From assembly GCA_016722565.1 (NCBI GenBank), contig JADKIU010000007.1:303679-367678 (forward strand): a DNA stretch of 64,000 nucleotides, written 5' to 3'. The notes below the pieces were generated by a model. That model made no database searches, was not told where the DNA came from, and worked only from the letters and a program-made list of their open reading frames with translations. The stretch is from Bacteroidota bacterium. Its GTDB lineage: Bacteria; Bacteroidota; Bacteroidia; 2-12-FULL-35-15. This document shows positions 1-64,000 of the stretch, in pieces (the stretch's first letter is position 1; each line of letters opens with the position of its first letter). A program made the position numbers and the translations under genes.

Positions 1-1158
1 GTTACTTCTTCACCGTATTGCCAATCATCAATGGTTCCGTTGGTGGAATACAACACCGTTTGCGGAGCTGTTCCATATGAATACTTATTATAGGTTGTTA
101 AATGTTTGGCATACTCTGAAAATTGCGCATAGTCAGGAGCAATCACCGCTGCATCGTAACCAAATGAATAAATCAACAAGTTACCAAACGTATGGTTGTT
201 TAACGACAACTTAAACGTATGTGCATTGCTAAAGTCTCTTAAGTTTTGTGATTCAGCTTCCGACCAAGCTGCAGTTCCGCGATACGCTTCTGAAAATCCG
301 CTTGGCGATGAACCAATATTATCATAGCCCCATTGATAGCCGTAGTTTCTGTTAATATCTACACCATACGAACCACCATTGTTTCTTCTGTTTTTTCTCC
401 ACATCCCGCCACCGGTTGGATCGGTTGTTTCATTACGAATGTATCCATCCGGATTCACCAATGGAATAAAATACATTTCTTCATTATTAACTAAGTATTG
501 TACTTCCGGATTGGTAGCATAATTCTCACATAAATAATACATGTACAAAATCAATTGTGAAACCGATGCAGGTTCACGTGCATGGTGTGCCGAATTATAA
601 AGAACCTCCGGCTCCGCTTCATCCACATTCGGATTATCTGAAATTTTCATCCAATACAATGGATTACCATTAATTGTATTGATAGGACCGATAGGCATCT
701 TTGCTTTTACCAAAGTAGGAAACAAAGTTGCTAAATTGTCCATGTGCCAGAGTATTTCGGCATAGGTAAAATATCCGCCCATACTTCCCAACGAAAAATT
801 TGTCGGTGTCGGATAGGTAGGTGGAACACTGCATCCAATCGACATAGTCGTAACCGGAGTGGTTTCGTTTTTAACTGTATTTTGATCTTTATAAAATTGT
901 TTTACATCTGCAATCAAAACATCATAGGTGAATCCCATTTCTTTTGCAATGGCAATTTCTGTTTCAGAAAAATCGGAGATAAACCAAAACCCTTTTTTCA
1001 TTTCGCCATGGTCCATTGCCAAACCGGCTTGTGCCAATTGGATAATACCCAACTCATCCGCATAAATTTTTACACGTGAATAGTTTTCTGTTTGAATGGA
1101 TTGTGCAAATGTTGGAGTTATACCCAACAATAAAAAGAATAGTAAAAATTTTTTCATT
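1..1158 (-). CDS. M14-family zinc carboxypeptidase, secreted. The window holds the N-terminal part; the C-terminus runs past the window start.
   Basis: The minus-strand frame is open from the ATG at 1156-1158 to position 1. It starts with an MKKFLLFFLLLGITPTFAQS signal peptide and contains NSAHHAREPAS (HxxE zinc-binding motif) and NRNYGY, both typical of M14 carboxypeptidases. It is missing from the ORF track because it is truncated. Confidence 0.7.
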
Positions 1159-1213
1159 AGAAATCAATTAGATGTATAACAAATCTAATGATATCCACCA
1201 TGAAAACCAAATA

Positions 1214-2269
1214 CTATCTTTCTCGTTTACTCGGAGCTATTTTCAAAGGATTAGAAGTAATCTCTTTGTAGAGTTTTCGTACTTTATAAATGTCGATGGC
1301 GGCATATATGGCTCTCCGAAACGATTCTTCTGAAGCAACATTTTTTCCGGCAATATCGTAAGCCGTGCCATGATCGGGAGAGGTTCTTACCACCGGCAAA
1401 CCGGCCGTAAAGTTGACACCCGAATTAAATGAAATAGTTTTGAATGGAATTAATCCCTGGTCGTGATACATGGCCAACACGGCATCAAAATTTTTGTAGG
1501 CTTCATTTCCGAAAAATCCATCCGCAGGATAAGCACCATACACCAACATGCCTTCTTCTTTCAATTGATTGATAGCTGGCAGAATAATATTTTTTTCTTC
1601 ATCGCCAATTACACCATTATCTCCCGCATGCGGATTTAAACCCAACACAGCAATCTTCGGTTTACGAATTTCAAAATCTTGAATCAACGATTGATTTAAT
1701 GCTCTTAGCTTTTTAACGATTTTTTCAGTTGTTAATTCTTGCGCCACTTTGGTAACAGGAATATGTCCGGTAACCACCGCAACACGCAATGTATTACTTA
1801 CCAAAAACATTAAACTATTTCCATTGCCAAATTTATCGTCTAGGTATTCGGTATGACCCGGAAATTTAAAATCTTCTGATTGGATATTTTCTTTATTGAT
1901 TGGTGCGGTAACCAATACATGCACTTTCCCTTGCGCCAATGCATAAGCCGCTGCTTCTAACGATTTAAATGCATACTTTCCGCCATCCGGAGTTTGTTTT
2001 CCCAATTCAATGTTTACGTCTTCCTCGTATACATTAATGAGGTTGGCGCGCTTATGATTTATTTCTGAAAAATCTTTTATCTGATTAAAACTAAAATCTT
2101 CGATGTTCAATGCCTTCCGATGAAAGCTTGCTGTTTTCATTGAACTGAAAACAACAGGAGTGCAGAGCTCAAGCATTTGTGGATCCAGAAATGTTTTGAT
2201 AATCACTTCCATTCCAATTCCATTGATATCACCTTGTGAAATTCCAACAATTATTTTTTCGTCTGACAT
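1214..2269 (-). CDS. pdxA: 4-hydroxythreonine-4-phosphate dehydrogenase
   Basis: 351 aa. Contains GLNPHAGDNG, TAPINKEN and PGHTEYL, and has the PdxA length and layout. Confidence 0.85.
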   Translation of the reverse strand: MSDEKIIVGISQGDINGIGMEVIIKTFLDPQMLELCTPVVFSSMKTASFHRKALNIEDFSFNQIKDFSEINHKRANLINVYEEDVNIELGKQTPDGGKYAFKSLEAAAYALAQGKVHVLVTAPINKENIQSEDFKFPGHTEYLDDKFGNGNSLMFLVSNTLRVAVVTGHIPVTKVAQELTTEKIVKKLRALNQSLIQDFEIRKPKIAVLGLNPHAGDNGVIGDEEKNIILPAINQLKEEGMLVYGAYPADGFFGNEAYKNFDAVLAMYHDQGLIPFKTISFNSGVNFTAGLPVVRTSPDHGTAYDIAGKNVASEESFRRAIYAAIDIYKVRKLYKEITSNPLKIAPSKRER

Positions 2270-2388
2270 TTTAAATAAATTATAAATTATAAGCTATGAA
2301 TTATAAATTAAAACAAAACTTATTGATGTAGTAAAGGTAATTGTTTATTGCTTGTGGAGAATACAATTTTCAATTTGTAATCTTAAAT

Positions 2389-3540
2389 TTATTCTTCCAC
2401 CCACCCCACAATATCACTCAAGTTGGTAATGTACAAGGTTGTCCATTTTTTGTTGGTTGTATTCCAAATCGCTACACCTTGCGGATAACGCTCTTCACCC
2501 ATCACGATTTCACTTTGAAAAGCAGCATATCCGCTCACCGTTTTTGCATTCTCCAAACGACACCATTTTTTACCAATCACTTCCAACTCATATAAAATGG
2601 ATCTGCCGTATTTCGGATTTTCATCCGCCTCTAAGAAAAAATTATTTCCAATCGGTTGGTTCACCAACTTGGTAACCATTTTCTTTTTTATATCAATCGC
2701 AAAACGACCTTTTCCACAGGCATACACAACACCTCCATCACTTGCAAATTCAAAAAACGCATTGGCTGCCGTTGCCGGAATTTCTGTTATCTCTCCAATT
2801 TTTTCTATTGAATGATTGATGTTCACTTTATAGATGGTTGCCGACTGCTGATTTTTTGAAAAGTTGGCATACAAAAAAGAAGTATTGTCCAGCCAAAAAA
2901 TCGGAAACTTACGTTTTACATCATCGCCCAACAAGGGCTGTGCTTCGCCAAACCCTGCATCTTTGACCAATACATCTTGTTTTCCGGAAACGGCATAGGC
3001 TGAAATACTAAATGGCTTCGTGGTTTCATCCACCTCCACATCCGGACGAGGCAGCGGATTGTAATTCGCATTCTCTACTTTCCCGAATTTTTCTGTTCTT
3101 AAATCCAAAACCGAATAATACTTTCCTTTAAAAATATCGTTGGTGCGAAAAACAATACTATCTCCTTTAAAAGCGATAAAATCTCCACGCTCTGCTACCA
3201 ATAATTTTTTTGTTTTGATATCAATTACATTTCCGATACTGGTTACCACGTATCGGTTGCGATAAATTCTGTTTTTACCTAAATCGAAACGAACATAATT
3301 TCCGGTAACACCGGCTTTTTGGGTGGGAAGGGAAATAACGGTTTCTTTCGAAACCATTGCTCCATCTACAAAATGATAATTCACTAAATGTTGCAAATTA
3401 TTTGCTGCGGCATTGTCATCATACTCGGCAACAAGAAGAGAAACCTTCCTGCCGGCAGGCAGACCTTCTTTTGGTGGCAATTGAAATGCTACAAAAAAAG
3501 CGAAAACACAAAAGAGAGCAGAGAGTTTGAGTAGTCGCAT
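2389..3540 (-). CDS. hypothetical secreted protein
   Basis: 383 aa with an N-terminal signal peptide (MRLLKLSALFCVFAFFVAF). I recognise no family. It sits between pdxA and pepA on the same strand. Confidence 0.6.
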   Translation of the reverse strand: MRLLKLSALFCVFAFFVAFQLPPKEGLPAGRKVSLLVAEYDDNAAANNLQHLVNYHFVDGAMVSKETVISLPTQKAGVTGNYVRFDLGKNRIYRNRYVVTSIGNVIDIKTKKLLVAERGDFIAFKGDSIVFRTNDIFKGKYYSVLDLRTEKFGKVENANYNPLPRPDVEVDETTKPFSISAYAVSGKQDVLVKDAGFGEAQPLLGDDVKRKFPIFWLDNTSFLYANFSKNQQSATIYKVNINHSIEKIGEITEIPATAANAFFEFASDGGVVYACGKGRFAIDIKKKMVTKLVNQPIGNNFFLEADENPKYGRSILYELEVIGKKWCRLENAKTVSGYAAFQSEIVMGEERYPQGVAIWNTTNKKWTTLYITNLSDIVGWVEE

Positions 3541-3549
3541 TAAAAAAGT

Positions 3550-4985
3550 TTATGCATTGTTTTTCAAATAGTCGAACAGCAGTCGAACTCCAACTCCTGT
3601 GCCACCTTTTACTCTGTAATTATCTTTACTGGTTAAAAAAGCCGGACCAGCAATATCAAAGTGCATCCAAGGGTAGTTGATGTAACGTGCTAAAAATTTT
3701 CCTGCAGTGATACTTCCGGCATACGGTCCACCTAAATTTTTCATATCCGCAATATCCGATTTGATTAATTCATCGTAATCATCCCAGAAAGGCATTTCTG
3801 CCAAACGCTCAAACACATTATTACCACTTTGTTTCAATTTTGTTTTGGTACGTTCATCGGCTGTTCCCATCGCTACAATACCGGATGTTCCGATTGCGGC
3901 AACTGCTGCGCCTGTTAAGGTAGCTAAGTCAATTACCAACTTCGGATTGTATTTTTGTGCATATGACAATGCATCCGCCAAAATCATTCGTCCTTCCGCA
4001 TCCGCATTTAACATCTCCACCGTCATTCCATTAAACATGGTGATGACATCTCCCGGAACATACGCATTTTCACCCGGACGATTATCTGTTGCAGGCACCA
4101 AACCAATAACATAAACCGGCAATTTCGCTTTCGCGATGGCATACAATGTTCCTGCAACTGCAGCAGAACCTGCCATGTCGCATTTCATCATGTCCATGCT
4201 GTTAGGTGTGGGTTTTAAACTTAATCCGCCGGTATCGTACACCACACCTTTACCAACCAAAATAATTGGTTGTTTATTTTTTGCATTGCGGGGTTTGTAT
4301 TCCATAATGCTGAAGGTAGGAGGCTCCATACTTCCTAAATTCACGGATAACAATCCGCCCATTTTTAAGGCTTTGATCTTTTCTTTATTAAACACCTCCA
4401 CATTAAATCCGGCCGACTTTCCTAACTTCTGAAATTCTTTTGACAGTTGTGTTGCCGTTAAAAAATTCACAGGCTCATTCACCAACGTACGTGAAATACA
4501 AGTTGCTTCTACCACAATGTTCAACTCTTCAACTTGTTTTGCATTTATACTTTTCGAAATAATTGAAATCGATTTTAACGAATGTGTTTCTTTGTCTTTG
4601 TCTTTTTTATATTTCAAAACTGATAGTTACTCAACGCCAAACCTTCTGCAAATGCTAAGGTTTCCAATACTTTCCCATCAGCATCCACAACAGTTACCGA
4701 CTCTTTTTTCGCATCTGTAATCCAGGTATGAATCGTGCTGGCTGCCTTGCGCAACAATTCTGCTGTTTGATATTTTTCTTTTTTCGCATCAATCAACTGC
4801 ACAATAAACAAGCGGTGAAGCTGATTAATGCAAACTGATTTTTTTTCGTGTTGATTAATTTCATTCTTGATGAAATCGATTTCTACTTTGGATAAACCAT
4901 AGTTGTTAAAACTATTATTCTTACCGCACAACAAAACAACGTTCTCATTGTTATTTAGTGTAGATTTTTTGGAGATATTCGTCAT
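3550..4985 (-). pseudogene. pepA: M17 leucyl aminopeptidase interrupted by a 1-nt deletion. The N-terminal domain ORF is 4614..4985 and the catalytic domain ORF is 3550..4617. This is either a real pseudogene or a homopolymer sequencing error.
   Basis: The C-terminal ORF has VGKGVVYDTGG and NADAEGRM, which match the M17 NTDAEGRL signature. The upstream ORF ends ...AEGLALSNYQF and then a TGA. The next frame continues (L)KYKKDKD from a TTG, which restores the conserved Y-x-F-x-x-Y-K linker. The two frames overlap in an A4 run at 4616-4619. Confidence 0.7.
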
Positions 4986-5088
4986 ATAATTTCTACTTTT
5001 GAGGAAGTAAATGTAATAAAAGAATTGAGAAATTCCGAACGAACCGACTACCGGCTAAAAAGCCAATTAAAACAATACTTCTAAGGGC

Positions 5089-6237
5089 ATGAATACAGAA
5101 CAATTATTAAAACGGGCATTAAATTTCGAATTTCTAACGCAAGAAGAAGGCGTTTATTTATTTAAACATGCACCTACTGCCGAATTGATATTTGTTGCCA
5201 ACGAACTTCGCAAAATTCAAAAACCGGATTCACTTCCCAATAATGGCAAACCGGGCAAAGTAACTTGGCAAATCGATCGAAATGTAAACACCACCAATGT
5301 ATGTACCGCCAATTGCAAATTCTGTAACTTTTATCGCATTCCCGGACATGCAGAATCGTATATCACCGACATTGAAACGTATAAAGTAAAAATTGATGAA
5401 ACGCTTAAATATGGTGGCGACCAACTGCTTTTGCAAGGCGGTCATCATCCCGATTTAGGATTGAAATTTTATGTCGATACGTTTTCTTCCATCAAAAAAA
5501 TATATCCAAAATTAAAGTTGCATGCACTGGGGCCACCGGAAATTGCACACATCACCAAGCTCGAAAAATCAACACATACGGAAGTATTAAAAGCATTGAA
5601 AGATGCGGGAATGGACAGTTTACCCGGAGCAGGAGCAGAAATATTGAACGACCGCGTACGCAGATTAATTTCAAAAGGAAAATGTACAGGCCGCGAATGG
5701 CTGGACGTAATGCGTGCTGCACATCAATTAAACATTACCACTTCCGCTACCATGATGTTCGGACATATCGAAACCATCGAAGAACGTTTTGAGCATTTGG
5801 TATGGATTCGTCAGGTACAAAGCGAAAAGCCAAAAGATGCAAAAGGTTTCTTAGCATTTATTCCTTGGCCGTTTATGGACGATGGTACTTTATTGAAACG
5901 TCACAAAGGAATCACCAACAATGTAAGCGGTGACGAATACATCCGCATGATAGCAATGAGTCGCATCATGTTACCAAACGTCATTAACATACAAGCAAGT
6001 TGGTTAACCGTAGGAAAAGATGTAGCAAAATTGTGTTTACATGCCGGAGCCAATGATTTTGGCAGCATCATGCTGGAAGAAAATGTGGTTTCAGCGGCAG
6101 GAGCACCTCACCGTTTTACCGCAAAAGGCATTCAGGATGCCATTAAAGAAGCCGGATTTGAACCACAATTGCGTACCCAACAATACGAATACCGTGAGTT
6201 ACCCGCAAACATGGTGGAACAAGTGATTAATTATTAA
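5089..6237 (+). CDS. radical SAM enzyme of the MqnC/MqnE/CofH family, probably from the futalosine menaquinone pathway
   Basis: 382 aa. It has the CxxxCxxC cluster CTANCKFCNF and KVTWQIDRNVNTTNVC, and the overall layout resembles dehypoxanthine futalosine cyclase or aminofutalosine synthase. Confidence 0.6.
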   Translation: MNTEQLLKRALNFEFLTQEEGVYLFKHAPTAELIFVANELRKIQKPDSLPNNGKPGKVTWQIDRNVNTTNVCTANCKFCNFYRIPGHAESYITDIETYKVKIDETLKYGGDQLLLQGGHHPDLGLKFYVDTFSSIKKIYPKLKLHALGPPEIAHITKLEKSTHTEVLKALKDAGMDSLPGAGAEILNDRVRRLISKGKCTGREWLDVMRAAHQLNITTSATMMFGHIETIEERFEHLVWIRQVQSEKPKDAKGFLAFIPWPFMDDGTLLKRHKGITNNVSGDEYIRMIAMSRIMLPNVINIQASWLTVGKDVAKLCLHAGANDFGSIMLEENVVSAAGAPHRFTAKGIQDAIKEAGFEPQLRTQQYEYRELPANMVEQVINY

Positions 6238-6290
6238 GAGAATCTCTAAAAAAAAGAAGGTGTGTTGATGAACACACCTTCTTCCATTTA

Positions 6291-7505
6291 CTATTTTACA
6301 ATCACATTTTTTATTGTCACCTCACCATTAATTGTTGCTTTCACACGATATGCTCCTTTGGGTTCTCCAGATAAATCAACAACTACATTATTTGAAGAAA
6401 TTGCTTTCTTGAGAACAGTCTTACCGGATATATTGAATACTTCAATCTCTCCTGAAACCTCAATTTGATTGATATCAATTATAAGTTTACCATCACTACT
6501 AGGGTTTGGATAAATTGTCATTTTACTCATTACCTCTTCTGAATTTGAATTCATACTCTTTGGGGGGCAACAGCTAAAACTCGCATACTTTGTTACTAAA
6601 ACATCATCCGTACTTGTAGTACAATCAGAACCGGAAACAGTAAGTGTATACGTTGTAAACGATGAAGTTGGAATCGCATTTGTTGTTGCGCAAGTTGAAC
6701 AGGCTAATCCGGTTGTAGGTGACCAGCTATAAGTAGACCCCGAAGCAGTAGTACCTATCGTAACACCAACGCAACCTCCTGAACAGCATGAACAAGTAAA
6801 CGACTTATCACTTCCTGCATTTGCCGCACAATTCATTGAAACATCATCAATTATAAAGTGTCGCAAATCACTATAATTTCCATCATTGCAAAATACATTA
6901 CAGCCCATCACAAGATAATAGGTGGTTGTAGAAGGAGCAGTCCAATCGTATTCAACTCGATAAAATCCACCGGCTACACTTGTCGATGAAGTTAATACTG
7001 TGCCCTGTGATCTAACATTCCCAAGAATTGCACTTGCAGAAGAGCCAACGGAAGTATTCACCATTGTAATACTAAAAAGATTCATTGGATCCCAGCCGGC
7101 AACTAACGTATTTACATAGGCTGTAATTCGATACGTTCTGCCTGAAGTTACTGAAACAGTCTGATAGATATACTCCGCACTTGCCGTAGAAGTAGGAGCA
7201 AAACCTCTATATTCAATATGCGCATAACCTGTACCTGTTCTCGCTGTGCTTACTTGACAAGACGATGTACCACCCGCTGTTGAATTAAAATAATCAGGCA
7301 AAGTGCTTGTCACATCTGTTGTTGAGTTACAATTTGAATATGGATATGAACTTTTTAAACCATACCAATTTGTCGCTTTCGTAATTGCATAGTTACTCGG
7401 ACACGTTGGAAGAGAGCTGTAGCTTTCAAATCCTCCATTTGAAATTTGTCCAGAAGCTACATTTATTATAATAAATGAGCCAATTAAAAAAAGAAACTTT
7501 TTCAT
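6291..7505 (-). CDS. T9SS cargo protein with a type-A CTD, Cys-rich, function unknown
   Basis: Signal peptide MKKFLFLIGSFIIINVASGQ and a C-terminal Por_Secre_tail-like region (IYPNPSSDGKLIIDINQ...AYRVKATINGEVTIKNVIVK). Confidence 0.7.
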   Translation of the reverse strand: MKKFLFLIGSFIIINVASGQISNGGFESYSSLPTCPSNYAITKATNWYGLKSSYPYSNCNSTTDVTSTLPDYFNSTAGGTSSCQVSTARTGTGYAHIEYRGFAPTSTASAEYIYQTVSVTSGRTYRITAYVNTLVAGWDPMNLFSITMVNTSVGSSASAILGNVRSQGTVLTSSTSVAGGFYRVEYDWTAPSTTTYYLVMGCNVFCNDGNYSDLRHFIIDDVSMNCAANAGSDKSFTCSCCSGGCVGVTIGTTASGSTYSWSPTTGLACSTCATTNAIPTSSFTTYTLTVSGSDCTTSTDDVLVTKYASFSCCPPKSMNSNSEEVMSKMTIYPNPSSDGKLIIDINQIEVSGEIEVFNISGKTVLKKAISSNNVVVDLSGEPKGAYRVKATINGEVTIKNVIVK

Positions 7506-7873
7506 GACATTAGGGTTTTAGTTAATACTATTTTATATTGCTAATTTCCAGAGAATTAGACAAAATTCCATGGACAAAACAATACGCCATCTTACATTAT
7601 GAAAAAGCGCGAAATCATTGATTTTTTAGCAAAAAAAAGCCCTTTTATCACATACACGAAAAACAATTATATCTAAAATACTGTTAATACGCTGGCAATT
7701 GAATGAGACCATCTGCTTCTTTAAATCGAATTAAATAAATATATTTCAGATATAGAGCTTCGTAGGAGCGGCATAATTTGTTTTGATAGCCTTTATTTCA
7801 GACATGTATACAATTCCTAAATTTAGTTTTGTTTTCCATTCTTTATTGGTCTAATTTTATAGAAAAAAACACC

Positions 7874-8959
7874 ATGAAAAAATTATTGATTTTCATTTTT
7901 CTGTCAATTTCTGCCTTTAGTTTCGCTAGCCATAATATGGGAGGAGATATTACCTATAGGTACATAGGAAGTGCTTCATTCCCTAACAGGTACGAAATCA
8001 TTGTAACGACTTATACAAAATGGTTAGATTCTACAAGTGTAGACAGATGTGAACTGAAGTTTATTTTTGGTGCTGGTGACAGTGCTCTTGTTGAGCGCGT
8101 TAATGGGCTTAGCGTTAATTGTCCATCGGCACATGACGGAGAATTAATCGGTGGATGCACAGGAAATGTAAGGATGAATCTCTATACAACTTCCCATGAT
8201 TTTCCTAGTAATGGAATTTATACAATATCGATTGAAGACTACAACAGAAGTTCAGGAATATGTAATCTCATTGATTCTGAAAACCAATCCTTTTTTTTGC
8301 AGACAGAACTAATTATCAATCCATTCTTGGGTAGCAATAATGCACCCGATTACACATCCATTCCTGTAATCTGTGTTGCAAATGGCATCATTTCTTACTA
8401 CAATCCATCAGCAATAGAACCCGATGGAGATAGTTTGTATTATGAATTGATTCCACCAATAGCTAATGGAGTATCGACTGTACTCTATGCTTATCCGCCA
8501 TCAAGCAGTTCGTTTAGCATAAACAATTTATCTGGAACAGTAACCTGGGATCATCCAATGGTGATTTGCTATTACATATTTGACATCCGTATTTCCGAAT
8601 GGAGAAAGATTTCTGGCACCTATTATCTGGTTGGGAAAACCATGCAGGAAGTCTGGGCAGAAGTATCGGTATTGGGTGGAATTAAAGAAAATAATCCAAG
8701 CGTTTCAATAACAGCATTTCCAAACCCATCTAGCGGTTTTATCAATTTCAAAATTGAGAGTGAAGACCAAAACTCGGAATACGAATTGAACATCAGTAAT
8801 TCGTTGGGACAAACCATTCAAACAATCGCAATAAAGAACAATTTAGCGACTTTAGATGAAGGTGAACTTTCAGCAGGAATGTATTTTTATAGCCTTACAA
8901 ACAAAAGAGCAATTGTAAACAAAGGGAAATTTGTTATTTTACAAGGTAATATGAAATAA
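7874..8959 (+). CDS. T9SS cargo protein with a type-A CTD. Its N-terminal module is paralogous to those at 8996 and 26257.
   Basis: The N-terminus (ASHNMGGDITYRYIG...DGDSLYYEL) is shared with the two type-B CTD proteins. The C-terminus (FPNPSSGFINFKIES...GMYFYSLTN) is a type-A sorting domain. The ATG at 7874 is in frame with track ORF 7829. Confidence 0.7.
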   Translation: MKKLLIFIFLSISAFSFASHNMGGDITYRYIGSASFPNRYEIIVTTYTKWLDSTSVDRCELKFIFGAGDSALVERVNGLSVNCPSAHDGELIGGCTGNVRMNLYTTSHDFPSNGIYTISIEDYNRSSGICNLIDSENQSFFLQTELIINPFLGSNNAPDYTSIPVICVANGIISYYNPSAIEPDGDSLYYELIPPIANGVSTVLYAYPPSSSSFSINNLSGTVTWDHPMVICYYIFDIRISEWRKISGTYYLVGKTMQEVWAEVSVLGGIKENNPSVSITAFPNPSSGFINFKIESEDQNSEYELNISNSLGQTIQTIAIKNNLATLDEGELSAGMYFYSLTNKRAIVNKGKFVILQGNMK

Positions 8960-8995
8960 AATCCCTAATTTAGAGTTCTTATTCTGAGGCACTTT

Positions 8996-11731
8996 GTGAT
9001 GAAAAAACATTTACTCTCCATACTTCTTCTTTTGATTGGTTTTTCCAATGCATTTGCGACACATAATCGTGCTGGAGAAATCACTTATAAATACATTGGT
9101 ACTACTGCCAATCCATATAAGTATAAAATCATTGTCACCACCTATACCAAATTTGTAACTAGCTCTACTTCTAATACTGATAAATGCGAATTGATGGTAT
9201 TGTTTGGCGATGGCGACAGTGCTTCTGCACCACGCGTAAATGGACCAGCAGGTGACTGTTCTCCTCTTAAAAATGGTGTGATGATTGGCATCGATACTCG
9301 CCTCAACGTTTATGAAACAGAACATAATTATGCCGGACCTGGTAACTACATTATTAGTATGGAAGACCCAAACAGAAATTCAGGCATTTGTAACATCGTT
9401 AGCTCCGTTGATGTTTCTTTCTTCCTTCGTACCGAATTAGTGATCTCTCCTTTTTTAGTCCAGAACAATTCACCCACTTTGCTCAATCCCCCCATCGACA
9501 ATGCTTGTGTGGGTGTCTGTTTCGAACACAACCCGGGTGCATACGATATTGATGGAGATAGTTTGCATTATAGTTTAAGTGTTTGCTACGCAAATGGATT
9601 ACCACTTGCTTTGTGGAGTTATCCACCCAACATGAACGCCAGCAGCATCAATCCGTTAACAGGTGATTTGGTTTGGTGTGTACCCACCATGATTTGCGAA
9701 TACAACGTAGCAATTGTCATCAAGGAATACCGCTTGTTACCGGGTACCTCAACGCGTTATTATATTGGTTCCGTTTTACGTGATATGCAAATTGATGTAA
9801 AACCTTGTATCAACGATGCTCCGATATTTACTCCTGTAAACGATACCTGCGTGATTGCTGGGAGCAATTTAAATTTCAATGTTTTTGCAACAGATCCACA
9901 AGCCAACCTGCTTACAATTACAGCAACCGGTGGTCCACTTTTATCAACCGAAACACCACCTGCAAGTTTTACTTCATTCCCAGGAATTGGAGCTGCAAGT
10001 GGAACCTTCAACTGGAACCCAAGCTGTACACAACTTCAATTATTACCTTACCTCATTACATTTAAAGCAACGGATGGTGATTTGTCTACCCCTTTGGTGA
10101 ATTTTGAATCCATGTTTATTCGAGTGATTGCACCTGCTCCAACTGGCTTAACAGCAGTTCCAAGCGGATCAAGCATTCTCCTCAACTGGAATTATCCGTT
10201 CTGCGATAGCACTGGAAGCAATCCGCTTAAAAAGTTTTATATCTATCGAAAAAACACTTGTGACCCTTGGACACCCGGACCATGTGAAACAGGAGTGCCC
10301 AGCTATACCGGCTACACACTTATTGGTACTACCAATTATACCATCACCAACTTTATTGATAATAATGGTGGTGCAGGCTTAATCAATGGCGTAGATTATT
10401 CCTATATCGTTGTTGCTTATTATGTTGATGGCTCGCAAAGTATTGCATCGGATCACGTATGTGCCCAATTGGTAAGGGATGTTCCGATTATGACCAATGT
10501 GAGTGTGATGACAACCAACACCAGCACAGGAACCATTTGGACACACTGGGTAAAGCCGATAGGTAATTCAGCCAATCTGGATACCATTATCAATCCGCCA
10601 CCTTACGAATACCGCTTAATGAAAGCAACCGGCTTTAATCCTCCGGCTACAGCATATACATTGGAAACAACTTATACATTTGGTTCTTATACGGCCATGA
10701 CCGATACCGGATTTGTTAGCAACGGATTAAATACGGAAGGCACACCATATACCTTTAAAGTAGATTTCTATTCAAACGGAATTTATAAAGGCTCTACACA
10801 AACAGCATCATCGGTATTTTTAAGCTCTACGCCTGCCGACAAACAAGTAAATTTAACTTGGCAACATTTTGTTCCTTGGAACAATTATGAATATTTTATT
10901 TACAGAGAAACCAGTCCGGGCTCTACCGTATTCAATTTAATTGACAGCACCACCGCATTAACATACGCGGATACCGGCTTGGTGAACGAAGTTGAATATT
11001 GTTACAGAATATTAGCCGTTGGTGAATATTCCGATACATTACTTCCTAAACCATTGCGTAACTATTCACAAATTAATTGTGAAACCCCGGTTGATATTGT
11101 TCCACCATGCGCACCACCATTTGATGTGGTAACGGATTGTGAAGCAACACAAAATACCATTACATGGGTAAACCCAAATACATTCTGTAGTGATCAGGAT
11201 GCGGTGCAAATCAATATTTATTTTTCACCGAATGTAACCGACCCAATGCAATTGGTGTATAGCACAACGGATATGAGCTTAACAAGCTATACACTTCCGG
11301 TGTATTATTTCGAAGGTGTTGTATCCATAGCAGGCTGCTATGCTGTAACAGCAGTTGATTCGGCATTAACCCCTAACGAGAGCGTAATTGTAAATAGAAT
11401 TTGTGTTGACAATTGTCCGGAATACGAATTACCAAACGTATTCACTCCAAACGATGATGGTAAAAATGATTTCTTTACACCACTTCCAGACTGGCGTTTT
11501 GTAAAAGATGTCGACATCAAAATTTTTGATCGTTGGGGATTGGAAATGTTCTCAACCGATGATCCAAATGTATTATGGGATGGTAAAAATAAGGACACAA
11601 AACAATTCTGTTCTGATGGCACCTATTTTTATGTATGTACCGTAAACGAAATTCGTATTGACGGCATCAAACCTCGTGTATTAAAAGGGTTTGTTCAAAT
11701 CATCAAAGAAGGATCAAATCCTGCACAATAA
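8996..11731 (+). CDS. large surface adhesin-like protein with a type-B T9SS CTD (gliding-motility-associated C-terminal domain)
   Basis: 911 aa. N-terminus ATHNRAGEITYKYIG. C-terminus PNVFTPNDDGKNDFF...WDGKNKDT...GTYFYVCTV, which matches the TIGR04131 / CHU_C pattern. Confidence 0.75.
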   Translation: MMKKHLLSILLLLIGFSNAFATHNRAGEITYKYIGTTANPYKYKIIVTTYTKFVTSSTSNTDKCELMVLFGDGDSASAPRVNGPAGDCSPLKNGVMIGIDTRLNVYETEHNYAGPGNYIISMEDPNRNSGICNIVSSVDVSFFLRTELVISPFLVQNNSPTLLNPPIDNACVGVCFEHNPGAYDIDGDSLHYSLSVCYANGLPLALWSYPPNMNASSINPLTGDLVWCVPTMICEYNVAIVIKEYRLLPGTSTRYYIGSVLRDMQIDVKPCINDAPIFTPVNDTCVIAGSNLNFNVFATDPQANLLTITATGGPLLSTETPPASFTSFPGIGAASGTFNWNPSCTQLQLLPYLITFKATDGDLSTPLVNFESMFIRVIAPAPTGLTAVPSGSSILLNWNYPFCDSTGSNPLKKFYIYRKNTCDPWTPGPCETGVPSYTGYTLIGTTNYTITNFIDNNGGAGLINGVDYSYIVVAYYVDGSQSIASDHVCAQLVRDVPIMTNVSVMTTNTSTGTIWTHWVKPIGNSANLDTIINPPPYEYRLMKATGFNPPATAYTLETTYTFGSYTAMTDTGFVSNGLNTEGTPYTFKVDFYSNGIYKGSTQTASSVFLSSTPADKQVNLTWQHFVPWNNYEYFIYRETSPGSTVFNLIDSTTALTYADTGLVNEVEYCYRILAVGEYSDTLLPKPLRNYSQINCETPVDIVPPCAPPFDVVTDCEATQNTITWVNPNTFCSDQDAVQINIYFSPNVTDPMQLVYSTTDMSLTSYTLPVYYFEGVVSIAGCYAVTAVDSALTPNESVIVNRICVDNCPEYELPNVFTPNDDGKNDFFTPLPDWRFVKDVDIKIFDRWGLEMFSTDDPNVLWDGKNKDTKQFCSDGTYFYVCTVNEIRIDGIKPRVLKGFVQIIKEGSNPAQ

Positions 11732-11732
11732 T

Positions 11733-12320
11733 ATGTTTTCCGGAATTATAGAAGTACTTGGGGAAGTTGTTGGCATTCAAAAAGAGCAAAGCAATTTACA
11801 CCTTACCGTAAAATCACTGTTCACACACGAACTCAAGATTGATCAAAGTGTTGCACACAATGGCGTTTGTTTGACCGTTGTTGGCATCCAAAACGACACC
11901 TACACCGTTACTGCAATTGACGAAACCATCAAAAAAACAAACATCGGTTTACTCAACAAAGGAGATGTAATCAACTTGGAACGTTGTTTAAAAGTAGGCG
12001 ACCGACTGGATGGACATATCGTTCAAGGACACGTAGATCAACGTGCCGTTTGCACCAAAATGGAAGAAACTGATGGTAGCTGGACGTTCACATTTGAATA
12101 CGATGCCACAAAAGGCAATGTAACCGTTGAAAAAGGATCTGTTTGTGTGAATGGTGTGAGTTTGACTGTGGTTAATTCAAAAGACAATTCCTTTTCCGTT
12201 TGTATCATTCCATATACGTTTGAACATACCAATTTCAAAACAATCACCCCCGGTGCCATTGTCAACATTGAGTTTGACATTGTAGGAAAGTACATCGCCA
12301 AAATGTTACCGAAAGCTTAA
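11733..12320 (+). CDS. ribE: riboflavin synthase alpha subunit
   Basis: Starts MFSGIIEVLGEV. It has the duplicated lumazine-binding halves (GVCLTVVGI / GVSLTVVNS). The ATG at 11733 lies 1 nt after the TAA of the upstream gene. Confidence 0.85.
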   Translation: MFSGIIEVLGEVVGIQKEQSNLHLTVKSLFTHELKIDQSVAHNGVCLTVVGIQNDTYTVTAIDETIKKTNIGLLNKGDVINLERCLKVGDRLDGHIVQGHVDQRAVCTKMEETDGSWTFTFEYDATKGNVTVEKGSVCVNGVSLTVVNSKDNSFSVCIIPYTFEHTNFKTITPGAIVNIEFDIVGKYIAKMLPKA

Positions 12321-12434
12321 TCGGTTTTATCCAACTGTTTTTTTTTCAAAAAATTAAACGAATCGCTTTGCCATTCGTCAAATTGTCTTAAATTAGCTAT
12401 CAATTAAAATTCAAAACATTTTAAAACATCCCAA

Positions 12435-14099
12435 ATGAAAAAAACTACTCTTATTAAGTTATTATTTATCGGCTTTGTTCTGCAAGTCTCTTTGGCTTCA
12501 GCTCAAGCAACCTACACCGATATCTACAATATTTTTCAAGCAAATTGCACCACATGTCACGATGCAAGTAGCCCTGCTGGTGGATTAAATTTAATTGCTC
12601 CTTCGGCTACGGTATACACCAGTTTAGTGAATGTGAACCCAAGTAATCCTGCTGCATTGGCAAGAGGCGACAAACGCATCAAACCGGGTGATCCACACAG
12701 AAGCTTTTTGTTACGTAAATGTCAAAATGGTTTGGATCCTGACAATGGATTGGTTTCTGCGGCAGAAGGAAATGTAATGCCGGATGGCGTAGGTGCTACT
12801 CCATTAACAAACAAAGAAATTGAATTAATCCGTCAGTGGATTTATGCCGGTGCTCCTCAAACAGGAGTTGTGGTAGATACTGCGGTTGTGAATCAATATT
12901 ATAACGGGTACGGAATTACAAGCGTTGCTCCTGCACATCCATTGCCAACTGCTCCTGGGTCTTTCCAAGTACACGTTGGGAAAATCTTTTTAGGTGAAAG
13001 TTCTGAAGTAGAATATTTCTTAAAACACAATTTGAATTTACCGGACACATTGGAAGTAAATCGCATTGAATTGTTTTTGTCAACACAATCACATCACTTC
13101 ATCATCCATAAATTTTTACCGGGTGCTGCAGCAAGCTTTACCGATGCATTGCGTATTCAAAATCCATCAACCGGTGCTGGCTCTTCCGATGGCTACAACA
13201 CCATGGTGAGTGCATTCCAAGCATCTCGCAACGATGTATTGCCAATAACAACTGCTTATCAATGGGAAACAAGTACTGTATTGGATTTGAATCACCACTT
13301 CTTTAATTCAAACCCCGATTCAGTTTTAGCTACCGATGTGTATTTTAATGTCTACACACAACCAAAAGGAACAGCTGCTAAAATTATGTACAGCGATATT
13401 ATTACCAACACCAGTATTTTTATTCCGAACAACAGTACCGATGTAACCTTTACAAGAGCAGATTACAATGCAAGTGCTTCAAACATGTGGAACATTTGGT
13501 TGCTTTCGTCACATACACATAAATACGGAGTGGACTTCGATATCTTTTTAAGAAATCCAGGCGGAAGTACCGGCACGCAAGTGTATGAAGGATATTACAA
13601 CAACGACTACACCTTCAATCAAGGTTACTACGATTGGGAACATCCTCCTGTTCGATTATTCGATCCATTGCTGGATGTAAATCCAAGAGATGGCTTGATT
13701 CAACAAGCGAAATTTAACAATGGTGGTCCTGCTTCTGTATTCTTTGGATTAACAACCAACGATGAAATGATGTTGTACTTTGTACAATACACATTAGGAA
13801 CTTCCATTGTAGGAATCAATGAAAATTCCGCGATTGAAAACAAAATCAATTTAAATGCATATCCGAATCCATTCAGCGCAAACACACAAATCTCTTACGA
13901 TTTAAAAGAGAATGCAACTGTGAATGTAGCCGTTTATGATGTATTGGGTAACAAAGTAGAAACACTTGTCAACGAAAATCAAAACAGTGGCAATCATGTA
14001 ATTGATTATGCTGCAAAAAACAAAGCAAAAGGAATTTATCTTGTTGCCGTTACCATTGACGGGCAAGTGTATACCAAACGAATTGTTTTAACTAACTAA
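12435..14099 (+). CDS. T9SS cargo protein with an N-terminal PSCyt1-like (Planctomycete cytochrome C-type) CXXCH module
   Basis: Signal peptide, then NCTTCHDASSPAGGLNL...MPDG...LTNKEIELIRQWIYAGAP, which fits the PSCyt1 (PF07635) pattern. The C-terminus is a type-A CTD (YPNPFSANTQISYDL...GIYLVAVTIDGQVYTKRIVL). Confidence 0.65.
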   Translation: MKKTTLIKLLFIGFVLQVSLASAQATYTDIYNIFQANCTTCHDASSPAGGLNLIAPSATVYTSLVNVNPSNPAALARGDKRIKPGDPHRSFLLRKCQNGLDPDNGLVSAAEGNVMPDGVGATPLTNKEIELIRQWIYAGAPQTGVVVDTAVVNQYYNGYGITSVAPAHPLPTAPGSFQVHVGKIFLGESSEVEYFLKHNLNLPDTLEVNRIELFLSTQSHHFIIHKFLPGAAASFTDALRIQNPSTGAGSSDGYNTMVSAFQASRNDVLPITTAYQWETSTVLDLNHHFFNSNPDSVLATDVYFNVYTQPKGTAAKIMYSDIITNTSIFIPNNSTDVTFTRADYNASASNMWNIWLLSSHTHKYGVDFDIFLRNPGGSTGTQVYEGYYNNDYTFNQGYYDWEHPPVRLFDPLLDVNPRDGLIQQAKFNNGGPASVFFGLTTNDEMMLYFVQYTLGTSIVGINENSAIENKINLNAYPNPFSANTQISYDLKENATVNVAVYDVLGNKVETLVNENQNSGNHVIDYAAKNKAKGIYLVAVTIDGQVYTKRIVLTN

Positions 14100-14120
14100 T
14101 ATCATTCGAATTCATTCATA

Positions 14121-14163
14121 AAAAAATCCCGCTTCGTAAAATTACGAAGCGGGATTTTTTTTA
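14121..14163. terminator. bidirectional Rho-independent terminator between convergent genes
   Basis: Perfect hairpin ATCCCGCTTCGTA-aaat-TACGAAGCGGGAT with an A-run on one side and a T-run on the other. Confidence 0.8.
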
Positions 14164-14172
14164 ATTTATTTT

Positions 14173-15126
14173 TTAAAAAACCTTACTCGCTACTCTTCGT
14201 GTTACTTCCGAAGTTCCCATTGTATAATAGTGTAAACAAGGTGCTCCTGCTTTAATCAATTCTTTTGATTGTTGAATGCACCACTCTATACCTACTTCTT
14301 TAACTTCCGCATCCGTTTTACATTTTTCAATCTCTTCCAACAAGGCTTGCGGCACATCAATCTTAAAAATTTTAGGAAGCACCGTTGCTTGTTTTTTTGT
14401 TGTAATAATTTTTAATCCCGGAATAATCGGAACATTAATATTCTGCTCCTTGCATTTTTTCAAGTATTCAAAATATTGTGAATTATCAAAAAACATTTGA
14501 GTGACAATATACTCCGAACCAGCATCAATCTTTGCTTTCAGATGTTTCATGTCTGAAATCATATTAGGTGCTTCAAAATGTTTTTCGGGATAACCGGCAA
14601 CACCAATACAAAAATTGGTGGGTGCAACATCGGCCAAATCTTCATCAATGTATTTGCCTTTGTTCATGTTCCCGATTTGTTTTACCAAATCAATGGCATA
14701 GGTATGTCCACCCGGCTCCGGAACAAACTCTGGTTCACTTTTAATCGAATCGCCTCGTAAAGCCAATACATTATCAATCCCTAAAAAGTGCAAATCAATC
14801 AATGCATTTTCTGTTTCTTCTTTACTAAAACCACCACAAATAATATGAGGAACAGCATCCACATGATATTTATTCATAATGGCTGCACAAATCCCAACCG
14901 TCCCCGGACGCTTACGAATGCTTACTTTTTCCAAGTAACCACCTTCGCGTTTTTTGTACAAATACTCTTCGCGGTGGTAGGTCACATCTACAAACGAAGG
15001 TTTAAATTCCATCAACGGATCAATTCCGTCAAAAATAGATTGAATGCTTTTTCCTTTTAATGGTGGAAGAATTTCGATGGAGAACAAGGTCGATTGAGCT
15101 TGTTTGATGTGATCAGTTACTTTCAT
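14173..15126 (-). CDS. metF: 5,10-methylenetetrahydrofolate reductase
   Basis: 317 aa. Contains FSIEILPP and has the MetF TIM-barrel layout. Confidence 0.85.
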   Translation of the reverse strand: MKVTDHIKQAQSTLFSIEILPPLKGKSIQSIFDGIDPLMEFKPSFVDVTYHREEYLYKKREGGYLEKVSIRKRPGTVGICAAIMNKYHVDAVPHIICGGFSKEETENALIDLHFLGIDNVLALRGDSIKSEPEFVPEPGGHTYAIDLVKQIGNMNKGKYIDEDLADVAPTNFCIGVAGYPEKHFEAPNMISDMKHLKAKIDAGSEYIVTQMFFDNSQYFEYLKKCKEQNINVPIIPGLKIITTKKQATVLPKIFKIDVPQALLEEIEKCKTDAEVKEVGIEWCIQQSKELIKAGAPCLHYYTMGTSEVTRRVASKVF

Positions 15127-15427
15127 AAAGGTGTAATTGCAGATCTATCTGCCGACAAGTTAAATTATAATTCGGGTGCAAAGTAACGGCTTGGAGGGTT
15201 AAAAACCAAATTAATATGTGATTACAAAAGTGGAATGTGTACCATTCCCAGCTATAAAGGAATGAAGGGGGATTTTTCCATATTATTCGGCAGAATTTTA
15301 GTAAATTCGCACTCCTTAAGAAGAAAGTACAGATAACCAATTTAGTATTAACAGATTCCGCAATTGCTGCGGGATTAATTCGACTTAATGATTTCAATTC
15401 GCTTACAGCTTTTGAAATCATAGTCTC

Positions 15428-17224
15428 ATGAAAATGGAGAACATTAGAAATTTTTGCATCATTGCCCACATCGATCACGGAAAGAGTACCCTTGCCGACC
15501 GTTTGCTTGAATATACCAATACCATCAGCAAACGCGACATGCAAGCGCAAGTGCTCGATGATATGGATTTGGAAAAAGAACGCGGAATCACCATTAAGAG
15601 TCATGCCATTCAAATGGACTATGAACTAAATGGTAAAAAATATATTTTCAATTTAATTGATACTCCCGGACACGTAGATTTCTCTTACGAAGTTTCCCGC
15701 TCCATTGCTGCTTGCGAAGGCGCCTTGTTAATTGTAGATGCCGCTCAAGGAATTCAAGCACAAACCATCTCTAACTTATACTTAGCGCTTGAAAATGATT
15801 TAGAGATTATTCCTATCCTAAACAAAATCGATTTACCGAGTGCTGAGCCCGAAATGGTAAAAGATCAAATTGTGGATTTATTGGGTTGTAAACGCGAAGA
15901 AATTATGGCGGCATCCGGAAAAACTGGAACCGGTGTTCACGAAATATTAGCAGCTATTGTTGACCGTATCCCTGCTCCAAAAGGTGACCCCAGCGCTCCC
16001 CTGCAAGCATTAATTTTCGATTCAGTATTTAACTCCTTCAGAGGGATTATCGCTTATTTTAAAATTGTAAATGGTACTCTTAAAAAAGGAGAACGTGTAA
16101 AATTTGTGAATACAGGTGCCGAATACAATGCCGATGAAATTGGTGTTCTCAAATTAAAACAAGAACCCCGAAACCAAGTAAATACAGGTGATGTAGGGTA
16201 TATCATTTCCGGAATTAAAGATGCACGTGAAGTAAAAGTAGGTGATACCATCACCACCACCAACAACCCTTGCGAAGCAGGCATACAAGGTTTTGAAGAT
16301 GTAAAACCAATGGTGTTTGCGGGTATTTATCCGGTGGATACCGAAGACTTTGAAGAATTACGTTACTCCATGGAGAAATTGCAATTGAACGATGCCTCCT
16401 TAACATGGGAGCCGGAATCTTCTGCTGCTTTGGGGTTCGGTTTCCGTTGCGGATTCCTCGGCATGTTGCATATGGAAATTATTCAAGAACGCTTGGAACG
16501 TGAGTTTAACATGACCGTTATCACAACGGTTCCCAACGTTTCCTACCATGCATATACTGCTAAAGGCGATAAATTATTAGTAAACAATCCTTCCGATTTA
16601 CCGGATCCTAGTAAACTGGACCGCGTGGAAGAACCGTATATCAAAGCTCAAGTAATTACCAAAGCCGAATTTGTTGGCCCCATCATGAGCTTGTGTATCA
16701 ACAAACGTGGTATCATTGTAAATCAAAATTATTTGACCACCGACCGCGTTGAATTAATTTTTGAAATGCCGTTGGGTGAAATTGTATTCGATTTTTACGA
16801 CCGCCTAAAAACCATTTCAAAAGGATATGCCTCCTTCGATTATTCTCCGTTAGATTACCGCTCATCCGACTTGGTAAAAATGGATATTCTTTTAAATGCT
16901 GAACCGGTTGATGCGTTGTCATCGTTGATTCACCGCGACAATGCCTACGACTTCGGTAAAAAAATGTGTGAGAAATTAAAAGAATTAATCCCACGTCAGC
17001 AATTCGAAATTCCTATTCAAGCCGCTATCGGAGCAAAAATTATTGCCCGCGAAACCATCAAAGCCATGCGTAAAGATGTGACCGCTAAATGTTATGGTGG
17101 TGATATTTCACGTAAACGTAAATTGTTGGAAAAACAAAAAGAAGGAAAGAAACGGATGCGTTCGGTTGGTAGTGTAGAGATTCCACAAAGTGCATTTATG
17201 GCTGTGTTGAAGTTGAACGATTAA
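15428..17224 (+). CDS. lepA: elongation factor 4 (translational GTPase LepA)
   Basis: Contains [21 protein letters not shown]. 598 aa, with the characteristic LepA C-terminal domain. Confidence 0.95.
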
Positions 17225-17337
17225 TATTTTTTGGAGCAGTTCCAACATTTTTCATAACCAGCTCACACCCGCTTTCCGTTCCAATCTTTTTGTGAAAAAC
17301 AAAAAGGATTTTTACTTCAATCGGGGCTAAAAAGCAT

Positions 17338-18150
17338 TGGGTTGTTTTCCAAAAGTAAACTGATTCGCTGCTATCCCTAAGGCAGATAAGAGCTTCTGTC
17401 ATTTTTCATAGCCCCGATTGCAGAGAAAATCCTCAAGCGATAGCGAAGAGATTGAAACGAAAAGCGGGTGGATGATTAATACGGAGCGAAATAAAAATGC
17501 TCCAAAATATTTTATGTAGTATTAGGGCCTTCCCTTTCAGGGCGGGCTATTCGCTGCAATCTTTTTCGTACCTCAAAAGGATTTACGCTACTATCCCTAA
17601 GGCAGATAAGAGCTCCTGTCATTTTTCACAGCCCCGATTGCAGAGAAAATCCTCAAGCGATAGCGCAGAGATTGAAACGAAAAGCGGGTGAAGGATTAAT
17701 ACGGAGCGAAATAAAAATGCTCCAAAATATTTTATGTATTATTAGGGCCTTCCCTTTCAGGTCGGGCTATTCGCTGCAATCTTTTTCGTACCTCAAAAGG
17801 ATTTTCGCTGCTATCCCTAAGGCGAATCCATCACCTATTAATATTTATAGCCCCGATTGCAGAGAAAATCCTCAAGCGATAGCGCAGAGATTGAAACGAA
17901 AAGCGGGTGGATGATTAATACGGAGCGAAATAAAAATGCTCCAAAATATTTTATGTATTATTAGGGCCTTCCCTTTCAGGTCGGGCTATTCGCTGCAATC
18001 TTTTTCGTACCTCAAAAGGATTTACGCTACTATCCCTAAGGCAGATAAGAGCCTCTGTCATTTTTCATAGCCCCGATTGCAGAGAAAATCCTCAAGCGAT
18101 AGCGCAGAGATTGAAACGAAAAGCGGGTGGATGATTACTCCGGAGAAAAA
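17338..18150. repeat. tandem direct repeat with a roughly 220-bp unit and about 3.7 copies, noncoding
   Basis: The anchor CTATCCCTAA recurs at 17371, 17591, 17811 and 18030. The anchor GCCCCGATTG recurs at 17411, 17631, 17850 and 18070. Copies are more than 95% identical. In copy 3, a segment of about 30 bp at 17823-17848 has been replaced. Confidence 0.9.
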
Positions 18151-18168
18151 TATTAGTGCTTCAAGGAA

Positions 18169-19173
18169 TTAGTGTTTCACAACTTTTCTCACAACAGAAT
18201 TCCCTTTCGAATCATTTATTCGAACAAAATAAATTCCATTCAAAAAATCAGAAATATTTATTTCTGTTTGATTATTTTCTGAATACAACATTCTTCTTCC
18301 AAAAACATCCAATACTTCTATTGAATTAATTTCTAGTTCTGTTTTAATTTGAAATGATCCGGTTGTTGGATTTGGATAAACATTAATATTAATGGATTTA
18401 TAAACCTCATTCAAACCCATGTATAACTGATCGCAATAAATGTTGCTCATGAATGGCGGAGGAGGCCCTCCTGGTGTCACAACCGGAATTCCATTAATGG
18501 AAGCACAATATACATGAAAGCTGTTGACATATTCAAACTCTCCAAAATAACTAAGCGGATTATACAACTGGCCAACTCCTTCAACAAGTGAAGTTACCAC
18601 CATACTCCCTGGGCCACCCGGCTGCATCCAATATTGATCGGTAGTATCAACTAATGCATCTGGAGGCATAAGTCCGTGATAAATACCATTAAAACGAAAG
18701 CGTTTATGGTAAAGACCATCGTGAGGCATCAAAACACTATCAATGGAAGTCACCCATGCAGTATCTAATGTTGCCATCGGAGGCATTTCTGTAACTACCA
18801 ATTGATCATAAAAGCCAAAACCGGAAGTGGCATTCACAGTATCACCAACAGAAAGGTCAAAATCATAAAACACTTTTTCGGTATTGGTAGTAAAAGAATA
18901 GAAATATACTTTCTTATTCAACGTATCATTTCTGATCCCCCCCGTTTTTGAAACAGGCAATACCCCCGAATAAACTATTGCATAATGGTGAGCTCCGATC
19001 AATGTGTCTAAATTAATCTCAGTACGATGAGGAACCCAATAGGAGTCGCCCATCGACAAAGTATAATGGGAATAGCCATAAACAACCATTTTTGATGGAA
19101 ATGGAATATATGATTGCGCTCGAACTCCAATAAAATTAAGCAAGAGAAGGATAATCACTACATTTTTTTTCAT
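18169..19173 (-). CDS. T9SS cargo protein with a type-A CTD, function unknown
   Basis: Signal peptide MKKNVVIILLLLNFIGVRAQ. The C-terminus is VYPNPTTGSFQIKTEL...GIYFVRINDSKGNSVVRKVVK. Confidence 0.7.
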   Translation of the reverse strand: MKKNVVIILLLLNFIGVRAQSYIPFPSKMVVYGYSHYTLSMGDSYWVPHRTEINLDTLIGAHHYAIVYSGVLPVSKTGGIRNDTLNKKVYFYSFTTNTEKVFYDFDLSVGDTVNATSGFGFYDQLVVTEMPPMATLDTAWVTSIDSVLMPHDGLYHKRFRFNGIYHGLMPPDALVDTTDQYWMQPGGPGSMVVTSLVEGVGQLYNPLSYFGEFEYVNSFHVYCASINGIPVVTPGGPPPPFMSNIYCDQLYMGLNEVYKSININVYPNPTTGSFQIKTELEINSIEVLDVFGRRMLYSENNQTEINISDFLNGIYFVRINDSKGNSVVRKVVKH

Positions 19174-19278
19174 GATCTATGGCTTATATTCATACAATTT
19201 ACAAAAAATATCTCAAATCCCTGTAACTTTACCGTTCCTTAGTCGTCTTATACCTGAAAATCGCACAAAAACGCTACA

Positions 19279-19764
19279 ATGACTGTCGAAGAATTCAACA
19301 AAACCGTTGATTTACATGCAGATAACCTCTACCGGTTTATCCTTAAGAATATTAAGGATTCTGAAAAGGCGCGCGACATTGTGCAGGATACATATGAGAA
19401 ATTGTGGTTAAAAGTGTCGGAAGTGGAGAGTACAAACGCAAAATCGTACATGTTTACCACTGCTTATCGTACCATGATTGATAGAATACGAAGAGATAAG
19501 AAACAAGGCGAAATGACGGATGCTAATTTGAATAGTTTAAGCTCAAACCGTCAGTATAGCGATTTAAAAGAAATATTAAATGAGGCATTAACCAAATTAC
19601 CTGAAATACAACGCTCCGTAATTTTATTACGCGATTATGAAGGGTATAATTATGCTGAAATTGGAGAAATAACCAACTTAAGTGAGTCACAAGTAAAAGT
19701 ATATATTTTCAGAGCACGTGGGTTTTTAAAGAACTACATTGGAGCAATGGAAAACGTAATATAA
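19279..19764 (+). CDS. ECF-subfamily RNA polymerase sigma-70 factor
   Basis: 161 aa. Region 2 reads DIVQDTYEKLW. Region 4 reads LRDYEGYNYAEIGEITNLSESQVKVYIFRAR. Confidence 0.8.
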   Translation: MTVEEFNKTVDLHADNLYRFILKNIKDSEKARDIVQDTYEKLWLKVSEVESTNAKSYMFTTAYRTMIDRIRRDKKQGEMTDANLNSLSSNRQYSDLKEILNEALTKLPEIQRSVILLRDYEGYNYAEIGEITNLSESQVKVYIFRARGFLKNYIGAMENVI

Positions 19765-19898
19765 CCTCACCCCATAATCCCCTCGCGATAAGAGAGGGGC
19801 GTTTGGTGAGAAGGGTATTAAAAATGAAAAGACAAAAAGTAAATAATTAATCAAATCAAAAAGTCCCTCTCCTTTGGAGAGGATTTAGGGTGAGGTCT

Positions 19899-21203
19899 AT
19901 GAACATTAACAAAAATAACTACGAAGCATTTTTCCTTGATTACCACGAAGGAAATCTTTCACCTCAACAGGTGGCTGACTTGTTATTGTTTGTTGAACAA
20001 CACCCCGAGCTTAGAGAAGAATTTGAAAGTTTTGAGAATGTTACTTTAGACGACTTATCAACTATTTCGTTTGATCAAAAATCTTCTTTGAAAAAAGAAA
20101 TCACACTAGAAAACAGAGAAGAGTACTTCATTCGAAGTATTGAAAACACCCTAACACCTGCTGAAAAAAATTTATTAGACGCATTTATAAAACAACATCC
20201 CCAGTTTTTAAAAGAGCTTGAATTATTTCAAAAAACAAGAGTGCCTGCTGACACAACTATCGTTTTTGAAAACAAAGAAGCATTACAAAAATCCACTGCA
20301 GATGATTTGTTAATTGCCTCCATGGAGGGTCTATTAACCAAGCAAGAAAACATCTTCTTAAATCAACAACTAGCTGTTGATGCAGAAATGCAACACAATT
20401 ACAGTTTGTACAAACAAACAAAATTGGTTGCCGACACCACCATCGTTTTTGAAAACAAAGAAGAATTAAAACGTGAAGAACGAAAAATTATTCCGTTCTA
20501 CTTTTATGTTGCCGCTGCCGCTTCCATTGCCTTGTTAATTGGAATGTTCTTCCTCTACAACAGCACCACACAAGAACAAACCTTTGCGGACAAAACAAAT
20601 GAAACAAAAACTGCTCCTGTTGAAAACAATAATTCAACCGCGGTAATAAAAAACATTCAGCCAATTGAAAATAATCCATCCATAAAAAATCAGATGGCTG
20701 CAACAACTTCATCGATTATTAAAAACAAACGCAACAACGACAGCATCGCTAAAACACCTGTTAATGTAAACGAACAACCCATTTTACCAATTGCAGTGAA
20801 CATCCCTGAGAACAAGAAAGAAATTGAACAAGAAAAAATATTATTGGCAAACAACGAGCAAACAAACAAACCAAACACTGCAACTGAACCAACAAACAAC
20901 GATGCCATTGCAAGTATCATTGGAAAATCAAAAACTATTGGTGCATCAACAGGTTACCTTTCATTGCGTGAATTAGCAACCGAAAAAATAAAAGAAAAAA
21001 CATTGGATGAAGAAACCCTTGCCATACAAAAGAAAAATGGTCGCGTTAAACGTTTCTCGGGTTGGGACTTCGCACAAATTGTTACGAGAGGTATCAGCAA
21101 AATGACCGGCAGAGATGTGGAAGTAAAACCAACCTACAGTGATGATGGTGATGTAACAGCTTATGCTTTAGGAAATGGCATTCAAATATCGAGAGGAAAA
21201 TAA
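19899..21203 (+). CDS. putative anti-sigma factor, single-pass membrane protein
   Basis: It sits immediately downstream of the ECF sigma gene. It has one transmembrane segment (IIPFYFYVAAAASIALLIGMFFLY) and an internal duplicated ADTTIVFENKE motif. The ATG at 19899 is in frame with track ORF 19890. Confidence 0.5.
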   Translation: MNINKNNYEAFFLDYHEGNLSPQQVADLLLFVEQHPELREEFESFENVTLDDLSTISFDQKSSLKKEITLENREEYFIRSIENTLTPAEKNLLDAFIKQHPQFLKELELFQKTRVPADTTIVFENKEALQKSTADDLLIASMEGLLTKQENIFLNQQLAVDAEMQHNYSLYKQTKLVADTTIVFENKEELKREERKIIPFYFYVAAAASIALLIGMFFLYNSTTQEQTFADKTNETKTAPVENNNSTAVIKNIQPIENNPSIKNQMAATTSSIIKNKRNNDSIAKTPVNVNEQPILPIAVNIPENKKEIEQEKILLANNEQTNKPNTATEPTNNDAIASIIGKSKTIGASTGYLSLRELATEKIKEKTLDEETLAIQKKNGRVKRFSGWDFAQIVTRGISKMTGRDVEVKPTYSDDGDVTAYALGNGIQISRGK

Positions 21204-21204
21204 G

Positions 21205-22782
21205 TTACAATTTGCTATCCGCACCCTTTGGATAATTCACCGTATAATGCAACCCTCTACTCTCTTTCCTTTTTCGCGCATGTTTGATAATGATGTAAGC
21301 AACATTGATAATGTTTCTTAACTCACATAATTTCGGAGAGATAATTGTTTTTAAATACAAGGCTTCATTCTCTTTGTACAAAATTTCCAAACGATCAAAA
21401 GCACGTTGCAAACGGATATCCGAACGTACAATTCCAACATAGTTGGTCATAATTGCTTGCACTTCTCTTAAACTTTGAATCAACAATACCATTTCCTCGG
21501 GATGTGCAGTTCCTTCTGCATCCCAATCAGGAATGGCTTCACAGAAATTTATTTTTTTTGCCTGCTCCACAGCATCCAACGCTGCACGATGTGAATACAC
21601 AACCGCTTCCAACAACGAATTGGATGCCAAACGATTTGCTCCATGCAAACCAGTTGAAGAACATTCACCTATGGCATACAAATGATGAATGTTACTGCGA
21701 CCATGTTGATCTACTTTTATTCCACCACACATATAATGTGCAGCCGGCACAACAGGAATAAAATCTTTGGTGATATCAATTCCCAATGTCAAACATTTCT
21801 GATAAATGTTAGGGAAATGCTTTATCAATTCTTCTTTGTCTAAATGACGGCAATCTAAATACACATAATCATCTCCTCGTGTTTTCATTTCATTATCAAT
21901 CGCACGTGCAACAATATCACGCGGGGCTAACGATTTGCGTGCATCGTATTTATGCATAAACTCTTTCCCGTCAATCGTTTTTAAAATTCCACCAAAACCA
22001 CGCACCGCTTCTGAAATTAAAAACGAAGGACTCTCTCCCGGATTATACAAAGATGTTGGATGAAACTGATAAAATTCCATTCCTTCTACTTGTCCTTTCG
22101 CCCGGTACACCATCGCTACACCATCACCGGTTGCTATGGTTGGATTGGTGGTAGTGCTGTATACATGTCCAGCTCCACCGGTTGCCATTAAAATGGTTTT
22201 CGCCAGAATGGTTTCAATTTTATTGGTTCGCAAATTTAATACATACGCTCCGTAACATTCAATATCAGGGGTGCGGCTGTTTACTTCTTTTCCTAAATGA
22301 TGTTGTGTTAATACATCAATCGCAAAATGATGATCTAAAATTTCGATGTTGGGATGTTGATGCACTGCCGCTAATAATGCACGTTCTATTTCATATCCGG
22401 TATTGTCCTTATGATGCAAAATACGATGTTCGGAATGCCCGCCTTCTTTCGCCAAATCATATTCACCACTTGCTGTTTTATCAAATTTAGCGCCCCAGGC
22501 AATCAATTCATTTACGCGGTCGGTAGATTCGGTAATCACCATGCGAACAATTTCTTCATCACAAATTCCATCACCGGCAATCAAGGTATCTTGTATGTGT
22601 TTTTCGTAGCTATCCGGACTATACATCACAGCCGCAATTCCTCCTTGGGCATACTTGGTGTTGCTCTCATCCTCATTGGCTTTGGTAATCATGCATACCT
22701 TTCCATGTTTCGCCACTTTCAGCGCATAACTTAATCCTGCAATACCAGAACCAATAATTAAGAAATCTATTTTTCTCTTCAT
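21205..22782 (-). CDS. nadB: L-aspartate oxidase
   Basis: The FAD-binding N-terminus reads DFLIIGSGIAGLSYAL. 525 aa, with the succinate dehydrogenase / fumarate reductase flavoprotein-like layout. Confidence 0.9.
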   Translation of the reverse strand: MKRKIDFLIIGSGIAGLSYALKVAKHGKVCMITKANEDESNTKYAQGGIAAVMYSPDSYEKHIQDTLIAGDGICDEEIVRMVITESTDRVNELIAWGAKFDKTASGEYDLAKEGGHSEHRILHHKDNTGYEIERALLAAVHQHPNIEILDHHFAIDVLTQHHLGKEVNSRTPDIECYGAYVLNLRTNKIETILAKTILMATGGAGHVYSTTTNPTIATGDGVAMVYRAKGQVEGMEFYQFHPTSLYNPGESPSFLISEAVRGFGGILKTIDGKEFMHKYDARKSLAPRDIVARAIDNEMKTRGDDYVYLDCRHLDKEELIKHFPNIYQKCLTLGIDITKDFIPVVPAAHYMCGGIKVDQHGRSNIHHLYAIGECSSTGLHGANRLASNSLLEAVVYSHRAALDAVEQAKKINFCEAIPDWDAEGTAHPEEMVLLIQSLREVQAIMTNYVGIVRSDIRLQRAFDRLEILYKENEALYLKTIISPKLCELRNIINVAYIIIKHARKRKESRGLHYTVNYPKGADSKL

Positions 22783-22847
22783 GAATCTTACAACACTTAC
22801 TTTTATGTACCTTTGTACTATTATAACACCTCAAAATTACTGAAAAG

Positions 22848-23471
22848 ATGGACACAATCGTTAAAAAGCCGATTATCATATATGCCGAAAGCACTCCCAA
22901 TCCTTCATCCATGAAGTTTGTTGCCAATCAATTGTTGGTACACGATGGTGCCACCGCACAATATCTAACAAAAGCCGAAACCAAAGGTTCTCCATTGGCA
23001 GCAAAACTATTTGAATTTCCTTTTGTAAAAGCAGTGTTTATGGCGGCCAATTTTGTAACCATCACAAAAATTGATGCCATTCAATGGGAAGAAGTCACAT
23101 TCGAGTTACGTGATTTTATTCGTGTGTATATTTCAGAAGGCCATCCTGTTATTACTGAATTACCAAAAACCGAAGTTGCGATTGACAATACATTCACAGA
23201 GAAAAAAGAAGTATTTACAGAACATGCTGCTCCAACAACAGAAGTAGAAGTAAAAATTGTTGAAGCACTGGAACAATATATTCGTCCGGCTGTTGAAGGC
23301 GATGGCGGAAGTATTACTTTCAAAAGTTTTATCGATGGGATTGTTACTGTTCAATTGCGCGGTGCATGCAGCGGTTGTCCGTCCTCTACGATAACACTAA
23401 AAGCAGGAATTGAAGGTTTATTAAAACGAATGATTCCTGAAGTGAAGGAAGTCGTTTCTGAAGCAGTTTAG
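22848..23471 (+). CDS. Nfu/NifU-family iron-sulfur cluster scaffold protein
   Basis: Has an N-terminal Nfu_N-like region and a C-terminal NifU motif (CSGCPSS). Confidence 0.7.
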   Translation: MDTIVKKPIIIYAESTPNPSSMKFVANQLLVHDGATAQYLTKAETKGSPLAAKLFEFPFVKAVFMAANFVTITKIDAIQWEEVTFELRDFIRVYISEGHPVITELPKTEVAIDNTFTEKKEVFTEHAAPTTEVEVKIVEALEQYIRPAVEGDGGSITFKSFIDGIVTVQLRGACSGCPSSTITLKAGIEGLLKRMIPEVKEVVSEAV

Positions 23472-23611
23472 ATTGGAAAATTGAAAGATTAGTTCCGAGT
23501 GAAGAAAAGAAAATATATCATTTTTAACAATAAAAAAAGTCGTCTAGAAATTTTCTAAACGACTTTTTAATTTTTCCCAAAGGGACTCCTTCGGAGCAAT
23601 GTTACAAATTT

Positions 23612-26119
23612 CTAATTTTTTATAATCTTTTTCGTAACTACATTATCACTTGTAATCACTTGCAAATAATAAATTCCGTTTGCAATTTCAGCGATGTTAA
23701 TATTTTTTGTGTTGATGCCCGGATTACCATCCATCTCTTCTGAATAGATTAATTGTCCGGTTACATTCATCACATTCATTTTTACTTGCTCCGATTTTTC
23801 CATTTGAAATTCCAATGTAAAATCGGTTGTTGCAGGATTTGGATAGACACTCAACAACAATGCATTTTCATTTTCTACAATTCCATAGTTATTGATATTG
23901 AACACTGCAGAAACGGTTGAACAACCCAATGCATTAAACACCTCTACATAATAATTTCCATTTCCGGTAAATTGGAAATTTTGAGTAGTAGCACCAACAA
24001 CAGGTGAACCATTGAAATACCATTGATAAGCAAAATAAGAAGGAGAACACATCAACGAATCGATGCCTTGCGTTAACGTTGGTAAACCAGGATTTCCAAT
24101 CACATAAATTGTAACAGAATCCGTATTGGTGCAACCACCGGTAGCTGTTCCAACAACCGTATACGTTGTTGTAACGGTTGGACCGGCAACAGGGTTTGCA
24201 ATGTTCGGATCACTTAATGAACCAGCAGGCGACCACACATAAGAAACACCACCTGTAGCCAATAAATTTGCGTTTGTACTCAAACAAGTACTGTCATTCG
24301 GACCTGCATTAATTGGTGGCAATGAAAACACAGTCACCGTTTGTGAAGCGGTTGCCGTACATCCTGTTCCGTTGGTGATGGTAACAGAATAAGTTCCGGA
24401 AGTAGAAACTGTAATTGACGCCAATGTATCGGATGCAGAAGTGCTCCACAAATAAGAAGTTCCTGCTGCAGAAGTTAAGGTAACAGAACCACCATTACAG
24501 AAAGAAGTAGGACCACTTGCGCTAATACTTGGTGAAGGAAGTGGAACCACATTCACAACAATCGTATCGTTATCCGTACAACCATTTGCGTTTGTAATTG
24601 CAACAATGTAGGTAGTTGTAACCGATGGATTCGCAATCGGGTTGGCGATATTTGTAAAATTTAATCCGGATGCTGGAGTCCACAAATAGCTTACAGCACC
24701 GGGTGCAGAAGCACTTAACTGAACAGAGCTACCATTACAGATGGTCGTGTCCACACCTGCATCCGATTTTAACTGACAATATTTAATCGTTTCATAATCT
24801 TCGTTAGAACCTAATCCACGGCTCATTCCGGCTATGAATACATTTCCGATAGCATCTACAGAAACAGCCGCTGCTTGATCGGCATTGTTACCCGTACCAT
24901 TGTATTTTGTTAACCATTCTTGTGCTCCTGTTGCATCATATTTAATCGTTAAATAATCGTTGTTTGCACCGGTAGTAAACGAATACCCGGTAATATAAAC
25001 ATTTCCGGAAGCATCCAGTGCAATAGCTTTTCCTTCATCGTATCCGTTGGACGGACCGTTATATCTGGCTGTCCATTGAGAAACCCCTGCATTATCATAT
25101 TTTATTGTAAATGCGTCTTCAGCGGTACTTCCTACACCAACACTTTTTCCTGTAACATATACATTTCCGGAAGCATCCAATGCAATTGCGTTGGCTCTGT
25201 CATAATCGTTTCCGGTTCCATTGTAACGTTGCTCCCATTGTTGAACACCTGCAGAGTTATACTTAACAGTTGCATAATCATAATCTGTCAACACCAATGT
25301 TTGACAATATCCGGTAACATAAACATTCCCGGAAGCATCTACAGCAATTGCGCGTGCTTCATCGTAGTTGGCACTCGGACTGTTATATTGGGAAGCCCAT
25401 TGCTGAGCACCTGCCAAATTGTATTTTACTGTAAGAAAATTAAAATCGTTTGCAGCACTTTGATAGGTATATCCTGCCACATAAGAATCACCGGTAACAG
25501 CATCTACATAAATAGAAAATCCGGCATCAATAGATGCTCCTCCACCTTCAAAACGATTAGCAAATTGTTGAACACCGGAAGAATTGTATCTCACTGTAGT
25601 CGCTGCACTATTAGAACCTGATCCATCACTTGTTCCGGTTACGAATACATTTCCTGCATTGTCTACTCCAACATCCCAAGCCTCATCGGTTGCCCCTGCA
25701 ACATTTGTGTAACGAGAAGCCCATTGTTGAACTCCGGCAGCATCGTATTTTACAGTTGCATAATCATACCCTGTTCCCGCACCACCATAACTCCAACCGG
25801 TAACATATACATTTCCTGAAGCATCCACAGTAATCGCATGAGCTTCATCCAAACTGTTACCTGGTCCGTTGTATTCCGTTCTCCACAATTGAGCACCTGC
25901 AGGATCATATTTAATGGTTACATAATCAAAGTTTCCGCTGGCACCAAGCCCTAATCCAGTCACATACACATTCCCTGCAGCATCCACAAACATATCCTCT
26001 GCCCTATCGATATTGCTTCCTGCACTGGTATAACGCGTTTGCCATTGAATATTAATCTGAGCTTTTGTAATAAAAGAAATGGCCCCGAAAATAAGAGTAG
26101 TAAGTAGAATTTTTTTCAT
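23612..26119 (-). CDS. T9SS cargo protein with SBBP beta-propeller repeats and Ig/PKD-like domains
   Basis: Repeated D(A/S)SGNVYVTG motifs typical of SBBP repeats, and a C-terminal type-A CTD (VYPNPATTDFTLE...GIYYLQVITSDNVVTKKIIKN). Confidence 0.75.
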   Translation of the reverse strand: MKKILLTTLIFGAISFITKAQINIQWQTRYTSAGSNIDRAEDMFVDAAGNVYVTGLGLGASGNFDYVTIKYDPAGAQLWRTEYNGPGNSLDEAHAITVDASGNVYVTGWSYGGAGTGYDYATVKYDAAGVQQWASRYTNVAGATDEAWDVGVDNAGNVFVTGTSDGSGSNSAATTVRYNSSGVQQFANRFEGGGASIDAGFSIYVDAVTGDSYVAGYTYQSAANDFNFLTVKYNLAGAQQWASQYNSPSANYDEARAIAVDASGNVYVTGYCQTLVLTDYDYATVKYNSAGVQQWEQRYNGTGNDYDRANAIALDASGNVYVTGKSVGVGSTAEDAFTIKYDNAGVSQWTARYNGPSNGYDEGKAIALDASGNVYITGYSFTTGANNDYLTIKYDATGAQEWLTKYNGTGNNADQAAAVSVDAIGNVFIAGMSRGLGSNEDYETIKYCQLKSDAGVDTTICNGSSVQLSASAPGAVSYLWTPASGLNFTNIANPIANPSVTTTYIVAITNANGCTDNDTIVVNVVPLPSPSISASGPTSFCNGGSVTLTSAAGTSYLWSTSASDTLASITVSTSGTYSVTITNGTGCTATASQTVTVFSLPPINAGPNDSTCLSTNANLLATGGVSYVWSPAGSLSDPNIANPVAGPTVTTTYTVVGTATGGCTNTDSVTIYVIGNPGLPTLTQGIDSLMCSPSYFAYQWYFNGSPVVGATTQNFQFTGNGNYYVEVFNALGCSTVSAVFNINNYGIVENENALLLSVYPNPATTDFTLEFQMEKSEQVKMNVMNVTGQLIYSEEMDGNPGINTKNINIAEIANGIYYLQVITSDNVVTKKIIKN

Positions 26120-26256
26120 GCTAAATGTGTCATAAGTTTAGTCAAAACTAAGCTTTTTTATCATTAATCTGACAATTTTGAAGATAAAAATTTGCCCGAA
26201 CAAAATTTTTATTACATTTACATTTCGTAATTGTATAACGACTAAACACTATTTGA

Positions 26257-29200
26257 ATGAAGAATAAATTACTTCTCCTAATTATTTTTGTCTTCCTTCT
26301 ACCATTTGTTTCAAATGCAACTCACGTTGTGGGTGGATCATTAACATATGAACAATTGGGTGGCTCTACTTACCGTGTTACACTAAAGCTTTACCGCGAT
26401 TGTAAACCAGGAAGTGCTGCGTTCCCTAACCCTGTTACTATTGAGGTGAGAAGAAACTGTGGTGGTACTGCATTACCGGATATTACAATTCCATTCCCGG
26501 GTGCATCCTTAGTACCTCCTAACATCGATACCTGCGCAGTAAATCCAGGCATCTGCTTAGAAGAAGCAATCTATACTCAAGTTGTTACAGGATTACCTCC
26601 AACTCCAGGTGGATACGATTTATATTTCCAATATTGTTGCAGAAACTCAACCCTACTAAATATTGTCGCTCCTTTATCTGCTGGTGAAACATGGTATGCG
26701 CATATTCCTGACAACGGAGTCGTAATTGCAAACAGCAGTCCGAAATGGGTAAACCCTCCTCCCGTATTTGTTTGTCAAGGAAACAACATGTTCGTTGATC
26801 ACAGTGCGACTGATTCTGATGGTGACTCATTAGTTTATTCGCTTTATACGCCTTTCGATGACAATGCAATTACCTATCCCGGTTGCGTTTGGTCTACTCC
26901 TTCAGTTACTTGGTCCAGCACCTATGGTGCCAACAATCCGCTCGATGCCGCCACCCCGTTTTCATTAACAGTCAGTCCTAGTGGTATCATCAACGGTGTC
27001 CCTCCTATTCTAGGTCAGTTTGTGGCCGGTGTGCGTTGCGAAGAATGGCGTAACGGAGTAAAAATCGGAGAGATTTTACGAGATTTCCAATTCAACGTTG
27101 TAAACTGCCCACCTCTTGCTGTCGCCAGCTTTAGCTCTGGTGGAGCATGTAACGGAACAACCATTACCTTTTCAAATACAACAACTCCTGCTGCCAATAC
27201 CTATTTATGGGATTTTGGTGATGGTTCACCAACTTCTACTGTTACCAGTCCGGTGCATACGTATCCTGGTTTAGGAAGTTATACAGCTGTTTTAATTATC
27301 AATGATGGAACGCCTTGTGCAGATACCATGACACAATTGGTAAACATCTCCTACGTGATCTCCGACTTTAGTCATAATGCACCCAACTGTATGGGCTTGC
27401 CAATTAGCTTCAATGATACCTCTTCAGTCGATCCGGGTAGTACCATCACCAGCTGGAATTGGAACTTCGGAGATTTCGGAACAAGTACCCTTCAAGACCC
27501 CACTCATATTTATGCTGCCGGTGGAACCTATAATGTTAGCTTAATTACAGTTACTGCTGCAGGATGCTCAGACACCATTACCTATCCGGTTACCATTCAA
27601 GGAAACCCGATTGCGAATGCCGGTGGTGATACCATCAGCTGTACCAACAACTCTACCATCACATTGGGTGGAACAGTGTTGAATGCAGGAGGCGGTATTT
27701 GGAGCGGTAGTGGTATATTCAACCCAACCGACAGCACATTAAACGCAACGTATACACCAACAGCTGCAGCTATCTTAGCAGGTGCTGATACATTGGAGTT
27801 GATTACCTATGCCAATGCTTTCTGCCCTGCAGATACAGATCAAGTTATTATTAGTTTTTATGCCGGACCAACTGCTACGGCCGGACCAGATTTGTTTGTA
27901 TGTAAAGACACCGCAAGTGTTCCAGTTTGTGCAACCATCACCGTTGCTTCCGGAGGTATTTGGGCAACAACAGGATCCGGAACATTTACAAGTCCGACAT
28001 CTTTATGTACCGATTACATCCCGAGCACAGCTGATACAACGGCAGGCACGGTGATGCTCTATCTTGCAACAACTGGAAACGGAAATTGTATCGCCTCGAG
28101 TGATACCGTTATTGTTACCTTCACAGGAACACCAATCGCTTTAATCACTTCAGCAGATAGCTCCTGCGCAAGCAATCCAATTAACTTGAATGCAAACGTT
28201 ACCACCGGAACTGGTATTTGGTCAACAACCGGAAGTGGTTCTTTCTCACCAAATGACACCACCATCAATGGGGTATATTTACCGAGCCCGACTGATGATC
28301 TTGCAGGAAACGTGACTTTAATCTTTACCTCTACCAACAATGGTGGTTGTCGCTCCAATGCAGACACCATCAATGTAACGTTGATTCCATCACCGGTGGC
28401 AGCCTTCTCAAGCATTAGTGCTTGTCCGCAAGACACCGTTTCCTTTACTGATGGTTCAACCACTGTAGGAACAATCGTTGCATGGAATTGGAACTTTGGC
28501 GATTCCGGAACAAGTACTTTGGAAGACCCAACACATATTTATGCAACAGGCGGACCATTCAACGTTTCGTTGATTGTTACTTCAAACAATGGTTGTGTGG
28601 ATACACTTAATCAAATTGTAAACGTATTCGAAAAACCGATTGCAAACTTTAATGCAAACGGAATTTGTTTGGATGACGGAACAGTATATACAGACATTTC
28701 AACAGTTGGGGGTGGAGCAACCATTGCTACTTGGAACTGGACCTATGGTGACGGAAGTACAAACGGAACGATTCAAAATCCTTCTCACAATTTCCCAACT
28801 GCCGGAACATACAATACGCAATTGATTGTAACCTCCTCTCAAGGATGTATCGATACGGTGGTTCAGTCGGTAGTGGTATTACCCGGACCAGCTGCCGTAT
28901 TTACTTCTGACGACTTTACAGGAAATGTCAATCAGCAAATCAACTTTACGGACCAATCCACCAATGGCGCCATTTCATGGTTCTGGGATTTTGGTGATAG
29001 CTCTTCCGATTCAACATCTACTTTACAAAATCCTTCTCACACCTATGGTGCCGGTGGATATTATGATGTTTGTTTAATTGTAACAGATGCAAACGGTTGT
29101 ACAGATACTACTTGCAGAACAGAAGTAATCTCCATGCCTCCGGATGTTCCAACAGGATTCAGTCCGAATGGTGATGGTGAAAACGACATCTTCTTTGTTT

Positions 29201-29427
29201 ATGGTGGTCCATTCAAAAAAATTGAATTCAGAATTTACAACAGCTGGGGTGAATTGATTTTTGAAAGCACCGATGCGACCGATTGTGGCGGACATACGTG
29301 TGTTGGTTGGGATGGTAAACGTAAAGGTATTGACCAAGCATTAGGCGTATATGTATACACCGTTATTGGAGTAACCGAAGACGATAAGGAACATAAAATT
29401 TCGGGTGACGTTACTTTACTTCGATAA
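26257..29427 (+). CDS. large PKD-repeat adhesin with a type-B T9SS CTD
   Basis: 1056 aa. N-terminus ATHVVGGSLTYEQLG. Several PKD units (WNWNFGD...THIYA.GG.YNVSL). The C-terminus (FSPNGDGENDIFF...WDGKRKG...GVYVYTV...GDVTLLR) matches TIGR04131. Confidence 0.8.
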   Translation: MKNKLLLLIIFVFLLPFVSNATHVVGGSLTYEQLGGSTYRVTLKLYRDCKPGSAAFPNPVTIEVRRNCGGTALPDITIPFPGASLVPPNIDTCAVNPGICLEEAIYTQVVTGLPPTPGGYDLYFQYCCRNSTLLNIVAPLSAGETWYAHIPDNGVVIANSSPKWVNPPPVFVCQGNNMFVDHSATDSDGDSLVYSLYTPFDDNAITYPGCVWSTPSVTWSSTYGANNPLDAATPFSLTVSPSGIINGVPPILGQFVAGVRCEEWRNGVKIGEILRDFQFNVVNCPPLAVASFSSGGACNGTTITFSNTTTPAANTYLWDFGDGSPTSTVTSPVHTYPGLGSYTAVLIINDGTPCADTMTQLVNISYVISDFSHNAPNCMGLPISFNDTSSVDPGSTITSWNWNFGDFGTSTLQDPTHIYAAGGTYNVSLITVTAAGCSDTITYPVTIQGNPIANAGGDTISCTNNSTITLGGTVLNAGGGIWSGSGIFNPTDSTLNATYTPTAAAILAGADTLELITYANAFCPADTDQVIISFYAGPTATAGPDLFVCKDTASVPVCATITVASGGIWATTGSGTFTSPTSLCTDYIPSTADTTAGTVMLYLATTGNGNCIASSDTVIVTFTGTPIALITSADSSCASNPINLNANVTTGTGIWSTTGSGSFSPNDTTINGVYLPSPTDDLAGNVTLIFTSTNNGGCRSNADTINVTLIPSPVAAFSSISACPQDTVSFTDGSTTVGTIVAWNWNFGDSGTSTLEDPTHIYATGGPFNVSLIVTSNNGCVDTLNQIVNVFEKPIANFNANGICLDDGTVYTDISTVGGGATIATWNWTYGDGSTNGTIQNPSHNFPTAGTYNTQLIVTSSQGCIDTVVQSVVVLPGPAAVFTSDDFTGNVNQQINFTDQSTNGAISWFWDFGDSSSDSTSTLQNPSHTYGAGGYYDVCLIVTDANGCTDTTCRTEVISMPPDVPTGFSPNGDGENDIFFVYGGPFKKIEFRIYNSWGELIFESTDATDCGGHTCVGWDGKRKGIDQALGVYVYTVIGVTEDDKEHKISGDVTLLR

Positions 29428-29451
29428 TACATTAGGTTGAGAAGAATTAAT

Positions 29452-30477
29452 ATGAAACATATTTTACATACTCCATTTTTAAAGTCGATGAATAAATCAC
29501 TACTCGCGATGGTGCTTTTACTTGTTGTAAAAGTAGCCTCAGCTCAAGATTTTCACTTGTCGCAATACGATGCTCCTCCTATGTTTCTCAATCCTGCAAT
29601 GACAGGAATGTTTGACGGGAAATATCGTATACACGGACATTACCGTACACAGTGGATGGCCGTTGCAACAAAACCATATACCACTGCCGGATTGTCTTTC
29701 GACATGCCTGTAAAAAAATTCGGTATCGGATTACAAGTTTTTAATTACCGTGCCGGTGCAGGAAATTACAATGCATTAAGTGCATTGCTTTCTGTTGGCT
29801 ACGATGTTGTTTTCGATAAAAAGAAAAACCATCACTTAGCATTAGGTGTTCAAGGTGGTATTGTAAACAAAGCAGTAGACCAAAGTAAATTGTCTTTCGG
29901 AAATCAATACACTACCGCAAATGATGGTGGCTTTGATGCTTCTATCGCAAGCGGTGAAACATTTGCCAACTCCAACTTTACGATTCACGATATCAACGCT
30001 GGTTTCTTGTATTATTATGCAAAAGAAAATTCACGCATTAATCCATTCATCGGTTTTTCTGCATTCCATTTAACACAGCCTACCGAATCATTCTTTGATA
30101 AAGAAAACAAATTACCATTGCGCTATTATGCACATGGTGGTGTGAAAGTTAACATCAATGAAAAAATTCAGTTGTTGCCAAAGTTCATTTATATGAAACA
30201 AATCAACGACCAGGAATTAACGGCTACTTTGTTGTTGCATTACTTCCTAAAAGATTCAGAAACGTATTTGATCTTCGGACCAACGTATCGTAATAAAGAT
30301 GCAGCCATTATTGAAGCAGGTTTAAAGAAAGGTAGTTATACCGCTCGTATCAGCTACGATATCAACACCTCTTCATTGCAACAGGTTTCGAACAAACGCG
30401 GAGGTTTTGAAATTTCTTTAACCTATGTTGCCCGCAGAAGCAAACCGAACCCTTTAGCAAACTGTCCAAGATTGTAG
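29452..30477 (+). CDS. PorP/SprF-family T9SS membrane protein
   Basis: The ATG lies 25 nt after the adhesin stop. It carries the signature AQDFHLSQYDAPPMFLNPAMTG and the beta-barrel-like composition of the TIGR03519 family. Confidence 0.8.
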   Translation: MKHILHTPFLKSMNKSLLAMVLLLVVKVASAQDFHLSQYDAPPMFLNPAMTGMFDGKYRIHGHYRTQWMAVATKPYTTAGLSFDMPVKKFGIGLQVFNYRAGAGNYNALSALLSVGYDVVFDKKKNHHLALGVQGGIVNKAVDQSKLSFGNQYTTANDGGFDASIASGETFANSNFTIHDINAGFLYYYAKENSRINPFIGFSAFHLTQPTESFFDKENKLPLRYYAHGGVKVNINEKIQLLPKFIYMKQINDQELTATLLLHYFLKDSETYLIFGPTYRNKDAAIIEAGLKKGSYTARISYDINTSSLQQVSNKRGGFEISLTYVARRSKPNPLANCPRL

Positions 30478-30479
30478 TT

Positions 30480-32543
30480 ATGAAAAACACGAAAAATATT
30501 ATTGCCTTATTATTCCTGTTTGTGACTGTATCTACTTTTGCTCAAAGCAAAAGGGAATGGTTGGAATATGCTGATGCAGCTTACAAAAACGGAGATTATA
30601 AAACTGCTGTTACTTTCTATTTAAAAGTAGTAGACAAAGGAACAGCTGTAGATTATACACGCCCATACGAAGCAAAACCGTATACACCTCCTAAAAAAAT
30701 TAAAAAGGACAGCGCAAGTGTTCCAAAAGACACAACCGTTATTACTACTTCTGACCCTACCGAACAATATGCGATTCATCAAATTGCAGACAGCTATCGT
30801 TTAAACCACGATTATGCAAATGCTGAAATTTGGTTTAAAAAATCAGTAGACAATAAACCAACGGATTATCCTTACGAACGTTTTTGGTATGGTGATGCAT
30901 TGATGAAAAATCAACGTTATCCGGGTGCTGCGTATCAATTTGAGCAAGTGATGACCGAAGCAGAAGGAAAAGATTCTGCCATGTTCAAACAATCGAAATT
31001 AAAAATTGCTGGCTGTTATTTGGCAACAGATACTGCTAATAACAAAACAGGTGTTATCGTTACCAAAATAAAAGATTCGTTATTCAATTCCGGAACAGCT
31101 AGTTTCGCTGTGAACTATTATGGCGATGCAAACACCGTTCAGTTTACCACTGCACGTGACGGCAACACCGTTCTTGATCCAAAAAAACAAGATCCGAAAT
31201 ATGTTTGCGACATTTATACTTTAAAGAAAACAAATAGTGGCTGGACTGAATTAGCAAAAGTATCCGGACCGGCAAACACAGAAATGCACGAAGGTGCAGG
31301 ATTCCTTACCTTAGACAGAAGTAATTATTTCTTCACCCGTTGGTCAACCACCAACAAAAACGAATGTGCAATCTATCTTTCAAAAAACATGAACGATCGA
31401 TGGTTGGGTGCTGAAAAATTAAACGACAACGTAAACCTTGCAGGCTATAAAACCATGCATCCTTCTCTTTCTCCAGATGGAAGTATTTTATATTTCTCTT
31501 CCAACCGCCCGGGTGGTTTTGGGAAAATGGATTTATGGTATGTGAACCTAGATGATGATAGTCGTCCTGTTGGTTCACCAATCAACATGGGTCCTTTGTT
31601 TAATACATCAGAAGATGAGGTGACACCTTTCTTTCATTATTATACTTCAACCTTGTATTTCAGTTCTAACGGTCATCCTGGATTTGGTGGATTGGATATC
31701 TTCAAATCATCTTATAACAGCGATTCATTGTGGTCGGCTCCCAAAAATATGGGCGCACCTTTCAACTCTAGCAAGGAAGATTCCTACTTTGTTTTAGAGC
31801 GTAGTCAGCGTGCAGGCTTCTTAACATCCGACCGCGAAGAATGTAAAGATTGTACAGGTGGTGCTTGTTTAAAAATTTATTCCATTGAAAAAGATCCATT
31901 GGTATTTGATTTAAAAGGAACGGTTTACAATGCTGAAACGAATCAGGTGATTGCAAACTCCATGATTACATTAAAAGATATCCGTGGAGATAAAGAGCCA
32001 TTCTTCTTGTTTACTGATGCAGATGGTAATTATTTTACTGCATTAGACGAAGGAATGGAACTGTATCTAAAAGCACAGAAAAATAAATTCTTTGGTGATG
32101 CAGGAAACGTAACCACTTTGGGATTAACAGAATCTGCGCATTTAGTAAAAGATTTCTTCTTATCTCCAATTCCTTCAGGCGATATTGTGATTCCAGGAAT
32201 TGAGTACGATTTGGATAAAGCAACCTTACGTCCGGCTTCTAAAAAGATTTTGGATGACTTAGCTGACTTCTTGAACTTGAACAACAACTTAACGGTTGAG
32301 ATTAATTCACATACAGATGAGCGTGGTGGAGATGCATATAATATGCGATTATCACAGGAGCGAGCAAAATCCTGTGTCGACTACTTAATCTCGAAAGGTA
32401 TTGCTAAAGAACGATTGTTACCTCAAGGGTATGGAGAAACCAAATTGTTAATCCCTAAAGCAACTACTGAGGAAGAACACCAAAAGAACAGAAGAACTGC
32501 TTTCCGACCAATCAAAGAAGGAGATATCAGAACTACAAAATAA
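30480..32543 (+). CDS. OmpA-family protein with TPR-like and Tol-type beta-propeller regions
   Basis: Its start overlaps the sprF stop (TAGTTATG). The C-terminal OmpA_C region reads NSHTDERGGDAYNMRLSQERAKSCVDYL. Confidence 0.8.
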   Translation: MKNTKNIIALLFLFVTVSTFAQSKREWLEYADAAYKNGDYKTAVTFYLKVVDKGTAVDYTRPYEAKPYTPPKKIKKDSASVPKDTTVITTSDPTEQYAIHQIADSYRLNHDYANAEIWFKKSVDNKPTDYPYERFWYGDALMKNQRYPGAAYQFEQVMTEAEGKDSAMFKQSKLKIAGCYLATDTANNKTGVIVTKIKDSLFNSGTASFAVNYYGDANTVQFTTARDGNTVLDPKKQDPKYVCDIYTLKKTNSGWTELAKVSGPANTEMHEGAGFLTLDRSNYFFTRWSTTNKNECAIYLSKNMNDRWLGAEKLNDNVNLAGYKTMHPSLSPDGSILYFSSNRPGGFGKMDLWYVNLDDDSRPVGSPINMGPLFNTSEDEVTPFFHYYTSTLYFSSNGHPGFGGLDIFKSSYNSDSLWSAPKNMGAPFNSSKEDSYFVLERSQRAGFLTSDREECKDCTGGACLKIYSIEKDPLVFDLKGTVYNAETNQVIANSMITLKDIRGDKEPFFLFTDADGNYFTALDEGMELYLKAQKNKFFGDAGNVTTLGLTESAHLVKDFFLSPIPSGDIVIPGIEYDLDKATLRPASKKILDDLADFLNLNNNLTVEINSHTDERGGDAYNMRLSQERAKSCVDYLISKGIAKERLLPQGYGETKLLIPKATTEEEHQKNRRTAFRPIKEGDIRTTK

Positions 32544-32548
32544 AATCA

Positions 32549-32583
32549 AAAACCCAAACAGGAATGTTTGGGTTTTTTGTTTG
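32549..32583 (+). terminator. Rho-independent terminator
   Basis: Hairpin AACCCAAACA-ggaa-TGTTTGGGTT followed by TTTTTTGTTTG. Confidence 0.7.
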
Positions 32584-32593
32584 ATTCATTTTA

Positions 32594-32797
32594 TTATCCA
32601 AAAAGAACTTTAGTTCTATCGTTAATTATTTGATAACTCATGCTTGGTGCAAAGCGTTTCACACTTTTTTTCCGTCTTCTATGGTCGCGTCTGTTCCCAC
32701 AACCTGGCTTTGGCGCACAGCCATCTAAAAGAAAAATAGCAGACACGAGTAGTGCAACCATACTTAGTTTACTGAATCGAGGGAGTAGTGTATTCAT
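32594..32797 (-). CDS. small putative lipoprotein
   Basis: 67 aa with a signal peptide and a lipobox-like LLDGC. The call is weak. Confidence 0.3.
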   Translation of the reverse strand: MNTLLPRFSKLSMVALLVSAIFLLDGCAPKPGCGNRRDHRRRKKSVKRFAPSMSYQIINDRTKVLFG

Positions 32798-32821
32798 TTA
32801 GCAAATATGTTTAAGATATAA

Positions 32822-33283
32822 TTATTTAGGAGTACCTGGTGTAATATCACCAGGTGCTTTTGGCAACCAGCAACCTTCGTACTTAAATGTTAGTTTACTA
32901 TAATAGTCGCTGCTATAAAATCCAACTCTGTCCAAAGTAGCATCAATTTCCGACTGATCTAATCCTGCTGTTTCGCGCAAACTCAAAACATAAATCCAGT
33001 TTTCTTTTTTACACATCCAAGAGCCATACATCTTGTAGTTAATCTCCAAAAGATCCCATGCAAATTCATCTTTCTTTTTATCCGGTACTGCGCACAACGG
33101 GCTCATTACTTGTAAATAAAATTTTCCGGGAGTGGTTGAAAAATCAAATACATCAATCCAAACACTTGCATCTTTAATCTTAATGGACCATTGTCCGGGT
33201 TTTGCCCCGCGACTAGCCGCTACATCCAATTTTAATCCGGCTATACTGTTTTCTATCAGCTTTCCTGTCTCTTCTATGTTCAT
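32822..33283 (-). CDS. hypothetical protein, possibly YbjN-domain-like
   Basis: 153 aa, soluble. I judged it YbjN-like only from its size and composition, so this is low-confidence. Confidence 0.45.
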   Translation of the reverse strand: MNIEETGKLIENSIAGLKLDVAASRGAKPGQWSIKIKDASVWIDVFDFSTTPGKFYLQVMSPLCAVPDKKKDEFAWDLLEINYKMYGSWMCKKENWIYVLSLRETAGLDQSEIDATLDRVGFYSSDYYSKLTFKYEGCWLPKAPGDITPGTPK

Positions 33284-33386
33284 GTTATAAACCTTTTAAT
33301 TAAACGTATTAAAAATAGTAAATATTCTTGTTTGAAAAAATATTTTTTTGAGGATTTCGCTTCGGAAAAGGAAATCCTTTGAAGCC

Positions 33387-33469
33387 GTCATTGCGAGGAA
33401 CGAAGCAATCTCAGCCCATTGGTCACGCTAGTCTTCATCTTGAGAGATTGCTTCGTTCCTCGCAATGAC
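33387..33469. repeat. perfect 26-bp inverted repeat (hairpin) with a 31-nt loop in a divergent intergenic region
   Basis: GTCATTGCGAGGAACGAAGCAATCTC at 33387-33412 is the exact reverse complement of 33444-33469. Confidence 0.9.
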
Positions 33470-33611
33470 GCTGCGCAATCGGAGCAATCGCCCCTCTCTA
33501 TTGGAGAAGGGTTGGATGAGGTCAGAAACGACAAAAATAATTGAAAATAATTTTGGTTTATATTATAAACTAATTTACATTTGTCAAATATTTACATAAA
33601 TCAAGTCGTTT

Positions 33612-35771
33612 ATGAATCGTATTTTATTCACCTTTACATTGATTCTATTGAGTTTCCAAGGAGTATTGGCGCAAACCAAAGTTTCCGGCAAAATCCTCGA
33701 CCAGAAAAAACAACCCCTACCCGGAGTGAACGTTTTTATAAAAGACACCTATGATGGTGCCTCTACCGGTGCGGATGGAACCTTCTCCTTCACCGCGGCA
33801 GATACTGGAGACGTTATCATCGTTTGCAGCTTCATCGGTTTTGAACAAATTGAAAAAAAGATCAAACTCACAAGCATCGATTTCACATTTAACACCACCA
33901 TGAAGGAATCCTTAAACGAATTAAAAGTGGTGACCATCTCCGCAGGAACCATTGAAGCCAGCGATGAGAAAAAAACAACCGTATTAAAACCACTCGACAT
34001 TGTTACCACTGCCGGTGCGCAAGGAGATATTGTGGGAGCTTTAAAAACATTACCGGGTGCACAACAAGTGGGTGAGTCGGAAGGACTCTTTGTGAGAGGT
34101 GGTGACGGAAGTGAAACAAAAACCATCATCGATGGAATGGTCGTAAATAAACCATTCTTCAGCGCTGCTCCCGATATCGCCTCGCGTGGACGCTTTTCTC
34201 CTTTCTTATTTAAAGGAACAGTTTTTAGTACCGGTGGATATTCGGCTCAATACGGACAAGGAATGTCATCGGTATTAGCATTGGAAACACAAGATTTACC
34301 AGCACAAACATCCTCTACTCTTGCTATTTCATCCGTAGGTATTGGTGGAGGTTATAATAAATTATGGAAGGAAAAAAACATGAGTGTTGGATTTGATTTG
34401 AACTATGCCAACCTACTACCTTATTTTAAATTAGTCAAACAAACTCCCGAATATACCAGAGCGCCACAATTTTCCGGTGGCTCTCTGAACTTCCGTAAAA
34501 AAACTTCTACCACCGGAATGCTCAAATTTTACGGGTATTTTAACCTTTCGGATTTAGGAATTAAAACACTCAGCATCGATAGCACCAACGGATTCAAAAA
34601 TTTATTCGAATTAAATAACTCCGATGTATATACCAACCTTACCTATAAAGAACGTTTGGGTGAAAAGCTCTTAATGAACATTGGCGCATCTTACAGCACC
34701 AATGTGGATAACATACGCACCTGGACCGATTCCATCCGTTCACAAAGTGACATGACACAAGGACGAATTGTATTTAGCAGAGGCATCGGAAAATTATCCA
34801 TGCTCCGCATCGGTGCAGAATACCAATACACCTATGACGATGTAAAAATTGATGGTGCAGCATCAGGTTATGGATACCATATCCGAAATACAATTTATGA
34901 TAACTACTCTGCACAATTTGTAGAAGCAGATATTTACATTACACAAAAATTAGTGTGGCGTGCAGGTGCCCGTGGTGAGCATTCTACCTTAGAAAAAGAA
35001 TATGTAATTTCTCCGCGTACTTCTGTTGCATATAAAGTGGGAGAAAAAAGTCAGCTCTCATTGGCGTACGGACAGTTTTATCAAAAACCGGACAGAACCT
35101 ATTTGTTTTATCCGCAGATTCCCGGCTACAACAAAGCAACACATTACATCGCGAACATTCAGCGTGTGGATGATTTTCACACCTTGCGTGCCGAAATCTA
35201 TTATAAAAAATACGATAATCTTACCAACCTAAACGATTCAACCAATTCAGGATATGGGTATGCACAAGGATTAGATGTTTTTTGGAGAGATAAAAAAACC
35301 ATCAAAGGTGTAGATTATTGGATTTCGTATACCTATTTAGAAACAAAACGCAAATACCAAAACTATCCCAAAGAAGTGACACCACCATTTGCGGCAAAAC
35401 ATACAGCATCACTGGTATTCAAAAAGTTTTTTGAAAAATTAAACTTGAGCAGTGGATTCACCTACACCTATGCAAGCGGTCGACCATACTACAATCCAAA
35501 CAACCCGGAATTTATGAGTGACCGAACCATTGATTATCATTCATTGGGAATCAATGGCGCCTACTTGCGACAAATAAAAAATTGTTTTGCAGTGTTAGCA
35601 TTTTCAGTAACCAACACGATTGGCAATGAGCAAATTTTCGGATACCGCTACTCGTACGATGGAAAACAAAGTGCAGCAATAACGCCTCCTGCTAAACGCT
35701 TTTTCTTTGTAGGCTTATTTTTATCGTTTGGACAAAATCGTTCGAAAGAAGTAATCGATAATAACAATTAG
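33612..35771 (+). CDS. TonB-dependent outer-membrane receptor with an N-terminal carboxypeptidase-regulatory-like domain
   Basis: Signal peptide, then the CarboxypepD_reg-like VSGKILDQKKQPLPGVNVFIKDT, then plug and beta-barrel regions. 719 aa. Confidence 0.85.
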   Translation: MNRILFTFTLILLSFQGVLAQTKVSGKILDQKKQPLPGVNVFIKDTYDGASTGADGTFSFTAADTGDVIIVCSFIGFEQIEKKIKLTSIDFTFNTTMKESLNELKVVTISAGTIEASDEKKTTVLKPLDIVTTAGAQGDIVGALKTLPGAQQVGESEGLFVRGGDGSETKTIIDGMVVNKPFFSAAPDIASRGRFSPFLFKGTVFSTGGYSAQYGQGMSSVLALETQDLPAQTSSTLAISSVGIGGGYNKLWKEKNMSVGFDLNYANLLPYFKLVKQTPEYTRAPQFSGGSLNFRKKTSTTGMLKFYGYFNLSDLGIKTLSIDSTNGFKNLFELNNSDVYTNLTYKERLGEKLLMNIGASYSTNVDNIRTWTDSIRSQSDMTQGRIVFSRGIGKLSMLRIGAEYQYTYDDVKIDGAASGYGYHIRNTIYDNYSAQFVEADIYITQKLVWRAGARGEHSTLEKEYVISPRTSVAYKVGEKSQLSLAYGQFYQKPDRTYLFYPQIPGYNKATHYIANIQRVDDFHTLRAEIYYKKYDNLTNLNDSTNSGYGYAQGLDVFWRDKKTIKGVDYWISYTYLETKRKYQNYPKEVTPPFAAKHTASLVFKKFFEKLNLSSGFTYTYASGRPYYNPNNPEFMSDRTIDYHSLGINGAYLRQIKNCFAVLAFSVTNTIGNEQIFGYRYSYDGKQSAAITPPAKRFFFVGLFLSFGQNRSKEVIDNNN

Positions 35772-35872
35772 TACGGATAACAAATAAAATTAGAATACAC
35801 GCATATAAATTGAAAAAACATTTCAAAAGAAAATAGAAAAAATTAACAACAATTAAACAATCAGAAAACAAA

Positions 35873-36514
35873 ATGAAAAAGACCTTATCAATTCTAGCAC
35901 TATTAAGTGTAGCGATTTTTGCAGAAGCACAAAATCCGAAATACATTGCCGCGATGGAAAAAAACATTGCTGCATTAGACACCACACGTGATGGCGCAAA
36001 ATTGCAAAACTTGGCGAACAACTTCGAACGTATTGCCAGCGCTGAAAAATCAGAGTGGTTACCTAATTATTATACAGCGTATTGTTATGTAAACATGACT
36101 TACTCTACCAAAGGAAATGAGATTGATACCTTTTGCGACAGAGCAGAAAAATTCATCAAAGTTGCCGATTCAATCAGTCCGAATAACTCTGAAATCTACA
36201 CCCTCAAAGCACAAATCGCATCTGCACGCATCAGTGTAAATCCAATGTCACGCGGACAAAAATATGGAATGGAATCCGGTGAACTACGTGAAAAAGCGAA
36301 GGAATTAGACAAAACAAATCCACGTCCGTATTACTTAGAAGGAACTGCATACTTCTATACACCTCCGATGTTTGGTGGTGGAAAAGACAAAGCAAAACCT
36401 GTTTTTCAAAAAGCATTGGAAATGTATGAAACATTCAAACCAGCCAGCACCATCGCTCCAAACTGGGGAAAAAATTCTTGTACTTATTTCCTAAAAGAAT
36501 GCGATAAGAAATAA
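35873..36514 (+). CDS. hypothetical secreted protein
   Basis: 213 aa with a signal peptide (MKKTLSILALLSVAIFAEAQ). Confidence 0.55.
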   Translation: MKKTLSILALLSVAIFAEAQNPKYIAAMEKNIAALDTTRDGAKLQNLANNFERIASAEKSEWLPNYYTAYCYVNMTYSTKGNEIDTFCDRAEKFIKVADSISPNNSEIYTLKAQIASARISVNPMSRGQKYGMESGELREKAKELDKTNPRPYYLEGTAYFYTPPMFGGGKDKAKPVFQKALEMYETFKPASTIAPNWGKNSCTYFLKECDKK

Positions 36515-36584
36515 ATTCGAGTGTTGCAGATTTTTTGAATTATAGAATCAAAAAATCGAAATTCTAAAAATCAAAAATATAACC

Positions 36585-37160
36585 ATGGAAAACGAAGAAA
36601 AACAACTCACGCAGGAAGAAAGCCTAAAAATCATTCACGAAATGATTGCAGCTGCTAAAAATGATGTGAAAGCAGATGCATTCATCTTCCTGCTTTGGGG
36701 ATGGCTGGTATTTGTAGCAAGTATTGCACAATTTATTTTAGTCAACTTACACGTTTCCTGGAATTCTATACCATGGATGTTGATGCCGGTTGGAGGAATC
36801 ATCACCGCTGTATATTCGTTTATGAAAGGTAAAAAAGACCGAACAAAAACAAATGTAACAGAATCACTAAAATACACTTGGATTGCATTTACCGTTGCGC
36901 TCCTAATCATTCTGTTTTTTAACTCCATGAATTACTTGCAAGTATTACCCATCATAATGGCGTTGTATGGAATGGGATTGTTTCTTTCCGGTGGTGCGCT
37001 TCGATTTAAACCATTAATGATTGGTGGTATTTTTTGTTGGATATGTGCTGTTGCCGGTTTTGAAATCCAAAACATGTATCAGCTGCTGATTCTGGCAACT
37101 GCTGTATTGGGCGGTTACATTATTCCTGGCTACTTATTAAAAATGAACAATAAAAAATAG
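36585..37160 (+). CDS. hypothetical integral membrane protein
   Basis: 191 aa with four or five predicted transmembrane helices. Its stop is 1 nt before the start of the next gene. Confidence 0.6.
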   Translation: MENEEKQLTQEESLKIIHEMIAAAKNDVKADAFIFLLWGWLVFVASIAQFILVNLHVSWNSIPWMLMPVGGIITAVYSFMKGKKDRTKTNVTESLKYTWIAFTVALLIILFFNSMNYLQVLPIIMALYGMGLFLSGGALRFKPLMIGGIFCWICAVAGFEIQNMYQLLILATAVLGGYIIPGYLLKMNNKK

Positions 37161-37161
37161 A

Positions 37162-37449
37162 ATGTTTAAAGATCTCGACCCCTTATTACATTCACAACTG
37201 CGCTTATCCATCATGAGTTTATTGATTAGCGTGAAGGAAGCAGACTTTAGTTTTCTGAAAGAAAAAACGGGCGCGACTGCCGGTAATTTAAGTGTACAAA
37301 TCACCAAATTAGCCGAAGCAGAATACATTACTGTTAAAAAAACATTTAAAGATAATTATCCACAAACCAGTTGCATCATCACAAAAAAAGGAATCAAAGC
37401 ATTTGAAAACTATGTAGAATCCATTCAAGTCTATATTAAAAAGAATTAG
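37162..37449 (+). CDS. putative winged-helix transcriptional regulator
   Basis: 95 aa with wHTH-like composition (LRLSIMSLL...ATAGNLSVQITKLAEAEYI). It appears translationally coupled to the upstream membrane protein gene. Confidence 0.55.
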   Translation: MFKDLDPLLHSQLRLSIMSLLISVKEADFSFLKEKTGATAGNLSVQITKLAEAEYITVKKTFKDNYPQTSCIITKKGIKAFENYVESIQVYIKKN

Positions 37450-37491
37450 AAATTTTTAAAATAAAACGAATCACCAAACCACAAATCTAAC

Positions 37492-37782
37492 ATGGAAAAC
37501 AGAGACGAACACTTATGGCGTATCGCTAAAAAAAGAGCCGGTTTTAAAAAACATCTGGCTTCTTACATTATTGTAAACGGATTCCTCTGGGCGATGTGGT
37601 ATTTCACACAAGGTCATAGTGAATTTGCTGAAATGGAACACAACGACTTCCCTTGGCCAATTTGGTCCACCCTTGGATGGGGAATCGGTTTAGCATTTAA
37701 TTTCTTTAGCGCTTACATGAGTGATAAAGAAACAGATGTCATGAAAGAGTACCAAAAGTTAAAAGACAGAGAAGGCAGATAA
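37492..37782 (+). CDS. 2TM-domain protein
   Basis: 96 aa with two transmembrane helices. HLASYIIVNGFLWAMWYF resembles PF13239. Confidence 0.55.
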   Translation: MENRDEHLWRIAKKRAGFKKHLASYIIVNGFLWAMWYFTQGHSEFAEMEHNDFPWPIWSTLGWGIGLAFNFFSAYMSDKETDVMKEYQKLKDREGR

Positions 37783-37850
37783 TTGCGAATGAGAACTCTT
37801 TAAACAAGGAAGGTAGAAACGTGTACTCCTATGGAAATTAAAAAAACTCC

Positions 37851-40279
37851 TTAGAACGTCAACACATATTGCAATGCTGTTGTTCTCGGTGATTCAATTT
37901 TCATTGGACGTAGCGAATAATCTACATTAAACACATTGCTGCACACCAAGGACAACTTATGTTTTTTACTCGCCTGATAACTTAGTCGAGCATCAAACAC
38001 ATGATACCCACTATGTTTTTCCCAATAATTAATTGCTTTTAAGTCATCCACAAATGTTAGTGCTTGTGTTAACTCTTCCAAATCTTCAAAAGCTTTATCG
38101 ATGTTTTGCATTTTACTATAGTAACGATAACTAAAGCCAACACCAAATTTAAAAATTCTAAATTCAATATCACCTTTGACCAAATGTTTGAAACGATACT
38201 TTAGAATATTATCCGTAGTATCCATGCTACTATTTTTATAGGTCAATGGTTTTCCAGCACCGCCAAAAGCGCTGTCAACAGCATAGACATTATCAGGAGT
38301 CAAGGTTATAGGTTCTACATACGTATAACCTAACAAAGCAGTCACACCAAATTTTTTGTTTTTTTCATCAGAAGAAAACACCATCGACATATCTACTCCA
38401 CGCACTTGCGAATTTCCTGTATTTACAAATTTAAAACCCAACAAAGCGATAGAAGGCTGCCATTGCCCGAATAAATACTCAATTGTATTTTCATAGCGTT
38501 GATAGAAACCGGCAACATCTAAATATCCCATGATACCACCCAATTTAAATCCTTGCTTTAAACCTACTTCAAAATTATTGCTGGTCTCCGGTTTTAAATC
38601 CGGATTCGGAAACACTCCAAACAAACCGGCTTTCGTAGAAATATAACGCTCAGTAATTGTCGGATATCTAAACCCTTGTCCGTAAGATGCACGCACATAC
38701 GTTGCCTTTAACACTTGCAAGCTTGCACCTGCCCTGTATATTGGAGCAACTACACTATTAAAATTATTCATTTTAAAATACTCATATCGGAATCCACCGG
38801 AAATGTTTAAAATGTTCCAGAACTTTTTATCTATTTGCGCATACCCACTGGCATTTACAATTTTATTGTCGGGTGATCCACTCGAAACATACAGCTGCGC
38901 ATGTGAATTAGAAACACTTCCTACCACTCCACCCGTGAATGTAAAATCTAAATTTTTAAAAATACGTTGTAATTGGTATTCACCATAATACAGTGTCCCG
39001 GAATTCGATTGGTTATTTGTTATCTGATTATCGGAATGAAAAACACGGGTCACCAAACTATGGCTAATGCCATTCCCTTTATTGAACTTAAGAAACGGAT
39101 CAAGGTTAAACAGTTTTTGATTCTGCAAAAACACTGCTCCCGGATATCCTTTGTAAAGGCCCAACGAATCGTCACTCCATGCCAATACCATATTCGTTTT
39201 ATTCAACATCCCGTTTCCGTTGATACCATAACTCAACCCTGGAAATTTTTTGGAACGGTAACGCAAATTAAAATTTAATCGTCCACGGACTTCCTGCATA
39301 TCTTTGTTCGAAAATGTAGGAATTTCGCCAACAACACTTTGAGCAAATGCAGGCACTGGTCCTTGTGGTGGTGGTGGACCAATGTATCCTTGATCGATAT
39401 TAAAATTACCACCAATTACAAAATCAAAATTCTTTTTGATGATACGGGAGTGTAAAAAATTCAAGTTGGTAAATCCGGGAATGGATTCGTTGTACCAATT
39501 GGTCGCAGGCTTTTTGGGATAACTATAATTCCCAACAGAATAGTTTACAATTGTTTTAGGTGTGCTTCTTGGATAAGCTGAACGAACATTGATAACACCA
39601 CTTAATGCCGAAGAACCATATAAAACAGAAGAAGCGCCTTTGATAATTTCTATTTGTTCAATGTTTTCTACAGGAATATAACTCCACTCAGGACGACCGG
39701 CATCACCGCTTAACAAAGGAATTCCATCTACAACAATCGCAACGCGACTCCTACACCAAATGTAAAACCACTTCCTCCTCTAATTTGTGGATCATTATCA
39801 ATGATGGTCAATCCGGGAACTTGTTCCAATGCTGTTTCAACGGAAGTTGTGTTCTTATTATTAATTAAACTAGGCTTGATTACCTCCATCGATACAGTCA
39901 TCTCTTCCAATTTCTGATCGAACTTACCGGATGAAACAACAATCGTTTCTAAAAACTTTGTAACCGTTAATAAGGCAATGTTTTTTTCTGTAATTGCATT
40001 GGTTTGAATGTGAACAGAAAACGTATCATTTACCGAACCAATAAATACACAAAAAAGTTGATGGTATCCCGTATCCAACACCATCGAATAGTTTCCGTCA
40101 ATATCTGAAACGGTTCCTTTGGTCAAATTATTAACCAATCGAATGGTTGCACCGGGCAGGTATTCTTTCGAATTTGCATCGGAAATTTTCCCTTTTAAAA
40201 TTCCTGTTTCCTGAGCAGAAACAGAACCTAAAAAAAGAATTAGAGAGAATAATAAAGAAAGAAATTTATGATTTTGCAT
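37851..40279 (-). pseudogene. TonB-dependent receptor interrupted by a 1-nt deletion in the plug domain near 39741-39760. This is either a real pseudogene or a sequencing error.
   Basis: The N-terminal ORF (real start MQNHKF at 40279) ends ...QIRGGSGFTFGVGVALRLL*. The next frame reads SRVAIVVDGIPLLSGDAG..., which restores the canonical plug sequence GSRV..VDG.P.LSGDAG. The downstream ORF 37851..39716 starts at a TTG. Confidence 0.7.
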
Positions 40280-40337
40280 TTTAAAAAATAAAAAACCTTG
40301 ACAAAAAATGTCAAGGTTTTTTATAGAATAGCTTTTA

Positions 40338-41312
40338 TTACTTGATAAACAATTTACCTGATTTTTGAATTTCAGATCCACTCAATTGATAGAGATACAA
40401 TCCTGAATTTAATTGGGAAACATTAATGGTGCTCAATTGATTGTTTGAAAGCACATGTGTAGAAACCAATTTTCCGGTAATATCATAAATAGATAATGTG
40501 GATGGAGCTTTTATTCCTTTGATAAAATCAACATAAATTGTTTTATCGTATGCATACACATTCGCATTGCTTTCGTTGAAAGAATTTTCAGTAATGCTGG
40601 AAGAATTATATACAACTGCTAAATCATCCAACCACAATTTACTACCGGATGTAGATGTATTTTGGTCGTTAGAAGAAGTTGTATTAATCATAATATATGC
40701 AGGGTTACTGGTAGACACGTAATTGAATGCAACAGCGAAGCGTGTCCATGTTGTAACATTCGCAGCAGGAGTTAAAAACAATGCATCCGCAATTTTATTT
40801 ACAGACGAATCCGGATGATACGATGTAGCTGTTTCTGGGTCGTAGTAATTTCCAACATGTAAAATGGCTCTTACTTTTCCAATTTCAGCAGCACCACCTT
40901 GTGTGTATTTATACCATCCAACAATACTATCCGGACGACCAACAAACGACATACGTCTGATGTCAGAAGCATCTGTATTTTTCATGGTACCAAGATATCC
41001 ATCCGATTTGGTAGTGGTCGGAGCATTTACAATTCCGGTTGTAACTGAACCATTTACCACTGCAAAAACAAATGTTTTGGTTTCCATACGAACGGAATAT
41101 AATCCGCCATGGAATGTTGACGCATCTCTGTAACAGGTTTGAGGACCACTGGTTGCCCAATCGGTTCCAGTTCTATTTGAATTAAAGAAGGTAGGTTCTT
41201 CTGTTGCAGAACCAACATTTTCCCATAATTCAAAATCTCCGTTTTGAATGGTTGTTTGTGCAAACATTCCGGTTGCAAATGTGATTGATAGGAGTGTAAG
41301 TATTTTCTTCAT
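40338..41312 (-). CDS. T9SS cargo protein with a type-A CTD, function unknown
   Basis: Signal peptide MKKILTLLSITFATGMFAQ. The C-terminus reads LSIYDITGKLV...GLYLYQLSGSEIQKSGKLFIK. Confidence 0.7.
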   Translation of the reverse strand: MKKILTLLSITFATGMFAQTTIQNGDFELWENVGSATEEPTFFNSNRTGTDWATSGPQTCYRDASTFHGGLYSVRMETKTFVFAVVNGSVTTGIVNAPTTTKSDGYLGTMKNTDASDIRRMSFVGRPDSIVGWYKYTQGGAAEIGKVRAILHVGNYYDPETATSYHPDSSVNKIADALFLTPAANVTTWTRFAVAFNYVSTSNPAYIMINTTSSNDQNTSTSGSKLWLDDLAVVYNSSSITENSFNESNANVYAYDKTIYVDFIKGIKAPSTLSIYDITGKLVSTHVLSNNQLSTINVSQLNSGLYLYQLSGSEIQKSGKLFIK

Positions 41313-41368
41313 TGGGGGACGTTTTTAGTGTTTCTATAACAAATATACATTTTTTTCAATAACTGTAT

Positions 41369-43306
41369 TTATTCCTTTTCTACCCAGTCGCCATGCTTTT
41401 TAATGAGTTCTATCAACGCATCGACAGCTTTTTCTGAGTGTACATTTCGCTCTACAACTTCCCTTCCCTTGTATAAGGTAATTTTATCAACCCCGGTTCC
41501 AACGTAGCCATAGTCAGCATCTGCCATTTCCCCGGGACCATTCACAATACAACCCATGATTCCAATTTTCACACCTTTTAAATGATCGGTGCGACTTCGA
41601 ATTTTTGCTGTTGTTTCTTGTAAATCAAAAAGGGTGCGACCGCAAGAAGGGCAAGAAATATATTCTGTTTTAGAGATACGTGTACGTGTTGCTTGCAAAA
41701 CACCAAAAGCTGTTGCATTTACATTTTTAGGAGAAGTGCAATCCGTTTGAGAAATCCAAACACCATCACCAAATCCATCCAGAAATAAGGCTCCAAAATC
41801 TGTAGAAGCATGCAATTGAAATTCTTCTTCGGATATTTTTGAATAATTTCGTTTGATGATAACAGGGACAGTAACACCCTTGCTTAACAACTCTAAAAAC
41901 ATTCTGCGTTGTTCAGCCATTCCATGAGTATTGGATGTTTCAAAAACAAGAACACAATTGGAAGATGCGAACATTAATAGATTAGAAGAAGGAAGTAAAT
42001 CGTTTATCTTGATTGAAACAAAATTTAAAATATCCGATTTAGTCTTTGCAGAATTAAATTCACTGAAACTAAACAACGGATAACTTCTTGTTTTATCTTT
42101 TAAATTATTCCAAACACTTGCATTGTAAATCAACCCTAACGTTCCGGGAATCTGGAAATCGATTGTATTGTCTCCGGCAAAAATATAATCACAGGCCTGA
42201 TCGGTCAAATTCCATTTATCAAGTGGCACAGAGTAATTATACCCGACTGCAAATAAAGAAGCCGGAGTAATTTTTTGTTTTTCAGAGAAATCAGCAACAA
42301 CTCTTGGAACATTCGTACCACCAAGATTTCCAACTTCGACTGAACTTCTTTTTGAAAAATCGTAAGGTGAATACGGAAGTTTAATAATTTCAGGAATCGG
42401 TGAATGATTTTTTCTGTCCGAATAGCGTTCTATTAAATTTTTCGCAACAGGAATTTCAAACTCCGGATCTTCTGTTAAGGAAACACGAACCGTATCACCA
42501 ATGCCATCTTCCAGCAATGTTCCAATTCCAACAGCCGATTTAATTCTACCATCTTCTCCTTCACCCGCTTCAGTCACTCCTAAATGCAAAGGATAGTTCA
42601 TATTCAACTCTTGCATTTTGAGTATCAGTAAACGATAGGCCTGCACCATCACTTGAGGATTACTGGCTTTCATCGACAATACGATGTTGTAATAATTTTG
42701 ATCTTCACAGATGCGCAAAAACTCCAACGCACTTTCCACCATTCCCAGCGGAGTATCTCCATATCTACTTAAAATACGATCACTCAGTGAACCATGATTG
42801 GTTCCGATACGCATGGCTGTTCCGTATTCTTTACAAATTTTCACTAATGGTGTAAAGCGTGTTCGTATGCGATCTAATTCCTCAACGTAGGTTGCATCTG
42901 TATACTCAATGTTTTCAAATTTCTTTTTATCAGCATAGTTTCCGGGATTCACACGCACTTTTTCAACAATGCGAGCTGCTAATTCAGCAGCATTCGGAGT
43001 AAAATGAATATCTGCAATTAAAGGAGTCGAATAACCACGCTTCTTTAATTCCTTTTTTATTTCTTCTAAATTTTGTGCTTCTTTTAAACTCGGTGCGGTG
43101 ATGCGAACATATTCACATCCGGCATCAATCATACGAATACTTTGTTCAACTGTTGCAATGGTATTCATCGTATCAGTGGTAGTCATCGATTGAATCCGAA
43201 TCGGATGGTCGCCACCCAATGGTACATCTCCGATATTCACCACTCGTGTTTTATATCTGGAATAGTGCGTTAAACTATTGCAATAAAGTTTAGTATTCAT
43301 AAGCAT
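41369..43306 (-). CDS. ispG: 4-hydroxy-3-methylbut-2-en-1-yl diphosphate synthase, long Bacteroidota-type form
   Basis: Contains VNIGDVPLGGDHPIRIQSMT. The C-terminal 4Fe-4S region reads ISCPSCGRT...GCIVNGPGE. 645 aa, with the insertion domain. Confidence 0.9.
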   Translation of the reverse strand: MLMNTKLYCNSLTHYSRYKTRVVNIGDVPLGGDHPIRIQSMTTTDTMNTIATVEQSIRMIDAGCEYVRITAPSLKEAQNLEEIKKELKKRGYSTPLIADIHFTPNAAELAARIVEKVRVNPGNYADKKKFENIEYTDATYVEELDRIRTRFTPLVKICKEYGTAMRIGTNHGSLSDRILSRYGDTPLGMVESALEFLRICEDQNYYNIVLSMKASNPQVMVQAYRLLILKMQELNMNYPLHLGVTEAGEGEDGRIKSAVGIGTLLEDGIGDTVRVSLTEDPEFEIPVAKNLIERYSDRKNHSPIPEIIKLPYSPYDFSKRSSVEVGNLGGTNVPRVVADFSEKQKITPASLFAVGYNYSVPLDKWNLTDQACDYIFAGDNTIDFQIPGTLGLIYNASVWNNLKDKTRSYPLFSFSEFNSAKTKSDILNFVSIKINDLLPSSNLLMFASSNCVLVFETSNTHGMAEQRRMFLELLSKGVTVPVIIKRNYSKISEEEFQLHASTDFGALFLDGFGDGVWISQTDCTSPKNVNATAFGVLQATRTRISKTEYISCPSCGRTLFDLQETTAKIRSRTDHLKGVKIGIMGCIVNGPGEMADADYGYVGTGVDKITLYKGREVVERNVHSEKAVDALIELIKKHGDWVEKE

Positions 43307-43412
43307 TTGATTGAGTAATTCTGAAGGAATTCCTGCAGGACAAATTTAAGATAAATGCAGAAACTAATTCAGAATATTTGTAAATTTGATATGGATAAAA
43401 AACGGAAACAAA

Positions 43413-44735
43413 ATGAAAAAAAACTACCTCGCATTGATAGCTGTTTGCTATCTTAGCGTATTATCGTTTACTACAAAAGCGCAATGCACCGCTAACTATA
43501 CAGCCAGTAATGTTGCAAACGTGTTTTCATTTACAGATGCCTCTACCACGAGTTCAGGAACGATTGTTACATGGTTGTGGAACTTTGGAGACCTTTCTGC
43601 TCCAAGCACATTGCAAAACCCGACACATACCTATGCTGTATGTGGCGTGTATAACGTTTCATTAACCATCGCTACCAGTTTCTTTTGTACAAATACATAT
43701 TCTACAACCATCACTGTTAATAGTGGAATGACCGGCTCGTTCACATCTACAGTCGACACCACCACCGGTCTGGCTAATTTTATTGCCAGTCCGCTTGGCC
43801 TAGACATTGATTATTCTTGGGATTTCGGAGACGGAAACACAGGAACCGGTGCAACTGCAATCAATACCTATGCGACCTCCGGAACGTATTATGTTTGTTT
43901 AACAATTGCAGATACAGGAGGCATTTGCTCCAGCACGTTCTGTGATAGCGTCATTATATACATCGCAACTCCTGATTGCAGCTCTACTTTTACATATACC
44001 GATAATGGTACCGGAAACTTAACCTTTCAAGCAAACCCTGTTGTGGTTACAAATACGTATAGCTGGGATTATGGCGATGGAACAACCGGAACGCTCCCAC
44101 TTTCACTGCATACTTACGCAACTGCAGGAACGTATTATGTATGTTTAACAACCACTGACCCACTGACTTCCTGCACCAGTACTTTTTGTGATAGTGTTAT
44201 CGCTGCAGGAACAGGTGCTTGCGCTGTTTCATACACGTATTTGGATGTAAACGGAATTGTTGGATTTACTGCATCACCACTTTCGATAACCAATACGTAT
44301 ACCTGGAATTTTGGTGATGGGAATACTGGAACTGGAGCAATAACAACAAATACATATGCTACTTCCGGAACCTACTATGCATGTGTAACGATGATTGACG
44401 CATTCAATGCATGTACGGATACCTATTGTGATTCTGTTACAGTGAATATTACAGGAATTGGAATTTTTGAAAATGGAAGCAACAATTTTAATTTGGTTGT
44501 ATTTCCAAATCCGGCAGAAGAGCAAGTAACTATTTCATACGAATTGACTCAAGCATCAAAATTGAATATTGAACTGTTTGACATAATAGGAAATAAAATT
44601 TCTTCCAGTTCTTTTTCTCAAACTTTAGGAAAACATCAAACGGTTGTTGATACTTACCTGCTAAGTCAAGGTGCATATTTAATAAAACTCAGCTCCGAAA
44701 CTGGAAATGCAAGCAAATTAATCATCAAAAATTAA
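43413..44735 (+). CDS. PKD-repeat T9SS cargo protein with a type-A CTD
   Basis: Four PKD-like units with W.FGDG and paired Cys residues (TFCDSV), plus a C-terminal VFPNPAEEQVTISYEL...GAYLIKLSSETGNASKLIIKN. The ATG at 43413 is in frame with track ORF 43386. Confidence 0.75.
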   Translation: MKKNYLALIAVCYLSVLSFTTKAQCTANYTASNVANVFSFTDASTTSSGTIVTWLWNFGDLSAPSTLQNPTHTYAVCGVYNVSLTIATSFFCTNTYSTTITVNSGMTGSFTSTVDTTTGLANFIASPLGLDIDYSWDFGDGNTGTGATAINTYATSGTYYVCLTIADTGGICSSTFCDSVIIYIATPDCSSTFTYTDNGTGNLTFQANPVVVTNTYSWDYGDGTTGTLPLSLHTYATAGTYYVCLTTTDPLTSCTSTFCDSVIAAGTGACAVSYTYLDVNGIVGFTASPLSITNTYTWNFGDGNTGTGAITTNTYATSGTYYACVTMIDAFNACTDTYCDSVTVNITGIGIFENGSNNFNLVVFPNPAEEQVTISYELTQASKLNIELFDIIGNKISSSSFSQTLGKHQTVVDTYLLSQGAYLIKLSSETGNASKLIIKN

Positions 44736-44752
44736 GTTTATTCTAAGCATTG

Positions 44753-44790
44753 AAAAAAGGAGATTATTTAACCATAATCTCCTTTTTTAT
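44753..44790 (+). terminator. Rho-independent terminator
   Basis: Hairpin AAGGAGATTAT-ttaacc-ATAATCTCCTT followed by TTTTTAT. Confidence 0.7.
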
Positions 44791-44918
44791 TGATATAAAC
44801 AATTAATTTAACATTTTGAACACGTAAGTTTTTACAATTTTGATTTTATTCCAGGCGAAATGTATTGCACATTTGTATCATCAAATTAAAAAACGAAAAA
44901 CAATTAAATCTTAATACC

Positions 44919-46076
44919 ATGAAAACAATCTCTACCATTCAACAAAACATGCTCACCAAAATTTCCAAAGCAGTTCTTTTGGGAGCATTTATTTTCATTG
45001 GCTTTACATCTAAAGCACAATGTACTGCTTCATTCATGCCATTTGATTCGGCTGGATACGGCTATTTTGTAAACACATCTGTAGGATCAGGACTAACCAG
45101 CACCTGGGATTTTGGAGATGGATCAACAGGAACAAGCGTTGGGGATATTACACATTTATATACCACGCCAGGGACTTATTATGTTTGTCTTACAGTAAAC
45201 AATTTTTTAACAACCTGCACTGCTACGTTCTGTGATTCAATTACCATTTCGTCTACATCAGGAAGCTGCAATGCGTATTTTGTTTCAAACGACTCATCCA
45301 CATTCACTCAGTTTTATGATTATTCATCAGGAACTGGAACCTATACCTATTTCTGGGATTTCGGTGACGGTAGCAACTCTTCAACCGTAGGCAACGAAAC
45401 CCACGTTTATGCTAGTCCGGGTACCTACACCGTTTGTTTAACCATAACAGATACGAGTTCTTCATGTACAGACACCTATTGCAGTTCAGTTACTGTTCCG
45501 GGAGTTGCAACATGTTCCGCAAGCTTTATAATTGTACAAGATTCTTCCAACCTTTACAATTACTTTGTATACAATACATCTTCTGTATTTGGACCAGCAC
45601 TTACATACCTTTGGGATTTTGGTGATGGAACAACATCCACCGCAGCATACCCTTCACATACCTATGCATCTACATCACCTGTTGTATTGTGTTTAACAAT
45701 TGCTGACGGATTAGGTTGCACGGATACATTCTGCGATTCAATTACTCCGGGAATGATGATGTCAAGTACATTTACGATTAATGTATTGCCATTGGGTGTA
45801 GCAGAAGAACTTTCAACAATTAATTCATTGGATAATTATCCAAACCCATTCAGCAACTCCACAACCATCAATTACAGTATCCGTAAAGATGCCAATGTAT
45901 CCATCTCCATTGTAGATCTTTTGGGAAATACAGTTGCAGAATTAGAAAATGGAAATCAAGTAAGCGGAGAACATACAACAACTTGGGATGCATCAGCAGT
46001 TGCAGAAGGCATGTATTTACTTCAGTTAAAAGTTGACAACAACATTAAAACCAAAAAAATCATCGTTAGTAAATAA
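44919..46076 (+). CDS. PKD-repeat T9SS cargo protein with a type-A CTD, a tandem paralogue of the gene at 43413
   Basis: It has the same repeat architecture (WDFGDG...YYVCLT...TFCDS) and a C-terminal YPNPFSNSTTINYSI...GMYLLQLKVDNNIKTKKIIVSK. The ATG at 44919 is in frame with track ORF 44865. Confidence 0.75.
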   Translation: MKTISTIQQNMLTKISKAVLLGAFIFIGFTSKAQCTASFMPFDSAGYGYFVNTSVGSGLTSTWDFGDGSTGTSVGDITHLYTTPGTYYVCLTVNNFLTTCTATFCDSITISSTSGSCNAYFVSNDSSTFTQFYDYSSGTGTYTYFWDFGDGSNSSTVGNETHVYASPGTYTVCLTITDTSSSCTDTYCSSVTVPGVATCSASFIIVQDSSNLYNYFVYNTSSVFGPALTYLWDFGDGTTSTAAYPSHTYASTSPVVLCLTIADGLGCTDTFCDSITPGMMMSSTFTINVLPLGVAEELSTINSLDNYPNPFSNSTTINYSIRKDANVSISIVDLLGNTVAELENGNQVSGEHTTTWDASAVAEGMYLLQLKVDNNIKTKKIIVSK

Positions 46077-46095
46077 TTCATCTGTTTGTTTAGAG

Positions 46096-46130
46096 GGAAA
46101 ACCTGCCAGAATATTCGGCAGGTTTTTTTA
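46096..46130. terminator. bidirectional Rho-independent terminator
   Basis: Hairpin AAACCTGCC-agaatattc-GGCAGGTTT with a T-run, between convergent genes. Confidence 0.7.
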
Positions 46131-46976
46131 TGCTTTTTCCTTTTTTAAATATTGCTTCAACAATCCATTTCCAAAAATGGTTGCCAAAATAATTAAGGTG
46201 CCTAAATAAAAACCTGGCGTCATTGCTTCATCCTTTTTCCAAAGAATAAATGCGATGATGATTCCGTAAATGGTCTCCAAATTAACAGTGAGGGTAACGG
46301 TGTACGGACTAATTTTCTTCATTAAATTCACACTTGCAATAAAAGGGAAAGCAGTTCCCAATACTGACAAAATACCCAACCAACCCCAAGCTCCCGGAGT
46401 AATATCAAAAAACGAAGCCGTAAATTCACCCGTAAATAACAAGTAAACTGTTAGGGCAAGAAAACCTCCCGTCAATTCATAAATCGCAATAACAGGTGAC
46501 GGAATTCGTCTAACTAACAAACCATTAAATACTGTAAAAAAAGAAGAGGTAAGTGCTGCCAACATCCCGAAAATAATTCCAAGAGTGTATTGGGTTTCTA
46601 CTTGAAAAATCATTGCGATTGCACCGATAATCACCATTCCGAATGCGATTTCATAACGGATAATTTTACGTTTGTAAAAAATCGGTTCAACAATAGAAGT
46701 AAACAATGTTCCCGTTGCAAATGCAACTAACGTAACAGATACGTTTGAGACATTGATGGCATTATAAAAACAAAACCAGTGAAATGCAATGATAGCACCA
46801 ATTCCAACTAATTGATAAATATCCTTTTTGGGAAGTCGAACATCTATTTTAGCCAGAAATATATAAGAAGCAACAGTTGCCACAGTAATCAACATTCGAA
46901 ACCAAACCAATTGATAGGCAACTACACCTTCAATATTAATGAGTTTCCCCAGAATTGTACCCCCAAATGAGAACAA
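46128..46976 (-). CDS. EamA/DMT-superfamily permease
   Basis: 282 aa with about 10 transmembrane helices and the duplicated EamA-like halves. Confidence 0.6.
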   Translation of the reverse strand: MFSFGGTILGKLINIEGVVAYQLVWFRMLITVATVASYIFLAKIDVRLPKKDIYQLVGIGAIIAFHWFCFYNAINVSNVSVTLVAFATGTLFTSIVEPIFYKRKIIRYEIAFGMVIIGAIAMIFQVETQYTLGIIFGMLAALTSSFFTVFNGLLVRRIPSPVIAIYELTGGFLALTVYLLFTGEFTASFFDITPGAWGWLGILSVLGTAFPFIASVNLMKKISPYTVTLTVNLETIYGIIIAFILWKKDEAMTPGFYLGTLIILATIFGNGLLKQYLKKEKA

Positions 46977-47024
46977 TAAAATGTAAAAGAAGGAGATTTT
47001 TGTTTTTAAAAAGCACTGAATGGG

Positions 47025-48320
47025 TTATTCAAATCGTTTGGAAATTTTAGCTTCCACGTATTCACGTAAAGCTTCAATCTTAATTGTATCAACCACTTCA
47101 GAAGCAAATGCATGCATTAGTAATTTTTTTGCACTCGCCTCACTCAATCCACGAGCACGAAGATAGAAAATTTTATCCTCATCTAACTTGCCGGTAGATG
47201 TTCCATGTGAACATTTTACATCATCCGCATAAATTTCCAATTGAGGTTTGGTATTAATCGTTCCATCATCACTTAAAAGGATATTTTTGTTGGATTGAAA
47301 AGCATTTGTTTTTTGAGCGTCTTTTCTTACGTATATTTTTCCATTAAACGTAGCGGAAGATTTATCTTCAATAATACCTTTGTATAGCTCATTACTGTTG
47401 CAATTCGGTTTTCGGTGGTCTACCAATGTATGATTATCCACTACTTGATTGCCATTCGTTAAATACAACCCATTCAAATGCGATTCAATAAACTGATCAT
47501 CCAAAACCATATTCAAATTGTTTCGCACCAATAATCCACTCAAGGTAAATGTATGCGTTGAAAAATGACTTTGCTTCTTTTGAACCGACTGTGTTGTACT
47601 CACCAAATGTCCGAATTCACTTTCGTTCTGAATTTTATAATGATCTACAATAGCGTTTGCTCCAACAACAATTTCTGTTAATGCATTGTGAAATGATTTG
47701 GCTTTAGAATCAACAATTTCAAAAGATTCAACGATTGTGGCTTGCGCATTTTCTTCAACCACAATTAAATTCCGGGAATTCAAAATGGTGCTTTCAGCTA
47801 CAGAAGTAAGATGAACAATATGAATTGGGGTTTCAATTACAGCACTTTTTGCAACATGAATAAACACTCCACTTGTTGCTAAAGCAGTATTCAATGCAAT
47901 AAATGGATCTAAATTTACATCCGCATATTTTGAAAAATGCTTTTTAAATGCTTCATTAGAAACAGCATCAGAAATGCTTACTATTTCTAACCCTTTTGAC
48001 AAAGAATTAATTTTCGAAAACTCAGAATTAAACTTCCCGTTTTCGATAACAACAACAAACGCATCTTTTAAGAATTGAGTATTTTCAACCTGTTTGGCAG
48101 AAAGTTTTTGTGTGGTTGAAAATGAAAAATCTCCTTTCAAAGCCAATTCCATATTCACATACTTGTACTCTTCACTCTTACGACCAGGAATACCTTGTTT
48201 GGAAAATGACTCTAAAGCTTGTTCACGCAATTGCACATCACCAAACAATGAACCTTTTGAGGCTTCATATTCAGCAATCAATTTATCTTTTATTGTATTT
48301 GTTTTTGTAACCGTTTCCAT
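47025..48320 (-). CDS. sufD: Fe-S cluster assembly protein SufD
   Basis: 431 aa. It sits directly downstream of sufC and has the SufB/SufD-family C-terminal beta-helix region. Confidence 0.8.
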   Translation of the reverse strand: METVTKTNTIKDKLIAEYEASKGSLFGDVQLREQALESFSKQGIPGRKSEEYKYVNMELALKGDFSFSTTQKLSAKQVENTQFLKDAFVVVIENGKFNSEFSKINSLSKGLEIVSISDAVSNEAFKKHFSKYADVNLDPFIALNTALATSGVFIHVAKSAVIETPIHIVHLTSVAESTILNSRNLIVVEENAQATIVESFEIVDSKAKSFHNALTEIVVGANAIVDHYKIQNESEFGHLVSTTQSVQKKQSHFSTHTFTLSGLLVRNNLNMVLDDQFIESHLNGLYLTNGNQVVDNHTLVDHRKPNCNSNELYKGIIEDKSSATFNGKIYVRKDAQKTNAFQSNKNILLSDDGTINTKPQLEIYADDVKCSHGTSTGKLDEDKIFYLRARGLSEASAKKLLMHAFASEVVDTIKIEALREYVEAKISKRFE

Positions 48321-48404
48321 TCTGACTTTGTGCCTTCGATAATTTTATGCTTCGTTTGCGCTCAGCACACTATTTAAATTAAAAATTTGTGAATCTGTGG
48401 CTAT

Positions 48405-49157
48405 CTAAGCACCCACTTCTTCTTTAATAAAATCGTATCCTTTTTCTTCCAACTCCAATGCTAATTCTTTCGGTCCGGATTTTACAATCTTTCCCTTATA
48501 AAGAATATGCACCACATCCGGAACGATATAATCCAACAAACGTTGATAGTGAGTAATCACAATTGTTGCATTGTCTTTCGACTTCAATTTATTTACTCCA
48601 CCCGCTACAATTCTCAAAGCATCAATATCCAAACCGCTATCTGTTTCATCTAATATGGCCAACTTTGGTTCTAACATGGCCATTTGAAAAATTTCATTTC
48701 TCTTTTTCTCACCACCGCTAAAACCTTCGTTTACCGAACGGTTCGCTAGCTTTCCATCCAACTCTACCAATTTTTGTTTTTCTTTTACCATCGCTAAAAA
48801 ATCTTTTGCTTCCATTGGAGCTTGTCCTTTGTATGCGCGAATCTCATTGATAGCCGTTTTCAAAAAATTAATGTTGCTCACACCTGGAATTTCGACAGGG
48901 TATTGAAAGGCAAGAAACACACCTTCGCGAGCTCTGTCTTCCGGAGAAAGTTCTAACAAATCTTTTCCATTGAAAGTTACGGAGCCTTCTGTAATTTCAT
49001 AGTCTTCTTTTCCTGCTAACACAGATGACAAGGTACTTTTCCCGGAACCATTTGGCCCCATAATCGCGTGAATTTCTCCGGCTTTTACCTCTAAATTAAT
49101 TCCTCTCAGAATTTCTTTCCCGTCAATTGACGCATGTAAATTTTTAATGCTTAACAT
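48405..49157 (-). CDS. sufC: Fe-S cluster assembly ATPase SufC
   Basis: Walker A motif GPNGSGKSTL, an ABC signature sequence, 250 aa. Confidence 0.9.
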   Translation of the reverse strand: MLSIKNLHASIDGKEILRGINLEVKAGEIHAIMGPNGSGKSTLSSVLAGKEDYEITEGSVTFNGKDLLELSPEDRAREGVFLAFQYPVEIPGVSNINFLKTAINEIRAYKGQAPMEAKDFLAMVKEKQKLVELDGKLANRSVNEGFSGGEKKRNEIFQMAMLEPKLAILDETDSGLDIDALRIVAGGVNKLKSKDNATIVITHYQRLLDYIVPDVVHILYKGKIVKSGPKELALELEEKGYDFIKEEVGA

Positions 49158-49204
49158 ATGTTTAGTAATTCGTATTTTTCGTATAAATTAGTAATTCGTT
49201 GGGA

Positions 49205-50656
49205 TTAGCCGACAGATCCCTCAAGAGAAACGGCTAACAACTTCTGTGCTTCCACAGCAAATTCCATTGGTAATTTATTTAATACTTCCTTGCAATATCC
49301 GTTTACAATTAAACCGATTGCTTTTTCATTATCTATTCCTCGTGATTTACAATAGAACAATTGATCTTCACCAATTTTTGAAGTCGTTGCTTCGTGTTCT
49401 ACAATTCCCGATTTATCTTTTATCTCGATGTAGGGAAATGTATGGGCTCCACATTTATCACCCATCAATAAACTATCGCATTGCGAAAAATTTCTCGCAT
49501 TGGTTGCACCTTTTGCTATTCTCACCAAACCTCTGTAACTGTTATTACTAAAGCCAGCTGAAATTCCTTTTGAAATGATGGTGCTTCTGGTGTTTTTGCC
49601 AAGATGCATCATTTTTGTTCCGGTATCTGCTTGCTGATAATTGTTCGTTACTGCTACTGAATAAAATTCTCCTACCGAGTTATCTCCTTTTAAAATAACA
49701 GATGGATATTTCCAAGTAACGGCAGAACCGGTTTCTACTTGTGTCCAAGAAATTTTTGAATTGTCTTCCAAACAAATTCCTCTCTTCGTAACAAAATTGA
49801 AAATTCCACCTTTCCCATCTTTATCTCCGGGATACCAATTTTGAACCGTTGAATATTTTACTTCCGCATTTTTATGCGTTACAATTTCTACAACAGCTGC
49901 ATGCAATTGATTTTCATCACGCATTGGAGCGGTACATCCTTCGAGGTAACTTACATAGGCATCTTCATCGGCAATAATTAATGTTCTTTCAAACTGACCG
50001 GTGCCGGAAGCGTTAATTCGGAAATATGTTGAAAGTTCCATTGGACAACGAACTCCTTTAGGAATGTAGCAGAATGAACCATCTGTAAAAACAGCTGAAT
50101 TTAATGCCGCATAAAAATTGTCGGTATAAGGAACAACCGAGCCCATATATTTTTTTACCAGTTCTGGATGTTCTTGAACTGCTTCTCCGAATGAACAAAA
50201 AATAATTCCTTTTTCAGAAAGCGTTTCTTTGAATGTAGTTTTTACCGAAACACTATCCATTACAATATCTACAGCAATTCTACTTTCTACTCCACTCAAT
50301 CTTTTTTGCTCTTCAATTGAAATACCCAACTTCTCAAATGTTTTTAATAATTCAGGATCTACTTCATCCAAACTATTTAATTGCACTTTTGGTTTGGGTG
50401 CAGAGTAATAAATAATATCCTGGAAATTTGGCTTGGTGTAGGAAACGTGAGCCCAGTGAGGCTCTTCTAATGTTTGCCAATAACGAAATGCTTTCAGTCG
50501 ATACTCCAACATCCATTCCGGTTCGTTTTTCTTTTTAGAAATAAAACGAATAATGTCTTCATTCAAACCCTTGGGAGCATTGTCTGCTTCAATATCCGTA
50601 ACAAAACCGTACTTATATTCCCCGCTAATCTGCTCTTCTAATATCTCGTTTGCCAT
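49205..50656 (-). CDS. sufB: Fe-S cluster assembly protein SufB
   Basis: Contains [11 protein letters not shown]...[28 protein letters not shown] and the conserved C-terminus. I take the probable start as MANEILEE at about 50656, in frame with track ORF 49205..50743. Confidence 0.85.
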
Positions 50657-50669
50657 TTTTCTTTGAACT

Positions 50670-50996
50670 TTAAACTGAAAATGATTCCCCGCAACCGCAG
50701 GTTCTGCTTGCATTTGGATTGTTAAATACAAACCCTTTTCCATTCAACCCGCCTGTATAATCCAACTCGGTTCCAATTAGATAAAGGAAACTTTTTTTGT
50801 CGACTGCAATTTTTATCCCTTTGTCTTCAAACACTTGATCGCCTTCCTTTATTTGGTTATCAAACTCCAATTTATAGGAAAGTCCTGAACATCCACCACC
50901 GTCAACACCTACACGAATAAATGTATCATTTGGGCGATTTTCGTTTTTTATTAAGTCTAATGCGTGCTGTTTTGCATTCTCAGATACTGTTATCAT
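50670..50996 (-). CDS. sufA: A-type Fe-S cluster carrier (IscA/SufA/HesB family)
   Basis: Starts [15 protein letters not shown] and has the C-terminal CGCGESF motif. Its 3' end overlaps the probable sufB start by about 17 nt. Confidence 0.8.
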
Positions 50997-51187
50997 TTTT
51001 ATAGTATTGATAATCAATTAGTTACTTCTTATTCTTATTTAGATTGAATCTAATCAGAGTACAAAAATACCTAATTTTAGGTACTCTAACAAGTATTTCG
51101 TCTAATTATTTAAGCGTAAATAAAGAAGCATCTCCTAATTACTTTTTCTATTTTTGGGGGATGTTTATCTCAATCTAAAATTCGACA

Positions 51188-51922
51188 ATGTTTTATTATA
51201 AAAAGTGGGCAATCGTCATTCCAATGGCAAATGAAGAACAGGATTTCAAGCCTTTTATTGAAATGCTCAACTTTGTTATTGATGAACTAAATCCCGGAAG
51301 TGTTTATTTTATCATTGATAAAGCATCTACAGATAAAACGCTCGAACTCTCTCAAGCCCTATCTGCAAAAGATTCAAGATATGTTACTGTTTGGTCGCCC
51401 GAAAACAAAAATGTGGTGGATGCTTATGTAAAAGGATTGCGTGTAGCTTACGAAGCTGGTCATGAAATCATCATTGAAATGGATGCCGGTCTTTCACACG
51501 ACCCTCGTGCCATTCCAATGTTTTTACGTGTACTCAACGAAGGAAACGAATGCGCATTCGGCAGTCGATTTATTAACGGAGGCTCCATGGGCGATTCACC
51601 GTTCAAACGCAGAATGCTTTCTAAAACCGGAACCATCTTGGCAAACTTGTTATTGGGCACGAAATTACGTGATATGACATCCGGCTACCAAGGTTTTCAT
51701 CGGGATGTGGTAGGAAAAATCATTAATCACAAATTTAAATCAAAGGCACATTTCTATCAAACAGAATTACGTTATTTGTTAAGAAAACGAAGAACATTTG
51801 AGGTGCCCATTCACTACCAAGCTCCTTCCCCACGTGTTTCTAAAAATGCCATAAAAAATGCTTACCAAACTTTATTTTATTATTTCATTCAACGACTGCG
51901 TGGAAACAAACCAACATTGTAA
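51188..51922 (+). CDS. GT2-family polyprenol-phosphate glycosyltransferase (DPM1 / GtrB / ArnC-like)
   Basis: Contains IVIPMANEE, EMDAGLSHDP, GSRFINGG and DMTSGYQGF, in the spacing seen in polyprenyl-phosphate sugar transferases. Confidence 0.7.
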   Translation: MFYYKKWAIVIPMANEEQDFKPFIEMLNFVIDELNPGSVYFIIDKASTDKTLELSQALSAKDSRYVTVWSPENKNVVDAYVKGLRVAYEAGHEIIIEMDAGLSHDPRAIPMFLRVLNEGNECAFGSRFINGGSMGDSPFKRRMLSKTGTILANLLLGTKLRDMTSGYQGFHRDVVGKIINHKFKSKAHFYQTELRYLLRKRRTFEVPIHYQAPSPRVSKNAIKNAYQTLFYYFIQRLRGNKPTL

Positions 51923-51932
51923 TTAATTAAAT

Positions 51933-52940
51933 ATGTCTAAGTCACTAATCATCACTTCCATTGCAAATGATCAACATCCGATCTTAAAACAGTTTGCAAA
52001 AGAATGTAAAGAAAACCATTTGGATTACATTGTTATAGGCGATACAAAATCTCCTGCAGATTTTAAATTGGAAGGCTGCGACTATTGGAGTGTTGAACGT
52101 CAACTCACGCTCCCTTTTGAATTAGCTAAAATCACTCCCACTCGTCACTATTCCCGAAAGAATTTAGGCTACCTACTAGCGATTAAAAATGGATCTACCG
52201 AACTGGTTGAAACCGATGATGACAATATTCCAAGACCAGAATTTTGGGAAGAAAAAAAACGTGAAGTAAAAAGTCATGTGTTTGAAAACACAGGATGGGT
52301 GAATGTTTACCATTATTTCACAAAGAATATGATTTGGCCGCGCGGGTTTCCGTTGGAAGAATTACAAAACAAACAAATTGAGCTTTCTACTTTAAAAAAC
52401 ACTGCCGTCAATTGCCCTATTCAACAAGGCTTAGCAGATGAGAATCCGGATGTGGACGCTGTTTATAGATTAACATATCCGTTACCATTAAATTTTGAAA
52501 TCAAAAACAAACTGGCGCTCGGAAAAAATGCATGGAGCCCGTTTAATAGTCAAAATACACACTGGTTCAAAGAAGCATTTCCACTGATGTATCTTCCTTC
52601 CTTTTGCAGTTTCAGAATGACGGACATCTGGAGAAGTTATGTAGCGCAGCGCATTGCGTGGGAATGCGGCTGGAGCGTATTGTATCACGAACCTACTGTT
52701 TGGCAGGAACGCAATGCTCACAATCTGATGAAAGATTTTGAAGACGAAATTCCCGGGTACTCAAACAATTTAAACATCTGCAAAGAATTACAGGGATTAT
52801 CGCTAAAACCCGGACAAGAAAACATCTACGATAATTTAATTACGTGTTACCAAAAATTAATCGATATCAATGTTGTTGGGAAAGAAGAAATGGGCCTTCT
52901 AAAAGCCTGGATAAGCGACATTAGTAAGTTGAAAAATTAA
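51933..52940 (+). CDS. hypothetical protein, possibly associated with the adjacent glycosyltransferases
   Basis: 335 aa, soluble, no confident family. It sits between the GT2 gene and the convergent GT-C gene. Confidence 0.55.
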   Translation: MSKSLIITSIANDQHPILKQFAKECKENHLDYIVIGDTKSPADFKLEGCDYWSVERQLTLPFELAKITPTRHYSRKNLGYLLAIKNGSTELVETDDDNIPRPEFWEEKKREVKSHVFENTGWVNVYHYFTKNMIWPRGFPLEELQNKQIELSTLKNTAVNCPIQQGLADENPDVDAVYRLTYPLPLNFEIKNKLALGKNAWSPFNSQNTHWFKEAFPLMYLPSFCSFRMTDIWRSYVAQRIAWECGWSVLYHEPTVWQERNAHNLMKDFEDEIPGYSNNLNICKELQGLSLKPGQENIYDNLITCYQKLIDINVVGKEEMGLLKAWISDISKLKN

Positions 52941-52943
52941 CTA

Positions 52944-54629
52944 CTAATATTTTATTTCGTATAACTCACACTTCTCCTTTGTACCAATTGTTTTTACCAA
53001 ACGGATCTTCTGTGGATATTTTTGATATACAGGTCCAATCATACGATGGATTGTATTGATAACTCTTCCGTTATTTTTCTTTGGGTTCATCCTTAAATTT
53101 GATAGAATCACATATTGCACTTCCAGTTTTTTCCAATCCATCAAAACCGTATCTGCATCCATGGATGTTGTAATAAATTGACCAAGAAATTTTTTTCCAT
53201 CCCCATATAAAAAAGACATAGCTGGCTTACGAGACAAAACAACTGCACTGTCAGGCAAACTATCTGCACAGTACTTGCTCATCTTTAAGAAATTTTCCCA
53301 ATCGGGTGTATAGCCGTAATAAATATCTCCGGCCAAATTTTTTCTGAAAGAAGTAATTTTACTTTTATCTATTGCTGATATTTTAATAGTATACAGCAAC
53401 ATTCCGCCAGCAAAAAGTACAAATACAACTTGCATCATCGAGTACTTTTTTATCAACTCATAAATTCCATAAAAGAACAAAAGGAATATTAAATGCACTA
53501 CGATTACTATCAATCTGTCTTGCATGTTATTTGACTGAACACCTAGAAATATACCCCCACACAGCACTATAAAATAAATACTGGAGAAAAATATAAACTT
53601 GTTCTTTTTAAAACTTAAGAACGTGAAAATTCCAATCAGCACCGCAGTGATATATGCAAACTGAGGAACTATACTTGCTAATTCATACGCATCTTTTCTT
53701 AAATTCATAATACGATAAATGTGCAACGACATATACGTATTAAAATTATTAAAGAAACGATCAGCCATTCCTGAAAAATCTTCATGCCCACTAATTGGTT
53801 TGTACAACTCTTTTCGAAGCATCATCTCCAACTGATTGGTTTCATTTGCACCAAACATTGCAGTAGTAACAAATTGATAAATCATTCGGATAACAAAAAA
53901 TGCTACCACTGCATATATTACTTGTTTGTAATTCTTTTTCAACAGAAAATAAGCTGCAACTCCAACAATTGCAACAACAGCAACACTCTTTGAAATCGTT
54001 AACAAAACAAACAATAATCCGAAGATGATCCATTTAAGATAATTCTGTTTGAGATCTTCTAAAAGACTTTGGTTGTCCTTAATTCCGTCAATAATTTTAA
54101 AAACAATATAAAAGCAAACCGACTGAACAAAAAGGAAAAATGTTTCTGTAAATGTTTGACTGGCATAATATTGAATAAAATGATTGAATGAGATGAATGA
54201 AATGAGCGCAAAAAGAACAGTATAAGGAATTCATTTTACAAATGCTTTATACGTAAACCAAACAAATCCAAAGTGGCAGACCACTGAAGACATTTTTAAT
54301 GCAATTACATTGAGTCCGAATAGTTTTACGACTATGGATAAAAAAATAGGATAACCCGGTCCTTGAAAATAAGGAAATTTGTTTTCGTGCAACAAGGACC
54401 ACGCTCGCTCTATATAGGAAGAATCATCACCACCATCCGATACTTTTGCGTCAAAAAGTATAAAGGAAAAAATAGTGGAAAAGAACAGAAGAGAATAAAA
54501 AACTTTTTTATCGTTTTTCTCAAACCAATTATTTAATCGATCAAAAAGTTCCAACTTGTTTCTACTTTGCGCAGCAGTCCCTTTTGATGTACTAATTGTT
54601 TTTGATTGGTGCTTTTCTTTTTTTGACAT
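52944..54629 (-). pseudogene. GT-C-fold membrane glycosyltransferase (GT39 / ArnT / PMT-like) carrying an in-frame TGA at 54231-54233
   Basis: Track ORFs 54231..54629 and 52944..54014 are in the same frame. The stretch between them translates as a continuous hydrophobic segment (IPYTVLFALISFISFNHFIQYY...) that runs into LFVLLTISKS. The N-terminal loop has the D-rich motif SDGGDDSSYIERAWSLL. Overall the protein has about 11 or 12 transmembrane helices. Confidence 0.6.
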
Positions 54630-54760
54630 ACATTCATTCTGTTTAAACCACCTAAAATTAATTAAAAAACAGATAAATCAAAATAATACCCTAGTTTAAG
54701 CCGTTTAGTGTTGTCTCATTCACAGATAAGCCTTACTTTTACTCTATAAAGTTACATTTT

Positions 54761-55804
54761 ATGTTAGAAAATACAGGCCGAACAGAATTAAGCAGCTTGG
54801 GTGAATTTGGATTAATCAAACACCTCACTCAATTTATTGAAATAAAAAACGAAAGTACCATCAAAGGCATTGGAGACGATGCAGCGGTAATCGATTATAA
54901 AAACAAACAAACGGTTGTTTCTACCGACATGCTTGTTGAAGGAGTTCATTTTGATTTGGCATACATGCCATTAAAACATCTAGGTTTCAAATCGGTTTCT
55001 GTCAACCTTTCTGATATCTATGCAATGAATGCAACACCTAAACAAATTACCATCTCTTTGGCTATCTCCAACCGTTTTTCAGTTGAAGCCTTGGAAGAGC
55101 TCTATGCAGGTTTTATGATGGCTTGCAAAAAGCACAATGTTGATATCATCGGTGGCGACACTACCACTTCTAAATCAGGATTGGTGATTAGCATAACCGC
55201 AATTGGTGAAGCGAATGCCGAAGATCTTGTTTACCGAAACACAGCAAAAGAAGGAGATTTACTTTGCGTAACTGGCGACTTAGGCGCTGCCTATGTAGGT
55301 TTGCAATTACTAGAAAGAGAAAAAAGAATTTTTATGGAATCTCCCGGGGTGCAACCAGATTTGGAAGGCAATGACTATATTTTAGAACGCCAATTAAAAC
55401 CGGAAGCTAGAAAAGACATTCCCGTTCTATTAAAGAAACTAGAAGTGAAACCCACTGCAATGATTGATGTATCGGATGGATTATCTTCTGAAATATTACA
55501 CATCGCTTCTCAATCAGGAGTCGGATGTAACTTATACGAAGAAAAAATACCAATCGACCCATCCACCTATAACATGGCCCGTGAGTTTAATTTAGATCCA
55601 ACTATTTGCGCACTGAGCGGTGGGGAAGATTATGAATTATTATTCACCATCGACCCATCGGATTTTCCAAAAGTAAAAGCGAATCCTGACATCACAGTTA
55701 TTGGTCACTTAACAAATAGCAAAGAAGGTGTAAATTTAATTTCGAAAGCTGGTACCTCAATCACACTCACTGCCCAAGGCTGGGATTCGCTTTTAAAAAA
55801 ATAA
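54761..55804 (+). CDS. thiL: thiamine-monophosphate kinase (AIR-synthase-related fold)
   Basis: Contains GDDAAVI and DMLVEGVHF. 347 aa. Confidence 0.7.
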   Translation: MLENTGRTELSSLGEFGLIKHLTQFIEIKNESTIKGIGDDAAVIDYKNKQTVVSTDMLVEGVHFDLAYMPLKHLGFKSVSVNLSDIYAMNATPKQITISLAISNRFSVEALEELYAGFMMACKKHNVDIIGGDTTTSKSGLVISITAIGEANAEDLVYRNTAKEGDLLCVTGDLGAAYVGLQLLEREKRIFMESPGVQPDLEGNDYILERQLKPEARKDIPVLLKKLEVKPTAMIDVSDGLSSEILHIASQSGVGCNLYEEKIPIDPSTYNMAREFNLDPTICALSGGEDYELLFTIDPSDFPKVKANPDITVIGHLTNSKEGVNLISKAGTSITLTAQGWDSLLKK

Positions 55805-55805
55805 A

Positions 55806-58772
55806 ATGGCCTCATTGATGAAAATAAAACAACTTCTCCTTTATTTTTTCATCTTGCTTACTTTCACCGGTGAAGCACAATCCACGTTTTTTCGCAACTA
55901 CTCCGTTGAAGATGGATTACCGTTCATCAATGTATCCGCTATTTTTCAAGATAGAAAAGGAAATTTATGGAGTAGCGGATATGGCGGATTAAGCAAATTT
56001 GACGGAATTTCCTTTACCAACTTTGCCCCTAAAGACGGATTACTCAATCACTTTGTAACCACCATCTGCGAAGACAATCAAGGAAATCTTTGGGTTGGAA
56101 GTATCAGCGGCATAAATAAATTTGATGGCAAAACATTTACCGGGTTTACAACTAAAAATGGGCTCATCCACAACTCAATTACCTCGTCCTTAAAAGATAA
56201 AGCAGGAAATATCTGGTTTGGAACAGAAAAAGGATTAAGCAAATTAGCAGATGGCTCATTTATTAATTTTTCAAAAAAAGATGGACTCGTTGGTAATTTT
56301 ATTAAATGTTTGTTCCAAGACAAAGAAGGGAAAATTTGGATAGGCACAAATGATGGCATCAGTATTTTTGATGGAAAAACGTTTACCTCCATTACCACCG
56401 CCAATGGTTTGTTATCAAACGAAATTTCAGCAATCACCCAAGACAAACAAAATAATTTTTGGGTTGGTACTTCCAATGGAATTTGCAAAATCAGCAACAA
56501 TACATTTACCACTTATACAATTGAACAAGGACTAACAGACAATAACGTAACTTCACTTTTAGTCGATAATAAAAATACACTTTGGATTGGAACCGGAAAA
56601 GGATTAGTAAAATATACGAATAATCAATTCACAAAATACTCCATTAAAAGAGATCAAAACAGTAATCTGGTAAGCTGCTTATTCGAAGATTTTGAAAACA
56701 ACCTTTGGATAGGGACTTATTCCGGCTTGTTTAAATACCGCGGTAATCCTTTTATTTCATACGGAATTCATGACGGACTCACCAACAATTTTATTTTTGG
56801 TATCACGCGTGATTCAAAAAACAATCTCTGGGTAGGATCGCAAGGTGGCGGACTTTTTAAATTTGACAATGGTGAATTTTTACAATACAATCAGGAAAAC
56901 GGACTGGATGCCAACGGAGTAAATATGATTTATGAAATCAGTCCAGGAATCCTTTGGCTTGCTACTGATGAAGGATTGAGGATATACAATGGAAAAACGT
57001 TTACAAAAGGTAATGATACTTCCTCTGTTTGGTCAAACGTAACCAATGTAATTTACAAAGACTCCAAAAACAACCTCTGGATAGGTGCTACCGGAAAAAT
57101 ATTTAAATACGATGGTACCAACTTCACCTTTTACCCTCTAAAAGGTTTAACTGAAAAATGTAATGTTTGGACATTTGTTGAAGATAAAAAGGGAACACTT
57201 TGGGCAGGAAGTTATTTAGGTGGAATTTTTAAGTTGGACGGCAATACATTTGTTGAATGCACACAACAGCTTGGATTAAAAAATGACTCTTATCTCGCTT
57301 CGTTAATTGACAAAGAAGGGAATTTATATTTCGGGGCGCTCGATGGTCTGTGGATGTTCAATCCTAATGACATGAGTCAGCCAGCAATGAATTTTAGCGA
57401 AAAAGATGGAATGAGTTCCGATTTGGTGTATTCACTCACATTTGGAAAATCAGAAAATGAAATTTGGATAGGAACCAATCAAGGTATTAATAAGCTTGAT
57501 ATTGCCCGTTATAAAGCGACCAAAGAAAAAAACATTATTCCTTTTGGAAAACAAGAAGGATTCTCCGGAGTAGAATGTAATGGTAATGGAACATTTGTAG
57601 ATCGGGATGGAGCCATTTGGTTTGGAACAGTTAATGGTGTAATCAAGTACGATCCGAATGAATATATCCCTAATCCCTTCGAATCAAAAATTAGCATTAC
57701 AAAATATCGTTTATTTTATAAAGACACATTGTTTACCAACAATATGCATTTGCATTATGATGATAACAGCATCACGTTTAACTTTTCCGGAATCTGCTTA
57801 ACCAATCCTTCAAAAGTAAAATACTCGCATATTCTTGAAGGATTTGAAACCAACTGGTCGCCACCCTCAAAAGATCGTTTTACTAACTACTCCAATCTAC
57901 CTCCGGGAACCTATACCTTTAAAGTGATTTCCTCCAACAACGAAGGGGTTTGGAATACTGTCCCCGCTACATTTACATTTACAATTGATCGCCCTTTTTG
58001 GAAAACCTGGATATTTATCATTGCATCCACCTCCTTTTTCATCATCGCGCTTATTCTTTCCATTCGTTTACGCATCAAACGGATTAAATTGCGTGAAAAA
58101 AGAAAAACCGAACTCAATAAAAAAATTGCAAACATCGAATCACAAGCACTGCGTGCACAAATGAATCCACATTTTATTTTTAATACACTCAGCTCCATTC
58201 AGCATTATATTTCCAATAACGATACGGATGCTGCATTAAAATACTTATCGAAATTTGCGAAATTGATGCGTAGAATCATGGACAATTCCAAACAACAAAT
58301 GATCTCTGTTGCTGAAGAAATCAACGCACTGGAATTATACCTCGAATTGGAAACCATGCGTTTTGATAAAAAATTCATACACACAATTACGGTTGATAAA
58401 GAAATTGACTTGACCTACGACCGCATCCCTTCCATGCTCATTCAGCCTTATGTTGAAAATGCGATCATTCACGGATTACTACCAATGCAAGGGAATGGTA
58501 AAATTTTAATTTCCTTGGAAAAACAAAACGACACGATTTTATGTACCATCGAAGACAATGGAATCGGTAGAGAAAAATCGAAAGAATTTAAAAAGAACAG
58601 AGTGCAACAACACAAATCCATGGGAATGAGTATTACTCAGGAGCGGTTGGACATTTTAAATTCCAGCTTGAATAGTAATATCAATGCCGAAATTGTTGAT
58701 TTGTTTGAAAACGGGAAAGCGGCAGGTACAAAAGTGAGATTAATCATCCCGTTGGAAACCAATGAATATTGA
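55806..58772 (+). CDS. sensor histidine kinase with periplasmic two-component-regulator propeller repeats and a LytS/YehU-type His_kinase domain
   Basis: Repeated NLW(I/V)GT..G motifs, a transmembrane segment, QMNPHFIFNTLSSIQHYI (PF06580), and an HATPase_c C-terminus. It starts 2 nt after the thiL stop. Confidence 0.85.
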   Translation: MASLMKIKQLLLYFFILLTFTGEAQSTFFRNYSVEDGLPFINVSAIFQDRKGNLWSSGYGGLSKFDGISFTNFAPKDGLLNHFVTTICEDNQGNLWVGSISGINKFDGKTFTGFTTKNGLIHNSITSSLKDKAGNIWFGTEKGLSKLADGSFINFSKKDGLVGNFIKCLFQDKEGKIWIGTNDGISIFDGKTFTSITTANGLLSNEISAITQDKQNNFWVGTSNGICKISNNTFTTYTIEQGLTDNNVTSLLVDNKNTLWIGTGKGLVKYTNNQFTKYSIKRDQNSNLVSCLFEDFENNLWIGTYSGLFKYRGNPFISYGIHDGLTNNFIFGITRDSKNNLWVGSQGGGLFKFDNGEFLQYNQENGLDANGVNMIYEISPGILWLATDEGLRIYNGKTFTKGNDTSSVWSNVTNVIYKDSKNNLWIGATGKIFKYDGTNFTFYPLKGLTEKCNVWTFVEDKKGTLWAGSYLGGIFKLDGNTFVECTQQLGLKNDSYLASLIDKEGNLYFGALDGLWMFNPNDMSQPAMNFSEKDGMSSDLVYSLTFGKSENEIWIGTNQGINKLDIARYKATKEKNIIPFGKQEGFSGVECNGNGTFVDRDGAIWFGTVNGVIKYDPNEYIPNPFESKISITKYRLFYKDTLFTNNMHLHYDDNSITFNFSGICLTNPSKVKYSHILEGFETNWSPPSKDRFTNYSNLPPGTYTFKVISSNNEGVWNTVPATFTFTIDRPFWKTWIFIIASTSFFIIALILSIRLRIKRIKLREKRKTELNKKIANIESQALRAQMNPHFIFNTLSSIQHYISNNDTDAALKYLSKFAKLMRRIMDNSKQQMISVAEEINALELYLELETMRFDKKFIHTITVDKEIDLTYDRIPSMLIQPYVENAIIHGLLPMQGNGKILISLEKQNDTILCTIEDNGIGREKSKEFKKNRVQQHKSMGMSITQERLDILNSSLNSNINAEIVDLFENGKAAGTKVRLIIPLETNEY

Positions 58773-58807
58773 TTGGAAATTTAAAAAGTATTATATTCGT
58801 AGTACAT

Positions 58808-59557
58808 ATGATAAAAGCAATAATAGTAGATGATGAATTAGGCGCACGCGAATCATTATCAAAGATGTTAGAAAAAAACTGCAAACAAATTGAAGTGGTT
58901 GCAAAGGTGGATTCGATGCTAAGTGCATTTGAAGCAATTACTAACAAGGAACCTGATTTGGTATTTTTAGACATCGAAATGCCGAACGGGAATGCGTTTG
59001 ATTTACTCGAAAAATTTAAAAAAATCAACTTTAACATCATCTTTACCACAGCTTATGATCATTATGCTATCAAAGCGATTAAATTTAGCGCCATTGATTA
59101 CATTCTAAAACCAATTGACCCCGAAGAGCTTGTAAATGCCGTAAGACGATTTGAAGGCCAACACGGGCAAAAAGAGTCGCTCGATAAACAATTCAAAACA
59201 CTCCTTTCCAACGTAAAGCCTGAAAATAAACTCAAAAAAGTAGGTATTCCTGACGGAGACGGACTTATTTTCATTAACCTTTCAGATATCATTCGCTGTG
59301 ATTCAGACGGCAATTACACCTTTTTTATTCTTACCAATGGCAAAAAAATCATCGCCTCCCGCACCCTAGGGGAATACGAACAAATGTTTGCCGATGACAA
59401 TTTCTTCCGCATCCACCGCTCCCACTTAATCAATCTCGAGCACGTAAAAAAGTACATAAAAGGAGAAGGCGGATACGTTGTAATGTCCGACAATTCACAG
59501 GTTGAGGTCTCCAGACGTAACAAAACCGATTTCCTCGAAAAACTATCCCATTTATAG
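58808..59557 (+). CDS. LytTR-family response regulator
   Basis: The receiver domain has IIVDDE...DLVFLDIEMP. The C-terminal LytTR domain ends ...FFRIHRSHLINLEHV. The ATG at 58808 is in frame with track ORF 58769. Confidence 0.85.
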   Translation: MIKAIIVDDELGARESLSKMLEKNCKQIEVVAKVDSMLSAFEAITNKEPDLVFLDIEMPNGNAFDLLEKFKKINFNIIFTTAYDHYAIKAIKFSAIDYILKPIDPEELVNAVRRFEGQHGQKESLDKQFKTLLSNVKPENKLKKVGIPDGDGLIFINLSDIIRCDSDGNYTFFILTNGKKIIASRTLGEYEQMFADDNFFRIHRSHLINLEHVKKYIKGEGGYVVMSDNSQVEVSRRNKTDFLEKLSHL

Positions 59558-59715
59558 TAAAACCACTTACATTCTAATTCCTACCATTAAATAAGTGAAC
59601 CCGCCATTTACTCATTATGGGTATACTTATGCCTTTTTGTGTCGTAATATTGGTCAGAAGTTCATTCAAATAATGATTACATAACAAGAGCAGGTGTTGG
59701 GAGGTTTGCAACAAA

Positions 59716-59795
59716 ATTAATTGGCACATGGGGATGTTGTTTATATTAATTGGCAAACCGACCACACCTTAACTCAAAAAGAAAACAAATCCGAA
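59716..59795 (+). promoter_or_regulatory. conserved upstream element, copy A (core ACATGGGGATGTTGTT at 59726-59741, flanked by the direct repeat ATTAATTGGCA)
   Basis: It shares an exact 16-mer and extended downstream similarity with 62066-62150. In both copies the core lies about 178 nt upstream of a plus-strand ATG. Confidence 0.3.
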
Positions 59796-59858
59796 AACTT
59801 CCTTCCAAGAAGTTGAAAGGAATAAGATATAAAATAAGAAACTTAAAACTTTAATACG

Positions 59859-60029
59859 ATGGCAACAGTTATACTCGATTTTAACAATTTAAATTCAAAA
59901 GCCATGAACAGAAAAACATCAATCCGCCACGGACACAATTACCACCAAGAGGGTATCGGAACCGTAACCATTTTGTTAGCGATTGCTACAGTATCTATCA
60001 TTTTCTTTAGCATCTACAACGCATTTTAG
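59859..60029 (+). CDS. small predicted membrane peptide, His-rich at the N-terminus. It is missing from the ORF track because it is under 60 aa. An alternative start is 59904.
   Basis: Sequence MATVILDFNNLNSKAMNRKTSIRHGHNYHQEGIGTVTILLAIATVSIIFFSIYNAF. It has a conserved upstream element and is followed by the strong hairpin at 60066-60110. Confidence 0.3.
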   Translation: MATVILDFNNLNSKAMNRKTSIRHGHNYHQEGIGTVTILLAIATVSIIFFSIYNAF

Positions 60030-60065
60030 AATTTCATTTTTGTTTGTTTAGTTTAGTTTAGACCC

Positions 60066-60110
60066 CCGAGAGCGGTACCTTTGAGAGCAGGTGCCGCTCT
60101 CACCTTTTAT
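60066..60110. terminator. putative bidirectional terminator hairpin
   Basis: GAGAGCGGTAC-ctttgagagcag-GTGCCGCTCTC, then ACCTTTTAT. It lies between convergent genes. Confidence 0.5.
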
Positions 60111-60113
60111 ACC

Positions 60114-61664
60114 CTACTTCATTCCGGCAGTTTCTTCTACAATCACTCTAAATGGTACACGTTGCACCTTGCTTTCTGCCCAAGCAATAAAATCAAAATA
60201 CTCAAAGGCAGCCCGCTCAAATGAATCTGATTTTAATTCAATCAATGCCGTTTTTAACTCTTTATAATATTTATTCTGCTCCTCTCGCTTTGTGGTTTTT
60301 AAAATCTTACCAATGAACTCCATAAATACCGTTTCAAATTTATAAACGCGCTTACGAGAGCTTAAATAACGATAAACACTCTTAAAAGCATGCGGAACAA
60401 AATCATCGTGTTTTAACTCTATATGAATAATTAAACTCATAATTTGAGCAAAACAATAGATATTCTCACTCTCCTCAAAATTCGGACTATTCAATAATTT
60501 ATTAATCCATTTTAATGCTTGAGAATATTTTTCAGCACCGAAAAACATAGCAGACATTCCAAAATAAAAATAGGTTTCACGCAACTTTGTAAACTTGCCC
60601 GGATACTTTGACAACTTCTCCTCAATTTTAGGAGCCAATTCAATCCCTTTTTCAAACTCTCCTGTTTGCATATAAATCGACAACTCAATACTCGTTGCAC
60701 TTGAGAATAATTTCACCTCCAAATCCTCATTCTTTCCATTTTCAAATTGAACCAAGGCCAAACGCAATTTCTTTAAACTAGCATACACTTCCTTGTACTT
60801 CTTTAACTGACTCCCCACATAAATTTCATTTGTTAACACCGAAAAATAAATATTTGGCTCCTCTTTAAAAATATCCGGATACGTTTCAATCAGCTGAACA
60901 TTTTTAACTAAGTTTTCATAACTCTTCTTATAATCACCAATACCAAAATAATAGGCGCTATAAATGTGAAAAAACAAGTACCGTGTTTCTGTGGACAAAG
61001 CCTTGTCTTCACCTTTCAATAAGGTATTATCAATAATTTTTTTAAAGCGCAGCAACTCCTCCGAATTTCGAACCTTTCCCTGTGTATTCAAGATGGCAAA
61101 AAAACGACTCTTGATATTCCAGTACTCATTAAAATTGTTGATTTTTTCACTAATCAATTGATCCGCTTCCAGCATTTTTAAAATATCTGCATCGTTCTTT
61201 CCTGAATAATTTTCAGTCTCTACTAATTTCTTTTCCCACAAACTAATCTCTAACAAGGAAGAATGTCGCTCAAAACGGATAGCTACCTTTTTCGCACTCG
61301 ACAACATTTTCGCACATTGCTCATACAGTGTTTTTTTATACAATATTTCTGCGCAATGCAAATCTCTTTTCAATTGAGCATCAATTGAACTTCCAGAATG
61401 AAATGCAGTTAAACTATTCATCACAACATCGTATAACCTGGCCTTGGTAATTGAAAATTTATTGATAAAGGATTCTTTTTTAAATTGTTTTAAAAGAGCT
61501 GCTTCATCATATTCCTTTTGCTTGTCGATTGCTTCGAACAAAATCACATAATTATTCTTTTCACCGATGGTATGGCGGGAAGCATATAAACTAAAATATC
61601 GTTTCTCCGATTTATTGAGTGATTTTATCAGTTTGAACAAATGATCTGAAGCTACGTTTGACAT
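60114..61664 (-). CDS. hypothetical all-alpha (TPR-like) protein, possibly regulatory
   Basis: Track ORF 60114..61709. I take the probable start as MSNVASDHLFKLIK at 61664. About 516 aa. No family recognised. Confidence 0.55.
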   Translation of the reverse strand: MSNVASDHLFKLIKSLNKSEKRYFSLYASRHTIGEKNNYVILFEAIDKQKEYDEAALLKQFKKESFINKFSITKARLYDVVMNSLTAFHSGSSIDAQLKRDLHCAEILYKKTLYEQCAKMLSSAKKVAIRFERHSSLLEISLWEKKLVETENYSGKNDADILKMLEADQLISEKINNFNEYWNIKSRFFAILNTQGKVRNSEELLRFKKIIDNTLLKGEDKALSTETRYLFFHIYSAYYFGIGDYKKSYENLVKNVQLIETYPDIFKEEPNIYFSVLTNEIYVGSQLKKYKEVYASLKKLRLALVQFENGKNEDLEVKLFSSATSIELSIYMQTGEFEKGIELAPKIEEKLSKYPGKFTKLRETYFYFGMSAMFFGAEKYSQALKWINKLLNSPNFEESENIYCFAQIMSLIIHIELKHDDFVPHAFKSVYRYLSSRKRVYKFETVFMEFIGKILKTTKREEQNKYYKELKTALIELKSDSFERAAFEYFDFIAWAESKVQRVPFRVIVEETAGMK

Positions 61665-62065
61665 GTATATTAATAAGATAAATAATTTTGAAACGAATTC
61701 AACAAACAATGTCTATTCACCATTTTTTATATTCCTACCTCCAACCCAAAGAGTAAATATTTGCCTTTATTTTTAATACTTACAAAGATTAAATTCACTA
61801 GACATATATCTAAATTACTTACAATTTATGAGATATCATAGGATATTGATGAATATTTTAAACTAAAAATGAACATTAGACATGTATATATATCAGAAAA
61901 ATCGAAAAAGAGGTTCACGTGTATACTTTTAAAACACAACTATTCAACAATATCAATACATAGAGACACATAACAAAGAATTAGACATATATACTATTAA
62001 CCGAATCCCTAAATTTTACCCCTTGTTTCTACCATAGCTTTGTACCAGTTAAATGCTTTGGCTCG

Positions 62066-62150
62066 GCTTGTTGCATGAAACATGGGGATGTTGTTCGGCA
62101 ACAAGCTAAGCTAGGGCTAACTAAAAAAGACAAAGAAACAACCACTAATG
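62066..62150 (+). promoter_or_regulatory. conserved upstream element, copy B (the core at 62079-62094 sits inside a 9-bp inverted repeat at 62065-62073 and 62097-62105)
   Basis: Same 16-mer as copy A. It is followed by CTAACTAAAAAAGACAAAGAAAC, similar to TTAACTCAAAAAGAAAACAAA in copy A. Confidence 0.3.
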
Positions 62151-62257
62151 ACAAAAAGAGAACCGCTTAATAGTTAAGACTCGAATACAACAACTATAAA
62201 ATTTAAATTCACGTAACACGCCTACAGAATCATCCCTCCATTATAAAATCAAATGCA

Positions 62258-64000
62258 ATGAAAAAATATACGCTTATCATCCTTCTCGCTATTGTGAGCT
62301 TTTCTTTAAAAGCGCAATCTTATGTAACCATCCCCGATTCAGGCTTTGTTTATTGGTTAACAGTAAACATCCCATCGGCCATGGTAGGTAACCAGATGGA
62401 TACAAGTAACGCAGCCATCACAAACTTAACTGCAATGGATGTCTCCTCAAAATGTATTAAAGATTTAAATGGTATTCAATACTTTACTTCTTTGAAAAAT
62501 TTAAATTGTACAAATAATAAAATTGATACTTTATTAAATTTACCTGATTCATTACAATCACTTATCTGTGGAGCAAATTGGTTGACATTTATAATGGAAC
62601 TTCCAGATTCGGTAACCTATTTTGATTGCACCCAAAACCAATTAGACAGCTTACCGCCCTTACCAATAAATTTAGTTTATTTCGATTGTCATAATAATTC
62701 TTTGAGAAGCTTACCTACTTTACCTAATTCGTTACTTTATTTTGATTGCTCAGGTAACCAATTAACAAGCTTACCTAGTTTACCATCATTTTTACCCAAA
62801 TTAAATTGTGCAGAAAATCAACTTACAAACCTTCCATTGCTACCCAATACAATTACATCTATTTATTGTGAAAACAATTATTTAGATAGTTTACCCACAT
62901 TACCTTTGACTTTAGATACTTTAAGTTGTGGTTATAATCAACTAACAAGCCTTCCATCACTACCAAATTCAATAACTGATTTGGAATGTTACTATAATCA
63001 ACTGACAAGTTTACCATCTTTACCATCTTCTTTGATAACCTTAGTTTGTGGAGGCAACTTATTAACTAGTCTTCCAACATTACCAAGCTCACTTGTAACA
63101 TTAAAATGTTACTCAAATCAATTAACAATCTTACCGGCTTTGGCTGGCACACTTTCTTTCTTAGATTGTAGCAGCAACTTAATTACTAATCTACCTGCTT
63201 TAGCTGGCTCGTTAACTTATTTAGATTGTAGTATCAATCAGATTACTAACCTTCCTGCATTAACCGGTTTAATTCAATACATCAATTGTTCAAATAATTT
63301 TTTGACACTTCTACCTACTTTACCAGGATCATTAGCACACCTAAATTGCGCCTATAATTCCTTGATCGATTTACCCGTGCTGCCAAGTGCACTTTCTTTT
63401 TTAGATTGTTCCTATACATCATTAGATAGTCTTCCGGTATTACCAAGCTCGCTTGTCCACCTAGATTGTTCAAACAATTCTCTTACAAATCTTCCTGTCT
63501 CAATAAATTCTGTTAGTGAATTATTCTGTCAAAACAACCTTTTAACTAGTCTTCCAATATTGTCAAACTCAATGTATGCATTAGTATGCAGCAACAATAA
63601 TATTAATTGCTTTGAAGAATTTCCAACAACACTATTTTGGTTTGATATTTCAAATAACCCAATTGCCTGTTTACCTAATTATATCCCTGCTATGGATGCA
63701 GCAATTTTATTGTTCCCATTGTGCATCACCGGTGATTTAATAAACAATCCATTTGGTTGCACAGGAGCTGAAGGTGTTGTAGGCTATACCTACACCGATA
63801 TGAATTCAAATTGTATGAAAGATACATTGGACGGAAATCTTACAAATATCCCAGTACAACTTTTCGATAGCACAGGAACATATTTAGGCCAAACGTATAC
63901 TGCAATAAATGGAGTGTATCACTTTCCCGAATCAATGGGAACTTATGAAGTTCGGGTTGACACAACTGGAATGCCCATTAGCCCGCAATGTTCTAGTCCA
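62258..64000 (+). CDS. leucine-rich-repeat (LRR) secreted protein. This is the N-terminal part; it continues past the window end.
   Basis: Signal peptide MKKYTLIILLAIVSFSLKAQ, then more than 20 tandem 22-aa repeats of the form L.xLxCxxNxLTSLPxLPxS. The frame is open to the last base of the window. Confidence 0.75.
   Translation, partial: MKKYTLIILLAIVSFSLKAQSYVTIPDSGFVYWLTVNIPSAMVGNQMDTSNAAITNLTAMDVSSKCIKDLNGIQYFTSLKNLNCTNNKIDTLLNLPDSLQSLICGANWLTFIMELPDSVTYFDCTQNQLDSLPPLPINLVYFDCHNNSLRSLPTLPNSLLYFDCSGNQLTSLPSLPSFLPKLNCAENQLTNLPLLPNTITSIYCENNYLDSLPTLPLTLDTLSCGYNQLTSLPSLPNSITDLECYYNQLTSLPSLPSSLITLVCGGNLLTSLPTLPSSLVTLKCYSNQLTILPALAGTLSFLDCSSNLITNLPALAGSLTYLDCSINQITNLPALTGLIQYINCSNNFLTLLPTLPGSLAHLNCAYNSLIDLPVLPSALSFLDCSYTSLDSLPVLPSSLVHLDCSNNSLTNLPVSINSVSELFCQNNLLTSLPILSNSMYALVCSNNNINCFEEFPTTLFWFDISNNPIACLPNYIPAMDAAILLFPLCITGDLINNPFGCTGAEGVVGYTYTDMNSNCMKDTLDGNLTNIPVQLFDSTGTYLGQTYTAINGVYHFPESMGTYEVRVDTTGMPISPQCSSP

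Follow-up and report, generated by a model that had tools for sequence, protein, structure and literature searches.

A probable RNA hairpin with an invariant loop recurs in a LytTR two-component cassette of uncultured Bacteroidia

Post-transcriptional control in the Bacteroidota is poorly understood, and to our knowledge these bacteria do without Shine-Dalgarno-led initiation and without classical RNA chaperones, and are said to lack Hfq, ProQ and CsrA. For CsrA, SELEX yielded the consensus RUACARGGAUGU, with invariant ACA and GGA, the latter placed in a hairpin loop (PMC4347634), and a survey of 58 gut Bacteroidetes genomes detected no CsrA (bioRxiv 2021.04.27.441718). At the DNA level, LytTR sites consist of two repeats of 9-11 nt, in direct or inverted orientation, with a spacer of 11-13 nt, the YehT site oligonucleotide being ACCGCTTA-N13-ACCACTCA (PMC4847170), the sigma-A -7 box of Bacteroidetes, TAnnTTTG, extends from -12 to -5 (PMC9723704), and RusR has been described as a transcription activator (bioRxiv 10.1101/574913).

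We have analysed a 64,000-nucleotide stretch of Bacteroidota DNA (the window) that contains a cassette with the order sensor kinase, LytTR regulator, hairpin A, 41-residue membrane peptide, oppositely oriented RusR-like TPR protein, hairpin B and type IX secretion (T9SS) cargo. Its genes are the following.

55806..58772, + strand: sensor histidine kinase (Pfam Reg_prop, Y_Y_Y, His_kinase and HATPase_c), syntenic in all family loci
58808..59557, + strand: LytTR-type response regulator (Pfam Response_reg and LytTR)
59859..60029, + strand: small membrane-peptide gene, with a conserved 41-aa ORF from 59904 (MNRK...)
60114..61664, - strand: 516-aa all-helical TPR protein, a distant relative of BT2802/RusR and candidate transcription activator
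62258..64000, + strand: LRR surface protein gene (Pfam LRR_4 and SdrD_B), continuing past the window end

The gene order is stable across genomes, and all hairpin copies found, among the matches listed, lie inside this cassette; some relatives carry further hairpin-cargo units downstream. The best NCBIfam match of the LytTR regulator is BtsR, under the family cut-off, and its orthologs (83-100% identity) adjoin every A-type hairpin found, the regulator gene lying directly upstream. The link to the adjacent LytTR two-component system drawn in an earlier note on this DNA is thus borne out, each A-type copy found being directly 3' of an orthologous LytTR gene, and the element is part of the neighborhood, and probably of the regulon, of this regulator. 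The 41-aa ORF is present in all family loci, and its in-frame extension from 59859 (MATVILDF...) corresponds to an ORF that is out of frame in four of them; the peptide has no protein-family match in Pfam or NCBIfam, and a homolog search returned only close relatives, all unannotated. The 516-aa protein scores 195.6 bits over its full length against NCBIfam BT_2802_fam (NF058569), under the cut-off of 550, and by this profile comparison it is a distant RusR relative and not a member by the curated cut-off. Its AlphaFold model (pLDDT 86) is helical throughout, and a fold search gave only generic TPR matches, including NprR, Rap and MalT domain III, and recognised no nucleic-acid-binding domain. 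Orthologs of the LRR protein are about 980 aa long with a T9SS C-terminal sorting domain (Por_Secre_tail).

The starting point is an exact 16-mer, ACATGGGGATGTTGTT, present on the + strand at 59726-59741 and 62080-62095; the earlier note had recognised this pair, with the second copy placed one base off, at 62079-62094. It had also considered the repeat marginally significant, and Markov-1 simulations of the window place it no higher than chance, with a mean of 1.75 repeats of at least 16 nt per simulation and at least one such repeat in 85% of simulations. Allowing up to three mismatches yields five matches in the window against 1.04 expected, and none of the three inexact matches, at 11756 (the start of a predicted gene), 14851 and 20191 (apparently coding), belongs to the element, as they lack both its flanks and its long enclosing hairpin. 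Because a 16-mer repeat in 64 kb is expected by chance, the case for the element rests on comparative data, and as judged from the aligned loci its reality comes from orthologous and paralogous conservation and not from the 16-mer repeat itself.

Several local features noted previously were recovered, including the direct repeat ATTAATTGGCA around the copy A core (59716-59726 and 59745-59755) and the 9-bp inverted repeat GCTTGTTGC / GCAACAAGC of copy B (62066-62074 and 62098-62106), although the former is a by-product of the palindromic AAUUAAUU stem and its 3' copy is not kept in relatives. The similar A-rich tail after both copies is conserved, but only among close relatives. The core-to-ATG spacing is indeed the same in the window, 178 nt to both the ATG at 59904 and the ATG at 62258, but in relatives it ranges from 124 to 178 nt for the small peptide and from 51 to 381 nt for the cargo, and the equal spacing is, on this comparison, peculiar to the genome of the window. 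Thus of the two signs of function that the earlier note had proposed looking for, spacing to the start codons is not preserved, whereas further copies with orthologous conservation do occur, with 41 distinct copies in related uncultured Bacteroidia.

Comparison of these copies indicates that the 16-mers very probably form the invariant tips of a structured RNA element that is present twice and read on the sense strand. The element is an imperfect hairpin of 65-80 nt, and the two copies are arranged as follows.

59692..59769, + strand: hairpin A (A-type copy), fold -28.1 kcal/mol, z -2.9
59726..59741, + strand: invariant 16-nt apex of copy A, ACAUGGGGAUGUUGUU, with an ACAU/AUGU mini-stem and a GGGG loop
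62047..62122, + strand: hairpin B (B-type copy), fold -36.1 kcal/mol, z -4.4, beginning at the predicted 5' end of the P1 transcript
62080..62095, + strand: invariant 16-nt apex of hairpin B, an exact match to the 16-mer

The 16-mer is essentially invariant and identically oriented in all 41 copies, the only variants being three single-base changes: ACAUGGGGGUGU, in which the pair is retained as U·G, ACAUAGGGAUGU and U16A. The loop ACAUGGGGAUGUUGUU often extends to GGCACAUGGGGAUGUUGUU, giving 16-19 invariant bases. The core is kept at orthologous positions in more than 30 loci, and loci whose RusR-like proteins are 63-92% identical, and whose flanks cannot be aligned, share it unchanged at both of these positions. 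The arms around the core, in contrast, differ wholly in sequence between copies and yet always retain pairing, with 16-34 pairs enclosing the core in each copy. In hairpin A the apical pairs AUUAAU/AUUAAU, GGCA/UGUU and CAU/AUG are conserved; the outer stem of the A-type copies varies in sequence while staying paired, with compensatory changes in one column (CG:9 / UA:7), and the stem is entirely different in one distant relative. Compensatory changes are seen in 11 of the 20 B-type pairs, 95.6% of cells are paired as compared with 87.1% in shuffles and 31-48% with slid partners, and not one of 500 shuffles attains the values observed. G·U exceeds A·C at paired columns by 32 to 6 (B-type) and 56 to 2 (A-type), and this excess together with the compensatory changes argues for a sense-strand RNA hairpin; the + strand also folds more stably than its complement in 39 of the 41 copies.

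Hairpin B matches the covariance model with 102.7 bits (E 2.5e-26), and a search with the model picks out the two window copies alone, and nothing further in the loci of relatives. Rfam 15, searched up to E 10, gives no match to the element at the gathering threshold and only noise (E >= 3.7), and by these searches the hairpin is a previously undescribed RNA element of uncultured Bacteroidia; Flavo-1 is present elsewhere in the window and is unrelated to the hairpin. No intrinsic terminator follows either hairpin, the U-tract being absent and A-rich tracts following instead. Most copies are followed by a single-stranded tract rich in A and U; on the opposite strand a T-run precedes the hairpin. 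Two unrelated classes dominate a genome scan with the 16-mer, among the matches listed; one is a conserved coding stretch in a protein of many phyla and the other 23-bp iterons in Bacteroides. A viral scan gave no match in the hairpin context of the family, and most of its matches lie in a few recurring, apparently coding phage sequences. A sigma-54 promoter (TGGCAC-N5-TTGC) was rejected by eye, the -12 element being missing and the B1-type copies lacking TGGCAC, and an invertible switch was rejected because the segment between the arms is just 23-35 nt and its orientation is the same in 41 of 41 copies.

The sequences around the hairpins contain a number of candidate promoters, operators and boxes, all on the + strand.

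59562..59590, + strand: candidate LytTR-type operator, direct repeats ACCACTTA-N13-ACCATTAA, kept in 20+ loci
59643..59652, + strand: CGTAATATTG, -7-like box of the small-peptide promoter P_A, invariant in the A-type upstream alignment
61660..61669, + strand: GACATGTATA box, overlapping the start codon of the RusR-like gene
61879..61888, + strand: GACATGTATA box, TTAGACATGTATA being invariant in 12 loci
61915..61924, + strand: CACGTGTATA box, with YCACATGTATA conserved, 38 nt past the 61879..61888 box
61984..61993, + strand: GACATATATA box, TTGACATGTATA in relatives, about 42 nt 5' of the -7 box in the window
62035..62042, + strand: TAGCTTTG, consensus Bacteroidetes -7 box of promoter P1, with TAnnTTTG conserved in 12 loci
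62141..62169, + strand: second LytTR-type site, direct repeats ACCACTAA-N13-ACCGCTTA, 3' of hairpin B and 5' of the LRR start codon
62212..62221, + strand: CGTAACACGC, P2 box, homologous to the P_A box (B1-type leader alignment)
62231..62239, + strand: CATCCCTCC box (-27 relative to the ATG), with complementarity to the loop GGGGAUG

The LytTR candidate sites are two 8-nt direct repeats with a 13-nt spacer whose half-sites are near-identical to the E. coli YehT/BtsR site, and the pattern matches twice in the window against 0.15 expected. We infer that the LytTR regulator of the cassette binds the repeats at 59562-59590; the second repeat is kept in four other loci (L004, L086, L145 and L135) and partly in a fifth (L001). 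By promoter consensus, transcription would start near 59656-59657 at P_A, placing hairpin A about 35 nt downstream of the 5' end of a message whose promoter has the LytTR-type operator, and near 62047 at P1, whose box ends 5 nt ahead of the first base of hairpin B and whose n positions vary over the 12 loci (GC, GG, GA, GT and others). Relative to these predicted starts the core occupies about +34 to +49 in B and +70 to +85 in A. P1 is preceded by three GACATGTATA boxes. P2, present in the window and in its closest relatives, is probably a second, LytTR-dependent promoter; because it lies 3' of hairpin B, part of the LRR mRNA may lack the hairpin. The GACATGTATA boxes and LytTR-type repeats are better operator candidates than the 16-mer. 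The earlier suggestion of a shared promoter, operator or leader survives as one functional leader element of two genes, but not as a promoter or LytTR operator.

Some intercistronic copies begin 4-15 nt past the stop of one T9SS cargo gene and finish 10-25 nt short of the ATG of the following gene, and there are relatives in which each additional cargo cistron carries a copy of its own, right behind the preceding stop, and no promoter. These copies sit where no promoter fits, which indicates that the element acts per cistron. It is not essential to the cassette, since the distant cassettes L149 and L151 and the L150 cargo gene have no hairpin.

On balance we favor a model in which the hairpin is a cis-acting leader RNA whose invariant loop is read by a putative trans-acting partner. 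The stems would need only to pair, while the loop ACAUGGGGAUGUUGUU would have to stay exact, and the combination of free stems and fixed loop suggests that the hairpin most likely presents its loop to a sequence-specific partner in trans. This partner, either protein or RNA, would co-ordinate the translation, stability, processing or read-through of all of the output messages post-transcriptionally. The comparisons establish that the element exists, and its strand, structure, conservation and gene context, whereas transcription from the predicted promoters, the trans factor and the direction of its effect are inferred. There is no CsrA-like gene in the 64-kb window or in the relatives' loci examined, and no RNA-binding domain was recognised in the cassette proteins by Pfam, NCBIfam, AlphaFold model or fold search. 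An invariant stretch of 16 bases is long for recognition by a protein and would be more in keeping with an RNA partner, but the only conserved complement to the loop that was found is a 6-7-nt box, and this lies ahead of the first cargo gene only.

This box raises the prospect of a cis switch, in which a pseudoknot or long-range helix between the loop GGGGAUG and the CAUCCC(U) box, about 27 nt 5' of the cargo start, would control translation initiation with no trans factor. In 11 of 12 first-cargo genes the region from -26 to -32 holds CATCCC or ATCCCC, irrespective of how far the hairpin is from the ATG (72-381 nt), and the twelfth (L006) has ACATCC there; the background is 7.6e-4 per nt, and 7-9 base pairs are possible between loop and box. 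We nonetheless consider this rather unlikely, as the box is absent from every A-type leader and intercistronic copy although the same invariant loop is present there, the duplex energies are no better than those of shuffled leaders, variant loops have no compensating change in the box, and such pairing explains only seven of the 16 invariant bases.

We view with similar doubt a small RNA or decoy, either a 5'-UTR-derived or stand-alone RNA with the loop as seed, or a Csr/Rsm-like sponge (copy A) that titrates a factor of the cargo leaders (B). Copy A does lie behind a LytTR-type operator, as CsrB/RsmZ lie behind UvrY/GacA, the ACA-N3-GGAUGU of the hairpin tip resembles the CsrA SELEX consensus, and P2, being 3' of hairpin B in the window, would let hairpin B be a separate short RNA. 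Neither hairpin is followed by a terminator, however, each RNA has a single site and not many, a complementary target was looked for and not found, and CsrA is missing from the window and relatives' loci as from the 58 gut genomes.

A passive role, as mRNA 5'-end stabiliser, intercistronic processing or 3'-end protection site or weak terminator, with the loop serving an RNase or folding, is quite unlikely. It would account for the position of hairpin B exactly at the predicted transcript 5' end, of other copies just past stop codons, and for the A/U-rich tract that follows most copies, but stabiliser or REP-type hairpins do not hold a 16-nt loop invariant while their stems change, the U-tract is absent, and among the matches listed the element is confined to one cassette and is not genome-wide. 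Very unlikely, too, is a double-stranded DNA operator, with the 16-mer as the binding site of the LytTR regulator, of the RusR-like protein or of a different transcription factor. Regulator genes are nearby and the direct repeat ATTAATTGGCA flanks the copy A core, but its units are 18 nt apart (a 29-bp period), absent from B-type copies and not kept in A-type relatives, so that a LytTR site on the 16-mer was rejected. The core moreover lies 3' of the predicted starts and in intercistronic spacers that have no promoter, and not upstream of one, the covarying arms and sense-strand G·U bias are unexplained for a duplex-DNA site, and the canonical LytTR repeats and GACATGTATA boxes elsewhere fit better.

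It is highly improbable that the conserved segment is a translated leader peptide, whether an uORF AUG GGG AUG UUG UU... (MGMLF...) or the 31-codon ORFs M[A/K]HGDVV.... The loop AUG opens an ORF of 4-14 codons in every copy, and a 31-codon ORF occurs in another frame in both window copies; yet there are no synonymous changes in the 16 nt over 41 copies, conservation ends at residue 5 (GNKLS, GSRRG, GGGPG, NSRLG, KANEAEV, with a stop after four codons in L006), other copies lack a start codon in the M[A/K]HGDVV frame, and the loop AUG is inside a stable helix. A chance repeat without function, of which about one 16-mer is expected per 64 kb, is refuted by the core at orthologous positions and the covarying stems.

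Returning to a leader hairpin read in trans, its invariant loop offers a concrete bait for a new RNA-binding regulator or RNA partner, and a hairpin before the peptide gene and each secreted-protein cistron makes the cassette a model for co-regulation of T9SS cargo. Separating the candidate DNA operators (the LytTR-type repeats and GACATGTATA boxes) from the RNA element also makes it possible to draw a testable wiring diagram of a cassette that is otherwise unannotated, and as the carriers are uncultured, testing requires heterologous reconstitution. We tentatively raise the further possibility that the hairpin serves as address tag for a dedicated post-transcriptional regulon of Bacteroidota, a putative RNA-binding factor reading the 16-19-nt loop on every output message of the LytTR cassette and so coupling the peptide to the T9SS surface proteins.

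Known systems share parts of this arrangement. LytTR operators (AgrA, ComE, YpdB, YehT/BtsR) have in common with it the neighborhood of a LytTR regulator controlling a small-peptide gene, but they are paired, spaced repeats, a form that the 16-mer does not have and that the sites at 59562-59590 and 62141-62169 do. REP and other intercistronic stabilisers and integron attC sites are likewise imperfect hairpins between arrayed cistrons with variable stem sequences; they conserve the stem or its base while the center varies, whereas here the center is invariant and the stems are free. Both REP and integron attC were rejected on this ground; for attC, R''/R' boxes would be expected at the stem base, and the integrase is absent. 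The Bacteroidetes motifs of Rfam (Flavo-1, Bacteroid-trp, Bacteroides-1/2 and others) are similarly lineage-restricted, intergenic structured RNAs recognised by covariation, although none in Rfam 15 matches the hairpin even at E up to 10.

The lambda nut/boxB, HK022 put and LoaP-type leaders also place an identical small hairpin 3' of two promoters before long operons and repeat it within the operon, and the hairpin here does lie downstream of a long-operon promoter. They differ in loop sequence and length, no boxA-like partner or downstream terminators were identified (the terminator search was not systematic), and no N, Q or NusG-paralog Pfam families are encoded in any cassette locus. The CsrA/RsmA-RsmE hairpins and CsrB/RsmZ decoys likewise show a G-rich motif on a short hairpin, with ACA...GGAUGU common to both, and the same motif in regulon leaders and in an RNA from a two-component-driven promoter. 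However, the CsrA spacing is ACA-N1-GGAUGU and here it is ACA-N3-GGAUGU, with the GGA half in the loop and half in the mini-stem; a CsrA site has about 5 invariant bases as compared with 16-19; and CsrA targets have several GGA sites, one over the ribosome-binding region, whereas here each leader has a single hairpin, at 51-381 nt from the ATG, and the leaders examined show no GGA hairpin at their start codons. We therefore draw the Csr/Rsm comparison as a functional analogy only, and if the address-tag proposal is true, the system would work like Csr/Rsm or N-nut, from unrelated parts.

The exact 16-mer ACATGGGGATGTTGTT occurs in the window at 59726-59741 and at 62080-62095, both times on the + strand; the earlier note on this DNA had located the first copy correctly and the second one base away from its actual position. 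The flanking repeats that it described are present, a direct repeat around copy A (59716-59726 and 59745-59755) and a 9-bp inverted repeat around copy B (62066-62074 / 62098-62106), and the core lies 178 nt from the ATG in each case (59904 and 62258). By itself the 16-mer repeat is not significant, because simulated sequences of the window's composition average 1.75 repeats that are 16 nt or longer, and near-matches elsewhere in the window were rejected as copies of the element. The observation is confirmed, and its meaning comes only through comparative evidence.

Both copies fold on the + strand into long imperfect hairpins whose tip is the 16-mer, at -28.1 kcal/mol (z -2.9) for copy A and -36.1 kcal/mol (z -4.4) for copy B; the reverse strands fold more weakly. 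Within the 16-mer, ACAU and AUGU pair as a mini-stem around a GGGG loop. Comparison loci were collected as homologs of the 516-aa TPR protein, by scanning genomes with the 16-mer, and by scanning metagenomes with the 19-mer GGCACATGGGGATGTTGTT, and among the matches listed there are 41 distinct copies at about 30 loci, all from uncultured Bacteroidia. The core is unchanged across these copies save for three single-base variants, one of which preserves a mini-stem pair as U·G. The arms are unlike in sequence yet pair with one another (GCUUGUUGC/GCAACAAGC, CGCCUGCUGC/GCAGCAGGCG, CAUUUGCUU/AAGCAAAUG, CACCUGCCGGA/UCCGGCAGGUG, and, in a more distant cassette, CCGGCCGG/CCGGCCGG). RNAalifold applied to 14 B-type copies (those in cargo-gene leaders) gives 20 pairs, with compensatory changes in 11; 95.6% of cells are paired versus 87.1% in column shuffles, a value reached in 0/500 shuffles, and this falls to 31-48% when the partners are slid by 1-3 columns. 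The core is enclosed by 16-34 pairs in every copy, versus 11 with shuffled flanks. The strand that matters is shown by the wobble-pair bias, with G·U exceeding A·C at paired columns by 32 to 6 in the B-type and 56 to 2 in the A-type copies (those in the leader of the small-peptide gene), and the + strand is the more stable in 39/41 copies. We infer from these alignments that the element is a sense-strand RNA structure and not a duplex-DNA site. No family in Rfam 15 matches it.

Local tblastn places the hairpins in one conserved cassette with the order Y_Y_Y/Reg_prop histidine kinase, LytTR regulator, hairpin A, 41-aa membrane peptide, TPR protein (on the other strand), hairpin B, and type IX secretion (T9SS) cargo, the first cargo gene encoding either a roughly 980-aa LRR protein or a protein of 570 aa, with a Por_Secre_tail on orthologs. 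MAGs with this cassette include GCA_045805205.1 (contig JBJMLR010000010.1) and JGI Ga0558074_0000021. The proposal of a shared leader element in a LytTR neighbourhood is borne out. Several relatives have extra cargo genes downstream, each preceded by one hairpin of its own, and these intercistronic hairpins start 4-15 nt past the preceding stop codon and end 10-25 nt ahead of the next ATG. Each output cistron has one copy, with or without a promoter of its own, and the kinase, regulator and TPR genes are preceded by none. The distance to the start codon is not conserved: in relatives it ranges from 124 to 178 nt for the peptide and from 51 to 381 nt for cargo genes, so that the two copies in this genome agree at 178 nt by coincidence. 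Of the more distant cassettes, the one at locus L150 retains the hairpin in the peptide leader alone, and those at L149 and L151 lack it, which suggests that the peptide leader is the ancestral site and the cargo copies are secondary. Among the matches listed, all copies of the element belong to a single cassette, found in an uncultured lineage of Bacteroidia.

A covariance model built from B-type copies recovers, within the window, just the two known copies, scoring the B-type one at 102.7 bits and the A-type one at 19.7 bits, and gives no additional copies in the collected loci. A weak covariance-model match at 14098-14180, on both strands (18.6-20.2 bits), lies in an AT-rich hairpin between convergent ORFs, which is probably a bidirectional terminator of the usual sort, with no relation to the element. 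Elsewhere in the window, one 0.9-kb intergenic region (17261-18134), also rich in repeats in the 16-mer repeat census, contains eight matches to Flavo-1 RNA (RF01705), all exceeding the gathering score at 43.5-68.1 bits; they recur about every 220 nt on alternating - and + strands. In nine Bacteroides loci (L032, L046, L056, L070, L101, L107, L109, L122 and L012) the near-palindrome AAAACATCCCCATGTT (or AACATCCGGATGTT) forms clusters of 3-5 with an exact 23-bp period, in both orientations and sometimes at contig ends (L056 3840-3925, L070 7229-7310); these look like iterons or transposon-end binding sites, and they were rejected as hairpin copies, having 14-16 nt in common with the loop but no hairpin arms and another context. 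The same 16-mer also lies within a highly conserved coding stretch, ...GAACATGGGGATGTTGTTGGCCAG..., of one protein in many phyla (L007-L126; e.g. L014, L017, L024, L027), which explains most of the non-Bacteroidota genome-scan matches among those listed. None of the viral-contig matches has the hairpin context, and most lie in a few recurring, apparently coding phage sequences.

The leaders also contain the following candidate promoter and operator sequences, in window coordinates:

59562-59590: LytTR-type direct repeats ACCACTTA-N13-ACCATTAA, directly past the regulator stop codon and upstream of A-type copies
59643-59652: conserved CGTAATATTG, about 52 nt downstream of those repeats
61660-61669, 61879-61888, 61915-61924 and 61984-61993: GACATGTATA-like boxes in the divergent region between the RusR-like (TPR) gene and the LRR gene
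62035-62042, + strand: perfect Bacteroidetes -7 box TAnnTTTG (TAGCTTTG), conserved before promoter-bearing B-type copies, both n varying between genomes
62141-62169: second LytTR-type site, ACCACTAA-N13-ACCGCTTA, downstream of hairpin B and ahead of the LRR start codon
62212-62221: CGTAACACGC, after the second LytTR-type site and homologous to the A-type promoter box
62231-62239: C-rich (A)ATCATCCCT(CC) box whose position, -26 to -32 relative to the first-cargo start codon, is fixed in the window, in orthologs and in all lineages

Since the Bacteroidetes -7 box spans -12 to -5 (PMC9723704), the box at 62035-62042 predicts a transcription start near 62047, where hairpin B itself begins. The predicted start of the peptide transcript is near 59656, and that of the second LRR promoter may be near 62225. 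Three of the four GACATGTATA-like boxes are invariant in 12 loci with fixed relative positions, and the fourth lies across the beginning of the TPR-protein gene; they are probably transcription-factor sites, and the factor may be the RusR-like protein. Both LytTR-type repeats fit ACCRCTTA-N13-ACCRYTWA and have the canonical LytTR architecture, near-identical to the E. coli YehT/BtsR site ACCGCTTA-N13-ACCACTCA (PMC4847170), and the top NCBIfam match of the regulator is BtsR, under the family cut-off. The position of the 62141-62169 site within the LRR leader, 3' of hairpin B, implies a second promoter, and both this site and CGTAACACGC are kept in the closest relatives. From the LytTR-type sites and homologous promoter boxes at both positions, the regulator probably drives, through putative binding there, the peptide transcript with hairpin A and the second LRR promoter 3' of hairpin B. 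The idea that the 16-mer is itself a LytTR operator does not hold, as the element is a covarying RNA hairpin and the LytTR-type repeats are separate sequences.

The TPR protein (60114-61664, - strand) is distantly related to BT2802/RusR of B. thetaiotaomicron, where that protein is a candidate positive regulator of the ribose locus (bioRxiv 10.1101/574913). AlphaFold models it with helices throughout, as a TPR superhelix plus a short helical bundle at the N terminus, and the model has only generic structural neighbours. The protein may bind the GACATGTATA boxes; binding of the hairpin RNA is the less likely possibility. Its homologs number hundreds in Bacteroidota MAGs, nearly all unannotated. 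We also note a stretch, MAT..L.FNNLN (59859-59903), 5' of the 41-aa peptide ORF, whose amino-acid sequence is conserved. Most genomes have this stretch in the reading frame of the peptide, for a total of 56 aa; in four loci (L006, L068, L128 and L129) a one-base shift makes it end as a separate, overlapping ORF. The stretch may be an upstream ORF that is translated, or may provide an alternative start.

Only the loop is constant in sequence, the stem being free to vary, and the most economical reading is that the hairpin is a cis-acting RNA tag whose loop would be read by a trans-acting partner, co-ordinating the output messages after transcription. The loop could instead pair in cis, as a pseudoknot, with a CAUCC(C) box that is complementary to loop GGGGAUG and is found at -26 to -32 in 12/12 first-cargo genes (CATCCC or ATCCCC in 11, ACATCC in L006). 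However, neither the A-type nor the intercistronic copies have the box, the loop-box duplex energies are no better than controls, and we consider such a pseudoknot unlikely; the box is at most an add-on for the first cargo gene alone. The C-rich box is unusual among the A/U-rich initiation regions of Bacteroidetes and resembles the anti-Shine-Dalgarno sequence. That the element acts as a small RNA or a decoy is improbable, that it is a passive stabiliser is quite doubtful, and that it works through a leader peptide is scarcely credible. Covariation, strand bias and promoter-less copies effectively exclude both a duplex-DNA operator and a chance repeat.

The hairpin tip ACA...GGAUGU resembles the CsrA SELEX consensus RUACARGGAUGU, and copy A lies behind a putatively two-component-system-dependent promoter, which recalls Csr/Rsm. 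However, the spacing of ACA and GGAUGU is different, there is a single site per RNA, and CsrA is reported absent from Bacteroidetes (58 gut genomes; bioRxiv 2021.04.27.441718); no CsrA gene is present in the 64-kb window or the collected loci. The element is a structured RNA motif that is itself new but belongs to a familiar class, the cis-regulatory leader hairpin.
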